Sequence record: PX880102.1
Length of the DNA: 64,000 nucleotides
From: a phage
Reading direction: 5' to 3' (one strand)
Shown in pieces: positions 1-64,000 of the stretch. A program made the translations under genes and the position numbers. Positions within the stretch are counted from its first letter, which is position 1; each line of letters opens with the position of its first letter. The notes beneath the pieces are model-generated. The model did no database searches and had not been told where the DNA came from. It saw only the letters and a program-made list of their open reading frames with translations.

Positions 1-693
1 TTGCTCTGGAAACTCTCTATTGATTTGTTCAAGCGCTCTATTATGTTTAGAATTACTACGAATTGAACTACATCCGCCAGGAGCTTGTGCTTTTCCAGAT
101 ACAACTAGATATTTGAACAAGGCCAAATGCGGATAACCTTGATTAATTAAATTGAGAAATGCATACATATCTTCGCATAAATCAATTTTTCCATACCCAA
201 TTTGTTCTGTCGTAAGTTTTCCGAGGTCATACCATGTATTCGTGAATCCATATGAATTTTCACGATAATTACCCCAAGATGAAGTAATTTTAAAAATTGG
301 TAGACGAGCATGGCCATGATAATACCCGCAATCCATGGCATCTTCAACGTATTGAATTAATTCATAGAACTGTTCACGAGTTAATTGATTAACTTTATCT
401 ACGCAGCGACGATCATCTCTCTTTCGCATTGAACTCATACGAATAGTAGTATCATCGTCAATCATCCAGATTCGTTGACCTGCATACATATCAGTAATTG
501 CTTTACGAGTTCCAGCAATTCCGTTTACATCATCAGGAATAGTTATAATTTTAGCTCTAGACCCATAGGCATCATAATAAGCTTTTTCTTCATGCTCACG
601 CACTACAATATGTGGTTCATAATCAGTCGGAAACATATCAAGGGCAGAAACTGCCCCGACACGCTGATAGCTTGGAATTACGAATTGAATCAT
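1..693 (-). CDS. Glycosyltransferase, N-terminal 231 codons (3' end beyond window); DxD-type, possibly beta-glucosyl-HMC-alpha-glucosyltransferase-like
   Basis: Hand translation of minus strand from ATG 693..691 (ATGA overlap with gene 42 stop) is open to position 1; contains WMIDDDTT motif; starts MIQFVIPSYQRVG, unlike T4 beta-gt as I recall it. Confidence 0.6.
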   Translation of the reverse strand, partial: MIQFVIPSYQRVGAVSALDMFPTDYEPHIVVREHEEKAYYDAYGSRAKIITIPDDVNGIAGTRKAITDMYAGQRIWMIDDDTTIRMSSMRKRDDRRCVDKVNQLTREQFYELIQYVEDAMDCGYYHGHARLPIFKITSSWGNYRENSYGFTNTWYDLGKLTTEQIGYGKIDLCEDMYAFLNLINQGYPHLALFKYLVVSGKAQAPGGCSSIRSNSKHNRALEQINREFPEQ

Positions 694-1430
694 TTCCACT
701 CACCGTTATAATCTTTTTTCACAATATGAGTTTCGCCAGTATTCCACCAATGATCAACCAAGTAAAAATGACGAGAATATACATGAAGACTTCCAACATT
801 CCATATAATAGAACCTGCTTTATACTGACGAGTTGAATCGCCTGCATTCAAATCAGATACTAATTTATCTAATACGTATTTTTGCCATGCATAATCATTA
901 CGGAATCCGAAGACCACGTCATTTGAGCGCATGCTTACTACTGCATTGACTTTCTTATCACGAATCAGGTATTGTACTGTATTCGTGCACATGAAATCTG
1001 ACATGCCGTCTTTGCTGTAGTCAAACTGCATAGATGGACGAGTATAAATCATGATACCACGTCGAGAATCAGGATTTTGACCAAGTTCAGCTAAACACAT
1101 ATCATACTGAGCATAGTTATCTTCTGACCAGATAGCCCAACCATAATTCGAGTTAATTTCGCCTTTAGAAGATGCTACCTGCTGCCAAATCTTTGGTGTT
1201 TCACCTGGAATATCTTTGACAAACAGACTTTGAGACTTGTACCATTCAAGTTCACGCTGAATGTATTCATCATTAAGAGCGCCAAAAATAAACGGTTCAT
1301 CTGCTACAAATGATGCGCCAATAATTTCAATAGTTTTAACGCCGGTTTTATCAACTACGAAATCTTTTTCCTTTAATGCAAGCCCCAAATGAAGACGGAT
1401 TTCTTCAACTGTCATAGAGTCACTAATCAT
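690..1430 (-). CDS. 42: dCMP hydroxymethylase gp42
   Basis: ORF track 246 aa, same length as T4 gp42 and sequence recognised from memory; synteny 43-imm-42. Confidence 0.9.
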   Translation of the reverse strand: MISDSMTVEEIRLHLGLALKEKDFVVDKTGVKTIEIIGASFVADEPFIFGALNDEYIQRELEWYKSQSLFVKDIPGETPKIWQQVASSKGEINSNYGWAIWSEDNYAQYDMCLAELGQNPDSRRGIMIYTRPSMQFDYSKDGMSDFMCTNTVQYLIRDKKVNAVVSMRSNDVVFGFRNDYAWQKYVLDKLVSDLNAGDSTRQYKAGSIIWNVGSLHVYSRHFYLVDHWWNTGETHIVKKDYNGEWK

Positions 1431-1537
1431 TTAAACCTCAATTGATACATTCATATTTAACTTGTAACAGTAATAAACCCCAACCTAAAATAATAGTTGG
1501 AATCATAAGAGGAACCGTTACACTATAGTATATACTT

Positions 1538-1562
1538 ATTATAATCATCAAGATTAAAAGCA
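1538..1562 (-). promoter_or_regulatory. Candidate MotA-dependent middle promoter upstream of gene 42
   Basis: Minus strand reads TGCTTTTA (MotA-box-like), 11 nt, TATAAT. Confidence 0.4.
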
Positions 1563-1583
1563 ACACTGCTATAATTTTGCTTT

Positions 1584-1835
1584 TCATTCCTTCTCTCTGA
1601 TGATAATTACCTGATTTGGTTGTGCAGACTTTTTGGTTTCACCCGCAATTGACCAAATAAATGTAATAAACCAACCAATAATTGACCAGTTAAACAGTAA
1701 AGATGTGAAAAAGATTCCTACTGTCGATTTTGACCCACGCATCAAGGCGATGAACCATGGAAGCATGTATATAATAATAGCCAACACACCTGAAACTAAA
1801 ACCATAAAAATTGAACCTGCTACTAAAGTTTCCAT
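1584..1835 (-). CDS. imm: Superinfection immunity protein Imm (membrane)
   Basis: 83 aa hydrophobic protein, same length and position as T4 Imm. Confidence 0.8.
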   Translation of the reverse strand: METLVAGSIFMVLVSGVLAIIIYMLPWFIALMRGSKSTVGIFFTSLLFNWSIIGWFITFIWSIAGETKKSAQPNQVIIIREKE

Positions 1836-1842
1836 CTTTTCC

Positions 1843-2223
1843 TCACTTAGTCAAATTTTTTACGCATGAATTATAAGAATTCACTACATACTCCATCGGA
1901 GCATTTTTACCAGTACGCCATTGGTAATTATTAGCCCAATTAGCCCAAAGTTCAGCGCAGTAGTTTTCAATTTTTTCTTCGCGTGTAATTACATCTGAAT
2001 TACGATATGCTTGGGCAGATTCATCTGGACGAATAGCTTCATCAAAATTCGCCTGCATTTGTTCTACTGTCTGTTTTGGAGCTTCTTTATAACACTTGAC
2101 GTTAGGATTATAAAATTTGCTTGAACAGTTTACAATTTTTCCTACATCAGACTGATTTACTACCGGTCCTTGAGCTACACAGCCAGTAAGACCCAATGCA
2201 ATAACCAAAATAGCGATTTTCAT
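1843..2223 (-). CDS. Hypothetical lipoprotein (signal peptide with LTGC lipobox)
   Basis: ORF track 126 aa; N-terminal MKIAILVIALGLTGC. Confidence 0.5.
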   Translation of the reverse strand: MKIAILVIALGLTGCVAQGPVVNQSDVGKIVNCSSKFYNPNVKCYKEAPKQTVEQMQANFDEAIRPDESAQAYRNSDVITREEKIENYCAELWANWANNYQWRTGKNAPMEYVVNSYNSCVKNLTK

Positions 2224-2233
2224 AACAATTTCC

Positions 2234-2482
2234 TCAAATACAAGTAGTAATTACTCCAGTGGTGCTTACACAGGTATTACCTAATTGAACACCCAGCGTT
2301 CCATTAGTATTCATATGAAGATTATCATCAATTTTTGTTGATACTTTACCATTCATGTGAATAACAGTATTAGATTCAATCACATTCTGAGTATCATTTT
2401 CAATATCAATAAATGAAACAGCTGCTAATGCAACTAAACACACTGCTAAGCAACCATAAACAATTTTCATTTTATTCTCCAA
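2234..2482 (-). CDS. Hypothetical small secreted protein
   Basis: ORF track 82 aa; N-terminal signal-like hydrophobic segment; preceded by early promoter cassette. Confidence 0.45.
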   Translation of the reverse strand: MENKMKIVYGCLAVCLVALAAVSFIDIENDTQNVIESNTVIHMNGKVSTKIDDNLHMNTNGTLGVQLGNTCVSTTGVITTCI

Positions 2483-2502
2483 ATCCGTATCAGTTGATAG
2501 TT

Positions 2503-2534
2503 GTATAGTACCACAGAGGAACAGTCTTGTAAAC
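2503..2534 (-). promoter_or_regulatory. T4-type early promoter
   Basis: Minus strand GTTTAC -35 and TGGTACTAT -10 region with AT-rich upstream element. Confidence 0.6.
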
Positions 2535-2616
2535 AGTTTTGTGAAAAATTTTTTAGGGAATTCTAAAGGTCCAGAATCATCTGTTTTTCATAAGTATAGA
2601 TTTATATTACTTGTAT

Positions 2617-2638
2617 GAAAAAGGGACCCGGAGGTCCC
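2617..2638 (-). terminator. Intrinsic terminator / stabilising hairpin downstream of gene 43
   Basis: GGGACC-UCCG-GGUCCC followed by U-run on minus strand. Confidence 0.65.
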
Positions 2639-2651
2639 TAGATTTATTCTA

Positions 2652-5348
2652 TCAGCCAAACAGGAAGTCTAACGAAGCTTTTTCTTCATAGTCCATACCA
2701 GCCGATTCACACATGCCCGCAAGCGGTTTAACAAACGATTTTTGGAACAAAGTTGAGTAGTCAATCCAAGACAGTACGTCAGAACGAATTTCTTTTGGAA
2801 GTTCTGTGCCTGATGGCCAAGCAATGCACTTGTCACCAAATGGATTTCCTTCACGTAATGGAAGAACCATTACCTTATTTCCATCCAAAATTGGAGCTAC
2901 ACCTAAACCGCTAACAGCTCGACGATAAGTTAGCACGCCACGAATATGGAACGGACATTTAAATCCTGGCCAACCTTTATCATCATATTTCGCTATATCG
3001 TTCGCAGTTTTTACTTCAGCAATAACTTTATAGTCAAGTTGACGATATTCTTTCTCAAAGTTCTTGTAGTATTCTTGGACAGACTCTTCGCCTTCCTGAA
3101 GAATACGACGAATACTTTCTTCGAGAGCTTCTTGCACTGCTTTTGGTGTTGAACTCTGCTGAGTTTCCATACCCATGATTTTTAGATGCGGTTCAGCAAA
3201 TCGCTTATCTTCCATATCATAAACGTTCAGAGCATAACGTTTTTTCGCTTTCCAAAATCCACCAACACCCTTTGAACCAAGCGGAGGGCAAGAAATAGCT
3301 TCACGGTCCATATGCATCAGATGCTCGCGGTTATTCATATAATCACATAACTCACGATATGCAACATCAATCATAGGTTCCATCTTTTTCTTACCAAACT
3401 GATTCATGAATTCAACTAAATCATTTTGTTCTTTAAAGCGGTCAAGACCTACTTTTTCAATTACTTTATCTACACAAACATATACCGAATCAGTATCACC
3501 TGCTGCGATGAAATCTTCACCATTAGTTCCACATACTTTATTCAGATATTCATTAATTTTGCGAGCAATCCATTGAATACCAACTTGACCGAAAATTGTG
3601 ATAGCAGTAGCATTTCGCAAATCATAGTAACGGAAATGAATATTACCAAGAGCACCATAAAGACTGTTAATAAGAATTTTACGGTTCAGCTGATTTGTGT
3701 TAGCAAGTGTAGCGGCTTTTTCACATTCTTCAATCAGACTATTGAGAACAGATTCGGTGTAATTCGATAATTCGTTTAAGAAATCATCACTGAACTTAAC
3801 ATATCGTTCAACTTCTGGTTTAGTTGAACAAGACCCTGCACCTTTCATAATAATCTTTTTAATAGCTTCGGCATTCATTTCTTCCGCGAACATTTTCTTT
3901 TTCCAATCTTTACGCTGGAAAAATACTTTAGCGATTTCCTTTGGAATGATACCTTCTTGGTGCTTATCATACATCCATCCATTCGGAGAGCAAGAATATT
4001 CATCACTTGGCTTAGGAGCTGTTCCTGCGATATATTCATGAATTGGATGAACTTTAAATTGCCCACGAATAGTCTCAGGACTAATGTTAACCTGACGAAT
4101 AATGCTAGGATACAGAGACGTCAAGTCAAAACTCATAATGTATCTACGAGCAATCGGTTTAGGTTCAAACACAAATGCACCTGGAAAACTCTGTTTAACG
4201 TGCGAACCTTGTTGAGGAATAACCTTATGTTCACCTTTCAGTGAGTTAAAAATAATAGCATCCCAAGTTTTAATAGGACTCATTACACCAGAAAAAGGCA
4301 TTTTAGCGTAATAAGACATACTTAAAACTAGATCGATAAACCCACGAATTTTATCAATTGCTTGAACTGATTCTACGTCAATGATGTTATAACTAATGTA
4401 TCGTTGATGATTAGTCTCACGAAGTTTATTAATAGGACCATCGTACGGCAATTTACCTTTTTTGGTTTCATGTTGAGCAACTGATTCCAAAGAGAATGAT
4501 GGCAAATTAGTAAATGCGAATTTCTTGTACAAATCTAAATAATCAAGAATAGATACGCCATCAATAGAATAAATTTCTTTGCTACCGTACATATTTTGAA
4601 TTAGTTTAGATTTTACTCGACCGATTGGAGAGAAGCGCTTCATACTACGTTCACCGAGAACCATTTTAACGCGATTCATAATATACGGAACGTCAAATCC
4701 CTCAATATTCCAACCAGTAAAAATAGCAGGTCGTTTCTGTTCCCAGAGATTAATATATTCCATGAGCATATCACGCTCATTATCAAATGGCATATAAATT
4801 ACTCGGTCAAGAATTTCTTGAGGAACTTCATCACCACCTTCGCAGTCGAGCTTAGCAGCTAACTTTGCATCCCATTTTGATACTGAACCGTACATCGAAT
4901 TCAACAAATCAAAGACGTAAAAACGATCGTCAATTGAATCATAATGAGTGATAGCATCAATTTCATATTCTGCTTTCATTGGGTCAGGAAATTTATCACC
5001 AGTAACCTCAATGTCACAGTTAGCTACACGAACAAATTTTCGATCATAAACAATTTCTGAACCATATGTATCACTGATATAAGCGAGTTTAAAATCGTTC
5101 ATACCGAGAGCTTCGAGACCGATGTCTTCCATTCGCTTCATCCAGTCTCGTGCATCTTTCATTGATGGAAATTTTTGAGGAGCGCAATTTTTACCATAAA
5201 TGTCTTTGTATTTTGACTCTTCCTTACAATGTCTAAACATAGTCGGAAGATATTCTACTTCACGAGTACGTTCCTTTCCGTTTTCATCAATATAACGCTC
5301 AACAATATTATTTCCGACTGTTTCGATAGAGATATAAAATTCTTTCAT
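2652..5348 (-). CDS. 43: DNA polymerase gp43 (family B)
   Basis: 898 aa, same length as T4 gp43 and sequence recognised from memory (MKEFYISIETVGNN...); operator hairpin upstream. Confidence 0.97.
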   Translation of the reverse strand: MKEFYISIETVGNNIVERYIDENGKERTREVEYLPTMFRHCKEESKYKDIYGKNCAPQKFPSMKDARDWMKRMEDIGLEALGMNDFKLAYISDTYGSEIVYDRKFVRVANCDIEVTGDKFPDPMKAEYEIDAITHYDSIDDRFYVFDLLNSMYGSVSKWDAKLAAKLDCEGGDEVPQEILDRVIYMPFDNERDMLMEYINLWEQKRPAIFTGWNIEGFDVPYIMNRVKMVLGERSMKRFSPIGRVKSKLIQNMYGSKEIYSIDGVSILDYLDLYKKFAFTNLPSFSLESVAQHETKKGKLPYDGPINKLRETNHQRYISYNIIDVESVQAIDKIRGFIDLVLSMSYYAKMPFSGVMSPIKTWDAIIFNSLKGEHKVIPQQGSHVKQSFPGAFVFEPKPIARRYIMSFDLTSLYPSIIRQVNISPETIRGQFKVHPIHEYIAGTAPKPSDEYSCSPNGWMYDKHQEGIIPKEIAKVFFQRKDWKKKMFAEEMNAEAIKKIIMKGAGSCSTKPEVERYVKFSDDFLNELSNYTESVLNSLIEECEKAATLANTNQLNRKILINSLYGALGNIHFRYYDLRNATAITIFGQVGIQWIARKINEYLNKVCGTNGEDFIAAGDTDSVYVCVDKVIEKVGLDRFKEQNDLVEFMNQFGKKKMEPMIDVAYRELCDYMNNREHLMHMDREAISCPPLGSKGVGGFWKAKKRYALNVYDMEDKRFAEPHLKIMGMETQQSSTPKAVQEALEESIRRILQEGEESVQEYYKNFEKEYRQLDYKVIAEVKTANDIAKYDDKGWPGFKCPFHIRGVLTYRRAVSGLGVAPILDGNKVMVLPLREGNPFGDKCIAWPSGTELPKEIRSDVLSWIDYSTLFQKSFVKPLAGMCESAGMDYEEKASLDFLFG

Positions 5349-5366
5349 AGATATTCCTTAGTTTAT

Positions 5367-5384
5367 AGCCCGAGTTATTAGGCT
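5367..5384 (-). promoter_or_regulatory. gp43 translational operator hairpin
   Basis: Minus strand AGCCU-AAUAACUC-GGGCU (5-bp stem, 8-nt loop) just upstream of AAGGA Shine-Dalgarno and gene 43 ATG, as in T4. Confidence 0.75.
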
Positions 5385-5406
5385 CTTGATATATTATACT
5401 CCAAAT

Positions 5407-5424
5407 AAGGGGCCGAAGCCCCTT
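5407..5424 (-). terminator. C(UUCG)G hairpin upstream of gene 43 operator
   Basis: GGGGC-UUCG-GCCCC on minus strand. Confidence 0.6.
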
Positions 5425-5426
5425 GC

Positions 5427-5660
5427 TTAAATTAATACCACTTGTCGGTGAAAAATTGTCAATCCATCTGCATTAATTGACTTAACCACTGCTGTAAAGT
5501 GTTTTTGTTCTGGGTGAACTAATTTTTGAAATTCTACCTGAAATTTTAGTTGGAGGTTTTCCGGTAAATCAAAAAGTGTTTCTGTTGCAGAAAGATTATA
5601 TTTTTCTTTAAGAGACGCCATGTATTCTTGCGAGGTTATAGCAGTCATATTAATTACCAA
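5427..5660 (-). CDS. Hypothetical protein between regA and 43
   Basis: ORF track 77 aa; overlaps regA 3' end by 11 nt; start uncertain. Confidence 0.35.
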   Translation of the reverse strand: MVINMTAITSQEYMASLKEKYNLSATETLFDLPENLQLKFQVEFQKLVHPEQKHFTAVVKSINADGLTIFHRQVVLI

Positions 5661-6018
5661 TCGTATATTTGGGAACGAGTTTCCATTCGTGTTTTTGTTT
5701 AAAAGAAATAACTCGGAAGTTATTAGTTAAATCTTTCATAAAAGTTCTTTGACCAGGAACGATTTCAATCAATCCCCAATCTTCTAATAGCCATGCAATC
5801 GAATCACGACGAACTTCATCTTCTTCTGTCATTTCAACCTGGCGACCATCCATACGAAGCATTTCTTTAAAATGAACGATATAGTATAGTCCTTTTTTCT
5901 GAAGAATGTGGCAGGACTGATACAGAACTTTATCTTTATTATTAGCAATTCCCATACGAGTCAAAGTTTCTTTTACTTTCAGAAAATCTTCAGGTTTTTT
6001 AAGAGTAATTTCAATCAT
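5650..6018 (-). CDS. regA: Translational repressor RegA
   Basis: 122 aa, matches T4 RegA length and sequence from memory; synteny. Confidence 0.9.
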   Translation of the reverse strand: MIEITLKKPEDFLKVKETLTRMGIANNKDKVLYQSCHILQKKGLYYIVHFKEMLRMDGRQVEMTEEDEVRRDSIAWLLEDWGLIEIVPGQRTFMKDLTNNFRVISFKQKHEWKLVPKYTIGN

Positions 6019-6019
6019 T

Positions 6020-6583
6020 TTACCATTCCAATGCTAGTTTTTTGAGTTGTTTCTGTTCTTTTACATTCTTAGTCACTTCTTTCAAAAAATCATCCGTGAC
6101 TAAACCTTTTAGTTCTTTTAATACTAAAGGAAGTTTTCCATTTTTAGTAAGAATTGATTTATAGTTAATTGCATCATTTGTATTAACTTGATACCGCTTA
6201 GCAAGTAACTTAATAATCAATACTTCAGTAGAATCTTCGACCAGTTTTGCCCATTTACCATATCTTTTACCACGAGGAACAGCAGCCATCAGATAATTAA
6301 AATGGGCTTCATCGCTTAAACCTGATCCAATTAAATTCATAGCATATACAGCTGGCATGCATTCAGGAAATTGTGATAATGCATTCTCAACCATGTATTT
6401 TGAATAATCTTTTTGAGCAATAGAGCATTTAGTTTTATTATTAATAGCTCCAATTATTTCAAAAAATTCATTTTCAGCTTTTTCCTTAAAAGAATCAGCA
6501 GCAGATTGGACAGCTGTCCAATCTTTTGAATACCAAGCGACTTGATGCTCGTTTAATTGAATATCATCTTCAAATAAGCTCAT
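6020..6583 (-). CDS. 62: Clamp loader small subunit gp62
   Basis: 187 aa as in T4; adjacent to and coupled with gene 44. Confidence 0.9.
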
Positions 6584-6584
6584 A

Positions 6585-7544
6585 TCACTTCCACTGCATT
6601 TCGCATGCTAATTGAATGAAAAGATATGCTAAATGTAATTCCGTATTAGCCGCAATTCCGTGATACTGGTTATTTTCACCAACAATTTCATACATACGAA
6701 TAATACTTTGCGGAGTTACGCGTGTATAGATTTCTTCGGCAAGTTTACCTACGAACCACGAATAATCAGCTGCATATTTTGGCGCTAAAGCTCTAAGCTG
6801 TTTAACATCTTTATTTTTGAGAGATTCAAGAACATCATCAATAGCACCACGATCGTTAGTAACCAGTGATAAAATACCAGCATCCAAAACACCTTTAGAT
6901 GAATAACTATCGAGCTCACCAATAGTTTTACGAAAATCAGGAAAATTCTTTTTAACCAAAGCTGCTACAACTTTCATATCAGCTATAGCAATTCCTTCAT
7001 GCTTGCAGATTTCAGTCAATCGACGAATCATCTGCTTCATCATTTCAATTTTATCTTCATCGGTCGGTTGACCGAATGTAATAACTCGGCAGCGTGACTG
7101 AAGCGGTTTAATAATACCATCAATATTGTTAGCAGTAATAATAATACTACAGTTTGAACTATAAGCTTCCATAAAGGAACGAAGATGTCGCTGAGACTCT
7201 GCTAACCCTGAGCGGTCAAATTCATCAATAACAATTACTTTTTGACGACCATCAAATGAAGCTGCACTAGCAAAATTAGTCAAAGGACCGCGAACGAAAT
7301 CAATTTTACAGTCTGATCCATTCACAAACATCATATCAGCATTTACATCATGACACAATGCTTTTGCTACAGTTGTTTTACCTGTTCCTGGAGAAGGAGA
7401 ATGAAGAATAATATGTGGAATTTTACCTTTACTTGTAATAGATTTAAAGGTTTCTTTATCAAAGGCGGGAAGAATACATTCATCGATAGTAGATGGACGA
7501 TATTTCTGTTCAAGAATGTGTTCTTTTTCATTTACAGTAATCAT
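6585..7544 (-). CDS. 44: Clamp loader ATPase gp44
   Basis: Walker A GTGKTT; T4 gp44 begins MITVNEKEH, so start placed 5 codons inside the 324 aa ORF. Confidence 0.93.
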
Positions 7545-7575
7545 AATTTCCTCATTCAAGTTTTAGTGTAAATTT

Positions 7576-7591
7576 AAGGGCCGAAGCCCTT
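7576..7591 (-). terminator. C(UUCG)G hairpin between genes 45 and 44
   Basis: GGGC-UUCG-GCCC on minus strand; weak U-tract, likely RNA-stabilising. Confidence 0.5.
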
Positions 7592-7593
7592 TA

Positions 7594-8280
7594 TTAAAAA
7601 TCGTGGGTAGAATCAGCTTCAAGAGCTACTACATAATTCGCGTGTTCACCTTCAAATTTAGCAGCACCCTGTTTACCTTTTGCCCAAAGCAGAAGTTTGT
7701 AATTTCCTGGTTGCATTTTCATATTTGCCATATTGATAATGAAATTAAATGTATTTTCACCATCATAATCACCAAGAGTCAAAGAATATTTAACGCGGGT
7801 CAAAGCAGAATCTTCTACTTTATTAAAACCGTTAATTACGATTTTACCTTCTTTTACTGTGATAGCAATTGTATCAATCTGCAGACCGCGAGATACACGC
7901 AACAGCTGCTGAAGGTCTTCAGCTTTAATTTCAGTAACAACAGATGCTACCGGGAATGGAATTGGTTTATTAGGAGCAACTACTGTGCTCGGATCGGCTG
8001 CTGGCCAAAAAATTGTTGAACGAGCATCAGCAATTTTAATATTTCCATCTTCTGACTGGGAAATTTCTGCATCGTCATTAACTAGAGACAGAATACCGAG
8101 AAAACCGTTCAAATCGTAAATTGCTACATCAAAATCAATAGTGTCAGAAATATTTGCTTCCGCATAAGTTGTACCATTAACTGCGCGAGTCATAATAAAT
8201 TGACCAGATTTAAGCATAATGCCAGAGTTAATAGTAGCGAAATTTTTAAGCAGAGCAGTAGTATCTTTAGACAGTTTCAT
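7594..8280 (-). CDS. 45: Sliding clamp gp45
   Basis: 228 aa; sequence matches T4 gp45 from memory. Confidence 0.95.
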   Translation of the reverse strand: MKLSKDTTALLKNFATINSGIMLKSGQFIMTRAVNGTTYAEANISDTIDFDVAIYDLNGFLGILSLVNDDAEISQSEDGNIKIADARSTIFWPAADPSTVVAPNKPIPFPVASVVTEIKAEDLQQLLRVSRGLQIDTIAITVKEGKIVINGFNKVEDSALTRVKYSLTLGDYDGENTFNFIINMANMKMQPGNYKLLLWAKGKQGAAKFEGEHANYVVALEADSTHDF

Positions 8281-8335
8281 GTAATTTCCTTCAATTCAAA
8301 TGAGATTTAATTTTATAACTAATTTAATAAAGCAA

Positions 8336-8725
8336 TTAACGATTAAAATCGGCAGCAATTGTTTCCGCAACAATTTGAGCAGCAACAATTAGACGTTCAT
8401 CTGCATTGCCACAATAATCGTCTTCAAGGCGTTCACCACATGAAGTCATAATAAATTTAGCACCAGCATTTAAAGATTCTGTCGTATGTTTGCGCATTAG
8501 TTCAATCCATTTATTACTTACTTCACGATCGATAGCTTCATAATACGCATGACGAGCAGGTGCAGATTTAATTTTGTTCTGAATAACTTCCATCGCGTTA
8601 TCAGAAAGAGACAAAACCCATGCTCGACGAATTTTATTTTGGTTTTGTGGATTTGATTCAGAACGCACGTGTTTTGGCTGAATATCTTTTACATCAACAG
8701 TATAATTCACAGTAATTTTAGTCAT
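8336..8725 (-). CDS. rpbA: RNA polymerase binding protein RpbA
   Basis: 129 aa; position downstream of 45.2 and upstream of 45 as in T4. Confidence 0.75.
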
Positions 8726-8734
8726 AATACACCT

Positions 8735-8923
8735 TTAGTCATAATAATCAGTAACAGTCCAAGCTTCATTTCTGTTGGACATTATTTTCGTATATTCTGC
8801 TTTAAATGCATTCTTAAGCATAGATTCAGTAACTATATGCTCTTCATTAGAAAAATTATTTCTCAGAATATATCGTTTTATTTCAGGAATAGTTAATAGA
8901 TGCTGTCCAGTTGAATATTCCAT
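8735..8923 (-). CDS. Hypothetical protein (45.2 position)
   Basis: ORF track 62 aa; synteny. Confidence 0.5.
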   Translation of the reverse strand: MEYSTGQHLLTIPEIKRYILRNNFSNEEHIVTESMLKNAFKAEYTKIMSNRNEAWTVTDYYD

Positions 8924-8978
8924 GTTTTTCCTCCATAGAGATTATACTCTAATAAATTAAAGCATAATCTCTTATAAA

Positions 8979-10661
8979 TTAAACCATTACAGTAAATCGA
9001 CCAACTTTCTTCATTTGAAGATGCTGACCATATTCTTGTGGGTCATGGTCTTTATGCGAAATTATAAAAACATTAGTATTTTTCATTGAATTTATAATAT
9101 TAGCTACACCTTTAATACCTTCGGAATCAAATGACCCATCAAACACTTCATCAAGAATTAATGTACTAATACTAACACCAGATACGATAGAAGCAATATC
9201 ACGCCAAGTAAATAAAAGAGCAATATCGATTCGTGCTTTTTCACCTTCACTAAATGAAGCATAACTAAAATCTTCACGACCGCGGGATTTAATTGTCTCA
9301 TTAAATTCTTCATCTAATGTAAACACATAATCCGCTTCCATTATTTTAAGATAATGGTTAATCTGCTTATTAAATAATGGAATGTACTTTTTAATAATAG
9401 CACCTTTAATACCAGAATCTTTGAGCATATCAGTCAAAATTCCTCTGTGGTATTTTTCCATTACTAAATTAGTTTTTGTCTTAACAATTTTATCAAGTTC
9501 TTCTTGAAGCAGTGCTATTTCATCAGCATGGTCAATAAACTCAGATGATGCTTTTTCTATAGCTGCTTTAACTTTTTTAGCTTTATCTACCGTCGTGATT
9601 AGAGATTGCTTTTTATTGCGAATATCATTTGCCAACGACTGTTGGGTTTTAATATTATCTCGGTATTCATCAACAAGAACTTTTAAATTATCACGATGTG
9701 TTGAAAGCTGTTCAAACGAATGCGTACATTCAGAAACTTTATCTTTAATTTTAGAAACAACTTTATCACCGGAACTTAATTGTGACAAACAGGTTGGACA
9801 TAATCCACCTTCGTGATACATATTAATGACTTTATTATACGAGTCAATTTTTGATTTAATTAAAAATGCTTCTTGACCGATTTTATTAAATGCATCAGTC
9901 GGGTCTTCATCCAAAACAATATTAACTAATCTTTCATTAGCTTCTTCTATTTCCGATTTTAGCGTTCTAGCTTCTTTTGCCAAATCATCATACATATTCT
10001 GTAGACGAGTAAGGTTATCACCAGTTAATTTTTTCTGGCGTTCAACGTTATCATTATATATTTTAATTTGTTGGATAATACTATCTTTTTTAACATCAAG
10101 CACTTGGTTTTGTGAATTTAATTCACGTATTAGTGCTTTATTAAGCTTATCCATTTCAGCTAATGTTCCTACCTCGAGCAGGTCTTCCACAAGCTTTCTT
10201 CGTGCAGGGGTCGACAAACCCATGAAAGGGGTATACCCTGCTGTACCAAGGACAACAATCTGCTTGAAACTGGCATATGACATTCCGATAAGCTGTTCAA
10301 ATTCTGCTTGGAAATCTTTACTGCTGGCAGATTCATTAAGACGTGTACCGTTAACGGTGATTTCGAAAACGTTTGGTTTTTGTCCTCTTTTGATATAGTA
10401 CTTTTTCTCATCATATTCCATCCACAGTTCAACTAAAAGTTCTTTCTTATTTGTGCTGTTTATTAATTGACCTTTCTTTACATCACGAAATGGCTTGCCA
10501 AAAAGCCCAAATGTGATGGCTTCTAACATAGTAGACTTACCACCGCCATTTCGTCCAGTAATAAGAGTTTTTTGAACCTTATCTAATTGAATGTCAATAG
10601 GATTTCCACCTACTGACATTATATTTTGATACCTAACTCGGTTTAATTTAAAATTCTTCAC
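8979..10661 (-). CDS. 46: Recombination endonuclease subunit gp46 (SbcC/Rad50-like ATPase)
   Basis: 560 aa as T4 gp46; Walker A GRNGGGKST, coiled-coil middle, Zn-hook CPTC. Confidence 0.93.
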   Translation of the reverse strand: MKNFKLNRVRYQNIMSVGGNPIDIQLDKVQKTLITGRNGGGKSTMLEAITFGLFGKPFRDVKKGQLINSTNKKELLVELWMEYDEKKYYIKRGQKPNVFEITVNGTRLNESASSKDFQAEFEQLIGMSYASFKQIVVLGTAGYTPFMGLSTPARRKLVEDLLEVGTLAEMDKLNKALIRELNSQNQVLDVKKDSIIQQIKIYNDNVERQKKLTGDNLTRLQNMYDDLAKEARTLKSEIEEANERLVNIVLDEDPTDAFNKIGQEAFLIKSKIDSYNKVINMYHEGGLCPTCLSQLSSGDKVVSKIKDKVSECTHSFEQLSTHRDNLKVLVDEYRDNIKTQQSLANDIRNKKQSLITTVDKAKKVKAAIEKASSEFIDHADEIALLQEELDKIVKTKTNLVMEKYHRGILTDMLKDSGIKGAIIKKYIPLFNKQINHYLKIMEADYVFTLDEEFNETIKSRGREDFSYASFSEGEKARIDIALLFTWRDIASIVSGVSISTLILDEVFDGSFDSEGIKGVANIINSMKNTNVFIISHKDHDPQEYGQHLQMKKVGRFTVMV

Positions 10662-10921
10662 AAAAGATTCCTTTTAATGTATCTTTTAGACCATTCTATC
10701 ATATCATCATAATCTAAAAAGTATTCATCAAATTCAGCCATGCAAACAACGCCTTGTGCTGTTTTTGATGTAATATAAATTATTCCAACATATCTAGAAT
10801 CTTCTTCGGTGTAATCAATATTTGCTATGAATTCATCGTTAATGTCAAATGTCGAAAACTTCACAGTATGCATCCTTAATACAAGATACAGCCATATCTT
10901 GTAATGATTTAGGTGTATCAT
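10658..10921 (-). CDS. Hypothetical protein (46.1 position)
   Basis: ORF track 87 aa; start uncertain (overlaps neighbour). Confidence 0.4.
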   Translation of the reverse strand: MIHLNHYKIWLYLVLRMHTVKFSTFDINDEFIANIDYTEEDSRYVGIIYITSKTAQGVVCMAEFDEYFLDYDDMIEWSKRYIKRNLL

Positions 10922-11108
10922 TATCTAAAATGTTGAAGTTAAAAGATACAGCCCAGTCAGTGCAGACCGTAACCTTTTTAATACAATTATCTTCAACCTC
11001 TAGCGGTTCAAACCAATATTCAATAATTTCTTTATGCCCAATATCATCTTTTACTTCGCATTCAAAATGCTGACTCATCATAACATTTTTAAATTCATCA
11101 AAAGTCAT
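10845..11108 (-). CDS. Hypothetical protein (46.2 position)
   Basis: ORF track 87 aa; start uncertain. Confidence 0.4.
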   Translation of the reverse strand: MTFDEFKNVMMSQHFECEVKDDIGHKEIIEYWFEPLEVEDNCIKKVTVCTDWAVSFNFNILDNDTPKSLQDMAVSCIKDAYCEVFDI

Positions 11109-12124
11109 TGTGTTGCCTCTACATATAACTGATTTGCATATTGAATAAGTGCTTCACGGTCAGAATCAGTGATGTCTGGAATTGCATTAATGTATTCTTC
11201 CATCAACGTCTGAAGCGATTGAACTTCAACTTCTTCACTGTCATCTGACTCGACAGAGTTATCAATCTTTGACACAACTCGTAATGAATGCACAACTTTT
11301 TCTAGTTCAGATTCGAACTTCGTCAGATTTTTGTCTACTTCAGTTACTATAACACGTACTGATAGATTTGTAAAATCTTTATAGTCAATTTTTCCTTTAA
11401 ATGGATAATGAATTCTACGATGCCAGGTAGTATTATTTGGAATAAATTCCATTCGTTCTGTTTCTGTATCAAACATCCAGAACCCACGAGGGTCATTCTC
11501 GTCACCTGCAGTTAGTGTCCATGGTGTCCCAATATATCTGACGTTTGCAGCCTCAGAAATAGTATGGAAGTGACCAGACCACACTTCTTTATAAGTCTTA
11601 AGGAAATCAGGTTCAAGACCGTGAGATTTCATTCCTTTATAAAAATAAAATCCATTCAGTTCCCAGTGACCAACACAAAAAGAAGCAGATGAAGTTTTGA
11701 TGTGCTCAAGAATTTCACCAGTATTTTCTTCGCACATCCAAGGAATTAAATCAATTAAACATCCGTCAAAATCTACTGTAGTAGGCTTATCATATACTTT
11801 AACATTAGGATATTTAGCCAAAAGCTCAGTAGAGGCATTTGGAGTTAAAGTATTTTTAAAATGCATATCATGGTTTCCTACAACAGTATGTAGGGTAATA
11901 CCAGCATCATCAAGCATTTGAACTATTTCACGAGCAAACTCCATAGTTTTATGCGTAATTGCTTTTCGCACATCAAAAATATCGCCGTATTGAATCCAGG
12001 TAGTAATTCCATTTTTCTTAGAATATTCTATCGCTTGCTTAATTCCATCCAACTGAATGGATTGAACCCATTCATCATCGGCTTTAACGCCTAAATGCCA
12101 ATCACCTAAATTTAAAATTTTCAT
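11105..12124 (-). CDS. 47: Recombination endonuclease subunit gp47 (SbcD/Mre11-like phosphoesterase)
   Basis: 339 aa as T4 gp47; calcineurin-like motifs DWHLG, GNHD. Confidence 0.93.
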   Translation of the reverse strand: MKILNLGDWHLGVKADDEWVQSIQLDGIKQAIEYSKKNGITTWIQYGDIFDVRKAITHKTMEFAREIVQMLDDAGITLHTVVGNHDMHFKNTLTPNASTELLAKYPNVKVYDKPTTVDFDGCLIDLIPWMCEENTGEILEHIKTSSASFCVGHWELNGFYFYKGMKSHGLEPDFLKTYKEVWSGHFHTISEAANVRYIGTPWTLTAGDENDPRGFWMFDTETERMEFIPNNTTWHRRIHYPFKGKIDYKDFTNLSVRVIVTEVDKNLTKFESELEKVVHSLRVVSKIDNSVESDDSEEVEVQSLQTLMEEYINAIPDITDSDREALIQYANQLYVEATQ

Positions 12125-12261
12125 ATATCAAAAACCGTCATTGAAATGCAAAATAAAATTATTGAAATAAATCCATCTGGAGTGCTAAAGAACCCAATCC
12201 AACATGCTCTAGTGAATAGATAAAATGCGAGAAAAAGTATCACATATCCAAGAAATATCAT
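12121..12261 (-). CDS. Small hydrophobic peptide (47.1 position)
   Basis: Hand-translated 46 codon ORF MIFLGYVILFLAFYLF...; ATGA overlap with gene 47 start; below ORF-track size cut-off. Confidence 0.4.
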   Translation of the reverse strand: MIFLGYVILFLAFYLFTRACWIGFFSTPDGFISIILFCISMTVFDI

Positions 12262-12285
12262 TATATCAAACTCCGTATAAAGCTA

Positions 12286-12301
12286 AAGGGCCGAAGCCCT
12301 T
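12286..12301 (-). terminator. C(UUCG)G hairpin at a-gt stop codon
   Basis: AAGGGC-UUCG-GCCCUU on minus strand. Confidence 0.55.
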
Positions 12302-13503
12302 TATTTTGTAATAATGTCAAACTGTTCTTTAAAGCAGAAGCTTGAATCTTGATGCTGATACAAAAATTCATATGCTTTTTCTCGCTCACGGTCATAAAGA
12401 GCTCGGTCAGATGACAGTTCTTTAATACGTTCAAATGTTGATTCCATGTCATTTTCATCAAACCAAATGATACCGCTATCATGCGAGGTCAAAGGAGTAT
12501 TATCAACACGGAATTTTAAATTTTCGCCAGTAGATTTCCAAAATACCGGAATTGTTCCACATGCACCAAGCTCGAGATGAGTATATTCTAAAGAGCGCTG
12601 TAGATATTTTTTATCCAACTTACTCAGCTGATAACCAAAACCGGATTTACTCATACGTTCAAGCATTTCGCTATTTACATAACGGTCAAGAATTTGCGTT
12701 GGCAAATTAGGAGCAATTTTAATTTGGTCTACTTGATGAAGACGATAATACTCGTATGGAATTCCTTTTTCATTAATAGGAATGAACGCTGGAGAACGTT
12801 CCAGACCTTCCATAATAGTACTTAGCCCAACAGGTTTAAGATGTTTTTCGTGAAAATCAAACATCTGATAAAAACCTTTCCATGTAGTCGTACGACCAAT
12901 CCAACGGTTGACATTCATGTTAATTTCAGAAACATCTTTCCAGTAGGTTGATCGAACCTTCGCAATATCCATAGGAGGCTGAAAGTTGTATACAGTCGGT
13001 GCTTCTTCAATATCATCAAACAGAGAAACTGTTTCTGGATACCATTCTTTCATCAGAACTTTATTAAAATCGCCATTATCAGAATGACTAAAAATAACAT
13101 CAGCTCGACGAACAGTTTCTTCTAATCCCAAATTTCGGCGCAAAGAAAGAGAAGAATGGTCATGTTGATAAACTACAACACGAACCGAAGGTTTAATGTT
13201 ATCAATAATTTTTTTATAGTTATTAATAGTGTCTTCTTCAACTGAAGTAGCAGGAACTGAATTGATAATTAGAATATCACAATCATTTACCAGCTTAAGT
13301 GTTTTATCGTATTCTTTTGCCAATAAAACCGGAATTGAAAATGATTTATAATCATGCGCACAGTTACGAGTAAATGATTTATCTTTAGCATAAACCAAAG
13401 TTACTTCATGACCATTTTTAATAAACCAATCACGTTGCTCAAGAGAAAATTTAGTTACACCACAACCTTCAAGACCTCGAGCCATAAAAATACATACTTT
13501 CAT
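12301..13503 (-). CDS. a-gt: DNA alpha-glucosyltransferase
   Basis: 400 aa; sequence closely matches T4 alpha-gt from memory. Confidence 0.88.
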   Translation of the reverse strand: MKVCIFMARGLEGCGVTKFSLEQRDWFIKNGHEVTLVYAKDKSFTRNCAHDYKSFSIPVLLAKEYDKTLKLVNDCDILIINSVPATSVEEDTINNYKKIIDNIKPSVRVVVYQHDHSSLSLRRNLGLEETVRRADVIFSHSDNGDFNKVLMKEWYPETVSLFDDIEEAPTVYNFQPPMDIAKVRSTYWKDVSEINMNVNRWIGRTTTWKGFYQMFDFHEKHLKPVGLSTIMEGLERSPAFIPINEKGIPYEYYRLHQVDQIKIAPNLPTQILDRYVNSEMLERMSKSGFGYQLSKLDKKYLQRSLEYTHLELGACGTIPVFWKSTGENLKFRVDNTPLTSHDSGIIWFDENDMESTFERIKELSSDRALYDREREKAYEFLYQHQDSSFCFKEQFDIITK

Positions 13504-13554
13504 TTAATATCCTCATTGTTTTGGTTTATTTTACCAAAAATTTATAAAGCAATA

Positions 13555-13572
13555 TAGGAGCCGAAGCTCCTA
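13555..13572 (-). terminator. UUCG hairpin upstream of a-gt
   Basis: TAGGAGC-UUCG-GCTCCTA on minus strand. Confidence 0.5.
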
Positions 13573-13746
13573 TCCGCATAATACGCCATACAGAGGCTCA
13601 TTAGAACTTTTAAATTTTATGCGCTTATATTTTATAGTTCCTTCTGCTTTAGCTTTATCATGAGACTCTTTAAAGAGTCTCATCATTTCCTCTTTAGAGG
13701 AACGAATTTTATTATAATCTATTTCAGAAGTCTGGGTGTTCATCTT

Positions 13747-13953
13747 TCATAACTGCCACCATTTTTTAACTTGATAAGAATCAACCCACACTTTCATATT
13801 AGGGTCTGCTCTTACAATAGGAGGATTAACTTCTTTAATTGAACTATCATGGTATTCTTTTTCAGAAATTTTCACACAAAGATGACCATTCAAAGATTCA
13901 GTAAATCCTGCATTAATTTTAAGACGCTTGAATTTTACGTGTGTAAGCATCAA
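13747..13953 (-). CDS. Hypothetical small protein
   Basis: ORF track 68 aa. Confidence 0.3.
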   Translation of the reverse strand: MMLTHVKFKRLKINAGFTESLNGHLCVKISEKEYHDSSIKEVNPPIVRADPNMKVWVDSYQVKKWWQL

Positions 13954-14236
13954 TCATATCCTCAATCTGCGATCTAGTAGTCTTCCAAAGAATACTGATG
14001 AGTTCATCGTTATATGGCTGTTTTAGAATATCCCGACTTTTCTTGATAGCATATTCGTATTGAGCAAAATTATTATTTTCAGCTGCAATCTGAGCGTGCT
14101 TATAAAGACGATTCAGTTCGCGTTTGTTTTTAGACAATAACTTATTTGCTTTTCTTTCTGCTTCAAGACGGTTCTTTTCTTCAATAGAAGAAATAAGCTT
14201 TTCCACTTCATCATTAATTTCGGGTTTATCAGTCAT
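13919..14236 (-). CDS. Hypothetical protein, charged and helical
   Basis: ORF track 105 aa. Confidence 0.45.
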   Translation of the reverse strand: MTDKPEINDEVEKLISSIEEKNRLEAERKANKLLSKNKRELNRLYKHAQIAAENNNFAQYEYAIKKSRDILKQPYNDELISILWKTTRSQIEDMIDAYTRKIQAS

Positions 14237-14237
14237 A

Positions 14238-14456
14238 TTATTTCTCTAATATAAAATAAAAATCATCATCTGTTAAATGATACCGATAGTTTAATTCTAC
14301 ACCATTAGATTTAAAAGCGGTATCATACGGATTTTCTGGATCAATATCAATGTCAAGAGCTAAAACTTCCCTGAGATACATTTTAAGTAAATAGGGAATA
14401 GCTTCAACTTCAGGTATTTCTTCCAAGAATCCGGAGAGGTTAATCGTTAGCCTCAT
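14238..14456 (-). CDS. Hypothetical protein
   Basis: ORF track 72 aa. Confidence 0.45.
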
Positions 14457-14997
14457 ATAAAAAATCCAAACTAGGAGAATCGTCTACAACACTTTTCTTT
14501 TCAGCCCCCGGTGTTCTATAGGTTGATTCTTCGTAATGCGTCATTTTATCGTAGATGTCTTGAATAAAAGTTTCATCTACTAACGCAACCATATCGTCGT
14601 CACGACTGTCATAGACATTGTGAACGAAGTAACTATATTTCTTTGCAACTTCCTTACGTTCTTTTTTAATACGTTGGACGAATGCATTAAAACAAGCTTG
14701 AGTTATATACGCATGTGGGTTTTTATATTTCGTTTCATCAAAATTATGAAGCCCCTTAATAGAAGCTTCTATACCATCTGCAATCATTTCTTGTTTCCAA
14801 GACTGGGTGTATCCTGAAAAGTTGAAACGTTTAGATAAGCCTTCTGCAATAAGCATAATGGCTAATCCGATAGTATCATTTTGACGAACTACTTTATTTG
14901 GGTCTTTATTATTTGCTAATTCTGTTTTCCAATCAATAATAGCTTGTAAAAGCTCTTTATTGTTTACGTAATTATATTTAGGCTTAGTTTCTGACAT
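14440..14997 (-). CDS. 55: Late-transcription sigma factor gp55
   Basis: Matches T4 gp55 (185 aa, [13 protein letters not shown]...) from memory; start placed at third Met of the ORF. Confidence 0.92.
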
Positions 14998-15075
14998 TTT
15001 CACCTCTTAGCTCAATTCATAGATCTATTATATCATAATATTTGAAGATCTATCTTAAAGCATAGAGGATATCAG

Positions 15076-15345
15076 TTATCTAAGTAAGCAGTATGCTTGG
15101 AACACTTTCTCCATCATCTTTTTAAATTCATGAATATCTATATAATGACTAGTTAAATCAGCATGATATAAAAAGTCTAAAAACTTTTCATGTGTGCTAA
15201 CATATTCACTTTCATTTAATTCAGAAACATGACTTTCCCAATATCCAACACCAGTCTTATTTGGGAAAAATGAAATTTTCATGTATTGGTCAACATAGAA
15301 AATGCCATAATTTTCAATAGTAATAGAAATATTAATAAATTTCAT
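15076..15345 (-). CDS. Hypothetical protein
   Basis: ORF track 89 aa. Confidence 0.4.
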   Translation of the reverse strand: MKFINISITIENYGIFYVDQYMKISFFPNKTGVGYWESHVSELNESEYVSTHEKFLDFLYHADLTSHYIDIHEFKKMMEKVFQAYCLLR

Positions 15346-15563
15346 ACATTCATCAACTTAGCCGCTTCAAGAGCTGCATCTAGTGAATCAAATTGATCAA
15401 CATATTCAATCAATTCGCCATAATTGGCATATAACCACCATTGGCTAAATTCATACTCAAGGATGAATCCGTTTCCTTCAATTTGAGTTAAACCAATGCC
15501 ATTTGTATTTACTTCATATCCGGCAAGACGCAAATCGTTAATAAGAGCTTCGTTCATATTCAT
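15342..15563 (-). CDS. Hypothetical protein
   Basis: ORF track 73 aa; 4-nt overlap coupling. Confidence 0.45.
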   Translation of the reverse strand: MNMNEALINDLRLAGYEVNTNGIGLTQIEGNGFILEYEFSQWWLYANYGELIEYVDQFDSLDAALEAAKLMNV

Positions 15564-15886
15564 ACCTTAGCAATTTTCAGGTCTGCAAATTTTTTCTTGC
15601 GTTGATTTTTCATGCGACGAATAGTTTTATCGGAAATTTCATGCTTTTGATAAGCTTTAGATTCTACACCAAAAACTTTAACATCAAATTCTGACAAGAT
15701 ATATTGAACCAACAATTCACGGACAGTATTGCGTCCAATCTTCTGATCATTCTGTTTCATCGTCTGATGAAGCTCTTTTTCCCATTTATCCAAAATTTGA
15801 GGAGTTACAATATCGTCTTTTTCTAGCAAAGAAACTACTTTATCATATGCATAAGAATTGATGGCGTTTTTAATTTGAATAGTCAT
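15560..15886 (-). CDS. Hypothetical protein
   Basis: ORF track 108 aa. Confidence 0.45.
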   Translation of the reverse strand: MTIQIKNAINSYAYDKVVSLLEKDDIVTPQILDKWEKELHQTMKQNDQKIGRNTVRELLVQYILSEFDVKVFGVESKAYQKHEISDKTIRRMKNQRKKKFADLKIAKV

Positions 15887-15921
15887 ACATTATCCTCAAT
15901 TACATTAAAATTTTATTATCC

Positions 15922-15941
15922 AAAAAAGGGCCGAAGCCCTT
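15922..15941 (-). terminator. Intrinsic terminator, C(UUCG)G hairpin plus U-run
   Basis: Hairpin followed by UUUUU on minus strand. Confidence 0.65.
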
Positions 15942-16140
15942 AGCTAAACTTTTTGGCACCCTTCCAGCCTTCGTACATCATTGCGGCTGATATTAATATT
16001 GCTCCTGAGCAACTTGAATATTTGTGATTCCAAAACCAGTTTAGAAAAACTTCGTCATCAATACCTTGGGCTATCATATTTTCAAAGAACTGACGACGAG
16101 CTTCAGCAATTCGTTGCGATAATTTAGATTCAGGATTCAT
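15940..16140 (-). CDS. Hypothetical protein
   Basis: ORF track 66 aa. Confidence 0.4.
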   Translation of the reverse strand: MNPESKLSQRIAEARRQFFENMIAQGIDDEVFLNWFWNHKYSSCSGAILISAAMMYEGWKGAKKFS

Positions 16141-16356
16141 TTAAATTTTCCAGTTACCATTTTCATCAATAAATTTAATCCAGTCATTTACTGACCACTT
16201 AGTCGTATCGCCTTTTGGAGCAACATTTAAAGTGTATAATCCTTGTTTAAAAAGCATGCGTTTGATATTCATATTTTCCTCAGCTATAACGATAACACTC
16301 GTTTGATTTACGCTTAGCAACTCGTTGAGAAGTATTGTAATCAAAATCATCGTCAA
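16141..16356 (-). CDS. Hypothetical protein
   Basis: ORF track 71 aa. Confidence 0.4.
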   Translation of the reverse strand: MTMILITILLNELLSVNQTSVIVIAEENMNIKRMLFKQGLYTLNVAPKGDTTKWSVNDWIKFIDENGNWKI

Positions 16357-16618
16357 TGTAAACTGATTTTTTCAACTTTCTTACTTCACCGCGTAATTGA
16401 CGATTTAACTCATCTTTAACTTCTGAATCAATGCCTTTCATTCTACGCCATTTATCTGAGCGAAAAATGTTTTCAACCATATCTTTATGACTTACACCAT
16501 CAGGAGCTTTACGCTTTCCAAAATAGTCATAATCACGCACTTTTAAGTCTTTACGACGATACGTTTTACCCATGGAGTTTAATTTCCTTAGCAACTGAAC
16601 TAAATACAGCACGATCAC
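16280..16618 (-). CDS. Hypothetical basic protein
   Basis: ORF track 112 aa; overlaps neighbour, start uncertain. Confidence 0.35.
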   Translation of the reverse strand: MIVLYLVQLLRKLNSMGKTYRRKDLKVRDYDYFGKRKAPDGVSHKDMVENIFRSDKWRRMKGIDSEVKDELNRQLRGEVRKLKKSVYIDDDFDYNTSQRVAKRKSNECYRYS

Positions 16619-16748
16619 AAATCATCTGTTTATGTAACTTGAGTATAAGATAATAAACTTCAAAACCGTTTACATAAGTAACACGAACAACATTACCATT
16701 AATGAGATAATACTGTCCCTTTTTAATTTCTTTATCAACCACAACCAT
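16566..16748 (-). CDS. Hypothetical protein
   Basis: ORF track 60 aa; early promoter just upstream. Confidence 0.4.
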   Translation of the reverse strand: MVVVDKEIKKGQYYLINGNVVRVTYVNGFEVYYLILKLHKQMICDRAVFSSVAKEIKLHG

Positions 16749-16777
16749 ATCAATTCCTCAAAGGCAATTCATGTGTT

Positions 16778-16808
16778 AATAATACCACAGTTTGAGCTCG
16801 TTGTAAAC
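16778..16808 (-). promoter_or_regulatory. T4-type early promoter
   Basis: GTTTAC and TGGTATTAT on minus strand. Confidence 0.55.
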
Positions 16809-16880
16809 AACTTTGTGAAAATTATTTTAGGGAATGATAAGAAGGGAACGATAGCTTAGAATGGTAATATACAGAATGTA

Positions 16881-16903
16881 AGAAAGAAAGGCCCAGAGGG
16901 CCC
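16881..16903 (-). terminator. Intrinsic terminator downstream of nrdH
   Basis: GGGCC-UCU-GGCCC-type hairpin followed by U-rich run on minus strand. Confidence 0.55.
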
Positions 16904-16906
16904 GTC

Positions 16907-17230
16907 TTAGTCTTCTATGATATCTCTATCATATCCAAGTGAAATGAGAGTTTCTTTGAATTGTTTAATGTTCTTTTGTCTAGAATCATTAATGAAAATG
17001 ACAGGATACCGAATATTAAGAGATGTGAATCCGGCGCGTTTGGCAAGAGATACAATCAATGGGCGATCGTACTCAATCTTACCATTATTAGTAAGAACTT
17101 TATAGAAAGTAAAAGGAGCATTGAGCTCCTTTAGAAGTTTTGTAACTGATTGACATCCAGGACAACGACCTACTTCATCTGGAATTCCATAGACTTCAAT
17201 CTTATTCTTTAAGTTCGAGTTTTGTTCCAC
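16907..17230 (-). CDS. nrdH: NrdH-like glutaredoxin (CPGC active site)
   Basis: C-terminal 100 residues of the 150 aa ORF have a redoxin fold signature (KIEVYGIP...GRCPGCQ); start uncertain, no ATG near domain start, GTG at 17230 possible. Confidence 0.5.
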   Translation of the reverse strand: MEQNSNLKNKIEVYGIPDEVGRCPGCQSVTKLLKELNAPFTFYKVLTNNGKIEYDRPLIVSLAKRAGFTSLNIRYPVIFINDSRQKNIKQFKETLISLGYDRDIIED

Positions 17231-17513
17231 GAGAAATAATTCCTTGATAAGCCCAGTATGGCGGGTTAACAGAATCCTCACCAGAGTTTTCTTCAGGAAA
17301 ATAAACCTGGATAACGAAGCCGGATTCATCAAAGGTGAAATAAGTAGTAGGCAATTCACCTAACAAATCGGCACGAGCATTAATTTCTTCGAGGTCTTGT
17401 TCACGTCCAGCCCAGAAGCTTGGGTTCAGACTACATTCATAGAAATAATAGTCATTACCGAACATATCAAAACCATTCCAACTCTCTACTACATACCGCT
17501 CAAAACTAATCAT
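17202..17513 (-). CDS. Hypothetical protein
   Basis: ORF track 103 aa. Confidence 0.45.
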   Translation of the reverse strand: MISFERYVVESWNGFDMFGNDYYFYECSLNPSFWAGREQDLEEINARADLLGELPTTYFTFDESGFVIQVYFPEENSGEDSVNPPYWAYQGIISRGTKLELKE

Positions 17514-17515
17514 AA

Positions 17516-17731
17516 TTAAGCCTTTTTATCAAGAACAGCATTCAGCTTGTTAGTAATTTTATCCAGACGCTCATTGAACTCACTAGAAGATAAGCCCTTT
17601 TCTGGAGAAATTAAACTAATAACGAAAAATACAACAATAAAAGGAATAAGGAAAATAGCTCCAACTGCCATAAACAGAAAGAATGTTACAGTTGTAAGAA
17701 AATCAGCTAAACCTTTACGAAATTTATACAT
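17516..17731 (-). CDS. Hypothetical membrane protein
   Basis: ORF track 71 aa with one strongly hydrophobic segment. Confidence 0.45.
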   Translation of the reverse strand: MYKFRKGLADFLTTVTFFLFMAVGAIFLIPFIVVFFVISLISPEKGLSSSEFNERLDKITNKLNAVLDKKA

Positions 17732-17846
17732 ATTTTACCCTTAATTGATTAACCAAGCATTGATAAGCACTAAACTATATTGCGAATAAAATTCTGGACC
17801 AAAATGAAAAATCATATCATTTATAGTATCAATAATGTAATTCAAT

Positions 17847-18317
17847 TTAATCATGTGTCCACACCCCATCGGTATTTGACCAAAGTCGCTGATTATCTGA
17901 TCCTCGCCACAGCTTTTTAGTCGGAAGATTTTTTTCATACTTCCCATCAATAATAACATCAACATATTTAAGCATTTCTAGTTGTTTAATATCTTCAAAC
18001 TTATATCCTGTCCACAACCAAATGCTTTTATTGGGATAAAGATTTTTTACTGTTTGAACCACAGAGTGAATCACGTCTCTGTTATCAGGATAAAGAGGGT
18101 CACCCCCAGTTATAGTTAATCCTTCTATATAATCATTATTCAAACATTCAATTAATTGTTCTAGTGTTTCACCAGTGAATGGAACACCATTTCTGGCATT
18201 CCATGTTGATTTATTATAACACCCTTCACATTTATGCAAACAACCTGTAACGAAAAGAACGACCCTGCAACCAGGGCCATTCACAAAATCGCAAGGATAA
18301 AATCTATCATAATTCAT
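17847..18317 (-). CDS. nrdG: Anaerobic ribonucleotide reductase activase NrdG (radical SAM)
   Basis: 156 aa as in T4; CxxxCxxC cluster motif (CLHKCEGCYN). Confidence 0.92.
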   Translation of the reverse strand: MNYDRFYPCDFVNGPGCRVVLFVTGCLHKCEGCYNKSTWNARNGVPFTGETLEQLIECLNNDYIEGLTITGGDPLYPDNRDVIHSVVQTVKNLYPNKSIWLWTGYKFEDIKQLEMLKYVDVIIDGKYEKNLPTKKLWRGSDNQRLWSNTDGVWTHD

Positions 18318-20131
18318 TGGTGTTTAACCCTATGCATGATTTCTTTATTTTTACCGAGATTAAATCCGCGTTCGTTCGGATTTCCCAAATAACCGCATGT
18401 TCTTCTTATGGTATTCATCTTTTTAGGATCAGTTTCTCCACAAATAGAACAAACAAATCCGTTTTCAGTAGGAGTCATTTCATGGGTACTTCCGCATGTA
18501 AAACATTTATCTACTGGCATATTAACACCAAAATAATCTAAATGTTGTGCAGCATAATCCCACACGGCCTCAAGACCTTTTAAGTTATTTTTCATATCAG
18601 GAAGTTCAACATAAGAAATGTGACCACCTGTCGCAATGAAATGATATGGTGCTTCGCGAGAAATCTTTTCAAACGGAGTAATATTTTCTTCTACTGAAAC
18701 ATGGAAACTGTTAGTGTACCAACCTTTATCGGTAACATCCTTTACACTTCCATATTTTTCGGTATCAAGTTTACAGAAGCGATAACAAAGGTTTTCAGCA
18801 GGAGTAGAATACAAGCTAAAAGCAAACCCAGTTCTTTCAGTCCACTGCTTAAGACGAGCATTCATTTTAGTTAAAATTTCCTGTCCAATATCACGACCGA
18901 CAAGAATATTCAATTCGTGAATACCAATGTATCCTAGAGACACTGAACTTCTGCCATTTTTAAATAACTCAATTATGTCGTCATCAGGTTTAAGACGAAC
19001 CCCGAATGCGCCTTCTTGGTAAAGAATAGGAGCAACAGTCGCTTTAACTCCTTTTAAGGAACTAATTCTACACATCAAAGCTTCAAAACACAAATCCATT
19101 CGTTCATTGAATAATTCAACAAATTTCTGTTCATTGAATTGTGTTCCAATATAAGAATCTAACGCGATGCGAGGAAGATTCAGTGTTACAACGCCAAGAT
19201 TATTACGTCCATCAAGAATTTCATTACCAGTCGAATCTTTCCATACGCTCAAGAAACTACGGCAACCCATTGGAGAAACAGGAATAGATGAGCCGGTGAT
19301 AACTTTATTGTTCTTAGCTGAAATAATATCAGGATACATTCTTTTGCTTGCACACTCTAAAGCAAGCTGCTTAATATCATAGTTCGGATCGTCTTTATAA
19401 AGATTAACACCTTCTTCAACGAACATAACAAGCTTAGGGAAAATAGGAGTTATCCCATCACGACCAAGACCTTTAATACGATTTTTCAGAATTGCTTTCT
19501 GAATCATTCGTTCAGTCCAGTCAGTTCCTGTACCAAATGTAATTGTTACAAAAGGTGTTTGTCCGTTTGAGCTAAAGAGAGTATTTACTTCATATTCATA
19601 AGCTTGGAATGCATCGTATACATCTTTTTCTGTTTTAGATTGAGCATAATTCAACGCATCAGCGATTTGCCATTTTTCTGCATCCTCAATATGTTTTGCA
19701 TAGGTGCGTTTAACATAAGGAGAAAGTACTTTATCTACATTAGCAAAAGTCGTTCCGCCGTATTGATGGGAAGCAACCTGTGCAGTAATTTGTGCCATAA
19801 TTGCAGTAGCAACACCGATTGATTTAGGAGTTTCAATCTGTGCATTACCAAGCTTAAATCCGTTCTCAAGCATTCCTTTTAAATCTACTAAACAACAATT
19901 AGTAAATGGAAGAGCAGGGGAATAATCAATATCGTGGAAATGAATAATTCCGCTTTCATGCGCTTTCATAATAAAAGACGGGACCATATTTTTGGCAATG
20001 TGTTTAGACACAATACCAGCCATAAGGTCCCGTTGAGTTGGAAAAACACGAGAATCTTTATTAGCATTCTCGTTTAAAAGGTCTTTATTAGTTTTATGAA
20101 TCAATCCTTCAATTTCTTTTTCAATTGTCAT
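18314..20131 (-). CDS. nrdD: Anaerobic ribonucleotide reductase NrdD, uninterrupted
   Basis: 605 aa continuous ORF; C-terminal glycyl radical motif RRTCGYLG; Zn-ribbon CFTCG...CSICG. Confidence 0.95.
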   Translation of the reverse strand: MTIEKEIEGLIHKTNKDLLNENANKDSRVFPTQRDLMAGIVSKHIAKNMVPSFIMKAHESGIIHFHDIDYSPALPFTNCCLVDLKGMLENGFKLGNAQIETPKSIGVATAIMAQITAQVASHQYGGTTFANVDKVLSPYVKRTYAKHIEDAEKWQIADALNYAQSKTEKDVYDAFQAYEYEVNTLFSSNGQTPFVTITFGTGTDWTERMIQKAILKNRIKGLGRDGITPIFPKLVMFVEEGVNLYKDDPNYDIKQLALECASKRMYPDIISAKNNKVITGSSIPVSPMGCRSFLSVWKDSTGNEILDGRNNLGVVTLNLPRIALDSYIGTQFNEQKFVELFNERMDLCFEALMCRISSLKGVKATVAPILYQEGAFGVRLKPDDDIIELFKNGRSSVSLGYIGIHELNILVGRDIGQEILTKMNARLKQWTERTGFAFSLYSTPAENLCYRFCKLDTEKYGSVKDVTDKGWYTNSFHVSVEENITPFEKISREAPYHFIATGGHISYVELPDMKNNLKGLEAVWDYAAQHLDYFGVNMPVDKCFTCGSTHEMTPTENGFVCSICGETDPKKMNTIRRTCGYLGNPNERGFNLGKNKEIMHRVKHQ

Positions 20132-20601
20132 TTTAAACTCTTTCTAAGCTGCTTCTTAAATGAAGCTATTAGTTGTGTTTTAGTGTCAGATTCATTATAT
20201 TCAAATCCTCTTTGAAGCATCTCGGCCATCATTTCCTCTTTTCCTAAACGAGAAAATTCCTTTGATTTATCTCCAACAAAGTTAGGGTGAATATTATTTT
20301 GGGTGTAATCGGATTTTAAATAAGTAAGTAAATTTTCTAACCATTCAAGATAATCAACACCTTGTCCCTTTAAGCCAGAACGATTAAATTTATGCTTCAT
20401 TTGACCTTCTGCGGCATTGCAGAGATTACAAAGCAATCCACGTACCTTTCCTGCTTTTGGTCCATTTAATTCATGGTCATGGTCAAGGTGATTAGCTTGA
20501 ACATCAGGATTTAGTTCTCGTTGGCAAATTAAGCATTTACCGTTTTGTGCATCATAAAATTTCTGTTTTTCTTCTTTATATAATTTGCCAGTCAATAACA
20601 T
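20128..20601 (-). CDS. 49: Endonuclease VII (Holliday junction resolvase) gp49
   Basis: 157 aa as in T4; HNH-like HLDHDHELNG and Zn-binding cysteines. Confidence 0.9.
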   Translation of the reverse strand: MLLTGKLYKEEKQKFYDAQNGKCLICQRELNPDVQANHLDHDHELNGPKAGKVRGLLCNLCNAAEGQMKHKFNRSGLKGQGVDYLEWLENLLTYLKSDYTQNNIHPNFVGDKSKEFSRLGKEEMMAEMLQRGFEYNESDTKTQLIASFKKQLRKSLK

Positions 20602-20642
20602 AATAAACCCTTACCTTAAATAGATAAGGGTATTTATTATTT

Positions 20643-21128
20643 TCAAGTATTGTAAAACATTTGATGCAATCGCTTATATTGCCGAATCTTTTGGTCAGAA
20701 AAAGAAATTTGAGTTTCAAGCCATTCAATGTACTCTGCGGCAGCTTGCATCAGGTTACCTTCATAGCCATCGTTATTTTCTTGTGCAGCTAATTTAGCTA
20801 ATGCGTATGAAATACGTTCACCTTGAAAATCAGCTTTAGGCTTCTGAACAGCTTGATTAGTTCTCTCTACAACTTCTTCAATTTCGCCATTTTCTACTGA
20901 TTCAGTATTCCATAAGCACCAATACGTAATTGGCTTATCGTAGATGTTAATAATCTTTCCATCAGAAAGTTCAATTTCAATAATTCCAGTATCAGGTTCT
21001 ATATCATCTTCACATTCTTTTGCAAGTTCACGAACTTTAAAGACAGCACCTGCACTAAGTTCCGGCCAGTAATTACATAGCCCTGTATCAGCACGATTAA
21101 TTCTAAACCACTTATCTACTGTAATCAT
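20643..21128 (-). CDS. pin: Putative protease inhibitor Pin (by position)
   Basis: 161 codons from second Met of 167 aa ORF; position between 49 and nrdC as T4 pin; sequence identity not verified. Confidence 0.5.
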   Translation of the reverse strand: MITVDKWFRINRADTGLCNYWPELSAGAVFKVRELAKECEDDIEPDTGIIEIELSDGKIINIYDKPITYWCLWNTESVENGEIEEVVERTNQAVQKPKADFQGERISYALAKLAAQENNDGYEGNLMQAAAEYIEWLETQISFSDQKIRQYKRLHQMFYNT

Positions 21129-21250
21129 GTCCCATCTCCATATCAATTAAGTCATTTATCGTTGGTTCATTATATACTGTTTCTTCATCAGTGTAAACCG
21201 GTTCTTCCGGCTCTGGCTCTACAGTTTCCCATCTAGCCGCCCACCAGGGT

Positions 21251-21640
21251 TTAACCCCGAAGCTTATTAAGTTCTTCATAATCAATCCAGGATTCTAATC
21301 CTGATGGCAAATCAGATTCAATTTCCCAAAGAAGCTCTTCAATTTTCTGAAGACGATCTAGTTCTTCAGCTGGAATAGTAACCATTGATGGAGTTCTTGA
21401 TACACTAATATCGTAAATCATATTTACCCCCAGTTTGACCATGCAATCACCGTATTTCCACTTAGAAATAGACTTTTCACCATTAGAATAATAAACTTCG
21501 AGTTTAGCACGATTATTTTTAATTTGAATAACCTTGGCTGTCATCAAAGTTCCATACCCATAATAAACTGCAACTTCATCACCTACATATACCGCGCTTC
21601 CGCGGTAATCATGGATATAATCAGTTCCTTCGAGCATCAT
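21251..21640 (-). CDS. Hypothetical protein (49.x position)
   Basis: ORF track 129 aa. Confidence 0.45.
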   Translation of the reverse strand: MMLEGTDYIHDYRGSAVYVGDEVAVYYGYGTLMTAKVIQIKNNRAKLEVYYSNGEKSISKWKYGDCMVKLGVNMIYDISVSRTPSMVTIPAEELDRLQKIEELLWEIESDLPSGLESWIDYEELNKLRG

Positions 21641-21900
21641 TTAAAGTATTCCCGCAATTGGTCAAATCCACCAATATGACTTCCATCAGGAGCAAATACT
21701 TGAGGCATCGTCAAGCCAATTTGAGTATCACGACCCAGTTTAGTCAGAAGCTCAGCGATTTTCTCATCATCAAAAACACCTTTTTCCGGCATAATGTTGA
21801 TAAATTCAAACGGCTGTTTCTTCACAGTCAAAAGACGTTTTGCATTATCGCAGTACACACATTTGTGGATGTTGCTATCATAACCATATACTTTAAACAT
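21637..21900 (-). CDS. nrdC: Glutaredoxin (T4 thioredoxin) NrdC
   Basis: 87 aa; CVYC active site; matches T4 NrdC from memory. Confidence 0.92.
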   Translation of the reverse strand: MFKVYGYDSNIHKCVYCDNAKRLLTVKKQPFEFINIMPEKGVFDDEKIAELLTKLGRDTQIGLTMPQVFAPDGSHIGGFDQLREYFK

Positions 21901-21901
21901 A

Positions 21902-22144
21902 TTATTCCTTAATTCCTAGTACTTGTTTAAAAGTCTCGTCGTAATCAAGACTTTGGCCCGTTTGTTCTTTATGTTTGTACATAATATCACTTACTTCTGA
22001 TAGCATATTTTTATATGAACGAGTTAAAGCAGATTTAAGCACGCTGTATCTATCAGGAAATTTACCATGTTCATTATAATAAGCTATTGCTAATTCACGG
22101 ACTGCCTTTTCAGCAGTCTCCATATATTCTTTACGCTTGGTCAT
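21902..22144 (-). CDS. Hypothetical protein (nrdC.1 position)
   Basis: Start placed at internal Met ([13 protein letters not shown]) to abut upstream gene. Confidence 0.4.
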
Positions 22145-22145
22145 T

Positions 22146-22535
22146 TTAATCCAAAATATTATTAGGCATTGGTTGAACACTCGCAAGTTCTTTAAAGAAC
22201 TCAGTAGAGTCAGGTAATTTAACCATTTCCGGAGCATGCTTGCTAAATTTGTGTTTACAATGACGGCATTTATATTCAAGTTCCGGTTTACGCCAATTAA
22301 TTAATTGAACCTGTTCAGTACCGCATTCAGGACAATTAGGAACGTTTTTAGAAGCCCTTTCGCGACGTTCAACCATAGCCATAATAGCATCCCAGGCTGG
22401 AGGTTTAAAGTCTAAATCATCACAACCATGAATCTTTCCACGCATTTCCAGATCGTCTTCTTCACCAGCCATAATAATTTTAATTAGACTGGAATTACTT
22501 GAAGCTGCAATATCTTCTAATAGACGCTTTTTCAT
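22146..22535 (-). CDS. Hypothetical zinc-ribbon protein
   Basis: ORF track 129 aa; CPECG...CRHCKHKF paired cysteines. Confidence 0.5.
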
Positions 22536-23461
22536 TTCAATACCTCAATAGCATTACGTAAACCATTTGCTTTCGCATTAAGAGCTTTTAACAATTTGGT
22601 GTGTTCGGCAATCTGGGCTTCAACTTCAATCAAACGAGCATTGAGATATTCACGTTCTTCGCTCAAGTTATCAATCTTTTCTACTTTAGGCTCTTTTACA
22701 ACTGTCTTATATGTATTAGGGTTCTTCAGTTTAATTAGAATACGTGAACTGTATAACATTGAACCATTATCTTCGATTTCATCATACATTTCTACTACGT
22801 CCATGATTTTTAACATCATGCGGAGTTTATAAGACAACGAACGAATAGTTTTGTTGTGCTTATTAATTTCTTTAGAGTTCATGGTGCCAAGATTACGTGA
22901 GTAATAATAAGGAACCTGGATATTAATTAACACTGATGAACCACCTGGCTTGTGTGTTACTTCATCAGCAATAACCCAATCCTTAACATGAACTGTATTT
23001 GTACGGTCATCACCAGCAGTAAATAGTTTGCGAGCATGCTTAAAAAGCATATTCACTTGGTCATTGAATTGACAAGCAAATTTATCAGCAAATTTAGTTT
23101 CAGGAATGGTAGATAACCAATCAGCCAAGTGGGTCTTTTTAACATCGTTAACAATAGTAAATTCAACCAAATCGGTTATAGATGTTGCAGATTTAATGAA
23201 GCTCGGCTTCATTAAGTTTTTAATGTTATCGCGAGCTACAGTAGAAGATAACATACGAGAACGTTTAAACCATTCAAGCAAATTGCCTAACGAATGAGAA
23301 TAAGCGTTTTGAGTATCTTTACAGATATGATTTTCCTGACCAACATATTGAAGGAAATCACGAAGAATATTATTGATTACTGCTCTGTGTCCGATTTGAT
23401 AATTACGGTGTTTAGTAATAAGACTGTCAAAATAATCAATATAATGTTTACGAGTTTTCAT
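22532..23461 (-). CDS. Hypothetical protein with C-terminal coiled coil
   Basis: ORF track 309 aa; heptad-rich C-terminus. Confidence 0.55.
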   Translation of the reverse strand: MKTRKHYIDYFDSLITKHRNYQIGHRAVINNILRDFLQYVGQENHICKDTQNAYSHSLGNLLEWFKRSRMLSSTVARDNIKNLMKPSFIKSATSITDLVEFTIVNDVKKTHLADWLSTIPETKFADKFACQFNDQVNMLFKHARKLFTAGDDRTNTVHVKDWVIADEVTHKPGGSSVLINIQVPYYYSRNLGTMNSKEINKHNKTIRSLSYKLRMMLKIMDVVEMYDEIEDNGSMLYSSRILIKLKNPNTYKTVVKEPKVEKIDNLSEEREYLNARLIEVEAQIAEHTKLLKALNAKANGLRNAIEVLK

Positions 23462-23513
23462 GTTCTTCTCACTTGGTTAATGATTTATACTCCGAGCCAT
23501 CCTTGGCTTTAAA

Positions 23514-24515
23514 TTACTTAATTAACTGTAAAGCTTGTTCAAGACGATCCAGGCGATTAACAGATTCTTCCCAAATCCTTTTAGCCTGCTCATATTCTTT
23601 CTGCGCTTTATTAGAAATTTCTAGAGCTTCTTTATAAGCTTTTTCTAGTGCAATAACTTCTGGACGAATTTCTATCGGTTCAGGTGAATCGTCAAGACAT
23701 TCCATTAGTTCCTCAAGGGTAGTTTCTTCTTTAAGAGTATTCACAATTTCATCACATTTTTGCTGGTAAATTTCTTTATCAGTCGGTGAGTACGCACACT
23801 TTACTTCACGAAGACTAATTATAATTTTATATCCTTCCCATTCACACATATTTTTGAAAGGATATGTATGAATACTTTTTACAGTTTCCATACAGCCCAA
23901 AGCCGTCTCTAATTGATGAGTTATAGTGCTAGCAATTGAGAAAAATTTATTAATGTTCTTTTGATTAGCTGCTGGTGTAAAAAATCCATAATTCACAAAA
24001 ATAGCTACTTTATTTTTATCAAGCTCATATTCTTTTACGATAATCATATCAGAAGCCAAAGGATGAATTTGACGATAATCGCCATAACATAATTTAGAAG
24101 CTGATTTTAGAATTTGTCCTTTGAAAAGTCTGAAATTACTAATCCAACGACGAGTAAAAATATTCTCAGGGTCTTCTTTAATATTAAGATGATAAGAATT
24201 AACATCACCGAACCAATTATATCCTACTACATCTTTAGTTCGTTTAATTTCTTTCCCAAATTTACCAAGAATATCCCTATTAACCAAATATGAAAGAAGA
24301 CGAGACCCTTTAAAGGTTTTCTTAATGGCATCTTTATCTGTACGACTAGAAATTTCACGAACTTCATGAATAAATTTGCCGGAAGAAACAATACTTGCAT
24401 CAGTATTATTGAGCCATTGATTGATAATAGAAAGAACGCTATTTTGGCCAAACATCGGTATAGCTTTATCATCAATAACGCTATTGAATGATTTGATATA
24501 TTCGTTACGAGTCAT
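23514..24515 (-). CDS. Hypothetical protein with C-terminal coiled coil
   Basis: Start placed at MTRNEYIKSF because an early promoter occupies 24544..24573 inside the longer ORF. Confidence 0.55.
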   Translation of the reverse strand: MTRNEYIKSFNSVIDDKAIPMFGQNSVLSIINQWLNNTDASIVSSGKFIHEVREISSRTDKDAIKKTFKGSRLLSYLVNRDILGKFGKEIKRTKDVVGYNWFGDVNSYHLNIKEDPENIFTRRWISNFRLFKGQILKSASKLCYGDYRQIHPLASDMIIVKEYELDKNKVAIFVNYGFFTPAANQKNINKFFSIASTITHQLETALGCMETVKSIHTYPFKNMCEWEGYKIIISLREVKCAYSPTDKEIYQQKCDEIVNTLKEETTLEELMECLDDSPEPIEIRPEVIALEKAYKEALEISNKAQKEYEQAKRIWEESVNRLDRLEQALQLIK

Positions 24516-24543
24516 AATAATCTCCTCAGTAGAAAGTAAAAAC

Positions 24544-24573
24544 ATTATACCACATCCTTGTGGCAAAGTAAAC
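24544..24573 (-). promoter_or_regulatory. T4-type early promoter
   Basis: GTTTAC, about 17 nt spacer, GTGGTATAAT on minus strand. Confidence 0.6.
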
Positions 24574-25592
24574 TAGTTCAGTGCATTTAGTGCATTGTTC
24601 AGTTTAGAACGTTGCTTCGTGAGATTTTTGACTTTTTCTTGAGCTTTTTCTAGCATCTTTTCAGCTTCTAGCACTTCATTGGTCGCTTTAACGAGTTCAT
24701 CATCTACTGCCTTGATAGACTTCTCAATCGCATCCGCGTGCCATTTTTCAACAGGTTTAAGACTCGGATTTTCAATAGGAAGAAAATTCACTTTATTGAA
24801 TTTCCATGCATCTTTATTGCCTGAACTATACATCCAAAATTTAGGATCGTTTGATGAGTAATTAGATAAATTTAAGTTATCTTGCACTTCCTGCTTTTTC
24901 TCTTGCGGGACTTCGTCCTTTCTCAAAAAATCGTATTTAAATGAAACGATCATATCAAGTTCATATGTTGTTGTATGTTCCCAATTTCGCTCAAAACGAG
25001 GTAAAATCTTAGAATGAACAGCGGCAACAACATCCATATACTTAAATGCTTCTGTCAACTGCGATTTAAGGCATTCGCAAATTGAAAGAGAATTTTTTGT
25101 ATTAGGTTTAAAGCTAATTCGTGCAGTTCTGTTATTTTCTTTTAATGGTCTTACTTCCATCTGAAGAGTATAACCATCAAATTTCAGGTTCTTTAAGTTA
25201 ATGTCAGAACCTTTTAATCGACTAGCCGTTGACAAAATTTGCTTTAATTGTTTACGGAATAGAGCAATAAATCTCCATTCAATACGATAATGATTTGGAT
25301 TAAAAAATCCAGATGATAAATCGACCTTACTCTGACCAACGCCCTGAACAAATAGAGGATTTTTATAATCAATAGTTTTACAGAAATCGGTGAGCTGCTC
25401 ACGAGCCGTCATTTGTGTAATATACCCCGCTTTACTAAAATGACGTAACCATTCACTGCTATTCATATATTTAAAGTGAATATCACGATTAACTTTATCA
25501 GGATCTAAATTATTTTGGCACAAAAATGTCATAACATCACGAGTATAGCTGGCATTACGAACCATATCTTCAATTTGAGAACGAGTTTTCAT
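24573..25592 (-). CDS. Hypothetical protein with C-terminal coiled coil
   Basis: ORF track 339 aa. Confidence 0.55.
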   Translation of the reverse strand: MKTRSQIEDMVRNASYTRDVMTFLCQNNLDPDKVNRDIHFKYMNSSEWLRHFSKAGYITQMTAREQLTDFCKTIDYKNPLFVQGVGQSKVDLSSGFFNPNHYRIEWRFIALFRKQLKQILSTASRLKGSDINLKNLKFDGYTLQMEVRPLKENNRTARISFKPNTKNSLSICECLKSQLTEAFKYMDVVAAVHSKILPRFERNWEHTTTYELDMIVSFKYDFLRKDEVPQEKKQEVQDNLNLSNYSSNDPKFWMYSSGNKDAWKFNKVNFLPIENPSLKPVEKWHADAIEKSIKAVDDELVKATNEVLEAEKMLEKAQEKVKNLTKQRSKLNNALNALN

Positions 25593-25600
25593 GGTGTTCC

Positions 25601-26524
25601 TTAAGATTTAAGTAAATCAACAATTTTAATTAATTTTTCACGTTCAGATTTAGCTTTACTACTCAATCCAGATAGTCTGAAAATTTCATCGTCATATTGT
25701 TGAATAGAAATATTCAGCTCTTCAATTTGCTTATTAAAATAATCAATTTGCTCAGAATGTTTTTCATTACTGCGAACTGGTACAGGTTTTGTAGGCAATT
25801 TAGTTAAACTGGATTCATCCGGGCGATAAATTAAAATACAACTTGAACCAATCGGGCATTTAACACCAGACACATATTCTAATGTTCCGGCTTCTTTTAA
25901 AACTTCAAAAGCTAAACAGAGATGATGCCCCATATTAACATAATCTGTAGAGCGAGCTCTGACATAATAATCATCTCCGCGAATACTAAATTTAAAGCAT
26001 TTAAGGTCTTCTGTATTATTGGTCTTAAAAATCATTTGTTTATCTAGACCTTTAGCTAATCGAGCGCCTAATGCTAATAATCGTCGTTGATTTTCCCACA
26101 AATCTGCGATCATTTGGTCAAATGATAATTTCGGCATTAGTCGACCATAAAGATCATAGCCTTTATTATAATTGCGAAGAATTTCACTCGCGTTAATACG
26201 AGACAATGCTCCAATTTTATTAAGGGCTTTCATAATGCGATTAGATAAACCCATTCCAGACCCGTTTGTTCGCTGCAAATGTTTTTCTAATCCAAATCCA
26301 ATATCAACTTTAAACTTATCTAAAATTTCTGCATGAACATCTCTGTCAATAACATTCAAATCCAAAGTTGGGTTAAATCTATGAAAAAATTTATCTGGCT
26401 CTCCACGACGAAGTACAGTCCATTCATTCATTTTTTTATTAACTAAAGATTTAATTACTGTATTGACATTATTAATTACTACTGACATATTTTCCTCACT
26501 CAATTTCAATTTTACTAAATACAC
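25601..26524 (-). CDS. Hypothetical protein with C-terminal coiled coil
   Basis: ORF track 307 aa. Confidence 0.55.
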   Translation of the reverse strand: MYLVKLKLSEENMSVVINNVNTVIKSLVNKKMNEWTVLRRGEPDKFFHRFNPTLDLNVIDRDVHAEILDKFKVDIGFGLEKHLQRTNGSGMGLSNRIMKALNKIGALSRINASEILRNYNKGYDLYGRLMPKLSFDQMIADLWENQRRLLALGARLAKGLDKQMIFKTNNTEDLKCFKFSIRGDDYYVRARSTDYVNMGHHLCLAFEVLKEAGTLEYVSGVKCPIGSSCILIYRPDESSLTKLPTKPVPVRSNEKHSEQIDYFNKQIEELNISIQQYDDEIFRLSGLSSKAKSEREKLIKIVDLLKS

Positions 26525-26903
26525 AGAATATGATGGAAAAGACTATATAAGCACCGCATACAGATTGAACTAATACCATTCCAAAGAACCAAACAATATT
26601 ATCAAACAATGTCTGTTTTACGTCGAAAGGACGTAAACTTACAGTAATATTATCGCCTTTTTCTATTGATGAATAGATCTCTGGTGAAATATATTCGCTA
26701 AATCTATAACCGTCATTTAGTTCATATACGGCAATAAACGATAAACTAGACCCCTTTCCTTGTGTTCCTGTAATGGTATTAACTACAGTAACATCATAAT
26801 CTTTATAATGCATATAATCATTAATTGCGTAATAACCATATGCAACTACTACACATAAACAACATATCAATAAATTCAATCTTTTAATTATCAACCGTTT
26901 CAT
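26496..26903 (-). CDS. Hypothetical membrane protein (N- and C-terminal TM segments)
   Basis: ORF track 135 aa. Confidence 0.5.
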   Translation of the reverse strand: MKRLIIKRLNLLICCLCVVVAYGYYAINDYMHYKDYDVTVVNTITGTQGKGSSLSFIAVYELNDGYRFSEYISPEIYSSIEKGDNITVSLRPFDVKQTLFDNIVWFFGMVLVQSVCGAYIVFSIIFCVFSKIEIE

Positions 26904-26958
26904 AATAATCTCAATTAAAAGGGCTTAAAACCATTATACCATCCTTGGTATAAAGCGG

Positions 26959-27486
26959 TTATGCGAGTACCGTCTTTAACCGTTCTTCAAACTTCCGAAG
27001 AGTATTTTGGCGTTCAGCTCTTTGCTTTTTGTAAGTTTCAATACGCTCTGAAATGAGAGTGTATCGTTCATTTACTGATTCTTTCATAAAATCAGGAATT
27101 TCACGAGAAGCTTTAATCTCGTCAAATTTATCAATAACAGCTTGCTCTTCAGCAATTAAGTTATCATACATCAAAATATCTTTCTTGATGAACTCAATAT
27201 CTTCTTGAGTTACACGAGATAACTTAGATGCTTTATCCTTTTTGTACTGTTCGTTAGTATCACGAGACCAGTGTAATGTACGATTTTTATTCGTATTCTT
27301 GTAAATTTCTACAATACCAATCTCATCAATAATAACGATCCAATTCCAACGGGATTTGTAAATTTGTCCTCCATCAACCGTGATTTCACCTCCGATTGAG
27401 ATGTCATTAAAGAACTTGCTTTGTGCTTCAGATTTAAATTTACCATCGTTGTAATTTACCAGGTTGAAAATATCTTTAGCGTTCAT
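26959..27486 (-). CDS. Hypothetical protein
   Basis: ORF track 175 aa; early promoter upstream. Confidence 0.5.
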   Translation of the reverse strand: MNAKDIFNLVNYNDGKFKSEAQSKFFNDISIGGEITVDGGQIYKSRWNWIVIIDEIGIVEIYKNTNKNRTLHWSRDTNEQYKKDKASKLSRVTQEDIEFIKKDILMYDNLIAEEQAVIDKFDEIKASREIPDFMKESVNERYTLISERIETYKKQRAERQNTLRKFEERLKTVLA

Positions 27487-27512
27487 TTTGTGTTCCTCCG
27501 TAGTTGATAGTT

Positions 27513-27544
27513 GTATAGTACCACAGAGGAACAGTCTTGTAAAC
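27513..27544 (-). promoter_or_regulatory. T4-type early promoter (copy of 2503..2534)
   Basis: About 45 nt identical to promoter at 2491..2534. Confidence 0.6.
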
Positions 27545-27546
27545 CA

Positions 27547-27861
27547 CTAAAAGAAACTTCTTTCACAATTTTTTCCACTGAACCAGGCGCTCACTGCTTT
27601 CTTAGTCTCAGGAGCGGTGTTATCCATAAACCATTCAAAGGCAGCCTTTTTATGATTCTGGAGGGCTTCTCGGGCTTTAATCTGCTCACGGTCTATTAAC
27701 ACTAACATATGAGCCTTTCTTGTCACCATGGGCTTCTTATGATTTTTTGAATACTCCCAATCATTTGTCCATCGCATCGTTGTTGCGAATTGAAGTACAG
27801 CTTCTTTAATCTTAGTTTCGTAAATTTCACGAGCCTTTGAGTATAACATCACTACCTCCAT
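27547..27861 (-). CDS. Hypothetical protein
   Basis: ORF track 104 aa. Confidence 0.45.
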   Translation of the reverse strand: MEVVMLYSKAREIYETKIKEAVLQFATTMRWTNDWEYSKNHKKPMVTRKAHMLVLIDREQIKAREALQNHKKAAFEWFMDNTAPETKKAVSAWFSGKNCERSFF

Positions 27862-27951
27862 TTACCAGTTTAATTCTAGTCATCTTTTTAATGGCAGTCC
27901 ATATAATCTATTTCTGAACTGCCTTTTTTGTCTTAGAAGGCCTCTTATGAA

Positions 27952-28932
27952 TTATTTCAGAAGAGTAACCTCAGCGATTTCTTCCCAACCGTTTTTGTCG
28001 GTCATAATAAAGTCAGCAAGATAAAGAGCAGTACGCAGTGAAACATTGCGTAAACGATTAACATTGACTTTCATCCATGATAGTGCTTTATAAGTTTCTT
28101 CATCAGAAAGACCGCGCTTTTGCATCATGTCAGTTGAAAGAATAACATCTTCAACCCTGACCATAATTTCTTCATTAGTGTGAACACCCAAATCCAAATA
28201 AACTGAGCGGGACACTAATGCTTGTAAATGTGGAGCAAGTTTAGTACCACGGTCTAATTCGCGGTCAATGTCAACGTTTGTGATAAAAACAATCGTTCCT
28301 TTAAATTCAAACTCACGCTCAATGCCTTTTTCTTCTAAGTAAGAAGACGCAGTGCTCCAGCAGACTTTACGGGTCTCTCCGGTGTCCAGAGCAGCTTTTA
28401 GAAGATTAAGAATGTCCATATCAGAGAAAACATCCACATCATCAATCAAAAGGACAGAATTCTCTTCACGATTATTCCAAAGCTGCTCATAAAGACCAAT
28501 ACCAGAGATTTTACCATTAATGCTTTTATATTCAATGTATCCAATATCATTTGCTTTATTCAAAGCTTTATCTAAAGAATACGTTTTACCAATACCTGCT
28601 GCGCCAGAGATAATTAATGAACGAATATTTCCATTAATAATACCATTCGTCATCATTCCCATAACATTAAATCTTTTATTAATGCGGGTTTTCATATCTT
28701 CATATGATTCTTTAACTTCTTCAACTTTTACACCATCATATGAAATATCTGATTTGTAAACCCAAACACCGCGACGCTTACCGTCAATTTCAACAAAAAC
28801 TTTACCATCTCCTTGTGCATCTACCGGAGCATTATCTGGGAACCATTCGCCTAAGAGCTCAAAAGTTCCAGAGATTTCTTTACCGAAGTAGATACCCTTA
28901 TTGATAGTTACAGTTTTCATTTTATTCTCCAA
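27952..28932 (-). CDS. P-loop / AAA-type ATPase of unknown function
   Basis: 326 aa; Walker A GAAGIGKT, Walker B VLLIDDVD, sensor-like VFITN. Confidence 0.6.
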   Translation of the reverse strand: MENKMKTVTINKGIYFGKEISGTFELLGEWFPDNAPVDAQGDGKVFVEIDGKRRGVWVYKSDISYDGVKVEEVKESYEDMKTRINKRFNVMGMMTNGIINGNIRSLIISGAAGIGKTYSLDKALNKANDIGYIEYKSINGKISGIGLYEQLWNNREENSVLLIDDVDVFSDMDILNLLKAALDTGETRKVCWSTASSYLEEKGIEREFEFKGTIVFITNVDIDRELDRGTKLAPHLQALVSRSVYLDLGVHTNEEIMVRVEDVILSTDMMQKRGLSDEETYKALSWMKVNVNRLRNVSLRTALYLADFIMTDKNGWEEIAEVTLLK

Positions 28933-28952
28933 ATCCGTATCAGTTGATAGTT

Positions 28953-28984
28953 GTATAGTACCATAAAGCTTTATGCTTGTAAAC
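28953..28984 (-). promoter_or_regulatory. T4-type early promoter (leader copy of 2471..2513)
   Basis: GTTTAC and TGGTACTAT; downstream 43 nt identical to 2471..2513 including start region. Confidence 0.6.
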
Positions 28985-29009
28985 CGTTTTGTGAAAAAAT
29001 TTTGAAATA

Positions 29010-29032
29010 AAAAAGGGAGCCCGAAGGCTCCC
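29010..29032 (-). terminator. Intrinsic terminator downstream of nucleotidyltransferase gene
   Basis: GGGAGCC-UUCG-GGCTCCC followed by U-run on minus strand. Confidence 0.65.
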
Positions 29033-29034
29033 TA

Positions 29035-30048
29035 TCATTTATAATAACTTCGGTGGTTTTCAAGATAAACCCTCTCAAGGAAGTCATCCCAGAAACCCAT
29101 ATCTACTTTTTGCTGCATACCGTTCTTAGAAGCTTCAATGGATGCTGCTTCTACTTGATCGACCACATCTTCCAAAAACTCTTGAACTGTTTTAAACGGA
29201 TGTTTACCCAACTTCACGTCGAGAATAAATGGAGCATCTTGAAGTGGATAAATCAAGTCGCCAGTTTTATAAATTTCCAATAGTTGAAGTCCACCACGAC
29301 AAGCATGACTCAAAGCTTTCCAGTCAATGCCCTCATTCGCTTCAGCCTTACGAGCACGTTCGCCGTATTCAGCATCAAGTTTATTCAAAGATTGCTTAAG
29401 CTCAATAAGAGAAAGCGTTGTCTGATATTTACGACCCAACACTGTGTAAAACGTCTGTGGGCCTGTTTTCTCATGATTATGAAATACCCATTCACAGAAT
29501 TCGTTCTCTGGAAGACGATGCTTAATATCTTCAATCTTAGTTCGACGTTGCTTAATGGAACCGTCTTCTTGATAATCAACCCACTGATCAGGGATTTGAT
29601 TAACTACTTTCAATACATCACGTAATGCGGCCAAACGAGAACCCTTGACGCCGTATTTAGAAGCTTGCTTGCGAACATATCCTAAATAGGATTTCATGTT
29701 AGTCGTATAAAAACGAGAACGGTTGTCTTGAATAAACTTCCATACATCAGGCAAATCAGATTTAACTACTAGTTCCGGTGGAGTGTGGAGCATATCCAAT
29801 GCTACAGTTTCACCATCTGCTGCTAATTTAAAGAAATACTTAAGACTGTATAGTTCATGGTCAATATCATCTTTAGTGTTTTTAGATGATGTGTTGTTAG
29901 TGTTTTTACTCATATGCTCTTTAACATTTCCGATAAGAATATCACGAGCAGGAGGAACAAAGATTTCTTTAAAATCTACATCAGATTCTGGAGTAGAAGT
30001 TCCATAAAGATGACTACCAAAATAGCTTTTCATTACTGTTTTCATCAT
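29035..30048 (-). CDS. Pol-beta superfamily nucleotidyltransferase (nrdC.11 position)
   Basis: 337 aa; GS-x10-DVD motif (GSHLYGTSTPESDVDF); ATGA coupling to upstream gene. Confidence 0.55.
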   Translation of the reverse strand: MMKTVMKSYFGSHLYGTSTPESDVDFKEIFVPPARDILIGNVKEHMSKNTNNTSSKNTKDDIDHELYSLKYFFKLAADGETVALDMLHTPPELVVKSDLPDVWKFIQDNRSRFYTTNMKSYLGYVRKQASKYGVKGSRLAALRDVLKVVNQIPDQWVDYQEDGSIKQRRTKIEDIKHRLPENEFCEWVFHNHEKTGPQTFYTVLGRKYQTTLSLIELKQSLNKLDAEYGERARKAEANEGIDWKALSHACRGGLQLLEIYKTGDLIYPLQDAPFILDVKLGKHPFKTVQEFLEDVVDQVEAASIEASKNGMQQKVDMGFWDDFLERVYLENHRSYYK

Positions 30049-30506
30049 TCAGCCTTATATTCAATAACAGGACATACTTTAGCTTTACGAGCTTTTAAAA
30101 ATTCGACGATAATCGATTTCTTGGGTTGAATAGGAGGTAAACCTTTATACGCTCTATCAATATTTTCTACGTGTAAAGCATAATCCTTTTTCCATTTATA
30201 ATCTTTATATTTTTCATGCAAATGTGCAGGAATAACAAATGAACCGATAATAAGTAAAACAACCAAAAGCGCAAGTATAAATGCCGATGGAAGAAGAGTC
30301 CATAAACTACCGAAAATAAGCCAACGTTGTAGGCTTTCTGCACAAATAATTGTTAGCCCTACAAGTATAGCACATCCAAAAATAGAAACGAAAAATGTAG
30401 GAATGGCAATAGACCAAAAATATGCGCATAGTGTCTTAGGTCGTTGCCATTCATCGTTAAACAATTTGAATAATTTATAATGCCAAGAGTTTTCATTAAT
30501 AATCAT
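30045..30506 (-). CDS. Hypothetical multi-pass membrane protein
   Basis: ORF track 153 aa; three hydrophobic segments. Confidence 0.5.
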   Translation of the reverse strand: MIINENSWHYKLFKLFNDEWQRPKTLCAYFWSIAIPTFFVSIFGCAILVGLTIICAESLQRWLIFGSLWTLLPSAFILALLVVLLIIGSFVIPAHLHEKYKDYKWKKDYALHVENIDRAYKGLPPIQPKKSIIVEFLKARKAKVCPVIEYKAE

Positions 30507-30508
30507 AA

Positions 30509-31030
30509 TTATCCTTTCATTGAAGGCGTAACAGTTGTTAAATACTTAATCATAGCTTCAGCTTCTGATTTTGATAATGAAATTTCTCCATTGTTTTGAC
30601 GAATAGAAATAAAATCCGGATGACGGTCACCACCAGCTTTTAAAACACACATATAAGTATCAACTTCATCTTCAATATTTGAAATGATTGAAGCAGTTCC
30701 ACATGAATGCGGTTTTTGATAAATCAATGCAGCTTTTCTTCCGCCATTTGACTGTTCATAAACTTTTAATACATCAAACAAATCACTTCTTTTATCAATA
30801 GCTAAAATGTTATTTTCATCTTCAATGTTAAATCCTTCGGATACTTCATAAAGTGTCACCCATAAATCGCCAATATCAATAACAGCGTTCACTTTTCCAT
30901 GACTTTCAAGAGCATGACAAATTTTCTTGATTTCGTCATAACTCATTTTAATAATATCATCTCCTTGACTAAGAAAGATGTCATTTTTAAATTCAACACG
31001 AATTAAACCACTTCCACTTGAAATAAACAT
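30509..31030 (-). CDS. Hypothetical protein (paralogue of next gene by C-terminal motif)
   Basis: 173 aa; C-terminus AEAMIKYLTTVTPSM resembles DEAIALKTYLDSVIPTM of 31037..31594. Confidence 0.5.
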   Translation of the reverse strand: MFISSGSGLIRVEFKNDIFLSQGDDIIKMSYDEIKKICHALESHGKVNAVIDIGDLWVTLYEVSEGFNIEDENNILAIDKRSDLFDVLKVYEQSNGGRKAALIYQKPHSCGTASIISNIEDEVDTYMCVLKAGGDRHPDFISIRQNNGEISLSKSEAEAMIKYLTTVTPSMKG

Positions 31031-31036
31031 ATTTCC

Positions 31037-31594
31037 TCACTTTGAAATCATAGTTGGAATGACAGAATCAAGATAAGTCTTTAGCGCAATAGCTTCGTCT
31101 TTGGTAAATGTGACAATATGCGATCGAAAATCATCAATTTGACGAATAGTTAAGACATCACCATCTTCATAGCATTTTGATACGTTTAAAACAGTTTCAT
31201 CATTCTGATTGCAAGCGTTAGTAATAATAGCATTGCAATTTTTAAGCCATTTTAAACTATGTTTTCTTTCATTAGAATAATAAAAATATTTAATCTTAGC
31301 TATAAAACTATCCCAATGGATAACTGATAAACACATTGACTCACTGTTAATATTAAATCCTGGGCATGAAGAATAAAAATGAATTTTGTGCTCATCATTG
31401 ATGCTTACTATTTTATCAGTATAAGGATATTCAATTTGGGTTAAATGAATGATTTCACTAGGCGTAAAATATAGCATATCGTCTTCTTGCGTCAAACGAT
31501 ACATGTTATTTACTTTTTCTATAGCCAATTCGCCAAAAAGCGGACTAACTTCTAATACTAATCGTTTCATATTGATTCTCTTCGACTCACTCAC
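31037..31594 (-). CDS. Hypothetical protein
   Basis: ORF track 185 aa; early promoter upstream. Confidence 0.5.
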   Translation of the reverse strand: MSESKRINMKRLVLEVSPLFGELAIEKVNNMYRLTQEDDMLYFTPSEIIHLTQIEYPYTDKIVSINDEHKIHFYSSCPGFNINSESMCLSVIHWDSFIAKIKYFYYSNERKHSLKWLKNCNAIITNACNQNDETVLNVSKCYEDGDVLTIRQIDDFRSHIVTFTKDEAIALKTYLDSVIPTMISK

Positions 31595-31730
31595 AATTAC
31601 ATACTCCTTTGAATAATATCAATAATGTTGTTCACCAGATTATAAGTAAACATTGGGTAATTATATTGAATCATCACATACACAACAAACAAAACTTTCA
31701 TTCTCTTCTCCTTGGCAGTTGACAAGATTA

Positions 31731-31759
31731 CTATACCATAACCTTGCCAACTTGTAAAC
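31731..31759 (-). promoter_or_regulatory. T4-type early promoter
   Basis: GTTTAC and TGGTATAGT on minus strand. Confidence 0.5.
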
Positions 31760-31924
31760 TATTAAATGACGTTTTCAATAAAATTCTGAAGCTTTGTGTG
31801 AGCATCAACCATGATTTTCATTTCTTCCTTTGCGAAAGCTGTACCTCTTTCTCGAGCAGAATATTCATAGTCAGAAACTGCATTAGCATATTCTTCAATT
31901 AGCTTCATTAAAAACATCTGCTTT

Positions 31925-32119
31925 TCAGTTTTCATTATTCCACCTAATCATTTCAAGGTATTGAACTAACTTAGCTTTGGATTTATCCAAATCCTTTTTA
32001 GCTGCTTCTATACCATCGTATGAGTATCCTTCACAATGCTCAACTGCCAATTGGTATGAATCTATTTCAACATCACGTGCTAATTTAATGATTTTTTCAA
32101 ACTGTTCACGTGTTAGCAT
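31925..32119 (-). CDS. Hypothetical protein
   Basis: ORF track 64 aa. Confidence 0.4.
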   Translation of the reverse strand: MLTREQFEKIIKLARDVEIDSYQLAVEHCEGYSYDGIEAAKKDLDKSKAKLVQYLEMIRWNNEN

Positions 32120-32121
32120 AC

Positions 32122-32361
32122 TTAAACTCTCGTATTATGATCGATAATTTCATCAAGAAACATATCTAAAGCTTCTAAAGCATTATCCACTTTAGTTTCA
32201 AAGTCTTTAATGCCTTTATTCGAAATACCCGATGAATACCAAGCAAAGTCAATCAGCTCTTCATCTGCTTTGCGAATTGAAGCCACTAATTCCTTGATTT
32301 TATCCGCTTGCTCTACACTAATCATTATTCCACCACATATGAAAGAGAGAATATTGCACAC
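32122..32361 (-). CDS. Hypothetical protein
   Basis: ORF track 79 aa. Confidence 0.4.
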
Positions 32362-32558
32362 GCCATATGAGTTGCAACTTCATCACACATATTATAACGT
32401 TTCTTGAGAAGTTCTACAAGTTCTTCACTGGTAACTTCATCCATGTCGACGAAAAAATCACCATTAATGATGACGTAGATATTTCCTTCTTGATTAAGTG
32501 CTTCAATTTTCATGATGTTCTCCTCTTTATCCGATGGTTGTATAGTATCACAGCTCAA
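32325..32558 (-). CDS. Hypothetical protein
   Basis: ORF track 77 aa; early promoter upstream. Confidence 0.4.
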
Positions 32559-32572
32559 ATGGAAAGTAAACC
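32541..32572 (-). promoter_or_regulatory. T4-type early promoter
   Basis: GTTTAC and GTGATACTATAC on minus strand; hairpin immediately upstream. Confidence 0.55.
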
Positions 32573-32582
32573 GGTAAAATGA

Positions 32583-32605
32583 AAAAAGTCTCCCGAAGGA
32601 GACTA
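32583..32605 (-). terminator. Intrinsic terminator
   Basis: AGTCTCC-UUCG-GGAGACT followed by U-run on minus strand. Confidence 0.65.
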
Positions 32606-32608
32606 ACG

Positions 32609-32995
32609 TTATTCGAGGGAAAGAAGATATTTACTCTGATAAAACATTCCAGTAATATCATCTATCGTGCTTTGGATGGCTGGAGGCATTTCTTTATAAA
32701 TGCTGTTAGATTGGTCTAGTATGCGATCAATCATTTTAATTGTGTTGGTAGGAAGTTTACTGGCATCTGGAATAGAAGGCGTGTATTTTCTACCAGAATA
32801 CCCCAAATATTGCTCGCCAAATTTATCAATCAAATCTGGTAACTCAGAGAAAATAAAATCATATGCCTTGTGTCTAGCATAACTTTTAGTTTCAAAATGT
32901 GCAGAATGAAAATAAGCTTGTGCAGCCATTAATAAACCTAAGTATTCATCTGCCTTTGAAGGTTTTCCACTTTGTGAAAAGTCGCTGAATTTCAT
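32609..32995 (-). CDS. Hypothetical protein (rI.-1 position)
   Basis: ORF track 128 aa. Confidence 0.5.
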
Positions 32996-33285
32996 TCAGT
33001 CTCCAATTTAATGTTCATAATTCTAGCGTATGATTGTGCCATCTCCGCGCCTCGTTCTATACATTCAAAATCAGAAGAGCACGGGTCATTTTTATAGGTC
33101 GTTCTCATAAAACTATAGAACTGTTCAGATGATTCTACACTTTTATTTTCAAAAAGCATATAAACGTGTCTAATACCAGATTCCATAAATTTATCAAAAT
33201 GAGGATCGACATTCGCTTCAATCGATGGAGATAAAACAAATGACAATCCTAGCATGGCAAATAGTGCCGTTGCTTTTAAGGCCAT
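32992..33285 (-). CDS. rI: Lysis inhibition antiholin RI
   Basis: 97 aa with N-terminal signal-anchor; same length and position as T4 RI. Confidence 0.8.
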   Translation of the reverse strand: MALKATALFAMLGLSFVLSPSIEANVDPHFDKFMESGIRHVYMLFENKSVESSEQFYSFMRTTYKNDPCSSDFECIERGAEMAQSYARIMNIKLETE

Positions 33286-33297
33286 AAAGGCCTCCTA

Positions 33298-33510
33298 TCA
33301 TTTTTGTCCTGTATTTACTTTATGCCGATGCACGGCCTTAACTTTATCAAGGTATTTTTCAAAATTTCGCAATCTAGTATAGTCTGCCGGAGATTGGTTG
33401 AGTGATACTTCTCGACGCAAAGCTGAAATGATATTTCCAACTTCCCTACGAATTTCATCTAATTGAAGCACAGTAAGATTGCGAAGTTGCTTTTCAGTTA
33501 ATTGTAGCAT
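33298..33510 (-). CDS. Hypothetical protein (rI.1 position)
   Basis: ORF track 70 aa. Confidence 0.45.
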
Positions 33511-33552
33511 ATATACCCCTTTAGTTAGATAAACCTATTTATAACTTTTGCA

Positions 33553-34134
33553 CTAACCGAGCTTTTTAGTTAATTCATTCCAATGTTTTCTACACAAAGA
33601 AACATAAATTTCATCACCAATACAGATTTGATTACCTTCTTTAACTGGTGTTCCATCTTCCATTAATCGAGCTGTCATAATCGCTTTTTTACCACAATGA
33701 CAAACTGCCTTTAGTTCAATAAGTTTATCTGCAATCGCTAAAAGTTCTTTAGAACCTTCAAATAATTTTCCAGCGAAATCAGTCCTTAGCCCATAAGCCA
33801 TAACAGGAACATTATATGTATCAACAATTCGGCTTAATTGATGCACCTGTTCAGTTTTTAAAAACTGAGCTTCATCTACAAATACGCAATGAATATCTTT
33901 TTGTGCTTCAGCCCATTTATAGAACTCAAAAATATCCATATCATCCGTAATAATATTCGCTTCCTGCTTAATTCCAATACGAGAAACGACTTCACAGACA
34001 GAATCGCGAGTATCAATAGCAGGCTTAAGAACTAATACACTCATTCCACGTTCTTTATAATTATGTGCAGCAGTCAAAAGAGAAGCAGATTTTCCAGCAT
34101 TCATTGCTGCATAAGTAAAAATTAAACTCGCCAT
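33553..34134 (-). CDS. tk: Thymidine kinase
   Basis: 193 aa; P-loop GKSASLL; C-terminal Zn cysteines; same length as T4 Tk. Confidence 0.92.
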   Translation of the reverse strand: MASLIFTYAAMNAGKSASLLTAAHNYKERGMSVLVLKPAIDTRDSVCEVVSRIGIKQEANIITDDMDIFEFYKWAEAQKDIHCVFVDEAQFLKTEQVHQLSRIVDTYNVPVMAYGLRTDFAGKLFEGSKELLAIADKLIELKAVCHCGKKAIMTARLMEDGTPVKEGNQICIGDEIYVSLCRKHWNELTKKLG

Positions 34135-34143
34135 ATCACCTTC

Positions 34144-34329
34144 TTAAAGCGTATTCACATAAGCTATTAATTCGTTTTCTTTCTTATCAAACCGATCAGC
34201 AAATTCTTCTTGCTGTTCGGGAGATAGCGGGCCGTATTCATCATAAAAGGTGTTTGCTTCTGTATGCTCATCTAGAAGTTCATGGATAAGCTCAAACAAT
34301 TTATCTTTTTGTTCTTTACTCAGACTCAT
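34144..34329 (-). CDS. Hypothetical acidic protein (tk.1 position)
   Basis: ORF track 61 aa. Confidence 0.45.
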   Translation of the reverse strand: MSLSKEQKDKLFELIHELLDEHTEANTFYDEYGPLSPEQQEEFADRFDKKENELIAYVNTL

Positions 34330-34495
34330 ATATTAATTTCCAGGAGTTTTAAAATAATTCGCTTTTGCTTAAATATTTCCATAGTTAAATGACCAGTATC
34401 TTTTTGACCGATTCCAATGGCAAAACCTTTATTGACAGCGAGTTCAATTAAATTATCAAGCTCACGTAACACTTCATATTGTAACTCAGAACTAT

Positions 34496-34723
34496 TCATT
34501 TTGGTTTACCTTCTTTAACGAAATCAGGATAAGGATAAAATCCTGAATAAAATCCTTCACCTTTATGATTGATGCATCCTTTATTAGAACAATAGCACCA
34601 ATAATCGAAATCACAAGCCATTTCATCATTACATAAAGCAAAAACAACTGGCCATTCACACTTTTCGCAGTGGGCATTTTTAAGAATACTAGTTTGGCTC
34701 ATAACCATGTAACCTTTAAGCAA
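34496..34723 (-). CDS. Hypothetical Cys-rich protein
   Basis: ORF track 75 aa. Confidence 0.4.
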   Translation of the reverse strand: MLKGYMVMSQTSILKNAHCEKCEWPVVFALCNDEMACDFDYWCYCSNKGCINHKGEGFYSGFYPYPDFVKEGKPK

Positions 34724-34911
34724 TATTCTTCTACATGTTGTTTACGACCTTTCTTATCAATAAAGGTATATTCAACGAATGTTCCAATATAGTCTTTATC
34801 TACATCATGTGGGCTATTAATTGGGCATTTAGTACGGCAAATGCGTTCCCATTGACGAATAATTTCCACTTTGTTTTTAGGATCAAACGGATGAGGGTAA
34901 TGTACTTTCAT
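34699..34911 (-). CDS. Hypothetical protein
   Basis: ORF track 70 aa. Confidence 0.4.
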   Translation of the reverse strand: MKVHYPHPFDPKNKVEIIRQWERICRTKCPINSPHDVDKDYIGTFVEYTFIDKKGRKQHVEEYCLKVTWL

Positions 34912-35362
34912 AATCCACCACTATTAAATCAATATCAGGAGTAAACATGTCAATTAATTTAGAAACCTTATCCCAATCACCACCGGCAATACCGCAACCG
35001 ATGCGTGGAATGTAAATTACTGGTTTAAACAAAAGGGTTTCTGCCTGTAGATTTAATTCTATCATACAGTTTACTAAAGCACCATAATCAAGATTAGGAC
35101 CCGGTTCGTATTGCGTATACAAATTATAGCACATACTAAATCCTGTAGGATTATGTTTAAAAACAATAGACATATCGCCTAATTTATCACGAGAACCGTA
35201 CTCGGTAGTGGTTTTATCTATTTCTAAAATTTTGGGATAGGCTCTTGCTAATTGACCTGCTACGCCAGAGCCCATTGTGTGGAAGCAATTGCACCCGTGC
35301 GCAATAATATTACCTTGAAGAAATAGGGCGACAATATCGCCCTTGATATATTTTACAATCAT
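34883..35362 (-). CDS. Macro-domain-like protein (putative ADP-ribose binding or hydrolase)
   Basis: 159 aa; pattern GDIV...IAHGCNC...GSGVAG...IYIPRIGCGIAGGDW parallels macro-domain motifs; not verified by search. Confidence 0.45.
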   Translation of the reverse strand: MIVKYIKGDIVALFLQGNIIAHGCNCFHTMGSGVAGQLARAYPKILEIDKTTTEYGSRDKLGDMSIVFKHNPTGFSMCYNLYTQYEPGPNLDYGALVNCMIELNLQAETLLFKPVIYIPRIGCGIAGGDWDKVSKLIDMFTPDIDLIVVDYESTLPSSV

Positions 35363-35700
35363 CTAGTACTCAATCCTCGATTATAAGAATCTACTAAACG
35401 GTCAACCATTGAATGACAAGCGGCTTTATCTTTCTCCTCCGCAACTGAACATTCTAAGGTATTCCACTTTTTAGCATATCGTTTTAACAATGTATCATTT
35501 TTGTATCTGCTTGATTTATCTCTTTCTCCGTCTTTATATGCATATATTAATTTCTGCGCAAATTCAGCTTGGCATGCTTTATTTTTCCCACAATAATCCG
35601 CGGCAGTACGGTTTACATACTCTCTAATTTCAGTATATGATGTATCTGCTAACGCAGAAAATGAAATTAATCCTATACATAAAACCAAAATTTTAGTCAT
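35359..35700 (-). CDS. Hypothetical secreted protein (signal peptide)
   Basis: ORF track 113 aa; N-terminal MTKILVLCIGLISFSALA. Confidence 0.5.
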   Translation of the reverse strand: MTKILVLCIGLISFSALADTSYTEIREYVNRTAADYCGKNKACQAEFAQKLIYAYKDGERDKSSRYKNDTLLKRYAKKWNTLECSVAEEKDKAACHSMVDRLVDSYNRGLSTR

Positions 35701-36238
35701 TTACTATTTCCAAAAGTTTATTATTTTTAAGGTAATTAGCCTTTTCTAGGACTTCAGAAGCATATTTAGAACCTGCTTTAACATTCCATCCCGAATTATA
35801 AGAGGATATTGCTTTTCTTATATCGCCCTTATGTATATTTAACCAATAAGAAAGTTCAATGTACGCCCAGGAAGCTGAATTGGATCGTTTATTCAACATT
35901 CTTTTTATTTCAGCATCGGTCATATTATAACCAAGTTCCTTAACTCTTGCTCGCATAGTAGGCAAATAATTTTGGAACATTCCATAAGCGTGATGCTTTG
36001 GTTTAGATTTTAAATTAACTCCGCCAGAGCTTTCTTGCCATAAAATAGCAGCCATTATATGACCTAATCCGCTCTTGTGGATATTTTTATGTGTTTTATA
36101 TTTTCCATCCTTAGAAAATTGTTCCCCGAATTGATACGCGTAACGCATGTTATCGAGTTGGACATTACTGAAAGTATGCTCGGAGCTATGTGCCATCATT
36201 GAAATGGCCAATAAACCAGCGAGTAGTGCTTTTCTCAT
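35693..36238 (-). CDS. Secreted lytic transglycosylase-like protein (SLT domain)
   Basis: 181 aa; signal peptide; ES motif in WQESSGG, then YGMFQ and SYNSG, resembling SLT family motifs. Confidence 0.5.
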   Translation of the reverse strand: MRKALLAGLLAISMMAHSSEHTFSNVQLDNMRYAYQFGEQFSKDGKYKTHKNIHKSGLGHIMAAILWQESSGGVNLKSKPKHHAYGMFQNYLPTMRARVKELGYNMTDAEIKRMLNKRSNSASWAYIELSYWLNIHKGDIRKAISSYNSGWNVKAGSKYASEVLEKANYLKNNKLLEIVND

Positions 36239-36245
36239 GCTTACC

Positions 36246-36707
36246 TCATTGAGTTTTAATTACTGATTTAGAAGCCTTTCCTGGTAAACGACGACTGTTG
36301 ATAATTGCCATCCTACATTGAAGTGACGGGTCTTTGAACTTCGCATTAGGTTTACAAACTGTAAATCCAAGCCAAAGATTTCCATCTGTGATTTCTAAAC
36401 GCCCAGGACGATATTCAACCCCATCAATAAAATCCTCGTCAATATCAGGACGCGGAGGCATACTCAGGAATTCATTAACTTCTAAAACATGGTCTTTTAT
36501 TTTGTGGAATAATTCAAAAACATATGTCTCATCAATCTCCCGTTGAATTGCACGATCAAGAAGATGCTGAGAATATTTTAGATGAAACGATGAGACCCCT
36601 GCTGCTTTTGATGCCTCACGAATCTCATTGTTAATTTGACGAAACTCCGACTCAAAGTGACGACGAAGCTTATTTCGACGGATAAAAACTTCTGTGTTGA
36701 TAGTCAT
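36246..36707 (-). CDS. regB: Endoribonuclease RegB
   Basis: 153 aa as in T4; position; early promoter immediately upstream. Confidence 0.8.
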   Translation of the reverse strand: MTINTEVFIRRNKLRRHFESEFRQINNEIREASKAAGVSSFHLKYSQHLLDRAIQREIDETYVFELFHKIKDHVLEVNEFLSMPPRPDIDEDFIDGVEYRPGRLEITDGNLWLGFTVCKPNAKFKDPSLQCRMAIINSRRLPGKASKSVIKTQ

Positions 36708-36734
36708 GTTATTCTCCTCTTAACTGATAGAAAA

Positions 36735-36764
36735 ATTATACCACAGTCAAGAGGAAAAGTAAAC
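36735..36764 (-). promoter_or_regulatory. T4-type early promoter upstream of regB
   Basis: GTTTAC and GTGGTATAAT on minus strand. Confidence 0.6.
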
Positions 36765-36766
36765 AA

Positions 36767-37045
36767 TTATTCTTTAAATCTAATCAATTTATTCATAGAC
36801 TTCGAAACTTCTGCACGGACCTCATGTAGGTTTTTAAGCTGTTCAAGACGTTGCTCATAGTAAGCAATTTCATCTTCTTCAAGACAGTCCTGTGAATCTT
36901 CTTTAAGATAACGCGCATAGTCCTGGAAAGCTTTACGGACTACTTCTTGGAAGTCATCAAGACTTTGAATTTTCTTAGGAGCAACAGATACACGACGAGG
37001 GGCAGTATAATACTCATAACCAAACCCTGCGCTTAATTGAGCCAT
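36767..37045 (-). CDS. Hypothetical small protein (vs.3/vs.4 position)
   Basis: Start placed at MAQLSAGF to avoid overlap. Confidence 0.4.
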
Positions 37046-37347
37046 TAATATTTTTCCTCTGGTTGGAACACAGCACGACAAGCCCACATACTGGCTTCTT
37101 TGAGTTTCGTTTTAGCAATAGTTAACTGATCGAGGCTTTCAGCATAATTCTTCGCGAATTCACAGTCTTCACAATTATCTAGTGCTTCCCAAAATTCATC
37201 GTATAAAGCGTCAAAGATAAGTCCTAAACGAACTTCAGCATCTTTGATAGCATTCACTTTACCAATTTTCTCTTCAGTATGTGGCTTATAACCTTTAATA
37301 TCTTCAATCATATTTGACTTCCTCACCAGTACATAAATCATATTCAA
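37045..37347 (-). CDS. Hypothetical small acidic protein (vs.4/vs.5 position)
   Basis: ORF track 100 aa. Confidence 0.45.
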
Positions 37348-37525
37348 CTAAACGAATAGGTTCATGAATGCCATATCCTTGAACAGAAATTTCTGTCGTA
37401 GGATAAATTCCATCAATATCACCCATGGTCCACGCTTCATTAAATTGCTGTTCGCCTGAATTACTAAACCATTCGGCGAAAGCATTTAACACATCTTTAG
37501 AACCTTCAATAATTATCTTTGCCAT
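37304..37525 (-). CDS. Hypothetical protein
   Basis: ORF track 73 aa. Confidence 0.4.
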   Translation of the reverse strand: MAKIIIEGSKDVLNAFAEWFSNSGEQQFNEAWTMGDIDGIYPTTEISVQGYGIHEPIRLVEYDLCTGEEVKYD

Positions 37526-37887
37526 TACAAGCTCTCAGTAAAGGTACGAGCGATAACGTCGCGCTGCTGTTCCGGAGTCAGAGAGTTAAAGCGAACTGCA
37601 TAACCGGATACACGGATGGTCAGCTGCGGATATTTTTCCGGATGCTTAACTGCATCTTCAAGAGTTTCACGACGCAGAACGTTAACGTTCAGGTGTTGAC
37701 CACCTTCAATTTTAACTGTAGGTTGTTGCTCAATTTCAATTTCACGGGCATGCAAACCGTAGAAAATTTCTGGGTCTACAAAAGAGTCCTCTTTAAAGGT
37801 TTTAGAGACAATAATTCGTGCTTGAATACCATCTTCAAAATAAATAGTACCTTTATGTGTGCCTTCAAGAATTTGATATGCTTTCAT
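37525..37887 (-). CDS. Autonomous glycyl radical cofactor (GrcA/YfiD-like)
   Basis: 120 aa; C-terminal [25 protein letters not shown] glycyl-radical signature. Confidence 0.8.
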
Positions 37888-37893
37888 ATAACC

Positions 37894-38223
37894 TCAATTA
37901 GAAAATAAATTTATCCAAGACTGTTCTTTAATTAAAAATGGCTCAGAATCATATGCCATTAAACTTTGGGTGATTAGTCCTTTAAAAGGTCCATCAATAA
38001 ATTCCATGGTAAAATATGGAATTTTATTCATTAATCTTGCATTAGGAGCAGTACACAAAACTCTGCATCCTTTGAATACACCTTTTTGTAATTTGTATTG
38101 CTTAGGATAAAATTCGCTCAAGACGTTGTTATTTGCCAAAATTTCAAAATGATTCACCAATTTATTTTTAATAGTTTTTGGCGAAAAATAAAGATATTCG
38201 AAAAGCTGTGTGTCTGTCATCAT
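37894..38223 (-). CDS. Hypothetical protein
   Basis: Start placed at MMTDTQ, giving ATGA-type overlap with upstream gene. Confidence 0.4.
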   Translation of the reverse strand: MMTDTQLFEYLYFSPKTIKNKLVNHFEILANNNVLSEFYPKQYKLQKGVFKGCRVLCTAPNARLMNKIPYFTMEFIDGPFKGLITQSLMAYDSEPFLIKEQSWINLFSN

Positions 38224-38759
38224 TGCATTCCGATTACGAAAAACTGCGGACGAGTAATACCACCAATGCAACATTTACTATTACAGCAGTGTTGCACAGT
38301 TTCAATATGAATATCATAAATTTTATCCATATCAGGAGATTTAACAGGCTCATCGATTATATACAAAATTCGCGAAAGCGATAAACCTCTGAACTTGCTT
38401 CCTTTATTACCGATAAAACTACGGACAGAATCAGTAAATAAGCGGAATCGAATATCATCACTAGAATAACGAGAAAATTCTTTTTTAATGTGGCCCGCAG
38501 AAATTTTAGCGTAAGCTGAAGTATTAGAAAGAACAATAACTGTTCCACCATCATACAGCCAATTAGCAGCAAAGTTAGTCACAGCAGTTGATTTACCGGA
38601 TTGACGTCCACCATCTAGTCGAAGTGTGCAATACTGTTTGAGTAAGTCTTCAAATGGTAGGATATAATCGTTTTTACAAATTTCTTCTACTCTAGCATCA
38701 GAATGGTATGTAAAAGCATTCATCAGGGATAGATAAGGACCAGTTAAAAATGTTCTCAT
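38220..38759 (-). CDS. P-loop NTPase of unknown function
   Basis: Walker A GGRQSGKST; start placed at MRTFLTG. Confidence 0.5.
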   Translation of the reverse strand: MRTFLTGPYLSLMNAFTYHSDARVEEICKNDYILPFEDLLKQYCTLRLDGGRQSGKSTAVTNFAANWLYDGGTVIVLSNTSAYAKISAGHIKKEFSRYSSDDIRFRLFTDSVRSFIGNKGSKFRGLSLSRILYIIDEPVKSPDMDKIYDIHIETVQHCCNSKCCIGGITRPQFFVIGMQ

Positions 38760-38912
38760 TTTATTCTCTCTAAATTTGGGCCATTCCATGGCGCATGAAT
38801 TGTCCATTTCTGTATTTACCCATTACCGCACTTGGGCTCGACCTTATTACAGGTTGGCGGGAATCCCTCATAGAATCGTGAGGTCCAGCTTGTTCCCATA
38901 TTTCTTATTTGC

Positions 38913-39386
38913 TTATTTGAATGATTTGACGTACTGAATAGAGCCTTTACTATTCACGAAAGCGATTTTACCATTTTTGTTATACATTGTAGCAGTACGC
39001 TGATAACCATAAGTTTGTTTACCAGATTGATAACCAACTAATGCAAAATTATCTTCGCCCATTTTATTCTGTTTGGCGCGGATACGTTCATGACCGTGCG
39101 CCATAAGAACCTTAGCATCGCCAGTTGAAATTGATCTACGAGTTTTTTCATCTTCAACTGTATTAACAAAGTCGTCAAATGAATCAAATTTAGCATGAGA
39201 TTTATTATACAGTTTTCCATCTACTGCATAATTATATCCCTGTACATCCATCTCAACTTCTGTACCATCATCCAATACAGCAGTAATTTTTTGACCTTTT
39301 TTAAATTTCAAAAGATCAGTAAAAGATTCAGCAATAATTTGAGAATTAATAGCTGCTTCAGTGATAAATTCTTGATATGTTTTCAT
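38913..39386 (-). CDS. Internal-protein-like head protein with capsid targeting sequence
   Basis: 157 aa; N-terminus MKTYQEFITEA is the T4 internal-protein capsid-targeting leader. Confidence 0.65.
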   Translation of the reverse strand: MKTYQEFITEAAINSQIIAESFTDLLKFKKGQKITAVLDDGTEVEMDVQGYNYAVDGKLYNKSHAKFDSFDDFVNTVEDEKTRRSISTGDAKVLMAHGHERIRAKQNKMGEDNFALVGYQSGKQTYGYQRTATMYNKNGKIAFVNSKGSIQYVKSFK

Positions 39387-39395
39387 ATATTTCCT

Positions 39396-39812
39396 TTAAA
39401 TGTAAATATTTTTGCCGTAGTATTTATACCAGTGTGGCTTCATTAAAATTTTTTCATTGAGTCGTTGTTGACTCAATTTAATAGCTGATTTGCATGGGTT
39501 ATAATCATTTTTCCATTCTGCTGAAATATCGCTGATGTCAGGAACTTCAGTATCTTTTATACTGAACCCACGTTTTAAGCATTCCGTTATAATGTCTGAT
39601 TGACGCTTTCGCAAAAATTCTAACTTATCGTAAAAGAACGTAACATGACCAGAACCTAAAATAAACTCGGAAGATATTTTAAAATCTTTAACCCGTTTAC
39701 CATTTGCCACATGTTTACGAACTATACCAAAAACACGTGGCAATTCACGGTATTCTGCGATTAAATGTTGATCAGCAAGTTCAGATACTAAAGTCAAATT
39801 AATACGAGTCAT
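39396..39812 (-). CDS. denV: Endonuclease V (pyrimidine dimer glycosylase) DenV
   Basis: 138 aa; N-terminal [17 protein letters not shown] matches T4 DenV from memory. Confidence 0.92.
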
Positions 39813-39837
39813 TTTATCCCTCCAAGTAATTGTGAAT

Positions 39838-39867
39838 ATACTATCACAATTCTAGGAGAAAGTAAAC
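39838..39867 (-). promoter_or_regulatory. T4-type early promoter upstream of denV
   Basis: GTTTAC and GTGATAGTAT on minus strand. Confidence 0.55.
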
Positions 39868-39871
39868 AACT

Positions 39872-40402
<531 letters not shown>

Positions 40403-40858
40403 TTAAAAGAGGCTGTTCATTATTCGGTAAAGTGAAGGACCCATCACATATTGCCACTGAGTACGAGGAATAAGGGCAAAAGCATCCATCTCTGGAATCA
40501 TAACACCATCTTTATTTTCAAAATAAGACTCGCAATGGCAATTTCTAAACATCTCATGCTCTACTGGAATCGTATAATAAAATAACTGTAAGTCTTTATT
40601 ACTAGAATATTTAAATACACCTAGGTCTTCTAGAAGGTCTGGATTATAATTGTTAAAACCAGTCTCTTCTGAGCATTCTCTTTTTGCAGCTTCCAGTGCA
40701 TTCAAATCAGAACTTTCTACACGCCCCTTTGGAATATCCCAGCGATGTGCCATCATTCCAGGTTTACGAGAACCAGTAACTCGTCCCATAAATAAATCTT
40801 TATCTTCTGTCATAAAGATAATACCAGCTGATAATGTTTTCATTTTAATTTCCTGCAT
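40403..40858 (-). CDS. nudE: Nudix hydrolase NudE
   Basis: 151 aa; Nudix box GRVESSDLNALEAAKRECSEETGF. Confidence 0.85.
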   Translation of the reverse strand: MQEIKMKTLSAGIIFMTEDKDLFMGRVTGSRKPGMMAHRWDIPKGRVESSDLNALEAAKRECSEETGFNNYNPDLLEDLGVFKYSSNKDLQLFYYTIPVEHEMFRNCHCESYFENKDGVMIPEMDAFALIPRTQWQYVMGPSLYRIMNSLF

Positions 40859-41328
40859 TCAGTGATAAAATTATTTAAATTTTGAGTATATTTCTTTTCA
40901 TCAAAAATCTTTTGTTGTCTGCGCATCCGCCATGGCATTTCAATGAACATGTACCATATTCCTGATAATATTGATGCTGTAAAAATATTAACAAGTATGG
41001 TTAAAAGAATCCAATCTCCTATTCTGTCCATTGGATTTTTTATAAAAAAGTAAAATACGAATGATGACACAGGAAGACTAATGATATACCACAGAATCAT
41101 AATCTTATCTGTGAACCATTCAGCATTCGTTAACTTAGCACGACCATTATGAATACACACGAATTTATCATCTGTTACCATAGATGGCTTAACTGCTTGA
41201 TATCCCATTCTAAACTCCCTAATTAATCGTTTCTTTGTATCTTCAGAACAGCCACTCCAGTCAACTCCATCAACTGAAATGCCATCGTCCCCATCATCTA
41301 AATCATACCAGCGAGTTTTTAAAATCAT
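40840..41328 (-). CDS. Hypothetical membrane protein, paralogue family member 1
   Basis: 162 aa; TM segments; C-terminus FITECRKLK. Confidence 0.5.
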   Translation of the reverse strand: MILKTRWYDLDDGDDGISVDGVDWSGCSEDTKKRLIREFRMGYQAVKPSMVTDDKFVCIHNGRAKLTNAEWFTDKIMILWYIISLPVSSFVFYFFIKNPMDRIGDWILLTILVNIFTASILSGIWYMFIEMPWRMRRQQKIFDEKKYTQNLNNFITECRKLK

Positions 41329-41699
41329 TTAATTTTCCTACAATCACTCACAAACTCTTTCATTGATTCATTTTCAATATAAGACATGTAGTTATTATAT
41401 TCTTTTAATTGTATTTTGTAATCCTTTTTTCTTTGCCAATTTATTTTAAAATTATCATAATGAAAATATAAAATAATACCAAAGAATGAAAATAATGAAA
41501 TTGCTATAGTATAATGAAGTTCACTCCAAACTTCTATTATATCTACTATACCGCTGACGTTACTGCGGATGTTTAAAATAAAACAGTCAATTAGCAATCC
41601 AATAAGACTACCCGCAAGAGCTGCAAATACTGACACAGCAAGAATTAATAGTGCCTCGGGAAACGAATATTTGACTTTATTTAGTTTTGGCTTTTGCAT
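41325..41699 (-). CDS. Hypothetical membrane protein, paralogue family member 2
   Basis: 124 aa; two TM segments; C-terminus FVSDCRKIK. Confidence 0.5.
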   Translation of the reverse strand: MQKPKLNKVKYSFPEALLILAVSVFAALAGSLIGLLIDCFILNIRSNVSGIVDIIEVWSELHYTIAISLFSFFGIILYFHYDNFKINWQRKKDYKIQLKEYNNYMSYIENESMKEFVSDCRKIK

Positions 41700-42073
41700 C
41701 GTGATTCCTTAACAAATTTCATAATTTCATCAAATTCATACGCAGCAAGTTTAAGCTGATGTTCTTTTTTAATCTTTTTGCACCGGGCTTTCCAATCACG
41801 TACACGTTTACGATAGTGTCTTCCTTGATACCAGTATCCTACCCAATTCACAGGTACTAATAAAAGCGGAACTACCAATGGAAGAATTAGTGTTGCTCCA
41901 AATATTACACCAGATTCAATATCAGTCATAACGTCTATAACCATTCCAGCAATTAGCAAAATCACAAATGATACAGCTACCACAGGACCTATTAACACAT
42001 CAGTAGAAATTAGCTGACGCTTTGGTTCATACTTCACTGGTTTACTTGGAAGGTATAGTGATGGCTTTGACAT
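41681..42073 (-). CDS. Hypothetical membrane protein, paralogue family member 3
   Basis: Track start at 42094 is a TTG; ATG at 42073 with AAGGAA Shine-Dalgarno used; C-terminus FVKESRCK. Confidence 0.5.
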   Translation of the reverse strand: MSKPSLYLPSKPVKYEPKRQLISTDVLIGPVVAVSFVILLIAGMVIDVMTDIESGVIFGATLILPLVVPLLLVPVNWVGYWYQGRHYRKRVRDWKARCKKIKKEHQLKLAAYEFDEIMKFVKESRCKSQN

Positions 42074-42656
42074 ATTCTCTACATTCCTTAACAAATTTTT
42101 CTAATAATAAATCGCTTTCAAAATTAGGATTTTCCACGAATTTATCAAAAAGATCATCAACAATAGTTAAGATATTCTTTTTACTAAGAATACGTTTATT
42201 TTCATATTTTGTTTCAGAATCAACTATAAGAGTAAAGAAATATTTCTTTCCCTGAAATTTTACCGTAGTATCAATATAGAACAAATTTGACTTTTGTAAA
42301 TTACGTTTAAACCATGCATCACTTAAACTATAAACGCCAAGATAATCATAATCGTCATTTAAATAACAAACTGTCCATTCAGGAGAAATGAAATCAGTAA
42401 ATTCAACATCAAAATCACACGTCAATGAATGAATTGATTCAATACTGTTAATGAGTATTCCAGGACGTATTAAAGACTTTTTACCTCTAGAAAATCTTCC
42501 GGAAAGGCTTTCATCAGTTTCATATGAAGACCCCCAATAGTAATTACGTCCTTCTGCCATGCGTTTAAGAGCATTTAGTAATTGGTCTGGAACATCAACC
42601 TGTCTTTGGAACTCTTCAAACATTGAATTGAAATCACTTTGCATTTTCATTTTCAT
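42042..42656 (-). CDS. Hypothetical protein
   Basis: 204 aa; C-terminal KFVKECREYVK resembles tails of the three downstream membrane proteins. Confidence 0.5.
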   Translation of the reverse strand: MKMKMQSDFNSMFEEFQRQVDVPDQLLNALKRMAEGRNYYWGSSYETDESLSGRFSRGKKSLIRPGILINSIESIHSLTCDFDVEFTDFISPEWTVCYLNDDYDYLGVYSLSDAWFKRNLQKSNLFYIDTTVKFQGKKYFFTLIVDSETKYENKRILSKKNILTIVDDLFDKFVENPNFESDLLLEKFVKECREYVKAITIPSK

Positions 42657-42675
42657 TCCTATTTACTCCAAGTAT

Positions 42676-42693
42676 AAGGGGCCGAAGCCCCTT
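42676..42693 (-). terminator. C(UUCG)G hairpin
   Basis: GGGGC-UUCG-GCCCC on minus strand. Confidence 0.55.
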
Positions 42694-42697
42694 ATCA

Positions 42698-43291
42698 TTA
42701 TTTCAGAGAATTAATGTATTCCTGAACATCGGCAGAGGTAGTTTCAACCCCAGAAATATTACCGTTAAAGGTTTCAACTCGAGCAAGGGTATCTTCAATA
42801 TCAACCTTAGTCAGTGCTGCAATTTCAACTACATCATCGGCAGTACTAATTCCAAGGGCATTTGCTGCACGAGTTTCACGGATATATTCCAATTTAACCG
42901 CAAGTTCTTGACGAGCATCATCTAACTCAACTACTTTCTTGGCGATTTCAATTCGCATTTCAGCATAACCGTCAGCTTTAGTAGTCAACTGCTCAGCTGT
43001 TCGACGATATAGTAAACCGAGTTTAGCATGCATTGTTACATCTTGACCCTCGGAAAGAAGTTTACGAATTTCACGCTCTTTTGATTCGGCTTGTCGATTC
43101 TTTTCGACAATAAGTTCACGAATACGTTTTTCTTCATTAATAGATTTAACAGAAGCAGTTTTTAGATCTTTAATTTTATCAAGCAGTTTTGCTGCTGCAG
43201 CAGTATACTGTTCTTCAACAGATAGATTTTTAGCCATAGCAGAACCAAGTTTAGTGCGAATAAATTCAACAATTTTCTTCAGTGTGTTCAT
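42698..43291 (-). CDS. Hypothetical coiled-coil protein (possibly PspA/IM30-like)
   Basis: 197 aa, predicted all-helical with heptad pattern; family assignment unverified. Confidence 0.45.
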
Positions 43292-43333
43292 AGTATTTCC
43301 TTAGGTTGATTAAAAATAAAATCTGTGGAAGAA

Positions 43334-43879
43334 TTATATCATACTATTTAAGAGATGTAAACTATTTTTAATTTTACAAATTCGTTCAGCTTCTTCAACG
43401 GCGGCGGCGATGATGCTTTTAGCTATAGGAGTACTAATACTAGTAGCTTTTACACTTAACACGATTTCTTTATCTTTACTAGGCCAACCCCATGATTTTT
43501 CACCATGAGTGCCTTTAATTACAGCAGACACCTCAAGTGAGCATCCACTGTCACATGTTTTTACATTAACAACCCAAGGGTCACTTTTCTCAACCGATTT
43601 CTCAGCCGGTTTATCCCAGTAAATATTAAGAATACGTGGGACATCAAATTTAGCAGGGCAAATCTTAACTGTAAGACCTTCGCTTTCTAGCCAATTAATA
43701 AGAGGGCGTTCATACATGCGGCGATGTGGGCTTTGGACTCGACAAGCCTTGTGCCCATTGCTTGCGGCTTCACTAAGCTGTTCTAATACCTGTTTTTGCA
43801 TTATTGATAAGATATCATCAAAAGATTTTTCGGAAGTTTCATTCAGTTCGGTATAAAGAGACATAACGGTTTTCCTCAA
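43334..43879 (-). CDS. Hypothetical protein
   Basis: ORF track 181 aa. Confidence 0.45.
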   Translation of the reverse strand: MRKTVMSLYTELNETSEKSFDDILSIMQKQVLEQLSEAASNGHKACRVQSPHRRMYERPLINWLESEGLTVKICPAKFDVPRILNIYWDKPAEKSVEKSDPWVVNVKTCDSGCSLEVSAVIKGTHGEKSWGWPSKDKEIVLSVKATSISTPIAKSIIAAAVEEAERICKIKNSLHLLNSMI

Positions 43880-43920
43880 ATTGTAGGCTCATAATATCTC
43901 AATCATGAGCCTATGTAAAC

Positions 43921-44238
43921 TTATTTCATATTATTGAAATATTCTTCTGCGATTTCGTCGTTATCGTGGTAAACTTTAGAAGACAGTTTAACATAACCTT
44001 CTGCTGTGAACATGTTAATCACAACCTTTACAGTATACCACTGTCCGTCTTCATTACCCATTACTGCGTAAGTTTCAAACATCGGATGGTCAGGACCGAT
44101 AACTTTAATATCATTCACTGTACGACCGAAATCTTCTGAAACGCATTTCATAAAGAAGTTGAACAGTTCGCCGTAATTATCCATTTCATTCTCCAAGTTG
44201 TTTTTCTGTATCAGTAGTTGATAGTTGTATAGTACCAT
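43921..44238 (-). CDS. Hypothetical protein
   Basis: ORF track 105 aa; early promoter upstream. Confidence 0.45.
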   Translation of the reverse strand: MVLYNYQLLIQKNNLENEMDNYGELFNFFMKCVSEDFGRTVNDIKVIGPDHPMFETYAVMGNEDGQWYTVKVVINMFTAEGYVKLSSKVYHDNDEIAEEYFNNMK

Positions 44239-44258
44239 GGACGAACAGGGATGTAAAC
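44227..44258 (-). promoter_or_regulatory. T4-type early promoter
   Basis: GTTTAC and TGGTACTAT on minus strand. Confidence 0.55.
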
Positions 44259-44360
44259 CGTTTTGTGAAAAATTTTTTAAAAAGTTTTAGGGAATTCTAG
44301 GGCAGGGATGGGCAATTAAAGGATAGGATAATATATTATAAAGGGTAGAAACTAAATGAT

Positions 44361-44390
44361 GCCTAGAGAGGCCTGGAAAGGCCTAGATAC
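44361..44390. repeat. Three tandem 10-bp direct repeats GCCT(A/G)GA(G/A/T)A(G/C)
   Basis: gcctagagag gcctggaaag gcctagatac read directly, immediately 5' of terminator. Confidence 0.5.
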
Positions 44391-44391
44391 C

Positions 44392-44418
44392 AAAAAGCCC
44401 CAACCTTTTGGTCGGGGC
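44392..44418 (-). terminator. Intrinsic terminator downstream of internal-protein-like gene
   Basis: 9-bp stem with one mismatch, 4-nt loop, U-run on minus strand. Confidence 0.6.
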
Positions 44419-44426
44419 TAAGAATG

Positions 44427-44900
44427 TTATTTGATTTGTTTAGCAGACCAAATGCGGTCTTTAATAATTTTTTGAATGTCTTCAACATACTCAAGAGAGT
44501 GAACATGTGGATTATCTTTGAAACTATAAGCACGGGCTAACTTTTGGCCTTCGGTTTTGATTACTAAAAGCTCTTTAAGGATAGCTTCATATTTAGAGAT
44601 AATTCCTTTAACGATATTTTTTTCTTGTGCAGCTTTAGGATCTGCTTTAGGAGCAGGTTTACCCGAAGCCTTTGCAAAAGCAGCGCCAGTAGCAACTAGA
44701 CTTTTCCAGGCCATACTAACCGCATTTCCCGTAAATCCTTCTGCTTTCATGTCGCGAGCAAATTGGAATCGTGATTCGTCAGAAGCATCTTTATAGGAAT
44801 ATTTACCCGCTGCAATGGCTGCTTTTGCGACAGCTTGAATTTCGGTGCTAGATGCTTCATTTAACACCGCTTCATTTAAAAATTGAGTATATGATTTCAT
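44427..44900 (-). CDS. Internal-protein-like head protein with capsid targeting sequence
   Basis: 157 aa; N-terminus MKSYTQFLNEA resembles the internal-protein leader; terminator follows. Confidence 0.55.
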   Translation of the reverse strand: MKSYTQFLNEAVLNEASSTEIQAVAKAAIAAGKYSYKDASDESRFQFARDMKAEGFTGNAVSMAWKSLVATGAAFAKASGKPAPKADPKAAQEKNIVKGIISKYEAILKELLVIKTEGQKLARAYSFKDNPHVHSLEYVEDIQKIIKDRIWSAKQIK

Positions 44901-44950
44901 CTTATTTCCTGTTTTAATTCGTGGATTTAATATACTACTATATTTATACT

Positions 44951-44978
44951 AAAAAGCCCCAACCTTTCGGTCGGGGCT
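44951..44978 (-). terminator. Intrinsic terminator at end of candidate small-RNA region (near-copy of 44392..44418)
   Basis: Same GCCCCAACC/GGTCGGGGC hairpin followed by U-run on minus strand. Confidence 0.6.
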
Positions 44979-44980
44979 AA

Positions 44981-45287
44981 GCCTTGCGGCAACCTTGTCG
45001 GGGTTCCACCTGCTAAGGCAAGTGTTTGTACGAAACGCCGGGATTCGAACCCGGTTATTAAGCAGTTGACGCTACTCAATATTTTTAAAAGGCCATATCT
45101 CGACCATATCCGAACGTTCCGTCAAAAACGCTACTCGGCTTACGGCAAAGATATTTCCTCGAATCGATAATTCTGTGCGCCGTTTCTGCTGTGATGTAAG
45201 AGGGCATCAATAAACGCAAGGATTATTAACGCAATTCCTTACTCAGGGAACATCAGTCCGACAACTTACCGGTAGCGACCCGGTTTC
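44981..45287 (-). ncRNA. Candidate small stable RNA(s) downstream of tRNA cluster (position of T4 species 1/2 RNAs)
   Basis: 307 nt with no ORF of 60 aa or more; tRNA-like T-arm CCGGG-TTCGAAT-CCCGG at 45038..45054; intrinsic terminator at 44951..44978. Confidence 0.4.
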
Positions 45288-45638
45288 TTAATATTCTTTT
45301 AAAGCATAAATCTGTTTACGGCGTTCACGCCATAAATCAATTGCTTCATACGCGGATTCAACATTTCGAATTGGACGGCATTTATATAAAGATTTGTGAT
45401 TTTGATATTGCGTAGATAACGGAATTTTATCTAAAAGGTCTTTACGTTCAAAGTATTCGTAACCATCTAAGCCAAATGAACGATTTTTGAGAAATTGCCA
45501 ATGACCAAATTCGTTTTGAATATAAATATAATCCGCGTGTTGATAAAGTAAATTAATTTCACGAAATGAGATATGTTTTTCATATTCATTGAAGTAAAAT
45601 GTTAAATCATGAACTACTAAATAAACATTACCTTTCAT
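45288..45638 (-). CDS. Hypothetical protein between tRNA-Arg and small-RNA region
   Basis: ORF track 116 aa. Confidence 0.45.
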   Translation of the reverse strand: MKGNVYLVVHDLTFYFNEYEKHISFREINLLYQHADYIYIQNEFGHWQFLKNRSFGLDGYEYFERKDLLDKIPLSTQYQNHKSLYKCRPIRNVESAYEAIDLWRERRKQIYALKEY

Positions 45639-45654
45639 ATTTTCCTCACTTAAT

Positions 45655-45730
45655 TGGTCGAGGCAGTAGGGATCGAACCTACGACCTAGGACTTAGAAGG
45701 TCCTTGCTCTTCCTTCTGAGCTATGCCCCG
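45655..45730 (-). tRNA. tRNA-Arg (anticodon TCT)
   Basis: Manual fold: 7-bp acceptor, T-loop GGTTCGATCC, anticodon loop CTTCTAA, CCA encoded. Confidence 0.8.
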
Positions 45731-45734
45731 TAAT

Positions 45735-45810
45735 TGGGGTGACCGATGGGAGTCGAACCCATGACTACGAGAATCACAATCTCGAGTTCTACCAACTGAA
45801 CTACGGCCAC
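45735..45810 (-). tRNA. tRNA-His (anticodon GTG)
   Basis: Manual fold: acceptor with one GU pair, anticodon loop TTGTGAT, discriminator C, CCA encoded. Confidence 0.75.
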
Positions 45811-45924
45811 ATTAATACCTACTCCAACAATCAAGATGTCTTCACACGAAATTAAGAGAAGAGTGATCAGTTCAACCCCTATAATCGCGTCAAGTAGATA
45901 TTATTGTGACAGTTGTCACAAATT

Positions 45925-45999
45925 TGGCGGACGTGATAGGATTCGAACCTATAACCAATCGCTTAACAGGCGATCGCTCTGCCATTGAGCTACACATCC
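45925..45999 (-). tRNA. tRNA-Asn (anticodon GTT)
   Basis: Manual fold: anticodon loop CTGTTAA, discriminator G, CCA encoded. Confidence 0.75.
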
Positions 46000-46003
46000 A
46001 AAT

Positions 46004-46090
46004 TGGTGGGGAGTGATGGAGTCGAACCACCCGAGTCGCAATGACAATGGATTTACAGTCCACACCGCTACCTCTACGGGATAACTCCCC
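46004..46090 (-). tRNA. tRNA-Tyr (anticodon GTA), long variable arm
   Basis: Manual fold: perfect 7-bp acceptor GGGGAGT/ACTCCCC, anticodon loop CTGTAAA, 87 nt. Confidence 0.75.
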
Positions 46091-46103
46091 TTAATTCTTA
46101 ATT

Positions 46104-46178
46104 TGGTGGCCCTGGGTGGAATTGAACCACCATCTGGCGATTATGAGTCGCTTGCTTGAACCTTCCAGCTACAGGGCC
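46104..46178 (-). tRNA. tRNA with CAT anticodon (Ile2-type by T4 synteny, or Met)
   Basis: Manual fold: acceptor GGCCCTG/CAGGGCC, anticodon loop CTCATAA. Confidence 0.75.
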
Positions 46179-46179
46179 T

Positions 46180-46255
46180 TGGTGCTGATTGACGGAATCG
46201 AACCGCCGACCTTCTCATTACAAGTGAGTTGCTCTACCTACTGAGCTAAATCAGC
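46180..46255 (-). tRNA. tRNA-Thr (anticodon TGT)
   Basis: Manual fold: acceptor GCTGATT/AATCAGC, anticodon loop CTTGTAA. Confidence 0.75.
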
Positions 46256-46260
46256 AAAAC

Positions 46261-46350
46261 TGGCGGAGGCGATAGGATTTGAACCTATGAGTCGCCGGAG
46301 CGACTGCCGGTTTTCAAGACCGGTGCATTAAACCACTCTGCCACGCCTCC
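46261..46350 (-). tRNA. tRNA-Ser (anticodon TGA), long variable arm
   Basis: Manual fold: acceptor GGAGGCG/CGCCTCC, anticodon loop CTTGAAA, discriminator G. Confidence 0.8.
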
Positions 46351-46352
46351 AG

Positions 46353-46426
46353 TCTCCATACAAGGATTTGAACCTTGGACCTCCTGATCCCAAATCAGGC
46401 GCTCTACCAAACTGAGCTACACGGAG
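46353..46426 (-). tRNA. tRNA-Pro (anticodon TGG), CCA not encoded
   Basis: Manual fold: acceptor with two GU pairs, anticodon loop TTTGGGA. Confidence 0.7.
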
Positions 46427-46436
46427 TAAATTAAAT

Positions 46437-46510
<74 letters not shown>

Positions 46511-46515
46511 AAATT

Positions 46516-46602
46516 TGGTGCGAGAAGTGGGACTCGAACCCACAAGGAAATCATTCCGCAGCATTTTAAGTGCTGTGCCTTTACCAATTTGACCATTCTC
46601 GC
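46516..46602 (-). tRNA. tRNA-Leu (anticodon TAA), long variable arm
   Basis: Manual fold: acceptor GCGAGAA/TTCTCGC, anticodon stem CAGCA/TGCTG, loop CTTAAAA. Confidence 0.8.
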
Positions 46603-46608
46603 GCTATA

Positions 46609-47241
46609 TTATTTATTACGTGAAAAAGACTGTTCTATCAATTCTGGACACTTTCGTTCTATCCATTTTCTAGCTTTTTGTGGGCTTATACCTATTATTT
46701 TAGCAGCTTTACTAACCCATCCAAATTTAGAATAATCGATTTTAACTAATTCTTCGTAAATTTCATCAGTTAAAATCTTTTCATTAATATTTACCAGTAA
46801 ATGATATAATTTATTATCATTAGCAATTTTAATGAATCTTTTATAGTTTCCGCCTTTACTTAAACCTAATGAAGTAATTGCAGATGATATAGTAGCCGAA
46901 TTTAATAACGCGTTTAAAATTTCTTCATCACTAACATTATAACGCTTTTTATTATTTTTAATATTTTTACCAGCAAAAGTATCAGTTTGCGAATGGCAGT
47001 TTGGACATAATAATCTTAAATTAGATTTAAGATGATTTTTGTTATTTCCATCAATATGGTCTAATTGCAGAACAATATGCTTATTTTGCCATTTTGAAAT
47101 TTTACAAATTGCACACTCATATGGAAAAATATTTTCTTTTATTATTTTGTCTTTCAGCTTTCCTGTACTAAAATTTGGATGTTTTCCTTCAAAAATTTCA
47201 GCTAATTTAGTATCCATAATATAATTCCCAATTATTAACAA
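46609..47241 (-). CDS. HNH homing endonuclease, free-standing, abutting the tRNA array
   Basis: 210 aa; HNH motif HIDGNNKNHLKSNLRLLCPNCH with extra Cys pair CAIC; stop 7 nt from tRNA-Leu. Confidence 0.75.
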   Translation of the reverse strand: MLIIGNYIMDTKLAEIFEGKHPNFSTGKLKDKIIKENIFPYECAICKISKWQNKHIVLQLDHIDGNNKNHLKSNLRLLCPNCHSQTDTFAGKNIKNNKKRYNVSDEEILNALLNSATISSAITSLGLSKGGNYKRFIKIANDNKLYHLLVNINEKILTDEIYEELVKIDYSKFGWVSKAAKIIGISPQKARKWIERKCPELIEQSFSRNK

Positions 47242-47327
47242 AGGCTCTTAAGCAAGAACCCTTGATGATAGAGGGTATTAATCAGTGCGATATGAGTTAA
47301 TAATAACAAATAATTCTTAAAGCATAT

Positions 47328-47621
47328 TTACCATTTATGATAATACATATTTACGATGCATTCAAGACCCAAAGGATTCTTGAAAATATCATATTCAAGA
47401 GGACCTTTTTCTGTTTCAATAAAGAAATCAAAATTTACTGTATTAAATTTACGGTCTTCCTTTACTAATTTAACTTGAGAAGATGAACGGTCAATGTAAA
47501 CCTTTTCAACTTCAAAATATGTTAAAATGCCATAATCATCAATCAAGGCTTTAGCTGCTTCTTGATCATATTTATATCCATTTTCAATGGATGATACTTT
47601 CGCATAAAGAATCATTATCAA
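47328..47621 (-). CDS. Hypothetical protein
   Basis: ORF track 97 aa. Confidence 0.45.
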   Translation of the reverse strand: MIMILYAKVSSIENGYKYDQEAAKALIDDYGILTYFEVEKVYIDRSSSQVKLVKEDRKFNTVNFDFFIETEKGPLEYDIFKNPLGLECIVNMYYHKW

Positions 47622-48007
47622 CCTTCATCAACAATAGTGTGCGTATTGGCATTAACTATTTGCCACCAATCAAAGCGATTAGAACCATACATCGGTTTGT
47701 TTTCATTTTCTTTGATAATATCACGGAGTTCATCTTCGGTAGCGGCTTTCGCTATTAAATCAGCATATCCACCACGAGGATAATAATTATCACCTGCAAA
47801 AAGTAAAAAGTTTGGTTTAATGTTATTGAACTCTTCAAGAGTAATAACTTTTCCTGACGGTTGAACAATCTCTACATATTTATATCCCAATTTTTGGGCA
47901 GCATCTACTGCTTCAAGCAAAGTATCATGAGCCCATCCAATTTGACAGCCTGGCTTTTCAGATGGATTAGCCTGATAATCCGCATACACTTTATACATTC
48001 TATTCAC
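47618..48007 (-). CDS. Hypothetical protein
   Basis: ORF track 129 aa. Confidence 0.45.
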   Translation of the reverse strand: MNRMYKVYADYQANPSEKPGCQIGWAHDTLLEAVDAAQKLGYKYVEIVQPSGKVITLEEFNNIKPNFLLFAGDNYYPRGGYADLIAKAATEDELRDIIKENENKPMYGSNRFDWWQIVNANTHTIVDEG

Positions 48008-48185
48008 CTTTAGAAATTTTATCCATAACGATAGCGATTAAACCAATTAAAAATGCTACTACAAGTGAAAACACATTTTCTGCTGTAGTCAATAATCCGC
48101 ATATAAATCCAACAAACATTGAAAAACTAAAAGCAGAAGCAGAAATTGCAATAGCAACATTTCGAATTAATTCACAACGTTTCAT
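48000..48185 (-). CDS. Hypothetical small membrane protein
   Basis: ORF track 61 aa, hydrophobic; early promoter upstream. Confidence 0.45.
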   Translation of the reverse strand: MKRCELIRNVAIAISASAFSFSMFVGFICGLLTTAENVFSLVVAFLIGLIAIVMDKISKGE

Positions 48186-48211
48186 TTTATTCTCCTCGGT
48201 AATTGATAGGG

Positions 48212-48243
48212 TAATAGTATCACAACTAAAACCCTATGTAAAC
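48212..48243 (-). promoter_or_regulatory. T4-type early promoter
   Basis: GTTTAC and GTGATACTATTA on minus strand. Confidence 0.55.
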
Positions 48244-48261
48244 AACTTTGTGAAATATTTA

Positions 48262-48549
48262 TTACAAAAGATTTTTAGCAATAATCTTGAGATGTGCCGC
48301 AGAAATGTGTTTAGCTTTAAACAACGCAGTTTCTTCAGCAGGAGAGATAATGATTGTAGCACCATCCTTTTTAGCAGACCACCCATCACCTAGGTAAACA
48401 GTACCTTTGATTTCTTCGCCATCAACCAAGCTAATCATTGGTTTACCTTCTCGTCCTTTATTTGCTTTAATAACTTCAGAAGTAAGAGTAGCTTCAGTAA
48501 TAGTAGAAACCGGGGTAGTTGTAGAAGTAAACTCTTTGAAAGTTTTCAT
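48262..48549 (-). CDS. ipI: Internal protein I (IPI)-position head protein with capsid targeting sequence
   Basis: 95 aa; N-terminus MKTFKEFTST; position upstream of 57B as in T4; early promoter upstream. Confidence 0.65.
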   Translation of the reverse strand: MKTFKEFTSTTTPVSTITEATLTSEVIKANKGREGKPMISLVDGEEIKGTVYLGDGWSAKKDGATIIISPAEETALFKAKHISAAHLKIIAKNLL

Positions 48550-48577
48550 TTTATTTTCCTAATTAATTTTGATGAGA

Positions 48578-48609
48578 TAATAGTATCACTACCTCATCAG
48601 CATGTAAAC
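48578..48609 (-). promoter_or_regulatory. T4-type early promoter upstream of ipI
   Basis: GTTTAC and GTGATACTATTA on minus strand. Confidence 0.55.
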
Positions 48610-48621
48610 AACTTTGTGAAA

Positions 48622-49318
<697 letters not shown>

Positions 49319-49319
<1 letters not shown>

Positions 49320-50044
49320 TATAGTACCTTTAGTGTATTTTTAATTTTAGAAAAAAGTTCTTCAAGAGAACCATCGTTTGTAATTACTAAATCGCCATCA
49401 CGAATTGGCAATCCAGCTTCTGTAATATGAGTATCATTGGATTTTTGACCAGGACGAACTACATGAATTACTGTAGCACCCATCGCCCTAGCCGCATCCA
49501 TTTCATGATCTTGACGAGTATCAGGAACGATATAATAATCATAACCTGAGTTAAATTTATCAAGATAATCTAAAGCAAATAATTTTACCCAATACATGCG
49601 GTCGAAGTTATTAACAATCAAATCCGTACCTAGGGCTTGCATCAGACGACGGACTGACCATTGATCTTCAATATTATTTATAACGTCAATAATCTTGTTA
49701 AATGCTACGGAATTAACTGATTCTTGTCCTTCGTCATCAAAAACAAACACGCCTTTAATTGGGCTTTTACTATTAAGATAGCAAAATGCTTGTTCCATAA
49801 TCGTGATTACTTCTGATTTAGTCAGATTTAAATTAGTCTCACGATCATAGTCAATTCCTTCAAACTCTTTACGAGTTAAGCAAGGATAGTCAGTATTTGC
49901 TGCAAATACACCCCATGCATAAGCCAATGCATCTTTAATAGGACCAGCAAGTTGATATTTAACTGCAGAATAATTTTCCATGATAAAATCTGCAGTAGTA
50001 TCTTTTCCACTACGCTTTACACCACTTAAAAAGATTAGTTTCAT
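49319..50044 (-). CDS. 1: Deoxynucleoside monophosphate kinase gp1
   Basis: 241 aa; P-loop GVKRSGKDT; synteny 57A-1-3. Confidence 0.9.
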
Positions 50045-50093
50045 ATGTTTCTCCTCAAATTTAGTTAAGATTATAACACATGAAACTGAAGCA

Positions 50094-50624
50094 TTAAACT
50101 TCTGCTATAATTTTGCCATCTTTTTCTACTTGAAAATACGTATAAGGAATCGTTGCTGTGCATACTAAGGCTGGGTCTGAATCTTCCGTGTAGCTAAATT
50201 CTACTTCAGAGAGGTCAGAAACCCAAGGCTTATAAAAATTTATTGACATCACAATTTCAGTTTTACTATTATCTAAAATGTAAAGCGTAATGTATTCAGG
50301 ACCTGTTTTTTGGGCAGTATTTTCGCCTGTAAGATAGTTACTAGTTCCTAGCATCCATTCATACATTCCTATCCACGACTTAAGCTCTTCATCAACTATA
50401 AATCTCACGATGAGTGGATCGTACTCAAATGTAACTCCTGGACGTTGTGCTCTGCCTAGTCCAAACGGCCCAGTCACGGTATCAGTAACAGGTATTCTAA
50501 TTCCCGGAATAGGAACTGACTGAGCATTTAAAGTAAAAGCAGATGTAGTATTACTATGTGGTATTGATACTACAAAGTTAGTTGTATTTGCTTGGTTAAA
50601 AATTTGTTGCAGTGCTTGCGACAT
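50094..50624 (-). CDS. 3: Tail completion / sheath stabiliser gp3
   Basis: 176 aa as in T4; synteny. Confidence 0.85.
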   Translation of the reverse strand: MSQALQQIFNQANTTNFVVSIPHSNTTSAFTLNAQSVPIPGIRIPVTDTVTGPFGLGRAQRPGVTFEYDPLIVRFIVDEELKSWIGMYEWMLGTSNYLTGENTAQKTGPEYITLYILDNSKTEIVMSINFYKPWVSDLSEVEFSYTEDSDPALVCTATIPYTYFQVEKDGKIIAEV

Positions 50625-50730
50625 ATATTCCTCATAATGCTTTATAAATGTTGGTGGTATAATGGGTCTAAGTCCCTTCCATTCAATTCAAATTAGAACA
50701 AACAATAGAAAAGAATGGAAGATAATAGAA

Positions 50731-51555
50731 TTAGATATTTGACCAGACTTTGTTTGCAGAGAAACGTTTTCCTTTTGAAACGAACTGCTGAAGTGGCATT
50801 AACACAACGTTCGCCCAGTCTTTCGGGGCGATTTCAACAAGGCTACCCATAATATTACCGGGTATATATGCCTTAATCATTTGGTCTGCACCCCTAAATC
50901 CTTTCACTTGACTCCAATCAATTTTTAATTTCGTTTTATTAGTAATAGTAGGTGTATTTGAATATTGCTTTAAAAGCTCTTCTAGAAATTGCTGACGAGC
51001 TTTAGGTGGAATATAGTGCAAGTTCAATCCGTACATTAAATTATGTTTACCTAAACCAAGATAAATTATCAAAGGAAATTTATCCCAGTAAGGAAGAGTT
51101 TCCTTGTGTTTAGCATCATAAGCAAAAGCATATATTCGTCCCGGCTGCGGGCGAACAACTTTATGTCCTTTTACTTGCTTAATAGTTTCAGCAAACCACT
51201 TTCTGGTTTTATTATTAATTGCTGCACCTTCATTACGAATTTTATCACGCAATGTTTGTCTGAATGAATTTATCATAAGCAGTTGTCTTTCTTGCTTATT
51301 GAGTTTATTCATTGGTTTTGATTCAAGCTTTTGAATCTTTTCAGCCGTTTTAATTCCCGAAGCATATTTTGACATTGCCGAAGTAAACGTAGAGTATTTG
51401 ATTCCTCTTTCTTCAGCAAATTGCTTTCCTGTCATTCCTTTTGCTTTGGCCTTTTTATATTCAAGACCTATCTGAATCCATTTCTTTTCGTTTAATGATT
51501 GCTTAACCTTTGGAACTTGGGGAGTGCTTTCATTAATTATTTGAAAAATAGCCAT
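50731..51555 (-). CDS. 2: DNA end protector gp2
   Basis: 274 aa as in T4; synteny. Confidence 0.85.
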
Positions 51556-52007
51556 TATGCCCCCTTAAAGCCAAGAGCTCGTAATCCATCTTCTGTTAGA
51601 ATTCTAAATTTTATTCCACGCTTTTCAGCTAAAGCTTGCGCTGCTTTCCATTTGTCAGTATTAACGGAATATGTATAAATTTCATTCATAAATCTTTTCT
51701 TCGCTGCAGTTGTTAGATGTGCTGGTTTAACTGGCGGTTGTGTTTCTTTTTTAGGTTTTATTTCAATAAAAAATTCTTGTCCAGAAGAATCTTTCATCCA
51801 AATATCCATGAAGTATCTACGTTTTTTCCCTTCTGCATTACAAAAATAAGGAATTACTGCTGTTTCACTACCCCATGCAATAATTTCTGGATTTTTATCT
51901 AACCATTCAAAAAAGAATTTTTCCCAATTTGATCTATACGTAATTTTTTTAGGGTCACCTCTATATTTTGATATATTTTTAGGAACCCATTTTCCAGAAT
52001 ATGCCAT
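51555..52007 (-). CDS. 4: Head completion protein gp4
   Basis: 150 aa as in T4; late promoter upstream. Confidence 0.85.
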
Positions 52008-52018
52008 TGGATTCTCCT

Positions 52019-52026
52019 TATAAATA
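52019..52026 (+). promoter_or_regulatory. Late promoter TATAAATA for gene 53 and downstream
   Basis: Exact TATAAATA 29 nt upstream of gene 53 ATG. Confidence 0.65.
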
Positions 52027-52033
52027 GATAATA

Positions 52034-52041
52034 TATTTATA
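52034..52041 (-). promoter_or_regulatory. Late promoter TATAAATA for gene 4, divergent
   Basis: Exact TATAAATA on minus strand 27 nt upstream of gene 4 ATG. Confidence 0.65.
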
Positions 52042-52054
52042 AACAGGAGGGCCC

Positions 52055-52645
52055 ATGCTCTTTACATTTTTTGATCCGATTGAATATGCGGCCAAAACGG
52101 TGAATAAAAACGCGCCGACTATTCCTATGACAGATATTTTTAGAAACTATAAAGACTATTTCAAACGTGCTCTTGCGGGATACCGCTTACGTACTTATTA
52201 TATTAAAGGTTCACCACGCCCGGAAGAATTAGCAAATGCTATATATGGAAATCCGCAGTTGTATTGGGTTTTATTGATGTGTAATGATAATTATGATCCG
52301 TATTATGGATGGATTACTTCGCAAGAAGCTGCTTATCAAGCATCTATACAAAAATACAAAAACGTAGGTGGAGACCAAATAGTATATCACGTGAACGAGA
52401 ACGGTGAAAAATTTTATAATTTAGTATCATATGATGATAATCCATATGTTTGGTATGACAAAGGCGATAAAGCTAGAAAATATCCTCAATATGAAGGAGC
52501 ACTTGCTGCGGTCGATACGTATGAAGCTGCTGTTCTTGAAAATGAAAAACTTCGTCAAATAAAAATAATAGCAAAATCAGACATCAATTCATTTATGAAC
52601 GACCTTATACGTATAATGGAGAAATCTTATGGAAATGATAAGTAA
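52055..52645 (+). CDS. 53: Baseplate wedge protein gp53
   Basis: 196 aa as in T4; late promoter upstream; precedes gene 5. Confidence 0.88.
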   Translation: MLFTFFDPIEYAAKTVNKNAPTIPMTDIFRNYKDYFKRALAGYRLRTYYIKGSPRPEELANAIYGNPQLYWVLLMCNDNYDPYYGWITSQEAAYQASIQKYKNVGGDQIVYHVNENGEKFYNLVSYDDNPYVWYDKGDKARKYPQYEGALAAVDTYEAAVLENEKLRQIKIIAKSDINSFMNDLIRIMEKSYGNDK

Positions 52646-54356
52646 TAACCTTAATTGGTTTGTTGGTGTTGTTGAAGATAGAATGGACCCATTAAAATTA
52701 GGTCGTGTTCGTGTTCGTGTAGTTGGTCTGCATCCACCACAAAGAGCACAAGGTGATGTAATGGGTATTCCAACTGAAAAATTACCATGGATGTCAGTTA
52801 TTCAACCTATAACTTCTGCAGCAATGTCTGGAATTGGAGGTTCTGTTACTGGACCGGTAGAAGGAACTAGAGTTTATGGTCATTTTTTAGACAAATGGAA
52901 AACTAACGGAATTGTCCTTGGCACGTATGGTGGAATAGTTCGCGAAAAGCCTAATAGACTTGAAGGATTTTCTGACCCAACTGGACAGTATCCTAGACGT
53001 CTAGGAAATGATACTAACGTATTAAACCAAGGCGGAGAAGTAGGATATGATTCGTCTTCTAATATTATCCAAGATAGTAATCTAGACACTGCAATAAATC
53101 CCGATGATAGACCACTATCAGAAATTCCAACTGATGATAATCCAAATATGTCAATGGCTGAAATGCTTCGCCGTGATGAAGGATTAAGACTAAAAGTTTA
53201 TTGGGATACTGAAGGATATCCGACAATTGGCATTGGTCATCTTATCATGAAGCAGCCAGTTCGTGATATGACCCAAATTAATAAAGTTTTATCAAAACAG
53301 GTTGGTCGTGAAATTACCGGAAATCCGGGTTCTATTACAATGGAAGAAGCAGTAACTTTATTTGAACGTGATTTGGCTGATATGCAACGTGACATTAAAT
53401 CACATTCTAAAGTAGGACCAGTCTGGCAAGCTGTCAACCGTTCTCGTCAAATGGCGTTAGAAAATATGGCATTTCAGATGGGTGTTGGCGGTGTAGCTAA
53501 ATTTAACACAATGTTAACTGCTATGCTAGCCGGAGATTGGGAAAAAGCATATAAAGCCGGTCGTGATTCATTATGGTATCAACAAACAAAAGGCCGTGCA
53601 TCCCGTGTTACCATGATTATTCTTACGGGAAATTTGGAATCATATGGTGTTGAAGTGAAAACACCAGCTAGGTCTTTATCTGCAATGGCTGCTACTGTAG
53701 CTAAATCTTCTGACCCTGCTGATCCTCCTATTCCAAATGACTCGAGAATTTTATTCAAAGAACCAGTTTCTTCATATAAAGGTGAATATCCTTATGTGCA
53801 TACAATGGAAACTGAAAGCGGACATATTCAGGAATTTGATGATACCCCTGGGCAAGAACGATACAGATTAGTTCATCCGACAGGAACTTATGAAGAAGTA
53901 TCACCGTCAGGAAGAAGAACAAGAAAAACTGTTGATAATTTGTATGATATAACAAATGCTGATGGTAATTTTTTGGTAGCCGGTGATAAAAAGACTAACG
54001 TCGGTGGATCAGAAATTTATTACAACATGGATAATCGTCTTCACCAAATAGATGGAAGCAATACAATATTTGTACGTGGCGATGAAACTAAGACGGTTGA
54101 AGGTAATGGAACTATCCTAGTCAAAGGTAATGTTACTATTGTAGTTGAAGGCAATGCTGACATTACAGTTAAAGGAGATGCTACCACTTTAGTTGAAGGA
54201 AATCAGACTAATACAGTAAATGGAAATCTTTCTTGGAAAGTTGCTGGGACAGTTGATTGGGACGTTGGTGGTGATTGGACGGAAAAAATGGCATCTATGA
54301 GTTCTATTTCATCTGGTCAATACACAATTGATGGATCGAGGATTGACATTGGCTAA
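52629..54356 (+). CDS. 5: Baseplate hub and tail lysozyme gp5
   Basis: 575 aa; internal lysozyme domain (MAEMLRRDEGLRLKVYWDTEGYPTIGIGHL); C-terminal VxGxxxxx beta-helix repeats. Confidence 0.97.
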   Translation: MEMISNNLNWFVGVVEDRMDPLKLGRVRVRVVGLHPPQRAQGDVMGIPTEKLPWMSVIQPITSAAMSGIGGSVTGPVEGTRVYGHFLDKWKTNGIVLGTYGGIVREKPNRLEGFSDPTGQYPRRLGNDTNVLNQGGEVGYDSSSNIIQDSNLDTAINPDDRPLSEIPTDDNPNMSMAEMLRRDEGLRLKVYWDTEGYPTIGIGHLIMKQPVRDMTQINKVLSKQVGREITGNPGSITMEEAVTLFERDLADMQRDIKSHSKVGPVWQAVNRSRQMALENMAFQMGVGGVAKFNTMLTAMLAGDWEKAYKAGRDSLWYQQTKGRASRVTMIILTGNLESYGVEVKTPARSLSAMAATVAKSSDPADPPIPNDSRILFKEPVSSYKGEYPYVHTMETESGHIQEFDDTPGQERYRLVHPTGTYEEVSPSGRRTRKTVDNLYDITNADGNFLVAGDKKTNVGGSEIYYNMDNRLHQIDGSNTIFVRGDETKTVEGNGTILVKGNVTIVVEGNADITVKGDATTLVEGNQTNTVNGNLSWKVAGTVDWDVGGDWTEKMASMSSISSGQYTIDGSRIDIG

Positions 54357-54885
54357 TATACTTCCAATGAGCGCTGATTTAGGAGAATCCATGGAAGGTT
54401 CTTCTATCGACGTCACCTTTACCGCTCAATTAGAAACAGGTGAAACGTTAGTATCTATAAATATAACTAGTTACGAAGAAACTCCTGGGGTTTTAGTAGA
54501 AGAAAATCGTTTATATGGAACGTATGAATCTGTATTTGGATTTGGAAATGATGCGTTGAAATATCGTTTAGATAATGAATTTAAAACTGCTGCTTCATGG
54601 GAAGACCTTCCAACTGATTCTAATACTCAGTTATATTTATGGAAAGCTCCTCAAAACCTCCAGAAGACATTCACTTACGAAGTAACATTAATATATGACT
54701 ATCAAGAACAAGGTGAATCTGGAGGTTCTGGCAGTAATTCTAGGTCATCTTCTGACACTACTGAACCAACTAATCCTCCAGCTCCAATAAGAAAAACTCT
54801 TGTTAAAAATTATACAAAAACTATAGTTGGAAATTGGAGTCGTTGGGCCAATAAATTGAGAAGCTACGTGTATGAGAGGCCATAA
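54328..54885 (+). CDS. Hypothetical baseplate-region protein (5.1 position)
   Basis: ORF track 185 aa; synteny. Confidence 0.6.
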   Translation: MMDRGLTLANILPMSADLGESMEGSSIDVTFTAQLETGETLVSINITSYEETPGVLVEENRLYGTYESVFGFGNDALKYRLDNEFKTAASWEDLPTDSNTQLYLWKAPQNLQKTFTYEVTLIYDYQEQGESGGSGSNSRSSSDTTEPTNPPAPIRKTLVKNYTKTIVGNWSRWANKLRSYVYERP

Positions 54886-55179
54886 ATGTCAGGATTAAGT
54901 TATGATAAGTGTGTTACTGCCGGCCATGAAGCATGGCCTCCAACAGTTGTGAATGCTACACAAAGTAAAGTATTCACTGGAGGAATTGCTGTTCTCGTAG
55001 CAGGCGATCCAATTACAGAACATACAGAAATTAAAAAGCCATATGAAACACATGGCGGAGTGACACAACCTAGAACTTCTAAGGTATATGTCACTGGAAA
55101 GAAAGCTGTTCAAATGGCTGATTCAATATCATGCGGTGATACAGTGGCTCAGGCATCATCTAAAGTATTCATTAAATAG
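54886..55179 (+). CDS. 5.4: PAAR-repeat spike tip protein gp5.4
   Basis: 97 aa as in T4; position immediately before gene 6. Confidence 0.8.
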
Positions 55180-55187
55180 GATTTAAA

Positions 55188-57170
55188 ATGGCAAATACCC
55201 CTGTAAATTATCAATTAACAAGAACAGCAAATGCTATTCCCGAGATATTCGTCGGGGGTACATTTGCTGAAATAAAACAAAACCTCATTGAATGGCTTAA
55301 TGGCCAAAATGAATTTTTGGATTATGATTTTGAAGGCTCAAGATTAAACGTTCTGTGCGACCTTTTGGCTTATAATACATTATACATTCAGCAGTTTGGT
55401 AATGCTGCCTTGTACGAAAGCTTTATGCGTACTGCTAATTTGCGTAGTTCAGTAGTTCAAGCTGCACAAGATAATGGATATTTACCTACTTCAAAATCAG
55501 CTGCTCAAACTGAAATTATGCTAACTTGCACAGACGCATTGAATAGAAATTACATTACTATTCCTCGTGGTACTCGCTTTTTAGCATATGCAAAAGATAC
55601 TTCCGTTAATCCTTACAACTTTGTATCTACCGAAGATGTTATTGCTATTCGCGATAAAAATAACCAATATTTTCCGCGTTTAAAATTAGCCCAGGGACGT
55701 ATAGTAAGAACTGAAATCATTTACGATAAATTAACACCTATTATCATTTATGACAAAAATATAGATAGAAACCAAGTTAAACTATACGTTGATGGAGCAG
55801 AATGGATTAACTGGACAAGAAAGTCAATGGTTCATGCTGGTTCTACATCAACAATTTACTACATGCGTGAAACTATTGATGGAAATACTGAGTTTTATTT
55901 TGGTGAAGGTGAGATTTCTGTTAATGCGGCAGAAGGAGCATTGACTGCTAATTATATTGGAGGTCTTAAGCCTACCCAGAACTCTACGATTGTTATTGAG
56001 TACATCAGTACTAACGGTGCAGATGCGAATGGCGCAGTCGGATTTTCATACGCAGATACATTGACAAATATAACTGTCATCAATATTAATGAAAATCCAA
56101 ACGATGACCCAGATTTTGTTGGGGCGGATGGCGGCGGCGATCCAGAAGATATTGAACGTATTCGCGAATTGGGTACTATTAAACGCGAAACCCAGCAACG
56201 CTGCGTAACTGCGACTGACTATGATACATTCGTTTCAGAGAGATTTGGTTCTATTATTCAAGCAGTTCAGACTTTCACTGATTCTACTAAACCTGGTTAT
56301 GCATTTATTGCTGCTAAACCTAAATCAGGTCTGTATTTAACTACCGTACAGCGCGAAGATATTAAAAATTATCTCAAAGACTATAATTTAGCTCCTATTA
56401 CACCATCAATTATTTCTCCTAATTATCTTTTTATTAAGACTAATTTAAAAGTCACATATGCTTTAAATAAGCTACAAGAATCTGAGCAGTGGCTCGAAGG
56501 TCAAATAATTGATAAAATTGATCGTTATTATACCGAAGATGTAGAAATTTTTAACTCATCTTTCGCTAAATCTAAGATGTTGACATATGTAGATGATGCA
56601 GATCATTCTATCATTGGTTCATCAGCGACAATTCAAATTGTTCGTGAAGTACAAAACTTCTATAAAACACCTGAAGCAGGTATTAAATACAATAATCAAA
56701 TAAAAGATCGTTCTATGGAATCTAATACGTTTTCATTTAATTCTGGACGAAAGGTTGTAAATCCTGATACTGGTTTAGAAGAAGATGTATTATATGACGT
56801 TCGCATAGTATCAACAGACCGAGATTCTAAAGGAATTGGTAAAGTTATTATTGGTCCATTTGCTTCTGGCGATGTTACAGAAAATGAAAACATTCAGTCA
56901 TATTCAGGCAACGATTTTAACAAATTAGCAAATTCTGGTGGACGCGACAAATACTATGTTATCGGTGAAATAAATTATCCAGCTGATGTGATTTATTGGA
57001 ATATCGCTAAAATTAATTTAACATCTGAAAAATTTGAAGTTCAGACTATTGAATTATATTCTGACCCAACCGATGATGTTATCTTTACTCGCGATGGTTC
57101 GCTGATTGTATTTGAAAATGACTTACGTCCACAATACTTAACTATCGATTTGGAGCCTATATCACAATGA
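55188..57170 (+). CDS. 6: Baseplate wedge protein gp6
   Basis: 660 aa as in T4; synteny. Confidence 0.93.
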   Translation: MANTPVNYQLTRTANAIPEIFVGGTFAEIKQNLIEWLNGQNEFLDYDFEGSRLNVLCDLLAYNTLYIQQFGNAALYESFMRTANLRSSVVQAAQDNGYLPTSKSAAQTEIMLTCTDALNRNYITIPRGTRFLAYAKDTSVNPYNFVSTEDVIAIRDKNNQYFPRLKLAQGRIVRTEIIYDKLTPIIIYDKNIDRNQVKLYVDGAEWINWTRKSMVHAGSTSTIYYMRETIDGNTEFYFGEGEISVNAAEGALTANYIGGLKPTQNSTIVIEYISTNGADANGAVGFSYADTLTNITVININENPNDDPDFVGADGGGDPEDIERIRELGTIKRETQQRCVTATDYDTFVSERFGSIIQAVQTFTDSTKPGYAFIAAKPKSGLYLTTVQREDIKNYLKDYNLAPITPSIISPNYLFIKTNLKVTYALNKLQESEQWLEGQIIDKIDRYYTEDVEIFNSSFAKSKMLTYVDDADHSIIGSSATIQIVREVQNFYKTPEAGIKYNNQIKDRSMESNTFSFNSGRKVVNPDTGLEEDVLYDVRIVSTDRDSKGIGKVIIGPFASGDVTENENIQSYSGNDFNKLANSGGRDKYYVIGEINYPADVIYWNIAKINLTSEKFEVQTIELYSDPTDDVIFTRDGSLIVFENDLRPQYLTIDLEPISQ

Positions 57171-60100
57171 CAGTAAAAGCACCTTCAGTCACTAGTCTCA
57201 GAATTTCCAAGTTATCCGCAAATCAGGTGCAAGTACGCTGGGATGACGTTGGTGCTAATTTCTACTATTTTGTAGAAATCGCTGAGACAAAAACAGACTC
57301 GGGGGAAAATCTCCCGAGTGATCAATACCGTTGGATTAACTTAGGATATACTGCAAATAACAGCTTCTTTTTTGATGATGCTGACCCATTGACATCATAT
57401 GTTATTAGAGTAGCTACAGCTGCACAAGATTTTGAGCAGTCTGATTGGATTTATACCGAAGAGTTTGAAACTTTTGCTACAAATGCTTATACATTTCAAA
57501 ACATGATTGAAATGCAATTAGCCAATAAATTCATTCAGGAAAAATTTACTCTTAATAATTCTAACTATGTTAATTTTAATAATGACACTATAATGGCTGC
57601 ATTGATGAATGAATCATTTCAATTCAGCCCATCATACGTTGATGTTTCATCAATAAGTAATTTTATTATTGGTGAAAATGAATATCATGAAATACAAGGT
57701 TCTATTCAGCAAGTATGTAAGGATATTAACCGAGTTTATTTGATGGAATCAGAAGGGATTTTATACCTTTTTGAGCGCTATCAACCTGTAGTTAAAGTAT
57801 CCAATGATAAAGGACAAACTTGGAAAGCTGTAAAGCTCTTCAATGACCGTGTAGGATATCCTTTATCTAAGACAGTATATTACCAATCTGCGAACACAAC
57901 ATACGTTCTAGGATACGACAAGATTTTCTATGGCCGCAAATCGACTGATGTTAGATGGTCAGCTGATGATGTCAGATTTAGTTCTCAGGATATAACATTC
58001 GCTAAACTTGGCGATCAATTACATTTAGGATTTGATGTAGAAATTTTTGCCACTTACGCGACTTTACCAGCGAATGTATATCGCATTGCAGAAGCTATTA
58101 CTTGCACCGATGATTACATTTACGTTGTCGCCAGAGACAAAGTTAGATACATAAAAACGAGTAATGCACCTATAGATTCTGATCCATTATCTCCAACATA
58201 TTCGGAAAGGCTTTTTGAACCTGATACTATGACTATAACTGGAAATCCTAAGGCAGTATGCTATAAAATGGATTCTATCGGTGATAAAGTTTTTGCTCTT
58301 ATTATTGGTGAAGTTGAAACATTAAATGCTAATCCTAGAACATCAAAAATAATTGATTCTGCTGATAAAGGAATATATGTTTTAAATCATGACACAAAAA
58401 CATGGAAAAGAGTTTTTGGCAACACTGAAGAAGAAAGAAGACGTATTCAACCAGGGTATGCGAATATGTCAACTGACGGTAAATTAGTTTCGCTATCTTC
58501 GAGTAATTTTAAATTTTTAAATGATAATATTGTTAATGACCCTGAAACTGCATCAAAATACCAGTTAATCGGTGCCGTTAAATATGAATTTCCTCGTGAA
58601 TGGTTAGCTGATAAGCATTATCATATGATGGCATTTATAGCAGATGAAAAATCTGATTGGGAAACTTTTACGCCTCAGCCAATGAAATACTATGCAGAAC
58701 CATTCTTTAATTGGTCTAAAAAATCTAACACACGATGTTGGATAAACAACTCTGATAGAGTTGTAGTAGTTTATGCTGATTTAAAATACACTAAAGTTAT
58801 TGAAAATTTTCCAGAAACATCTCCAGACAGATTAGTTCATGAATACTGGGATGACGGCGATTGCACTATAGTAATGCCAAATGTTAAATTCACTGGATTT
58901 AAAAAATATGCATCTGGGATGCTTTTTTATAAAGCCTCCGGTGAAATTATTTCTTACTATGATTTTAATTATCGTGTTAGAGATACAGTAGAAATTATTT
59001 GGAAGCCAACTGGAGTATTTTTAAAGGCATTTTTACAAAACCAAGAACATGAAACTCCTTGGTCGCCTGAAGAAGAGCGTGGATTAGCTGACCCTGATTT
59101 AAGACCATTAATTGGCACAATGATGCCTGATTCTTATTTGTTGCAGGATTCGAATTTTGAAGCATTTTGCGAAGCATATATTCAATATCTTTCTGATGGA
59201 TATGGAACTCAGTATAACAATTTACGAAATTTAATTCGTAACAAATATCCACGAGAAGAGCATGCATGGGAATATTTGTGGTCAGAGATATATAAAAGAA
59301 ACATTTATTTAAATGCTGACAAACGTGATGCTGTCGCAAGATTTTTCGAATCACGCAGCTATGATTTTTATTCTACTAAAGGAATTGAAGCATCATACAA
59401 ATTTCTTTTTAAAGTTCTTTATAATGAAGAAGTTGAAATTGAAATCGAATCTGGGGCTGGTACTGAATATGATATAATTGTTCAATCTGATTCTTTGACC
59501 GAAGACTTAGTAGGACAAACGATTTATACAGCTACAGGAAGATGTAATGTTACTTATATAGAAAGAAGCTATTCTAATGGTAAATTGCAATGGACCGTAA
59601 CTATTCATAATCTTTTGGGAAGATTAATTGCTGGTCAAGAAGTTAAAGCAGAAAGACTTCCTAGTTTTGAAGGCGAAATTATTCGTGGAGTTAAAGGAAA
59701 GGATTTGCTTCAAAATAATATAGACTATATTAATAGAAGTCGATCATATTATGTAATGAAAATTAAATCCAATTTGCCTTCTTCCCGCTGGAAATCTGAC
59801 GTTATTCGTTTTGTTCATCCAGTAGGATTTGGATTTATAGCAATTACCCTTTTAACGATGTTTATTAATGTTGGTTTAACTCTTAAACATACAGAGACTA
59901 TAATTAATAAATACAAAAACTACAAATGGGATTCTGGATTGCCTACTGAATATGCTGATAGAGTAGCTAAATTGACTCCGACTGGTGAAATTGAGCATGA
60001 TTCGGTAACAGGCGAAGCAATTTATGAGCCTGGCCCAATGGCTGGTGTAGAATATCCTCTTCCTGATGACTATAATGCTGAAAATAACAATTCAATATTT

Positions 60101-60265
60101 CAAGGTCAATTGCCGTCTGAACGACGCAAATTAATGAGTCCTCTATTTGACGCATCTGGAACAACATTTGCGCAATTTAGAGATTTAGTTAATAAACGTC
60201 TAAAAGATAATATAGGAAATCCAAGAGACCCTGAAAATCCAACACAGGTTAAAATAGATGAATGA
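57167..60265 (+). CDS. 7: Baseplate wedge protein gp7
   Basis: 1032 aa as in T4; synteny. Confidence 0.93.
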   Translation: MTVKAPSVTSLRISKLSANQVQVRWDDVGANFYYFVEIAETKTDSGENLPSDQYRWINLGYTANNSFFFDDADPLTSYVIRVATAAQDFEQSDWIYTEEFETFATNAYTFQNMIEMQLANKFIQEKFTLNNSNYVNFNNDTIMAALMNESFQFSPSYVDVSSISNFIIGENEYHEIQGSIQQVCKDINRVYLMESEGILYLFERYQPVVKVSNDKGQTWKAVKLFNDRVGYPLSKTVYYQSANTTYVLGYDKIFYGRKSTDVRWSADDVRFSSQDITFAKLGDQLHLGFDVEIFATYATLPANVYRIAEAITCTDDYIYVVARDKVRYIKTSNAPIDSDPLSPTYSERLFEPDTMTITGNPKAVCYKMDSIGDKVFALIIGEVETLNANPRTSKIIDSADKGIYVLNHDTKTWKRVFGNTEEERRRIQPGYANMSTDGKLVSLSSSNFKFLNDNIVNDPETASKYQLIGAVKYEFPREWLADKHYHMMAFIADEKSDWETFTPQPMKYYAEPFFNWSKKSNTRCWINNSDRVVVVYADLKYTKVIENFPETSPDRLVHEYWDDGDCTIVMPNVKFTGFKKYASGMLFYKASGEIISYYDFNYRVRDTVEIIWKPTGVFLKAFLQNQEHETPWSPEEERGLADPDLRPLIGTMMPDSYLLQDSNFEAFCEAYIQYLSDGYGTQYNNLRNLIRNKYPREEHAWEYLWSEIYKRNIYLNADKRDAVARFFESRSYDFYSTKGIEASYKFLFKVLYNEEVEIEIESGAGTEYDIIVQSDSLTEDLVGQTIYTATGRCNVTYIERSYSNGKLQWTVTIHNLLGRLIAGQEVKAERLPSFEGEIIRGVKGKDLLQNNIDYINRSRSYYVMKIKSNLPSSRWKSDVIRFVHPVGFGFIAITLLTMFINVGLTLKHTETIINKYKNYKWDSGLPTEYADRVAKLTPTGEIEHDSVTGEAIYEPGPMAGVEYPLPDDYNAENNNSIFQGQLPSERRKLMSPLFDASGTTFAQFRDLVNKRLKDNIGNPRDPENPTQVKIDE

Positions 60266-61262
60266 TTCAAGTGTTATCTATCGTGCGATAGTTACTTCAA
60301 AATTTAGAACAGAAAAAATGTTGAATTTTTATAATTCAATTGGAAGTGGTCCGGATAAAAACACTATCTTTATCACATTTGGAAGATCAGAACCGTGGTC
60401 ATCAAATGAAAATGAGGTGGGCTTTGCTCCACCTTATCCAACTGATTCTGTATTAGGTGTAACTGACATGTGGACTCATATGATGGGAACTGTAAAGGTT
60501 CTTCCATCTATGCTTGATGCAGTTATTCCTCGTAGAGATTGGGGAGATACTAGATATCCGGATCCATACACATTTAGAATTAACGATATTGTAGTGTGTA
60601 ACTCAGCTCCTTACAATGCTACTGAATCAGGCGCAGGCTGGTTAGTATATCGCTGTTTAGATGTTCCTGATACCGGAACGTGTTCAATAGCATCTTTAAC
60701 TAATAAGGATGAATGTCTTAAGTTAGGTGGAAAATGGACTCCTTCTGTTAGGTCAATGACTCCTCCTGAAGGTCGAGGAGACGCTGAAGGAACAATCGAA
60801 CCCGGCGACGGTTATGTTTGGGAATATCTTTTTGAGATTCCGCCTGATGTATCTATAAATAGATGCACGAATGAATATATCGTAGTTCCTTGGCCTGAGG
60901 AATTAAAAGAAGACCCGGCTAGATGGGGGTATGAAGATAATCTCACTTGGCAACAAGATGATTTTGGATTAATTTACCGTGTTAAGGCAAATACTATCCG
61001 TTTTAAAGCATATTTAGATTCAGTTTACTTTCCTGATGCTGCATTACCAGGAAATAAAGGATTTAGACAAATATCAATAATCACCAATCCTCTTGAAGCT
61101 AAAGTTCATCCAAATGACCCAAACGTTAAAGCTGAAAAGGATTATTATGATCCGGAAGATTTAATGAGGCATTCGGGCGAAATGATTTATATGGAAAATA
61201 GGCCACCTATTATCATGGCAATGGATCAAACAGAAGAAATCAATATTCTGTTTACATTTTAA
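60258..61262 (+). CDS. 8: Baseplate wedge protein gp8
   Basis: 334 aa as in T4; terminator follows. Confidence 0.93.
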   Translation: MNDSSVIYRAIVTSKFRTEKMLNFYNSIGSGPDKNTIFITFGRSEPWSSNENEVGFAPPYPTDSVLGVTDMWTHMMGTVKVLPSMLDAVIPRRDWGDTRYPDPYTFRINDIVVCNSAPYNATESGAGWLVYRCLDVPDTGTCSIASLTNKDECLKLGGKWTPSVRSMTPPEGRGDAEGTIEPGDGYVWEYLFEIPPDVSINRCTNEYIVVPWPEELKEDPARWGYEDNLTWQQDDFGLIYRVKANTIRFKAYLDSVYFPDAALPGNKGFRQISIITNPLEAKVHPNDPNVKAEKDYYDPEDLMRHSGEMIYMENRPPIIMAMDQTEEINILFTF

Positions 61263-61267
61263 ATTAA

Positions 61268-61291
61268 GGGAGCCCATGGGCTCCCTTTTTC
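61268..61291 (+). terminator. Intrinsic terminator downstream of gene 8
   Basis: GGGAGCCC-ATGGGCTCCC hairpin followed by TTTTT on plus strand. Confidence 0.7.
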
Positions 61292-61293
61292 TT

Positions 61294-61301
61294 TATAAAT
61301 A
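61294..61301 (+). promoter_or_regulatory. Late promoter TATAAATA for gene 9
   Basis: Exact TATAAATA between terminator after gene 8 and gene 9 start. Confidence 0.65.
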
Positions 61302-61325
61302 CTATAAACTCATAAGGAAACCGCT

Positions 61326-62192
61326 ATGTTCATTCAAGAACCAAAGAAATTGATTGATACCGGCGAAATTGGTAACGCTTCTACTGGTGATATCTTATTC
61401 GACGGTGGTAATAAAATTAATAGTGATTTTAACGCAATTTATAATGCGTTTGGCGATCAGCGTAAAATGGCAGTAGCAAATGGCACTGGAGCAGATGGCC
61501 AAATTATTCATGCTACTGGATATTATCAAAAACACTCTATTGCAGAGTACGCAACTCCAGTAAAAGTTGGCACTAGGCATGATATTGATACCTCTACTGT
61601 AGGTGTTAAAGTTATCATTGAAAGAGGCGAACTTGGTGACTGCGTTGAATTTATTAACTCAAATGGATCTATATCAGTTACTAATCCTTTAACGATTCAA
61701 GCGATTGATTCAATAAAAGGTGTTTCAGGTAATTTAGTAGTAACTAGTCCATATAGTAAAGTAACTTTACGCTGTATTTCATCTGATAATTCTACGTCTG
61801 TTTGGAATTATTCTATTGAAAGTATGTTTGGACAAAAGGAATCACCAGCTGAAGGTACATGGAATATTTCTACATCCGGGTCAGTTGATATTCCACTATT
61901 TCATCGTACTGAATACAATATGGCTAAATTGCTAGTTACATGCCAATCGGTAGATGGAAGAAAAATTAAAACAGCAGAAATAAATATTCTTGTAGATACC
62001 GTTAATTCAAAGGTCATTTCTTCTGAATATGCTGTCATGCGGGTCGGCAATGAAACCGAAGAAGATGAAATCGCTAATATTGCATTTAGTATTAAAGAAA
62101 ATTATGTAACAGCGACTGTAAGTTCTTCTACTGTTGGCATGAGAGCAGCAGTTAAAGTTATCGCTACGCAGAAAATCGGGGTGGCTCAATAA
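61326..62192 (+). CDS. 9: Baseplate protein gp9 (long tail fiber socket)
   Basis: 288 aa as in T4; late promoter upstream. Confidence 0.93.
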   Translation: MFIQEPKKLIDTGEIGNASTGDILFDGGNKINSDFNAIYNAFGDQRKMAVANGTGADGQIIHATGYYQKHSIAEYATPVKVGTRHDIDTSTVGVKVIIERGELGDCVEFINSNGSISVTNPLTIQAIDSIKGVSGNLVVTSPYSKVTLRCISSDNSTSVWNYSIESMFGQKESPAEGTWNISTSGSVDIPLFHRTEYNMAKLLVTCQSVDGRKIKTAEINILVDTVNSKVISSEYAVMRVGNETEEDEIANIAFSIKENYVTATVSSSTVGMRAAVKVIATQKIGVAQ

Positions 62193-63997
62193 TGAAACAA
62201 AATATTAATATCGGTAATGTTGTAGATGATGGTACCGGTGACTACCTGCGTAAAGGTGGTATAAAAATAAATGAAAACTTTGATGAACTTTATTATGAGC
62301 TTGGTGATGGGAATGTTCCATATTCAGCCGGTGCCTGGAAAACTTATAATGCTTCATCTGGGCAAACACTAACGGCAGAATGGGGAAAATCATACGCTAT
62401 TAATACTTCGTCTGGGAGAGTAACACTACAACTTCCTAAAGGAACTGTTAATGATTACAACAAGGTAATTAGAGCTAGAGACGTATTCGCTACATGGAAC
62501 ATCAATCCAGTTACGCTAGTAGCTGCTTCTGGCGATACGATTAAAGGGTCGTCATCGTCAGTTGAAATTAATATTCAATTTAGTGATTTAGAGCTCGTTT
62601 ATTGCGCTCCAGGACGCTGGGAGTATGTCAAAAATAAGCAAATTGATAAAATTATTAGTTCAGATATTAGTAATGTAGCTCGCAAAGAATTTTTAGTTGA
62701 AGTTCAAGGACAAACTGACTTTTTAGATGTTTTCAATGGAACTAGTTATAATGTCAATAACATCAGAGTAAAACATCGTGGTAACGAATTGTATTACGGC
62801 GATGTATTTAGCGAAAACAGTGACTTTGGCTCTCCGGGCGAAAATGAAGGCGAATTAGTTCCTCTTGATGGATTTAATATTCGATTAAGACAGCCTTGTA
62901 ATATTGGTGACACTGTTCAAATTGAAACATTTATGGATGGTGTATCACAATGGAGAAGTTCATATACAAGACGCCAAATAAAAGTACTGGATTCAAAACT
63001 AACATCAAAGACTTCTTTAGAAGGAAGCATTTATGTTACTGATTTATCGGCGATGAAATCAATTCCATTTTCTGCATTTGGATTAATTCCTGGTGAACCA
63101 ATTAATCCGAACTCTCTTGAGGTTCGTTTTAATGGAATTTTGCAGCAGCAGGCTGGAACAGCTGGATATCCTCTGTTTTTGTGTGAAGGCGCTAATTCAG
63201 ATACGCAAGAAGGATGTATATCTCTTGGTGGCGAATGGAAAGAATCAAACACCGATTATTCTATAGAATATGAAGACGGAAAACCTATCAGTCTTTTATT
63301 TGATAGAAAATTTGAATCCGGTGACATTATCGTTATAACATGGTTCAATAATGATTTAGGAACTCTTTTAGAAAAAGATGACATCATTGAATTGACTGAT
63401 GATCGTTATGTTAGTAAAGGATCATCTACTGAAGTTACTGGTGATGTGGCCTTAACAGATTTTGATAAAATCGGTTGGCCAAATGTTGAAAAAGTTGATT
63501 CTTATACTAGAACGTATAATTCAATATCATCTATTTTCGACAGCATTTATCCTGTTGGTTCAATTTATGAAAATGCTATAAACCCAAATAATCCGGTGAC
63601 TTATATGGGATTTGGTTCATGGAAATTATTTGGTAAAGGACAAGTTTTAGTAGGATGGAATGATGATGTTACGGATCCAAACTTTGCTTTAAACAATAAT
63701 GATTTAGATTCTAGCGGAAATCCTTCACATACGGCAGGTGGAACGGTTGGAACAACATCAGTAACGCTTGAAAACGCAAATCTTCCTGCAACTAAAACCG
63801 ACGAAAGAGTTTTAATTGAAGACGAAAATGGATCGGTTATTATTGGAGGTTGCCAATATGACCCAGATGAAACTGGTCCTATATATACAAAATATCGTGA
63901 AGATTACGCAACAACAAACTCTTCACATACTCCTCCTGCTAATATTAGTAATATTCAACCGTCTATTACTGTATACCGTTGGATAAGGATTGCATAA
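62192..63997 (+). CDS. 10: Baseplate protein gp10 (short tail fiber attachment)
   Basis: 601 aa (T4 about 602); synteny after gene 9. Confidence 0.92.
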   Translation: MKQNINIGNVVDDGTGDYLRKGGIKINENFDELYYELGDGNVPYSAGAWKTYNASSGQTLTAEWGKSYAINTSSGRVTLQLPKGTVNDYNKVIRARDVFATWNINPVTLVAASGDTIKGSSSSVEINIQFSDLELVYCAPGRWEYVKNKQIDKIISSDISNVARKEFLVEVQGQTDFLDVFNGTSYNVNNIRVKHRGNELYYGDVFSENSDFGSPGENEGELVPLDGFNIRLRQPCNIGDTVQIETFMDGVSQWRSSYTRRQIKVLDSKLTSKTSLEGSIYVTDLSAMKSIPFSAFGLIPGEPINPNSLEVRFNGILQQQAGTAGYPLFLCEGANSDTQEGCISLGGEWKESNTDYSIEYEDGKPISLLFDRKFESGDIIVITWFNNDLGTLLEKDDIIELTDDRYVSKGSSTEVTGDVALTDFDKIGWPNVEKVDSYTRTYNSISSIFDSIYPVGSIYENAINPNNPVTYMGFGSWKLFGKGQVLVGWNDDVTDPNFALNNNDLDSSGNPSHTAGGTVGTTSVTLENANLPATKTDERVLIEDENGSVIIGGCQYDPDETGPIYTKYREDYATTNSSHTPPANISNIQPSITVYRWIRIA

Positions 63998-64000
63998 TGA

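Follow-up and report, generated by a model that had tools for sequence, protein, structure and literature searches.

Arbiol et al. described two loci for the internal protein (IP) genes of T-even phages and stated that none lie elsewhere (PMC2839356), and Silas et al. also speak of two IP loci (PMC12373910). The window, a stretch of 64,000 nucleotides of phage DNA (record PX880102.1), carries at 44427..44900 (minus strand) a gene that a preliminary description had called internal-protein-like. This gene lies outside both described loci, since the tRNA cluster separates it from ipI and the e.1-e.8 block separates it from e and denV. Does it encode a further internal protein, and how should its unusual position be explained? 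From the sequence and its comparison with relatives, we infer the targeting, cleavage, packaging, injection, and biological role of its product, and we propose, with a probability of roughly 0.78, that it is an internal protein (Ip) of the T4 type, targeted by a leader, processed by the prohead protease gp21, packaged, and injected.

The gene and its flanking signals

The window comes from a Tequatrovirus (T4-like), and the genes of the region are on the minus strand. The gene announced in the preliminary description is present as an open reading frame of exactly that extent. It runs from an ATG at 44900 to a stop codon at 44429-44427 (-) and encodes a precursor of 157 aa, a candidate internal (injected) head protein of PHROG 2280, whose N-terminus is MKSYTQFLNEAVLNEASS. 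Its placement between an accessory block and the small-RNA/tRNA region also holds: the downstream neighbor is a homolog of e.8 (43921..44238), and upstream lie homologs of rnaC (~45029-45167) and rnaD (~45174-45290), which together occupy 45029..45290 (-) and are 97% identical to the annotated T4 rnaC and rnaD. Ten tRNA genes follow at 45655-46602 (-). At the gathering threshold, Rfam reported the tRNAs alone and no family for the rnaC and rnaD homologs.

The gene is widespread. The 701 bases around it are 97-99% identical to many T4-like phages of Escherichia, Shigella, and Yersinia, and a tblastn search matched the protein in 512 phage records, 470 of which hold it at full length. Compared with the ortholog in Mosigvirus phage JK36 (~73% amino acid identity), the dN/dS ratio is 0.087 (dN 0.136, dS 1.56). 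Conservation extends to the promoter motif, the Shine-Dalgarno sequence, and the terminator. Given the 512 records and the low dN/dS, this is a real gene under purifying selection.

The gene is enclosed by two copies of a 28-bp direct repeat, AAAAAGCCCCAACCTTT[T/C]GGTCGGGGCT, which is found in only these two places in the window (shuffled sequences lead one to expect 0). The downstream copy (44392..44419, minus strand) contains a stem-loop at 44396-44419 followed by a T-run, directly downstream of the gene, and is the terminator of its own that the preliminary description had noticed. A near-identical terminator-like hairpin (stem-loop 44955-44978, also with a T-run) lies upstream of the gene, in the other copy (44951..44978, minus strand), and this copy closes the transcription unit of rnaC, rnaD, and the tRNAs. 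Directly after its T-run comes a putative late promoter of the T4 type, TATAAATA (44941..44948, minus strand), 40 nt upstream of the ATG, and a Shine-Dalgarno sequence, AGGAAA, can be read at 44905..44910 (-). A [TA]ATAAATA motif is present 34-48 nt upstream of the start in all nine full-length orthologs from IMG/VR loci. The TATAAATA motif would give the gene the late expression that is one of the criteria for Ips. The repeats have been seen before in a relative: the record for RB32ORF133c of phage RB32 says that it is "flanked by 34 bp imperfect direct repeat" and calls the product hypothetical.

The leader and the mature protein

The first ten codons (44871..44900, minus strand) encode MKSYTQFLNE, a leader that resembles a capsid-targeting sequence and ends in a first L-N-E|A protease motif. 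For IPIII, the 10 N-terminal residues are enough for packaging, and amber-suppression mapping showed that positions 4 and 7 are decisive for targeting and positions 8 and 10 for processing, gp21 cleaving after Glu in L/I-x-E (PMC9026906, a review of Black's work). The leader studied here has Y4, F7, L8, and E10, followed by Ala, i.e., the four mapped T4 determinants. It thus appears, as far as residues can tell, to combine what targeting requires at positions 4 and 7 of a leader of about 10 residues with the gp21 processing motif, L/I-x-E plus a small residue, at its end. In the T4 record, the leaders of IPII and IPIII read MKTYQEFIAE|A and that of IPI reads MKTFKEFTSTTTPVSTITE|A. Two copies of an 11-nt string, TTAAATGAAGC, lie 15 nt apart at 44854..44879 (-) and encode LNEA twice (L8-N-E10|A11 and L13-N-E15|A16), so that cleavage is predicted after E10 and after E15. 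A third L-x-E motif, LKE, ends at residue 110 within a long predicted helix.

These features are kept in the family. An alignment that reaches members with as little as 23-27% identity shows no change at M1, F7, or L8 and only Y or F at position 4, and a cleavage site of the L-x-E type persists in nearly all homologs despite the strong divergence of the mature part. Three homologs that are more distant (P0004, P0005, and P0010) have a single cleavage site. In P0004, the leader MKTYNEFLMTE is a near-miss, with Met in place of Leu or Ile three residues before Glu.

We assessed the specificity of the leader by scanning every ORF of the window that begins with ATG and encodes 40 aa or more (n=624) with the strict pattern ^MK[STN][YF].[EQ]F[ILVT].E. 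Only two ORF starts matched, those of the gene under study and of the gene at 38913, and a looser pattern added only IPI at 48262. The preliminary description had named leader-bearing genes at just these three positions and had likened MKSYTQFLNEA to the capsid-targeting leader. Both statements stand: with two matches among 624 ORFs, the resemblance is not due to chance. We then scanned 1,888 ORF starts in ten IMG/VR loci of about 20 kb each, centered on homologs of the gene. The motif occurred in 45 of them, all on the strand of the gene and all in three clusters. One corresponds to the ipI locus, 2-3.5 kb upstream in most loci and further away in L020 and L021, one to the position of the homolog itself, and one to the ipII/ipIII-e-denV locus, 4.7-10 kb downstream.

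The other two leader-bearing genes of the window lie at the classical loci. The one at 48262..48549 (-) is the ortholog of T4 ipI (Pfam IPI_T4, E 2e-53; PHROG 4363). The one at 38913..39386 (-), in the denV/e locus, begins with MKTYQEFITE|A and belongs to PHROG 3155 ("internal virion protein") and Pfam DUF7412; TATAAATA precedes it too, at 39421-39428. We considered whether it is a paralog of the gene at 44427 and rejected this, as the two have no similarity outside the leader. It is located downstream of denV (39396-39812), with e at 39872-40366, whereas T4 has ipIII and ipII between e and denV, which shows that the insertion point varies even within the classical locus.

The predicted mature protein (residues 16-157, 142 aa; 44430..44855, minus strand) has a mass of 15.5 kDa, a pI of 9.6, and no Cys. 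For comparison, the T4 proteins IPI, IPII, and IPIII have pI values of 9.0-9.65 and also lack Cys. In an AlphaFold2 model (mean pLDDT 73.5), the leader has low confidence, and a confidently modeled N-domain of three helices (residues 18-75) is followed by a linker rich in Lys, Pro, and Ala (76-88) and a long helical hairpin (88-154); the mature protein is accordingly predicted to be all-helical. The linker is conserved in kind across homologs. Searches of Pfam, NCBIfam, and PADLOC gave no match for the protein, solved structures and predicted viral structures gave no informative one, and a profile search of 1.84 billion representatives retrieved only 14 proteins, all from the same small family or fragments of it. 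The mature part has no homology to any characterized Ip, anti-defense, or defense family. The preliminary description had regarded homology to a non-structural family as evidence against its proposal; the family-library, structure, and profile searches brought up none. A PDB sequence match to a designer pentatricopeptide protein (E 9e-07) was rejected as an artefact of summing repeats, because its eight repeats are worth only 2.4-3.1 bits each. Ips have only the leader in common (PMC12373910), and the lack of an informative match for the mature part is therefore typical of them. The sequence of the mature part does not reveal its function.

Variation within the family takes two further forms. 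The homolog P0012 has the N-domain only (residues ~20-75), joined to an unrelated C-terminal part, and the locus L021 has the N-domain only (10001-10165), without a recognizable leader-bearing ORF, which hints at domain shuffling within the family. Separately, a run of seven A (44617-44623, minus strand), within the codons for QEKN, is the exact point of frameshift or truncation in several database copies: P0006 (SfPhi01), P0008, P0014, and the 97-aa product of G28 are broken there, and the KpV477 copy is split into two ORFs. These frameshifts could be real inactivation, phase-like switching, or homopolymer sequencing errors.

Data on virions come from a close relative. The g140 protein of Yersinia phage fD1 is a near-identical ortholog (155 of 157 residues) and was called phage-particle-associated by LC-MS/MS at a strict threshold (PMC8309999, Table S3). 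The fD1 preparation was unspecific, since DenV, lysozyme e, and NudE also scored, within a total of 113 to 137 of the 277 gene products (PMC8309999). We roughly estimate that this detection raises the odds only about threefold, and we take it as supporting evidence, not as proof. The fPS-2 paper contains no proteomics, and papers that mention fHe-Yen9-01 yielded none. Annotations give little guidance: PHROG 2280 carries no assigned function, the gene is a "hypothetical protein" or "phage protein" in 60 of 60 sampled phage records, and nearly all named cluster members are labeled likewise, the sole exception being a homolog in Klebsiella phage KPKp, which UniRef names "Internal head protein".

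A probable internal protein and the alternatives

The proposal of the preliminary description fits these results in its leader, L-x-E|A motifs, late-promoter motif, small, basic, and Cys-free mature part, and dispensability. The gene can be considered dispensable since T4 and T6 lack it, and a small, basic, non-essential product that varies between close relatives is what characterizes Ips. In the scenario that we favor, the gene would be transcribed late from its own TATAAATA promoter, and the N-terminal MKSYTQFLNE would direct the protein to the scaffolding core while the prohead assembles. There, gp21 would cut after Glu10 and probably also after Glu15, exposing N-termini such as those of ASSTEIQAVAK and AVLNEASSTEIQAVAK and freeing a basic, all-helical protein of ~15.5 kDa. 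The mature protein would remain in the head with the DNA and be injected along with it at the next infection. By analogy with known Ips, it would most likely act in the first minutes of infection, against a host defense or on the incoming DNA.

Three other explanations have to be weighed. Frameshifted or truncated copies in several records (e.g., G28, SfPhi01, and KpV477) might suggest a chance ORF or a decaying pseudogene, yet the full-length copies in 470 of 512 matching records, the conserved promoter, Shine-Dalgarno sequence, and terminator, the dN/dS of 0.087 at a dS of ~1.6, and the detection of the fD1 ortholog by mass spectrometry all speak for a functional gene, and the selection signal together with the protein-level detection already refutes this explanation. 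The product might instead be a late accessory protein of the cytoplasm that is not packaged, its leader-like N-terminus being a non-working relic of descent from, or recombination with, an ip gene. Such a history would be in line with the position of the gene outside the two loci described for IP genes (PMC2839356), and with the clearly non-virion proteins listed in the fD1 proteome. We consider it unlikely. A non-functional leader would drift, yet F7 and L8 are invariant, the aromatic residue at position 4 is kept, and the cleavage Glu is found in nearly all members down to ~25% identity, which favors a working leader. Moreover, the cleavage site is duplicated, and the same type of leader recurs in the extra gene of ime09 and three IMG/VR loci and in the tandem gene of L020 (see below).

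The remaining alternative accepts the leader and differs on what follows: the protein would be an accessory of the prohead core that is targeted, then degraded or expelled like the fragments of gp22, and that serves assembly without being injected. A leader and L-x-E motifs suit any substrate of gp21, a further such motif, the LKE ending at residue 110, lies inside the protein, and IPIII has been linked to head morphogenesis (PMC9026906). Nevertheless, T4 and T6 make normal heads without the gene, the LKE falls within what is predicted to be a long helix, and the ortholog was found in preparations of mature fD1 particles, so we regard this option as very unlikely. An injected internal protein thus remains the preferred reading, and the gene very probably represents a further family of T-even internal proteins that is otherwise ordinary for its class.

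The comparison with known Ips shows how far the likeness goes. In length and in key residues (Y4, F7, [IL]8, E10, then Ala), the leader matches those of T4 IPII and IPIII, the mature part is likewise small, basic, and Cys-free, and the gene is likewise non-essential and varies between phages. In contrast, its mature domain is unrelated to theirs in sequence, it lies between e.8 and rnaC instead of between e and denV, and its product has a second cleavage motif. IPI shares a leader of the MK[ST][YF]xEF type, which is removed at an [LI]-x-E|A site, and is injected with the DNA, but it has a leader of 19 residues and an alpha/beta fold of 76 residues (PMC3012670), whereas the protein studied here has a leader of 10-15 residues and a mature part of 142 residues predicted to be all-helical. 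The product of 38913..39386 (PHROG 3155/DUF7412) is also a 157-aa precursor, with the same type of leader and two L/I-x-E sites in its first 20 residues; it differs in its locus and in the sequence of everything outside the leader.

What such a protein might do is suggested by analogy. As recent work established, Ip1, Ip2, and Ip3 of T4 are all specific inhibitors, each of one GmrSD-type (type IV) restriction enzyme (for Ip2 and Ip3, PMC12373910), and an anti-defense role of the product has, on this basis, a moderate probability. When Silas et al. challenged new GmrSD variants with ten more ip genes, they saw no inhibition (PMC12373910), which makes it unsafe to extrapolate from an Ip to a GmrSD inhibitor. 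We found no homology of the protein to IPI or to any other GmrSD inhibitor. Besides, the genera that carry the PHROG 2280 family differ in cytosine modification, and this spread argues against a target as narrow as one GmrSD specific for glucosyl-hmC. Because of this spread, and of the ten inactive ip genes, a GmrSD target has a low probability. One can go further and suppose that PHROG 2280 marks a third, maybe the oldest, IP locus, and that its product does not inhibit GmrSD but is an injected escort or shield associated with the DNA, or an effector acting on a wider host factor. This reading is speculative, and we would sooner bet against it. Its non-GmrSD part draws on the differences in cytosine modification between Tequatrovirus, Mosigvirus, and Jiaodavirus, and its DNA-associated part on the conserved Lys/Pro/Ala-rich linker, which resembles that of histone H1.

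Of all phage proteins, the injected internal proteins encounter host immunity first. The PHROG 2280 family is found in about 500 sequenced T4-like phages, many of them candidates for therapy, and it escaped genetics because the laboratory phages T4 and T6 lack it. If its members are Ips, they are ready candidates for screens of host range and anti-defense activity, and the published view of IP genes at two loci only needs correcting.

The e.8-rnaC site and the history of the cassette

In T4, the repeat occurs once and no gene separates e.8 from rnaC, and the alignment of T4 with the window shows a clean indel of ~559 bp bounded by the 28-bp repeat. The gene is also missing from T6, judging from the size of the gap between e.8 and tRNA-Arg. 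The region is matched by 564 records, of which 397 cover at least 80% of it, so that carrying the gene seems to be commoner than lacking it, with T4 as the exception. Leader genes at this site number none in T4 and T6, one in the window phage, fD1, and RB32, and two in ime09. The second gene, just downstream of the first, is found in ime09 and in three IMG/VR loci; it encodes 187 aa, begins with MKTYAEFLTE|A, and resembles RB69ORF149c. One further IMG/VR locus, L020, has two leader-bearing genes in tandem at the site. The second ime09 gene scores in PHROG 2280, and we examined it as a pairwise relative of the gene at 44427; this was rejected, as the two share the leader alone. Leader genes hence have a recurrent home between the tRNA/small-RNA block and e.8, in 0, 1, or 2 copies. 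In a limited sense, this interval is a third IP locus, one not listed in PMC2839356 or PMC12373910, although older lists of IP variants may include the family.

The preliminary description had taken leader genes at separate loci as a sign of modular acquisition. The modular part is supported by our analysis, since the gene and its signals form a cassette complete in itself, enclosed by the 28-bp direct repeat; the acquisition part probably has the wrong direction. In at least three genera of Tevenvirinae, namely Tequatrovirus, Mosigvirus (JK36), and Jiaodavirus (KpV477), the PHROG 2280 family is found at one and the same place, immediately downstream of the tRNA/small-RNA block, which favors ancestral presence followed by loss. 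That T4 and T6 lost the gene when the two copies of the repeat recombined is no less likely than a recent acquisition. Either way, the cassette offers a clean natural case in which a gene comes or goes as duplicated terminators recombine.

A comparable arrangement is known from the promoter-early stem-loop (PeSL) cassettes that Arbiol et al. described in RB49 and phi1 (PMC2839356). As in these, a lone accessory gene with its own regulatory signals lies between repeated G/C-rich stem-loops, and a sister genome has one repeat copy and no gene, as recombination between repeats predicts. The cassette described here differs in that it repeats the terminator hairpin only and in that its putative promoter is a late one, TATAAATA, on one side only, whereas the PeSL promoter is early and sigma-70-like; we found no strong sigma-70-like site within the 28-bp repeat. 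From these sequence features, it is not a PeSL cassette, although it would seem to behave in the manner of one.

The terminators differ between lineages. In the Mosigvirus JK36, a Shigella phage (L011), those flanking the ortholog, at ~2428-2451 and 2972-2993, are alike (GCCCCTTCC...GGT[CT]GGGGC), and this pair differs from the Tequatrovirus pair (GCCCCGACC...GGTTGGGGC; 44392-44419 and 44951-44978 in the window). The flanking copies thus seem to co-evolve within a lineage, which suggests either that gene conversion links them or that the cassette has been created anew more than once.

The surroundings of the site vary too. Between rnaD and tRNA-Arg, a 116-aa ORF (45288-45638, minus strand), absent from T4, is the counterpart of the ime09 ORF annotated RB69ORF150c and of JK36_00146, and is another variable gene within the small-RNA/tRNA block. 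The tRNA genes of the window are those for Arg, His, Asn, Tyr, Met, Thr, Ser, Pro, Gly, and Leu, i.e., ten, compared with eight in T4; those for His, Asn, Tyr, and Met are additional, and no call was made for Gln or Ile. The place that tRNA-Gln has in T4, directly upstream of tRNA-Leu, is taken by a 210-aa ORF (46609-47241, minus strand) in which an HNH-like motif, HIDGNNKNH...CPNCH, was recognized by eye, and the T4 GIY-YIG gene segB is absent from the tRNA cluster of the window. On the other side of the cassette, the position of T4 e.7 is taken by a 181-aa ORF of PHROG 6869 (43334-43879, minus strand). Shorter ORFs of ime09 (L004 676-1074) and JK36 (L011 3089-3592) share the C-terminal half of this ORF (…SLEVSAVIKGTHGEKSWGW…) and have different N-terminal halves, so that the e.7 slot looks like a mosaic.

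What the first reader, a model, noticed from the sequence alone, without database searches (positions are those of the whole stretch)
44951..45287. ORF-free 300-nt region with a tRNA-like T-arm and its own terminator: candidate stable small RNA(s)
Downstream of tRNA-Arg and one 116 aa ORF lies a region with no ORF of 60 aa or more, containing a canonical T-arm-like element (CCGGG-TTCGAAT-CCCGG, 45038..45054) and ending at a strong hairpin plus U-run. T4 encodes two stable RNAs of unknown function next to its tRNAs, and this may be their counterpart, possibly with tRNA-like 3' processing.
Basis: partly seen in the sequence, partly recalled or inferred. Interest (0 to 1): 0.5.

Follow-up and report, generated by a model that had tools for sequence, protein, structure and literature searches.

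The report
Phage T4 rnaC and rnaD genes

Summary
The minus strand of 44951-45291 has no ORF of 60 aa or more, a canonical T-arm at 45054-45038, and a strong intrinsic terminator at 44978-44951.

The window is a Tequatrovirus. The region aligns end to end with the annotated T4 genes:
- rnaD (species 2 RNA): window 45291-45174, 113/119 identical to T4.
- rnaC (species 1 RNA): window 45167-45029, 137/139 identical to T4.
- Shared trailer and terminator: 75/78 identical.

Papers from 2010, 2022 and 2025 still call the function unknown.

Comparative work added detail:
- rnaC is a covariation-supported tRNA-like cloverleaf. It has an acceptor-like stem and a true T-arm, and two long hairpins replace the D and anticodon arms.
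- The loops of those two hairpins (UUGACG and CGUCAA) are exact complements in all 30 distinct homologues. One clade changed both sides together, which suggests a kissing-loop contact.
- In other Tevenvirinae genera rnaC sits inside tRNA arrays.
- rnaD is a separate structured family. It is also found next to tRNAs in other genera and in an unrelated Vequintavirinae phage.

Most likely both RNAs are cut from the tRNA-operon transcript by host tRNA-processing enzymes. Their biological role remains open.

The parts
45174..45291 (-). rnaD (species 2 / II RNA) orthologue, about 118 nt. It has a 5' hairpin ACCGG-GUCGCUA-CCGGU (45284-45268), a basal stem GUUGUCG/CGGCGcAC, a conserved UCCCUG and a variable apical hairpin. 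Its first bases overlap the TAA stop of the 116-aa ORF.
   Evidence: 113/119 identical to T4 rnaD. Model R2 scores it 130.2 bits. Structure: 96% of cells paired and 7 compensatory pairs in close relatives; 94.6% paired and 17/30 compensatory pairs with distant relatives.
45168..45173 (-). 6-nt spacer GAAUUA between rnaD and rnaC. The same AAUUA linker separates tRNA-Trp from rnaC in other genera.
45029..45167 (-). rnaC (species 1 / I RNA) orthologue, 139 nt. It is a tRNA-like cloverleaf with four elements: an acceptor-like stem (45166-45160 with 45037-45031; 5 pairs plus 2 U.U), a long arm (45159-45089), hairpin 2 (45081-45056) and a T-arm (45054-45038).
   Evidence: 137/139 identical to T4 rnaC. 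Model R1 scores it 157.8 bits and it is the only hit in the window. MFE -50.2 kcal/mol, z -4.55. 98.4% of cells paired and 24 of 43 pairs compensatory over 23 distinct homologues. The first 58 nt equal the Northern-probe oligo for T4 RNAC in PMC9697503.
45120..45125 (-). Apical loop of the rnaC long arm, UUGACG; proposed kissing partner of 45071-45066.
   Evidence: Exact reverse complement of the hairpin-2 loop in 30/30 distinct homologues. The Klebsiella-phage clade has UUGGCG paired with CGCCAA.
45066..45071 (-). Loop of rnaC hairpin 2, CGUCAA; proposed kissing partner of 45125-45120.
44979..45028 (-). Structured 3' trailer removed from the mature RNA. It includes the hairpin CACUUGC-CUUA-GCAGGUG (45024-45007). 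It is conserved in T4 and retained in a Dhakavirus that lacks rnaC.
44951..44978 (-). Intrinsic terminator of the tRNA/rnaD/rnaC transcription unit.
   Evidence: Identical stem in T4. PMC2330249 states that T4 transcription ends after the species I RNA gene.
45288..45638 (-). Context: 116-aa ORF of unknown function (phrog_3355) between tRNA-Arg and rnaD. It is absent at this position in T4, where tRNA-Arg abuts rnaD.
45655..46602 (-). Context: cluster of ten tRNA genes (Leu, Gly, Pro, Ser, Thr, Met, Tyr, Asn, His, Arg) upstream on the same strand.

Best explanation
The region encodes the orthologues of phage T4 rnaD (species 2 RNA, about 118 nt) and rnaC (species 1 RNA, 139 nt). These are the last two products of the tRNA operon.

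How it most likely works:
1. Transcription. Transcription of the minus strand runs through the ten tRNA genes, the 116-aa ORF, rnaD and rnaC, and stops at the hairpin plus U-run at 44978-44951. This is shown for T4 in the literature and inferred here from 95-99% identity and synteny.
2. Excision. The two RNAs are then cut out of the polycistronic precursor by the host tRNA-maturation machinery. rnaC carries a 7-position acceptor-like stem stacked directly on a canonical 5-bp T-stem with a UUCGAAU loop. That is the minihelix RNase P recognises, so its 5' end would be made by RNase P and its 3' end by trimming back to the stem. This step is inferred.
3. Functional part of rnaC. In rnaC the D and anticodon arms are replaced by two long hairpins. 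Their invariant loops are complementary and probably kiss. In effect rnaC is a natural tRNA scaffold carrying a compact two-arm module.
4. rnaD. rnaD is not tRNA-like. It has a 5' hairpin plus a long hairpin, with a conserved base (AAGUCGUCGG ... UCCCUG ... ACGGCGC) and a swappable apex.

My best guess for the role is that these are non-essential accessory RNAs that act by binding a protein or RNA-processing factor in a host-dependent way, not by antisense pairing. That last step is speculation.
For: Identity:
- The best BLAST hits are Tequatrovirus genomes, with 805 records matching.
- T4 NC_000866 annotates rnaC at 70908-71046 and rnaD at 71053-71171, just downstream of tRNA-Arg.
- The window aligns collinearly with these genes, at 137/139, 113/119 and 75/78 identity.
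- Some GenBank records annotate the homologous stretch as rnaC or rnaD.

rnaC structure:
- RNAalifold predicts 39 pairs, 23 of them compensatory.
- 98.4% of cells are paired, against 36-47% when the partners are slid by 1-3 columns, and 0/500 shuffles reach the observed values.
- Pair 4:139 in the acceptor stem switches between A-U and G-C. Pair 120:132 in the T-stem switches between U-A and G-C.

Kissing loops:
- 6/6 positions are complementary in 30/30 distinct sequences. Four sequences carry the double change A-U to G-C.

tRNA-type context:
- In Karamvirus, Gelderlandvirus, Winklervirus and other phages, rnaC lies between tRNA genes and 5-12 nt from them. Usually the order is tRNA-Trp, rnaC, tRNA-Gly.

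Transcript evidence (for T4):
- A primary transcript of about 1.75 kb is the precursor of the eight tRNAs and of species I and II RNAs, and it ends after the species I gene (PMC2330249).
- A Northern blot detected RNAC with a probe whose template oligo is identical to window 45167-45110 (PMC9697503).

Host-dependent role:
- A convergent SNP arose in rnaD in all three T4-like phage lines evolved on a semi-permissive host (PMC12685909).
- rnaC is lost naturally in a Dhakavirus (MX01) and replaced by an ORF in a Gaprivervirus (TH54).
Against: - No transcript data exist for this particular phage.
- RNase P cleavage of rnaC is inferred from its shape, not shown here.
- The acceptor-like stem has two U.U mismatches. 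The 3' tail is UACAA rather than NCCA, except in the Klebsiella-phage versions (UCCAA).
- In this window rnaD follows an ORF, not a tRNA, so the nuclease that makes its 5' end is unknown.
- The kissing interaction rests on a single evolutionary double change.
- rnaD alone folds no better than shuffled sequence (z = -1.0).
- The distant rnaD alignment was fitted to the model's structure, which biases the pair counts.
- Nothing here shows what either RNA does.
Confidence: 0.95

Rival explanations
1. rnaC is a decaying tRNA pseudogene with no function of its own, kept only because it lies in the tRNA operon.
For: - It has a canonical T-arm and an acceptor-like stem.
- It occupies a slot between tRNAs in other genera.
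- ARAGORN calls the SonariX copy a 95-nt tRNA-Met, and some GenBank records label part of it tRNA-Lys, tRNA-Met or tRNA-Phe.
- It is lost in MX01 and TH54.
Against: - The non-tRNA arms keep their pairing through many compensatory changes across at least eight phage groups.
- Both hairpin loops are invariant or co-vary.
- The covariation supports pairings that are incompatible with the ARAGORN cloverleaf; helix 38-41/50-53 covaries at 4 of 4 pairs.
- A decaying gene would not show this pattern. An origin from a tRNA remains plausible.
Confidence: 0.04
2. The T-arm marks a genuine but unusual tRNA gene (long variable arm or intron) that the gene finders missed.
For: There is a weak Rfam tRNA-Sec match at 45030-45122 (16.6 bits, E = 5.4). 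Some records carry tRNA annotations of the homologous stretch.
Against: - ARAGORN finds no tRNA here.
- No RF00005 match appears even at E up to 10, and the tRNA-Sec score is far below its gathering score of 47.
- The covariation-supported fold has no 7-nt anticodon loop.
- There is no encoded CCA, and the acceptor stem has two U.U mismatches.
Confidence: 0.01
3. The region encodes one or more small proteins, and the RNA structures are incidental.
For: ORFs of 50, 44, 34 and 24 aa exist in the region.
Against: - All but the smallest use TTG starts.
- Open frames differ in length and frame among close relatives.
- Homologues differ by 1- and 2-nt indels.
- Substitutions are pairwise compensatory, not biased to codon third positions.
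Confidence: 0.01
4. The two RNAs are trans-acting antisense regulators of phage or host mRNAs.
For: They are abundant, stable and conserved, and PMC9697503 calls them small regulatory RNAs.
Against: - The longest complementarity to the rest of the 64-kb window is 11 nt, which is at chance level. The only longer matches are to the duplicated terminator.
- The conserved single-stranded loops of rnaC are complementary to each other, not free.
- Host targets and the rest of the phage genome were not searched.
Confidence: 0.1
5. The stretch is only a structured 3' UTR and processing platform for the tRNA operon or the 116-aa ORF, and its RNAs are by-products.
For: It lies at the 3' end of the operon, is followed by the terminator, and in this window follows an ORF.
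Against: - In T4 no ORF precedes it.
- rnaC and rnaD occur separately and at different places in tRNA arrays in other genera, and rnaD also occurs in Vequintavirinae.
- Discrete stable species are reported in T4 (PMC9697503; PMC2330249).
Confidence: 0.08

Closest known systems
Phage T4 rnaC (species 1 / I RNA; NC_000866 70908-71046)
   Same: 137/139 nt identical. Same position after rnaD and before the same trailer and terminator. Same fold.
   Different: Two substitutions only: one in the long arm, and one that changes a U-A pair to U-G in hairpin 2. The upstream operon is of the T2L type (no segB; extra tRNAs His, Asn, Tyr and Met).
Phage T4 rnaD (species 2 / II RNA; NC_000866 71053-71171)
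   Same: 113/119 nt identical, with the same hairpins and the same spacer to rnaC.
   Different: In T4 it starts 1-2 nt after tRNA-Arg-CCA; here it follows the stop codon of a 116-aa ORF. T4 ends GCGCACCA and the window ends GCGCACAG. The CCA-like end is not conserved in the family (CCA, CCG, CAG or CCU).
tRNA (Rfam RF00005)
   Same: In rnaC: a 7-position acceptor-like stem stacked on a 5-bp T-stem with a UUCGAAU loop, location in tRNA arrays, and probable RNase P processing.
   Different: No D-arm, no anticodon arm with a 7-nt loop and no encoded CCA. It scores below any tRNA threshold.
tRNA-like domain of tmRNA, and bacterial Y-RNA-like YrlA
   Same: All are stable RNAs that join an acceptor/T-arm module to a non-tRNA functional module.
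   Different: No tag reading frame and no pseudoknot series. No Rfam or ARAGORN tmRNA match in the region, and no YrlA match there. E. coli has no Ro/Rsr partner (own knowledge).
Engineered tRNA scaffolds and RNase P-processed phage RNAs (e.g. P1/P7 C4 antisense RNA)
   Same: A tRNA-like shape is used to obtain precise ends and stability for an unrelated RNA module. The C4 precursor is listed as an RNase P substrate in the reference list of PMC11143913.
   Different: The function of the carried module is unknown for rnaC. The resemblance is by architecture only.

Membership tests
T4 rnaC (species 1 RNA) | Sequence homology to the annotated T4 gene over its full length | tested here: met
   137/139 identical; model R1 scores 157.8 bits
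T4 rnaC (species 1 RNA) | Position at the 3' end of the tRNA operon, after rnaD and before the operon terminator | tested here: met
T4 rnaC (species 1 RNA) | Conserved secondary structure shared with homologues | tested here: met
   98.4% of cells paired, 24 compensatory pairs
T4 rnaC (species 1 RNA) | Accumulates as a discrete stable RNA of about 140 nt in infected cells | not testable with these tools
   Shown for T4 by Northern blot (PMC9697503). The probe oligo is identical to window 45167-45110. No data exist for this phage.
T4 rnaD (species 2 RNA) | Sequence homology to the annotated T4 gene over its full length | tested here: met
   113/119 identical; model R2 scores 130.2 bits
T4 rnaD (species 2 RNA) | Immediately upstream of rnaC with a 6-nt spacer | tested here: met
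T4 rnaD (species 2 RNA) | Accumulates as a discrete stable RNA of about 120 nt | not testable with these tools
   Reported for T4 only (PMC9697503; PMC2330249)
tRNA (RF00005) | Covariance-model score at or above the gathering score (29 bits), or an ARAGORN call | tested here: not met
   No RF00005 hit in 44951-45291 even at E up to 10. The only match is tRNA-Sec at 16.6 bits against a gathering score of 47. ARAGORN makes no call.
tRNA (RF00005) | Anticodon arm with a 7-nt loop, and a D-arm | tested here: not met
   The covariation-supported fold has a 71-nt arm and a 10-bp hairpin with a 6-nt loop instead
tRNA (RF00005) | Acceptor stem stacked on a T-arm with a UUCRANY loop | tested here: met
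tmRNA (RF00023) | tRNA-like domain plus tag reading frame and pseudoknots; ARAGORN or Rfam call | tested here: not met
YrlA (RF02553) | Covariance-model match | tested here: not met
   The only weak hit (17.7 bits against 69) lies on true tRNAs, not in this region

The most novel reading that the evidence does not exclude
rnaC and rnaD may be two independent, mobile families of structured RNAs that live in phage tRNA arrays.

- rnaC would be a natural tRNA scaffold. Its two non-tRNA arms are locked by a conserved 6-bp kissing-loop contact (UUGACG with CGUCAA).
- rnaD would be a family with a conserved core that has moved between Tevenvirinae and Vequintavirinae.
- Both would act as host-specific accessory factors. 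For example, they could serve as decoys or sponges for a host factor that binds tRNA or other RNA, or for a defence factor. That would explain the convergent rnaD mutation seen during adaptation to a semi-permissive host.

I found no description of the kissing contact or of the wider distribution in the papers I could read, but I could not read the classical literature.
Probability: 0.15. Interest if true: 0.6.

Novelty: already known. Interest (0 to 1): 0.25.

Why it matters
The finding itself is a correct re-identification of two annotated T4 genes, so it adds nothing new. What remains interesting is that rnaC and rnaD are among the oldest unexplained gene products of T4.

The comparative results give concrete handles for experiments:
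- a defined fold for each RNA;
- two co-varying loops in rnaC that can be tested by compensatory mutagenesis;
- conserved core motifs in rnaD;
- natural rnaC-less relatives that can serve as controls.

Many public genomes leave these genes unannotated or label part of rnaC as a tRNA. The two covariance models built here could correct that.

Tried and rejected
- Rfam. At gathering thresholds only the ten tRNAs match. At E up to 10, nothing meaningful appears in the region: tRNA-Sec 16.6 bits, isrK 16.5 bits and anti-hemB 14.3 bits, all far below their cut-offs.
- Antisense targets. The longest complementarity between the locus and the rest of the window is 11 nt, which is chance level, apart from the duplicated terminator.
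- Coding potential. No conserved frame was found.
- Flanking ORFs. Pfam and PHROGs give families of unknown function only.
- More loop covariation. A metagenome scan and a viral-contig scan with patterns anchored outside the loops returned only sequences of the same two loop types. A further BLAST with the Gelderlandvirus copy found no new clades. The kissing contact therefore still rests on one double change.
- Late promoter. TATAAATA on the minus strand occurs at 47576-47569 and 47884-47877, upstream of the tRNA cluster, and at 44948-44941, after the terminator. None lies directly before rnaD. The count in the window is no higher than chance.
- Classical papers. The original papers on species 1 and 2 RNA, and the 2003 T4 genome review, are not held in the library. 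Statements about them rest on later papers or on my own knowledge.
- ARAGORN's 95-nt tRNA-Met call in the SonariX copy was rejected, because the covariation supports different pairings.

Full report
**Observation**

The tRNA cluster of the window lies on the minus strand. Ten tRNA genes run from 46602 down to 45655 and end with tRNA-Arg(UCU) (Rfam agrees). Downstream on that strand comes a 116-aa ORF (45638-45288). It is followed by a stretch in which no ORF exceeds 50 aa.

Read on the minus strand, CCGGG-UUCGAAU-CCCGG lies at 45054-45038. A terminator with 10 stem pairs, a GAAA loop and a U-run lies at 44978-44951. The T-loop motif GGTTCGAATCC, allowing one mismatch, occurs eight times in the window. 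All eight are on the minus strand, seven in called tRNAs and one here, against 0.55 expected by chance.

**Identity**

BLAST of the region against phage genomes finds 805 records, nearly all Tequatrovirus and its relatives. The best matches are 99% identical.

The T4 reference genome annotates two misc_RNA genes just downstream of tRNA-Arg: rnaD ("small, stable RNA; species 2 RNA", 71053-71171) and rnaC ("species 1 RNA", 70908-71046). The window aligns collinearly with both genes and with the trailer and terminator that follow them.

| Element | Window coordinates (-) | Identity to T4 |
|---|---|---|
| rnaD | 45291-45174 | 113/119 |
| rnaC | 45167-45029 | 137/139 |
| Trailer and terminator | 45028-44951 | 75/78 |

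The differences from T4 lie in the context. In T4, tRNA-Arg abuts rnaD. Here a 116-aa ORF (phrog_3355, unknown function) sits between them, and its TAA stop overlaps the first bases of rnaD. The same arrangement occurs in several other Tequatrovirus contigs.

The tRNA set here (with Met, Tyr, Asn, His and Arg, and no segB) matches the segB-less T2L-type region described in PMC2330249.

**What the literature says**

In T4 the tRNA region is transcribed as a primary transcript of about 1.75 kb. That transcript is the precursor of the eight tRNAs and of species I and II RNAs, and it ends after the species I gene. The region is not essential (PMC2330249).

- A 2010 review states that the biological roles of RNAC and RNAD are unknown (PMC3014915).
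- A 2022 transcriptome study again calls them RNAs of unknown function. It classifies them as late RNAs and validates this by Northern blot (PMC9697503). The RNAC probe oligo printed there is identical to window 45167-45110.
- A 2025 evolution study found one shared SNP, inside rnaD, in all three lines of a T4-like phage adapted to a semi-permissive host (PMC12685909).

I found no paper that assigns a function. The original papers from the 1970s and 1980s are not in the library.

**Structure of rnaC**

I collected homologues from the phage collection, from viral contigs and from metagenomes. That gave 30 distinct sequences from 41 loci. They come from Tequatrovirus, Mosigvirus, Gaprivervirus, Karamvirus, Winklervirus, Kanagawavirus, Moonvirus, Gelderlandvirus and Klebsiella-phage (Jiaodavirus-like) genomes.

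On 23 of these sequences (alignment A3), RNAalifold predicts 39 pairs, 23 of them with compensatory changes. For the structure I specified:
- 98.4% of cells form standard pairs, against 36-47% when partners are slid by 1-3 columns.
- 24 of 43 pairs show changes on both sides.
- No shuffle out of 500 reaches the observed values.

The fold is a cloverleaf with four elements:
- An acceptor-like stem of seven positions: five pairs plus two central U.U mismatches. Pair 4:139 alternates between A-U and G-C.
- A 71-nt irregular hairpin where the D-arm would be.
- After an A-rich linker, a hairpin of about 10 pairs with a 6-nt loop.
- One base further on, a canonical T-arm that runs straight into the 3' strand of the acceptor stem. 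Its middle pair alternates between U-A and G-C.

The single sequence from the window folds the same way (-50.2 kcal/mol, z = -4.55).

The 3' tail is U-ACA-A in most sequences and U-CCA-A in the Klebsiella-phage versions. An encoded CCA is therefore not a family feature.

The RNA is not a tRNA by any test I could run. ARAGORN makes no call. Rfam gives no tRNA hit even at E up to 10, and the tRNA-Sec match scores 16.6 bits against a gathering score of 47.

**A probable kissing contact in rnaC**

The apical loop of the long arm reads UUGACG (45125-45120). The loop of the second hairpin reads CGUCAA (45071-45066). These are exact reverse complements.

Both loops are invariant in 26 of the 30 distinct sequences, although the stems beneath them change freely. 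The four Klebsiella-phage sequences have UUGGCG and CGCCAA, a double change that keeps all six pairs.

This suggests a loop-loop contact that locks the two non-tRNA arms together. It rests on one evolutionary event, and two further database scans found no other loop variants. I regard it as likely, not shown.

**Genomic setting of rnaC elsewhere**

In Karamvirus, Gelderlandvirus, Winklervirus and other phages, rnaC lies inside the tRNA array. It usually sits between tRNA-Trp and tRNA-Gly, a few bases from each. The same AAUUA-type linker that separates it from rnaD in the window separates it from the upstream tRNA there.

This setting, together with the acceptor/T-arm minihelix, is the basis for the processing model. 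RNase P would cut at the 5' end of the acceptor-like stem, and exonucleases would trim the 3' side. That is inference from shape and context. I could not test it.

rnaC is dispensable in nature. Dhakavirus MX01 keeps rnaD, the trailer and the terminator but has rnaC precisely deleted. Gaprivervirus TH54 has an ORF in its place.

**Structure and spread of rnaD**

Among close relatives the two ends of rnaD are nearly invariant, while the apical part differs and is swapped outright in some phages. The fold has these parts:
- A 5' hairpin, ACCGG-GUCGCUA-CCGGU. Its closing pair alternates between A-U and G-C.
- A long hairpin closed by GUCGUCG/CGGCGcAC.
- Conserved unpaired stretches that include UCCCUG.

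On its own, the window's rnaD folds no better than shuffled sequence (z = -1.0).

A weak BLAST hit led to Escherichia phage W70 (Vequintavirinae). There an rnaD-like RNA follows tRNA-Met. Its core is identical to the T4 core, but its 5' hairpin has a different sequence that still pairs. It scores 81 bits with model R2.

The same model finds weaker but significant matches (27-29 bits, E about 1e-4) in Moonvirus, Karamvirus and Klebsiella-phage loci. Each lies next to tRNA genes and away from rnaC.

On the combined alignment, 94.6% of cells pair and 17 of 30 pairs show compensatory changes, including all five pairs of the 5' hairpin. That alignment was fitted to the model, which favours the structure. 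rnaD is thus a separate family, wider than the T4 group. The CCA-like 3' end seen in T4 is not conserved.

**Function**

Nothing I ran reveals a function.
- There is no conserved reading frame.
- There is no antisense target in the rest of the window beyond chance.
- The flanking ORFs belong to families of unknown function.

Three facts bear on the question: the RNAs are dispensable in some phages, they sit among tRNAs, and rnaD mutated convergently during host adaptation. My best guess is therefore a host-dependent accessory role exerted by binding a protein or an RNA-processing factor. I hold this loosely.

**Verdict**

- Observation: confirmed.
- Novelty: already known.
- Interest: low for the finding itself. 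The fifty-year-old question of what these RNAs do remains open, and the structural details above make it somewhat easier to test.

Noticed in passing
window 44396-44948 (-): A cassette that T4 lacks sits just after the rnaC terminator. It consists of a late-promoter-like TATAAATA (44948-44941), a 157-aa ORF (44900-44427, phrog_2280, unknown function) and a second, nearly identical copy of the terminator (44419-44396). The duplicated terminator looks like the scar of an insertion.
   Followed up: partly
window 45811-45924 (-): The 114-nt spacer between tRNA-His and tRNA-Asn folds well above chance (-32.9 kcal/mol, z = -3.4). It could be another small structured RNA or a processing element.
   Followed up: no
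L042 (Escherichia phage MX01) 494-700; L043 (phage TH54) 493-1189: MX01 has rnaC precisely deleted, with rnaD running straight into the trailer and terminator. TH54 has an ORF in place of rnaC. These are natural rnaC-minus relatives.
   Followed up: partly
L044 (Escherichia phage W70, Vequintavirinae) 692-793 and 520-606: An rnaD-like RNA (81 bits with model R2) lies directly after tRNA-Met in a phage of a different subfamily. About 90 nt upstream there is an uncalled tRNA-like element with a GCGCGGG/CCCGCGC stem and a GAAGG-UUCGAGU-CCUUC T-arm.
   Followed up: partly
L045 478-621; L046 478-606 (Karamvirus and Jiaodavirus phages): Between the rnaD-like RNA and tRNA-Asp lies a further unannotated stretch of 130-144 nt. 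It is closed by a long stem whose sequence differs between the two phages but stays complementary (z = -4.0 and -5.0). It is possibly a third RNA of the tRNA cluster.
   Followed up: no
L002 (Erwinia phage Virsaitis27) 522-600; L007/L008 (Klebsiella-phage contigs), just upstream of rnaC: Two other elements lie between a tRNA and rnaC. The first is about 80 nt and tRNA-like (GGGAGUU...AGCUCCC-A-CCA), and ARAGORN does not call it. The second is about 52 nt, and its ends (GGGGUGG / CCACUCC) can form a 7-bp stem with a G.U at the third pair.
   Followed up: no
GenBank records OQ599310 (L041 671-764), PQ898399 (L004 651-745), KJ101592, MK327946, OK210076: Part of rnaC is annotated as tRNA-Lys, tRNA-Met or tRNA-Phe in several public genomes. 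Most genomes leave rnaC and rnaD unannotated or place hypothetical proteins over them.
   Followed up: partly
window 45925-45999 (-): The window carries tRNA-Asn in a segB-less, T2L-type tRNA region. PMC2330249 reports that the preferred cleavage site of the T4 homing endonuclease SegB lies in this gene in T2L. This phage would therefore be a likely recipient of segB homing in a mixed infection with T4.
   Followed up: no

Follow-up and report, generated by a model that had tools for sequence, protein, structure and literature searches.

The tRNA array of the phage studied here is headed by a gene which, in our view, probably encodes an active free-standing HNH homing endonuclease directed against the tRNA-Gln/tRNA-Leu junction of relatives that lack it; the target site is deduced from the position of the insertion alone. 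The stretch of DNA that was analysed, referred to below as the window, comprises 64,000 nucleotides of sequence record PX880102.1, and by sequence comparison it can be assigned to a Tequatrovirus (T4-like) genome. Two Escherichia phages, slur03 and slur14, are 98.1% identical to it over positions 45500-48100, and about 1,100 phage records match. All features described below lie on the minus strand.

The HNH gene and its surroundings

The ORF listing of the window contains, exactly as given in the original prediction, an ORF of 210 aa that opens with a TTG start codon (46609..47241). The translation start is most likely the ATG at 47217 rather than the TTG at 47241. This would make the product 202 aa long (46609..47217; stop codon TAA at 46611-46609), with an N-terminal zinc-finger HNH nuclease domain followed by two C-terminal helix-turn-helix-like modules. 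The downstream start is preferred because the alignment with the profile of PHROG 14736 (202 positions) begins at residue 9 of the longer ORF, the RefSeq annotation of the gene in slur14 is a CDS of 609 nt, and relatives with 58-68% identity begin at a Met homologous to ATG 47217. In addition, the eight extra codons of the 210-aa ORF cover DNA that is non-coding and conserved in phages without the HNH gene. This 5' extension (47218..47241) is probably an untranslated leader; it holds a remnant of tRNA-Gln and is homologous to non-coding DNA upstream of and within the tRNA-Gln gene of T4. The reality of the HNH ORF beside tRNA-Leu is confirmed, far beyond chance.

Downstream of the HNH gene, ARAGORN and Rfam delineate an array of ten tRNA genes (45655..46602), in transcription order Leu, Gly, Pro, Ser, Thr, Met(CAU), Tyr, Asn, His and Arg. 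It corresponds to the array of phages wV7, ESh26 and G4500 minus tRNA-Gln, wV7 being 98.8% identical over 1562 nt, and the tRNA-Leu-Gly stretch is 100% identical to that of T4. The first gene of the array, tRNA-Leu(UAA) (46516..46602; ARAGORN, 59.3 bits with the Rfam tRNA model), lies directly downstream of the HNH gene. With the stop codon at 46611-46609 and the 5' end of tRNA-Leu at 46602, the spacer is 6 nt long (TATAGC, 46603..46608); thus, the adjacency to tRNA-Leu that had been predicted stands, while the predicted distance of 7 nt has to be shortened by one. The GC that ends the spacer is also found directly before tRNA-Leu in T4, where the first of the two is the final base of tRNA-Gln and the second the one base of spacer. 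Rfam searches of the window and of L006, an uncultured contig discussed below, retrieved tRNAs only.

On the upstream side, a candidate T4 middle (MotA-dependent) promoter can be read from the sequence just past the stop codon of trna.2 (47300..47324). It consists of TGCTTTA (47324-47318), which we take to resemble the MotA-box consensus of T4, positioned 12 nt before TATTAT (47305-47300), and it is identical in T4, where it lies upstream of tRNA-Gln. A generic sigma-70 promoter and terminator scan, uninformative for T4 middle and late promoters, returned nothing specific at 47300..47324. Between the candidate promoter and the start of the HNH gene, RNA folding predicts an 11-bp hairpin (CAAGGGUUCUU-GCUU-AAGAGCCUUUG; 47239..47264) followed by a U/A-rich tract. 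The hairpin is also present upstream of tRNA-Gln in T4 and is conserved in other phages. When compared with shuffled sequence, the fold of the whole leader is not significantly stable (z-score -1.2), and we therefore make no claim that the ribosome-binding site of the HNH gene is sequestered.

Replacement of tRNA-Gln by the HNH cassette

In relatives without the HNH gene (T4, wV7, ESh26, G4500, RB5 and others), tRNA-Gln(UUG) is located 1 nt upstream of tRNA-Leu(UAA), and in wV7, ESh26 and G4500 it accompanies the same ten tRNA genes as in the window. BLAST comparisons with T4, wV7, ESh26 and G4500 yielded identical breakpoints, at window positions 46605 and 47222, so that the alignment of the flanks with T4 suggested in the original prediction has defined the insertion boundaries, both of which fall in tRNA-Gln. 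Based on these breakpoints and on the alignment of the junctions, the inserted cassette is 616 bp long (46606..47221; plus or minus 1 bp, an A being shared at each junction), holds a single ORF and takes the place of the 62-nt interior of the tRNA-Gln gene of HNH-less relatives. Alignment with T4 tRNA-Gln identifies the first 9 nt of that gene (TGGGAATTA) as a remnant at 47222..47230. The GGGA of this remnant, about 9 nt before the ATG, may now act as a weak Shine-Dalgarno sequence for the HNH gene.

The same two junctions were found in six other carriers of the HNH gene, namely, slur14, CM8, Ec_O157kw, MLF4, pSe_SNUABM_01 and phiD1, and none of these six has a tRNA-Gln gene within about 2 to 12 kb on each side of the locus. 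The tRNA arrays of HNH carriers comprise six to ten genes. Taken together, the common junctions and the lack of tRNA-Gln in carriers show that the insertion arose once within Tequatrovirus and cost the carriers their tRNA-Gln gene. Presence or absence with sharp boundaries at a homologous locus, as observed here, is the pattern that characterizes a free-standing homing endonuclease gene. Classical homing does not delete 62 nt; for tRNA-Gln to be replaced, it must have been supplemented by illegitimate repair or by a deletion that came later. One might speculate that the 62-nt loss represents a secondary deletion from a gene order like that of L006, in which tRNA-Gln is followed by the HNH gene, and, equally speculatively, that the deletion proceeded via the motif AATTA, which occurs where tRNA-Gln begins and, in L006, also behind the tRNA. 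Intact tRNA-Gln together with the HNH gene was encountered in the uncultured contig L006 only; a tblastn search of cultured phages with the relatives of 68% and 58% identity returned the same 64 Tequatrovirus records as were known to carry the gene and no isolate with both.

The HNH protein

The HNH motif noticed in the ORF at the outset is complete (C35-x2-C38, D53-H54, N66 and C71-P-N-C74-H75 in the numbering of the 202-aa protein), and none of its residues varies across the sets of 12 and of 56 homologues that were aligned. The same alignments contain the catalytic set of His-Me finger nucleases, that is, the His of the DH pair on the first strand, the Asn at position 66 and the terminal metal-binding His at position 75. 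The invariant CxxC pairs C35-x2-C38 and C71-x2-C74 flank the motif and would form a structural zinc site. PHROG 14736, annotated as 'HNH endonuclease', matches the protein with an E-value of 6e-124. The Pfam HNH model (PF01844) reaches 17.2 bits, below its gathering score of 21.4 bits, and a weak match to the same model is also recorded for two close relatives (P0003 and P0004). Because the Pfam score is sub-threshold, assignment to the HNH family is based on PHROG 14736, the motif and the predicted fold. The original prediction would have been undermined by a match to a non-nuclease family; the Pfam and PHROG matches are all to HNH families, and no GIY-YIG family is among them. The 'homing endonuclease' model of PADLOC matches the nuclease domain only (E-value 3e-19, far below the curated cut-off). 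Membership in a defence system was also considered and rejected, the NCBIfam and PADLOC models concerned (IscB, ZorE and the generic homing endonuclease) matching only the nuclease domain and far below their curated cut-offs.

An AF2 model built on 56 sequences has a mean pLDDT of 90.3. The N-terminal segment is helical, a beta-beta-alpha core follows at about residues 31-90, and then come two modules made of helices, at residues 97-134 and 151-195, the parts being joined by linkers of lower confidence; according to this model, the protein has the beta-beta-alpha fold. A sequence search of the PDB gave no significant match, and Foldseek with the whole model was uninformative. A small nuclease domain combined with DNA-binding modules arranged as 'beads on a string' is the architecture of phage homing endonucleases (PMC2988022), and the HNH protein shares this layout. 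An HNH endonuclease of the homing type had been predicted; with its PHROG match, its adjacency to the tRNA array and its absence from T4, the gene indeed bears the hallmarks of a free-standing homing endonuclease gene.

Distribution of the HNH gene in Tequatrovirus

In public databases the HNH gene is present in 64 phage records, in all of them at full length and with at least 97.8% identity. The carriers are Escherichia, Shigella, Salmonella and Yersinia phages belonging to many Tequatrovirus species. The contiguous tRNA-Gln allele of the T4 type is found in about 441 records versus the 64 with the HNH gene, which is thus present in roughly one in eight Tequatrovirus records at this locus. 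The gene is mostly annotated as 'HNH endonuclease' and also as 'homing endonuclease', and two GenBank records label it 'H-N-H endonuclease F-TflIV'.

Among carriers, the HNH gene is 98.4-99.5% identical, and trna.2 and trna.3 just upstream are 92-98% identical. In bins of 250 bp, carriers are 98.8-100% identical to the window across 46250-47250, and this value falls to 92-96% in the adjoining trna.2 and trna.3. Differences within the HNH CDS amount to 3-7 synonymous and 0 non-synonymous ones in five of six comparisons, and to 6 and 4, respectively, in the comparison with phiD1, giving 29 synonymous versus 4 non-synonymous differences over all six. In trna.3, with 10-20 differences in 390 nt, synonymous sites have diverged several-fold more than in the HNH CDS. 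These substitutions show the HNH protein to be under purifying selection.

The flanks tell a different history. When pairs of phages are sorted by HNH status, their trna.2 flanks are on average 96.6% (+/+), 97.0% (+/-) and 97.3% (-/-) identical, and the flank closest to that of the window (99.7%) is found in ESh26, a phage without the HNH gene. Flanking haplotypes do not separate carriers from non-carriers; those of carriers are shared with HNH-less phages. The HNH gene is thus a functional coding gene whose history is decoupled from that of its flanks. Decoupling of this kind is expected for homing with short co-conversion tracts. Recombination is frequent in T-even phages; general recombination could have contributed, and the apparent shortness of co-conversion could equally well be explained by ordinary recombination. 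Long co-conversion of the tRNA cassette was set aside because the arrays of the carriers (six to ten tRNAs) differ and their flanks resemble one another no more closely than the flanks of HNH-less phages do.

Relatives elsewhere and association with tRNA genes

Among 5.8 billion proteins, 5,527 matches to the HNH protein were collected. The closest full-length relatives (68%, 58% and 58% identity) come from uncultured T4-like contigs, in which they occupy the same syntenic position: gp2, gp3, gp1, 57A and 57B/Acb1 (in L006 also the homologues of trna.4, trna.3 and trna.2) are followed by the HNH gene and the tRNAs. In L006, the HNH gene starts 14 nt after an intact tRNA-Gln(UUG). Identity to these relatives is 58-68% for the HNH protein, 45-54% for gp1, 46-51% for gp3, 41-53% for the products of trna.2-4 and 68-76% for 57B. 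Conservation at least equal to that of gp1, gp3 and trna.2-4 and lower than that of 57B would fit either long residence of the HNH gene or its later transfer. The nearest cultured relatives outside Tequatrovirus include a protein of Bacillus phage Thrax1 (35.5% identity) and, marginally more distant, T5p073 of phage T5 (34.7% over 84% of the protein).

To describe the genomic neighbourhood of the family, we used a sample of 80 viral loci from IMG/VR that encode family members, most of which share the nuclease domain only. Genes for tRNAs lie within 4 kb in 77 of the 80 loci; three or more of them are present in 63, nearly always on the same strand. In 30 loci, the ORF ends within 10 nt of a downstream same-strand tRNA gene or overlaps it. 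The abutted tRNA belongs to class II in 21 of these 30 cases (15 Leu, 11 of them UAA; 5 Tyr; 1 Ser), compared with a background of 21% (binomial p about 1e-8, calculated within this one HNH family and on loci that are not fully independent). After clustering at 70% identity the proportion is 18 of 26. Full-length relatives, for their part, repeatedly neighbour tRNA-Gln(UUG), as seen in L006 and three further loci (L012, L013 and L055). As far as our literature search went, the tight abutment to tRNA genes and the bias toward class II are undescribed.

Comparison with known systems

Like the HNH gene, segB of T4 is a free-standing endonuclease gene that resides between tRNA genes of a T-even phage and has a sporadic distribution in related phages, and its ORF runs right up to tRNA-Arg as the HNH ORF does to tRNA-Leu. 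The two differ in that SegB is a GIY-YIG enzyme encoded at the tRNA-Ile/tRNA-Arg site, whereas the HNH gene encodes an HNH enzyme and occupies the tRNA-Gln slot. The activity and homing of SegB have been shown experimentally: it targets the T-psi-C region of tRNA genes, with a preferred site in tRNA-Asn, and its homing drives inheritance of the tRNA region, replacing non-homologous DNA there (PMC2330249). The authors of that study also proposed that tRNA processing trims the segB mRNA at tRNA-Arg (PMC2330249).

Among HNH enzymes, F-TflI and F-TflII, along with F-TflIV, of the T5 tRNA region are reportedly site-specific endonucleases (Akulenko et al. 2004, pmid 15456135). T5p073, detected by tblastn with 34.7% identity over residues 16-184 (E-value 5e-15), resembles the HNH protein in combining an HNH domain with a helix-turn-helix region and in being encoded within a tRNA cluster, where its gene starts 23 nt after tRNA-Ile. 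It departs from the HNH protein by an additional HTH/LuxR-like domain at the N-terminus and by its C-terminus, and only about one third of the residues are identical. MobA-E and I-TevIII of T4 share with the HNH protein the HNH superfamily, the free-standing lifestyle, an HNH domain followed by a C-terminal DNA-binding region, and middle or late expression, but they are located at different loci. At a tblastn E-value of 1e-3 or lower, no sequence relationship between the HNH protein and the T4 Mob proteins or I-TevIII was found, as deduced from the number of phage records matched (253) versus the more than 600 Tequatrovirus records with mob genes. Mob enzymes of the HNH type introduce nicks into their targets and show preferential inheritance (PMC2988022).

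More generally, among the protein-coding genes located within phage tRNA arrays, those for HNH enzymes are the most frequent, and a role in spreading or reshuffling tRNA genes has been proposed for them; the link covers mycobacteriophages, other viruses and mycobacterial arrays (PMC5966550, PMC6409571). Whereas those surveys were made at the level of annotation, the gene described here adds the boundaries of an insertion, the loss of a specific tRNA gene and the abutment to class II tRNAs. Our literature search found no description of the Tequatrovirus HNH gene.

Endonuclease slots of the T-even tRNA cluster

The original prediction described the HNH gene as abutting the tRNA array and lacking in T4, which is borne out by ARAGORN, the T4 map and the record search. 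It further placed the gene where T4 carries segB and regarded it as a non-orthologous replacement of SegB at the same hotspot. The shared hotspot holds at the scale of the whole cluster, but not for the exact site. The transcription order in T4 is trna.4, trna.3, trna.2, tRNA-Gln, Leu, Gly, Pro, Ser, Thr, Ile, segB, tRNA-Arg, rnaD and rnaC; segB, flanked by tRNA-Ile and tRNA-Arg, is therefore situated at the array's distal end, in agreement with the review of Edgell (PMC2988022). The HNH gene, with its breakpoints in tRNA-Gln, sits at the promoter-proximal end, and the segB site is about 0.5 kb further down the T4 array than this slot.

The content of the cluster in other phages does not fit a replacement either, as both types of endonuclease gene coexist in some of them. 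In Salmonella phage pSe_SNUABM_01 the HNH gene coexists with a homing endonuclease gene that, at 666 nt, matches T4 segB in size, and CM8 and Ec_O157kw combine the HNH gene with a SegB-like one that fills the tRNA-Pro slot. In AR1, that slot is occupied by a GIY-YIG-type gene, and tRNA-Gln is present instead of the HNH gene. No endonuclease gene is present in the tRNA clusters of wV7, RB5 and ESh26. The T-even tRNA cluster thus has at least three slots which can be filled independently, namely, tRNA-Gln (HNH), tRNA-Pro (SegB-like) and tRNA-Ile/tRNA-Arg (segB).

Proposed mechanism and alternative explanations

If the HNH gene is a homing endonuclease gene, it would share a transcript with the tRNA precursor, probably one that starts at the conserved middle-type promoter behind trna.2. 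RNase P, by cutting where tRNA-Leu begins, would set the 3' end of the mRNA 6 nt past the stop codon. The protein would bind DNA through its two C-terminal helix-turn-helix modules, while the N-terminal zinc-finger HNH domain would nick or cut it. When a carrier and an HNH-less relative infect the same cell, the enzyme would attack the relative's intact tRNA-Gln/tRNA-Leu region. The damage would then be repaired with the HNH-positive genome as template, and in this way the cassette would be copied in, tRNA-Gln deleted and short flanks only co-converted. The carrier itself, its site destroyed by the insertion, would be immune to its own enzyme. By analogy with SegB (PMC2330249), it is plausible that the HNH gene brings about preferential inheritance of the tRNA cassette.

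Several other readings have to be weighed against this one. That the HNH gene replaced GIY-YIG segB at the same hotspot and took over its role is hardly credible: it is true that both genes belong to the T-even tRNA cluster, that T4 has segB without the HNH gene and that SegB drives inheritance of the tRNA region (PMC2330249), but the sites differ (tRNA-Ile/tRNA-Arg versus the tRNA-Gln slot), the two kinds of gene occur together in pSe_SNUABM_01 and, with a SegB-like gene, in CM8 and Ec_O157kw, and many phages, such as wV7, RB5 and ESh26, have neither. Also very improbable is an inactive relic of a past invasion, comparable to the deleted I-TevIII of T4, that merely marks the loss of tRNA-Gln. 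Although the ribosome-binding site is weak and the Pfam HNH score sub-threshold, the ORF is of full length in 64 of 64 records, the catalytic and zinc-binding residues are all intact, the structure model is confident, and the six CDS comparisons show the strong excess of synonymous over non-synonymous differences given above (29 versus 4).

Purifying selection on the HNH protein is strong, and this would also suit a resident, domesticated nuclease, one kept not for homing but for a benefit to the phage: it might cut the DNA of competitors or of the host, keep out co-infecting relatives or act on the tRNA operon. That the gene holds one syntenic place even where the core genes of T4-like phages show no more than 45-55% identity, that the protein is conserved at least as well as gp1 and gp3, and that the family is associated with tRNA arrays in many phage lineages all point in the same direction. 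We nevertheless consider domestication unlikely, given that the gene occurs in just about one in eight Tequatrovirus records at the locus and is missing from the near-isogenic ESh26 and wV7, that an HNH domain with beads-on-a-string modules is typical of phage homing endonucleases, and that no defence-system model matches beyond the nuclease domain. Somewhat less doubtful is the view that the mobile unit consists of the HNH gene plus tRNA-Leu(UAA), the enzyme recognizing the 5' part of class II tRNA genes and tRNA-Gln having been lost collaterally. The arrangement in the window is like that of the abutting family members, of which 21 of 30 adjoin a class II tRNA and 11 tRNA-Leu(UAA), against the 21% background (p about 1e-8). 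However, most of those loci encode short proteins that share only the nuclease domain and may therefore have other specificities than the HNH protein, and the full-length relatives more often neighbour tRNA-Gln(UUG) (L006, L012, L013 and L055). Moreover, tRNA-Leu-Gly is 98-100% identical in carriers and non-carriers alike, and thus no cassette boundary is visible there. Homing into the tRNA-Gln/tRNA-Leu junction remains the reading that we prefer.

Significance

Mobile genes of this kind are known, and the HNH gene is an ordinary one among them. It has already been annotated in dozens of genomes and a link between HNH genes and tRNA arrays has been published; the advance made here is therefore incremental. 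Its most useful products are the exact pair of filled and empty alleles, the erasure of tRNA-Gln and the pattern of tRNA abutment at the level of the family. The map of the T-even tRNA cluster is corrected to one with separate endonuclease slots that can be filled independently. The phage of the window and wV7 or ESh26 provide a near-isogenic pair of filled and empty alleles, useful for testing an uncharacterised HNH homing endonuclease.

The gain of the HNH gene costs the phage a tRNA gene, which bears on the differing tRNA sets of close relatives. Tentatively, and with less than even confidence, we suggest that the gene belongs to a widespread HNH lineage specialised on tRNA genes. Such a lineage would insert at the 5' edge of tRNA genes, preferably those of class II such as tRNA-Leu(UAA), use tRNA processing to finish its mRNAs and remodel the tRNA repertoires of phages while spreading, here by erasing tRNA-Gln. 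If this is true, some of the differences in tRNA content between large phages, T4-like ones included, would stem from homing and not from selection for codon usage.

Gene replacement and presence/absence polymorphism in and around the tRNA array

The predicted HNH homing endonuclease gene that fills the tRNA-Gln slot is not the only such replacement in the array of related phages. The tRNA-Pro slot, between tRNA-Ser and tRNA-Gly, is taken by a SegB/SegD-like endonuclease gene in CM8 (locus L003, 2591-3199), Ec_O157kw (L004, 2513-3121) and AR1 (L097, 738-1388). This is a second swap of a tRNA gene for an endonuclease gene in the cluster, found both in phages with the HNH gene (CM8, Ec_O157kw) and in one without it (AR1). 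CM8 (L003, 4126-4641), MLF4 (L009, 12709-13221) and phiD1 (L011, 12709-13224) have an additional ORF, about 515 nt long, between trna.2 and the HNH gene. In AR1 (L097, 1719-2234) it lies between trna.2 and tRNA-Gln; judged by spacing, the same ORF occupies the latter position in slur07, teqskov and G2540. The ORF adds a further presence/absence polymorphism, one that does not depend on HNH status.

At the distal end of the array, tRNA-Arg is followed in T4 directly by rnaD, whereas in the window a 116-aa ORF matching phrog_3355 (45288-45638, minus strand) separates it from the region homologous to T4 rnaD/rnaC (44946-45288, 96.8% to T4). wV7, G4500 and CM8 also carry the phrog_3355 ORF, which T4 and RB5 lack. 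On both sides of the window's internal-protein (ip) gene lie segments of about 84 nt (48180-48260 and 48544-48637), and several copies with 75-92% identity surround the ip genes of slur14, T4, CM8 and Ec_O157kw. These segments are probably repeated promoter-bearing intergenic regions that allow ip genes to be swapped.

Candidate RNAs and tRNA identity

ARAGORN assigns window positions 46104-46178 (minus strand) to tRNA-Met(CAT). Because it likewise labels the annotated tRNA-Ile of T4 'Met(cat)', the isotype, Met or lysidine-modified Ile, is uncertain. Between tRNA-Asn and tRNA-His lies a 114-nt spacer (45811-45924, minus strand) with a stable predicted fold (-32.9 kcal/mol, z -3.4) and no match in an Rfam search of the window. 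The same 114-nt spacing is found in wV7, G4500 and AR1, and Ec_O157kw and RB5 lack both tRNA-His and its 114-nt spacer. The spacer might encode a small stable RNA or be the remains of a tRNA gene.

In the uncultured T4-like contig L006, which encodes the 68% relative of the HNH protein, two stretches are devoid of called genes and tRNAs and gave no Rfam hit: one of about 400 nt located 3' of the HNH stop codon (4604-5009) and another of about 230 nt located 3' of the next tRNA (5087-5316). The former starts with GCGAGA, much as tRNA-Leu does at its 5' end; it may represent a decayed tRNA or an RNA of unknown type.

Association of HNH relatives with tRNA genes

Among the 80 IMG/VR loci encoding HNH relatives (L012-L091), 77 have tRNA genes within 4 kb, and in 30 a same-strand tRNA is overlapped by the end of the HNH ORF or lies within 10 nt of it. 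The partner is a class II tRNA in 21 of these 30 loci, against a background of 21%, with tRNA-Leu(UAA) accounting for 11 and tRNA-Tyr for five. In several IMG/VR loci, the stop codon of the HNH relative is located inside the tRNA gene. Another uncultured T4-like contig, L008, carries a second HNH paralogue (7695-7958, 50% identity to residues 6-95) further along the same tRNA array; therefore, a single array can hold several members of the family.
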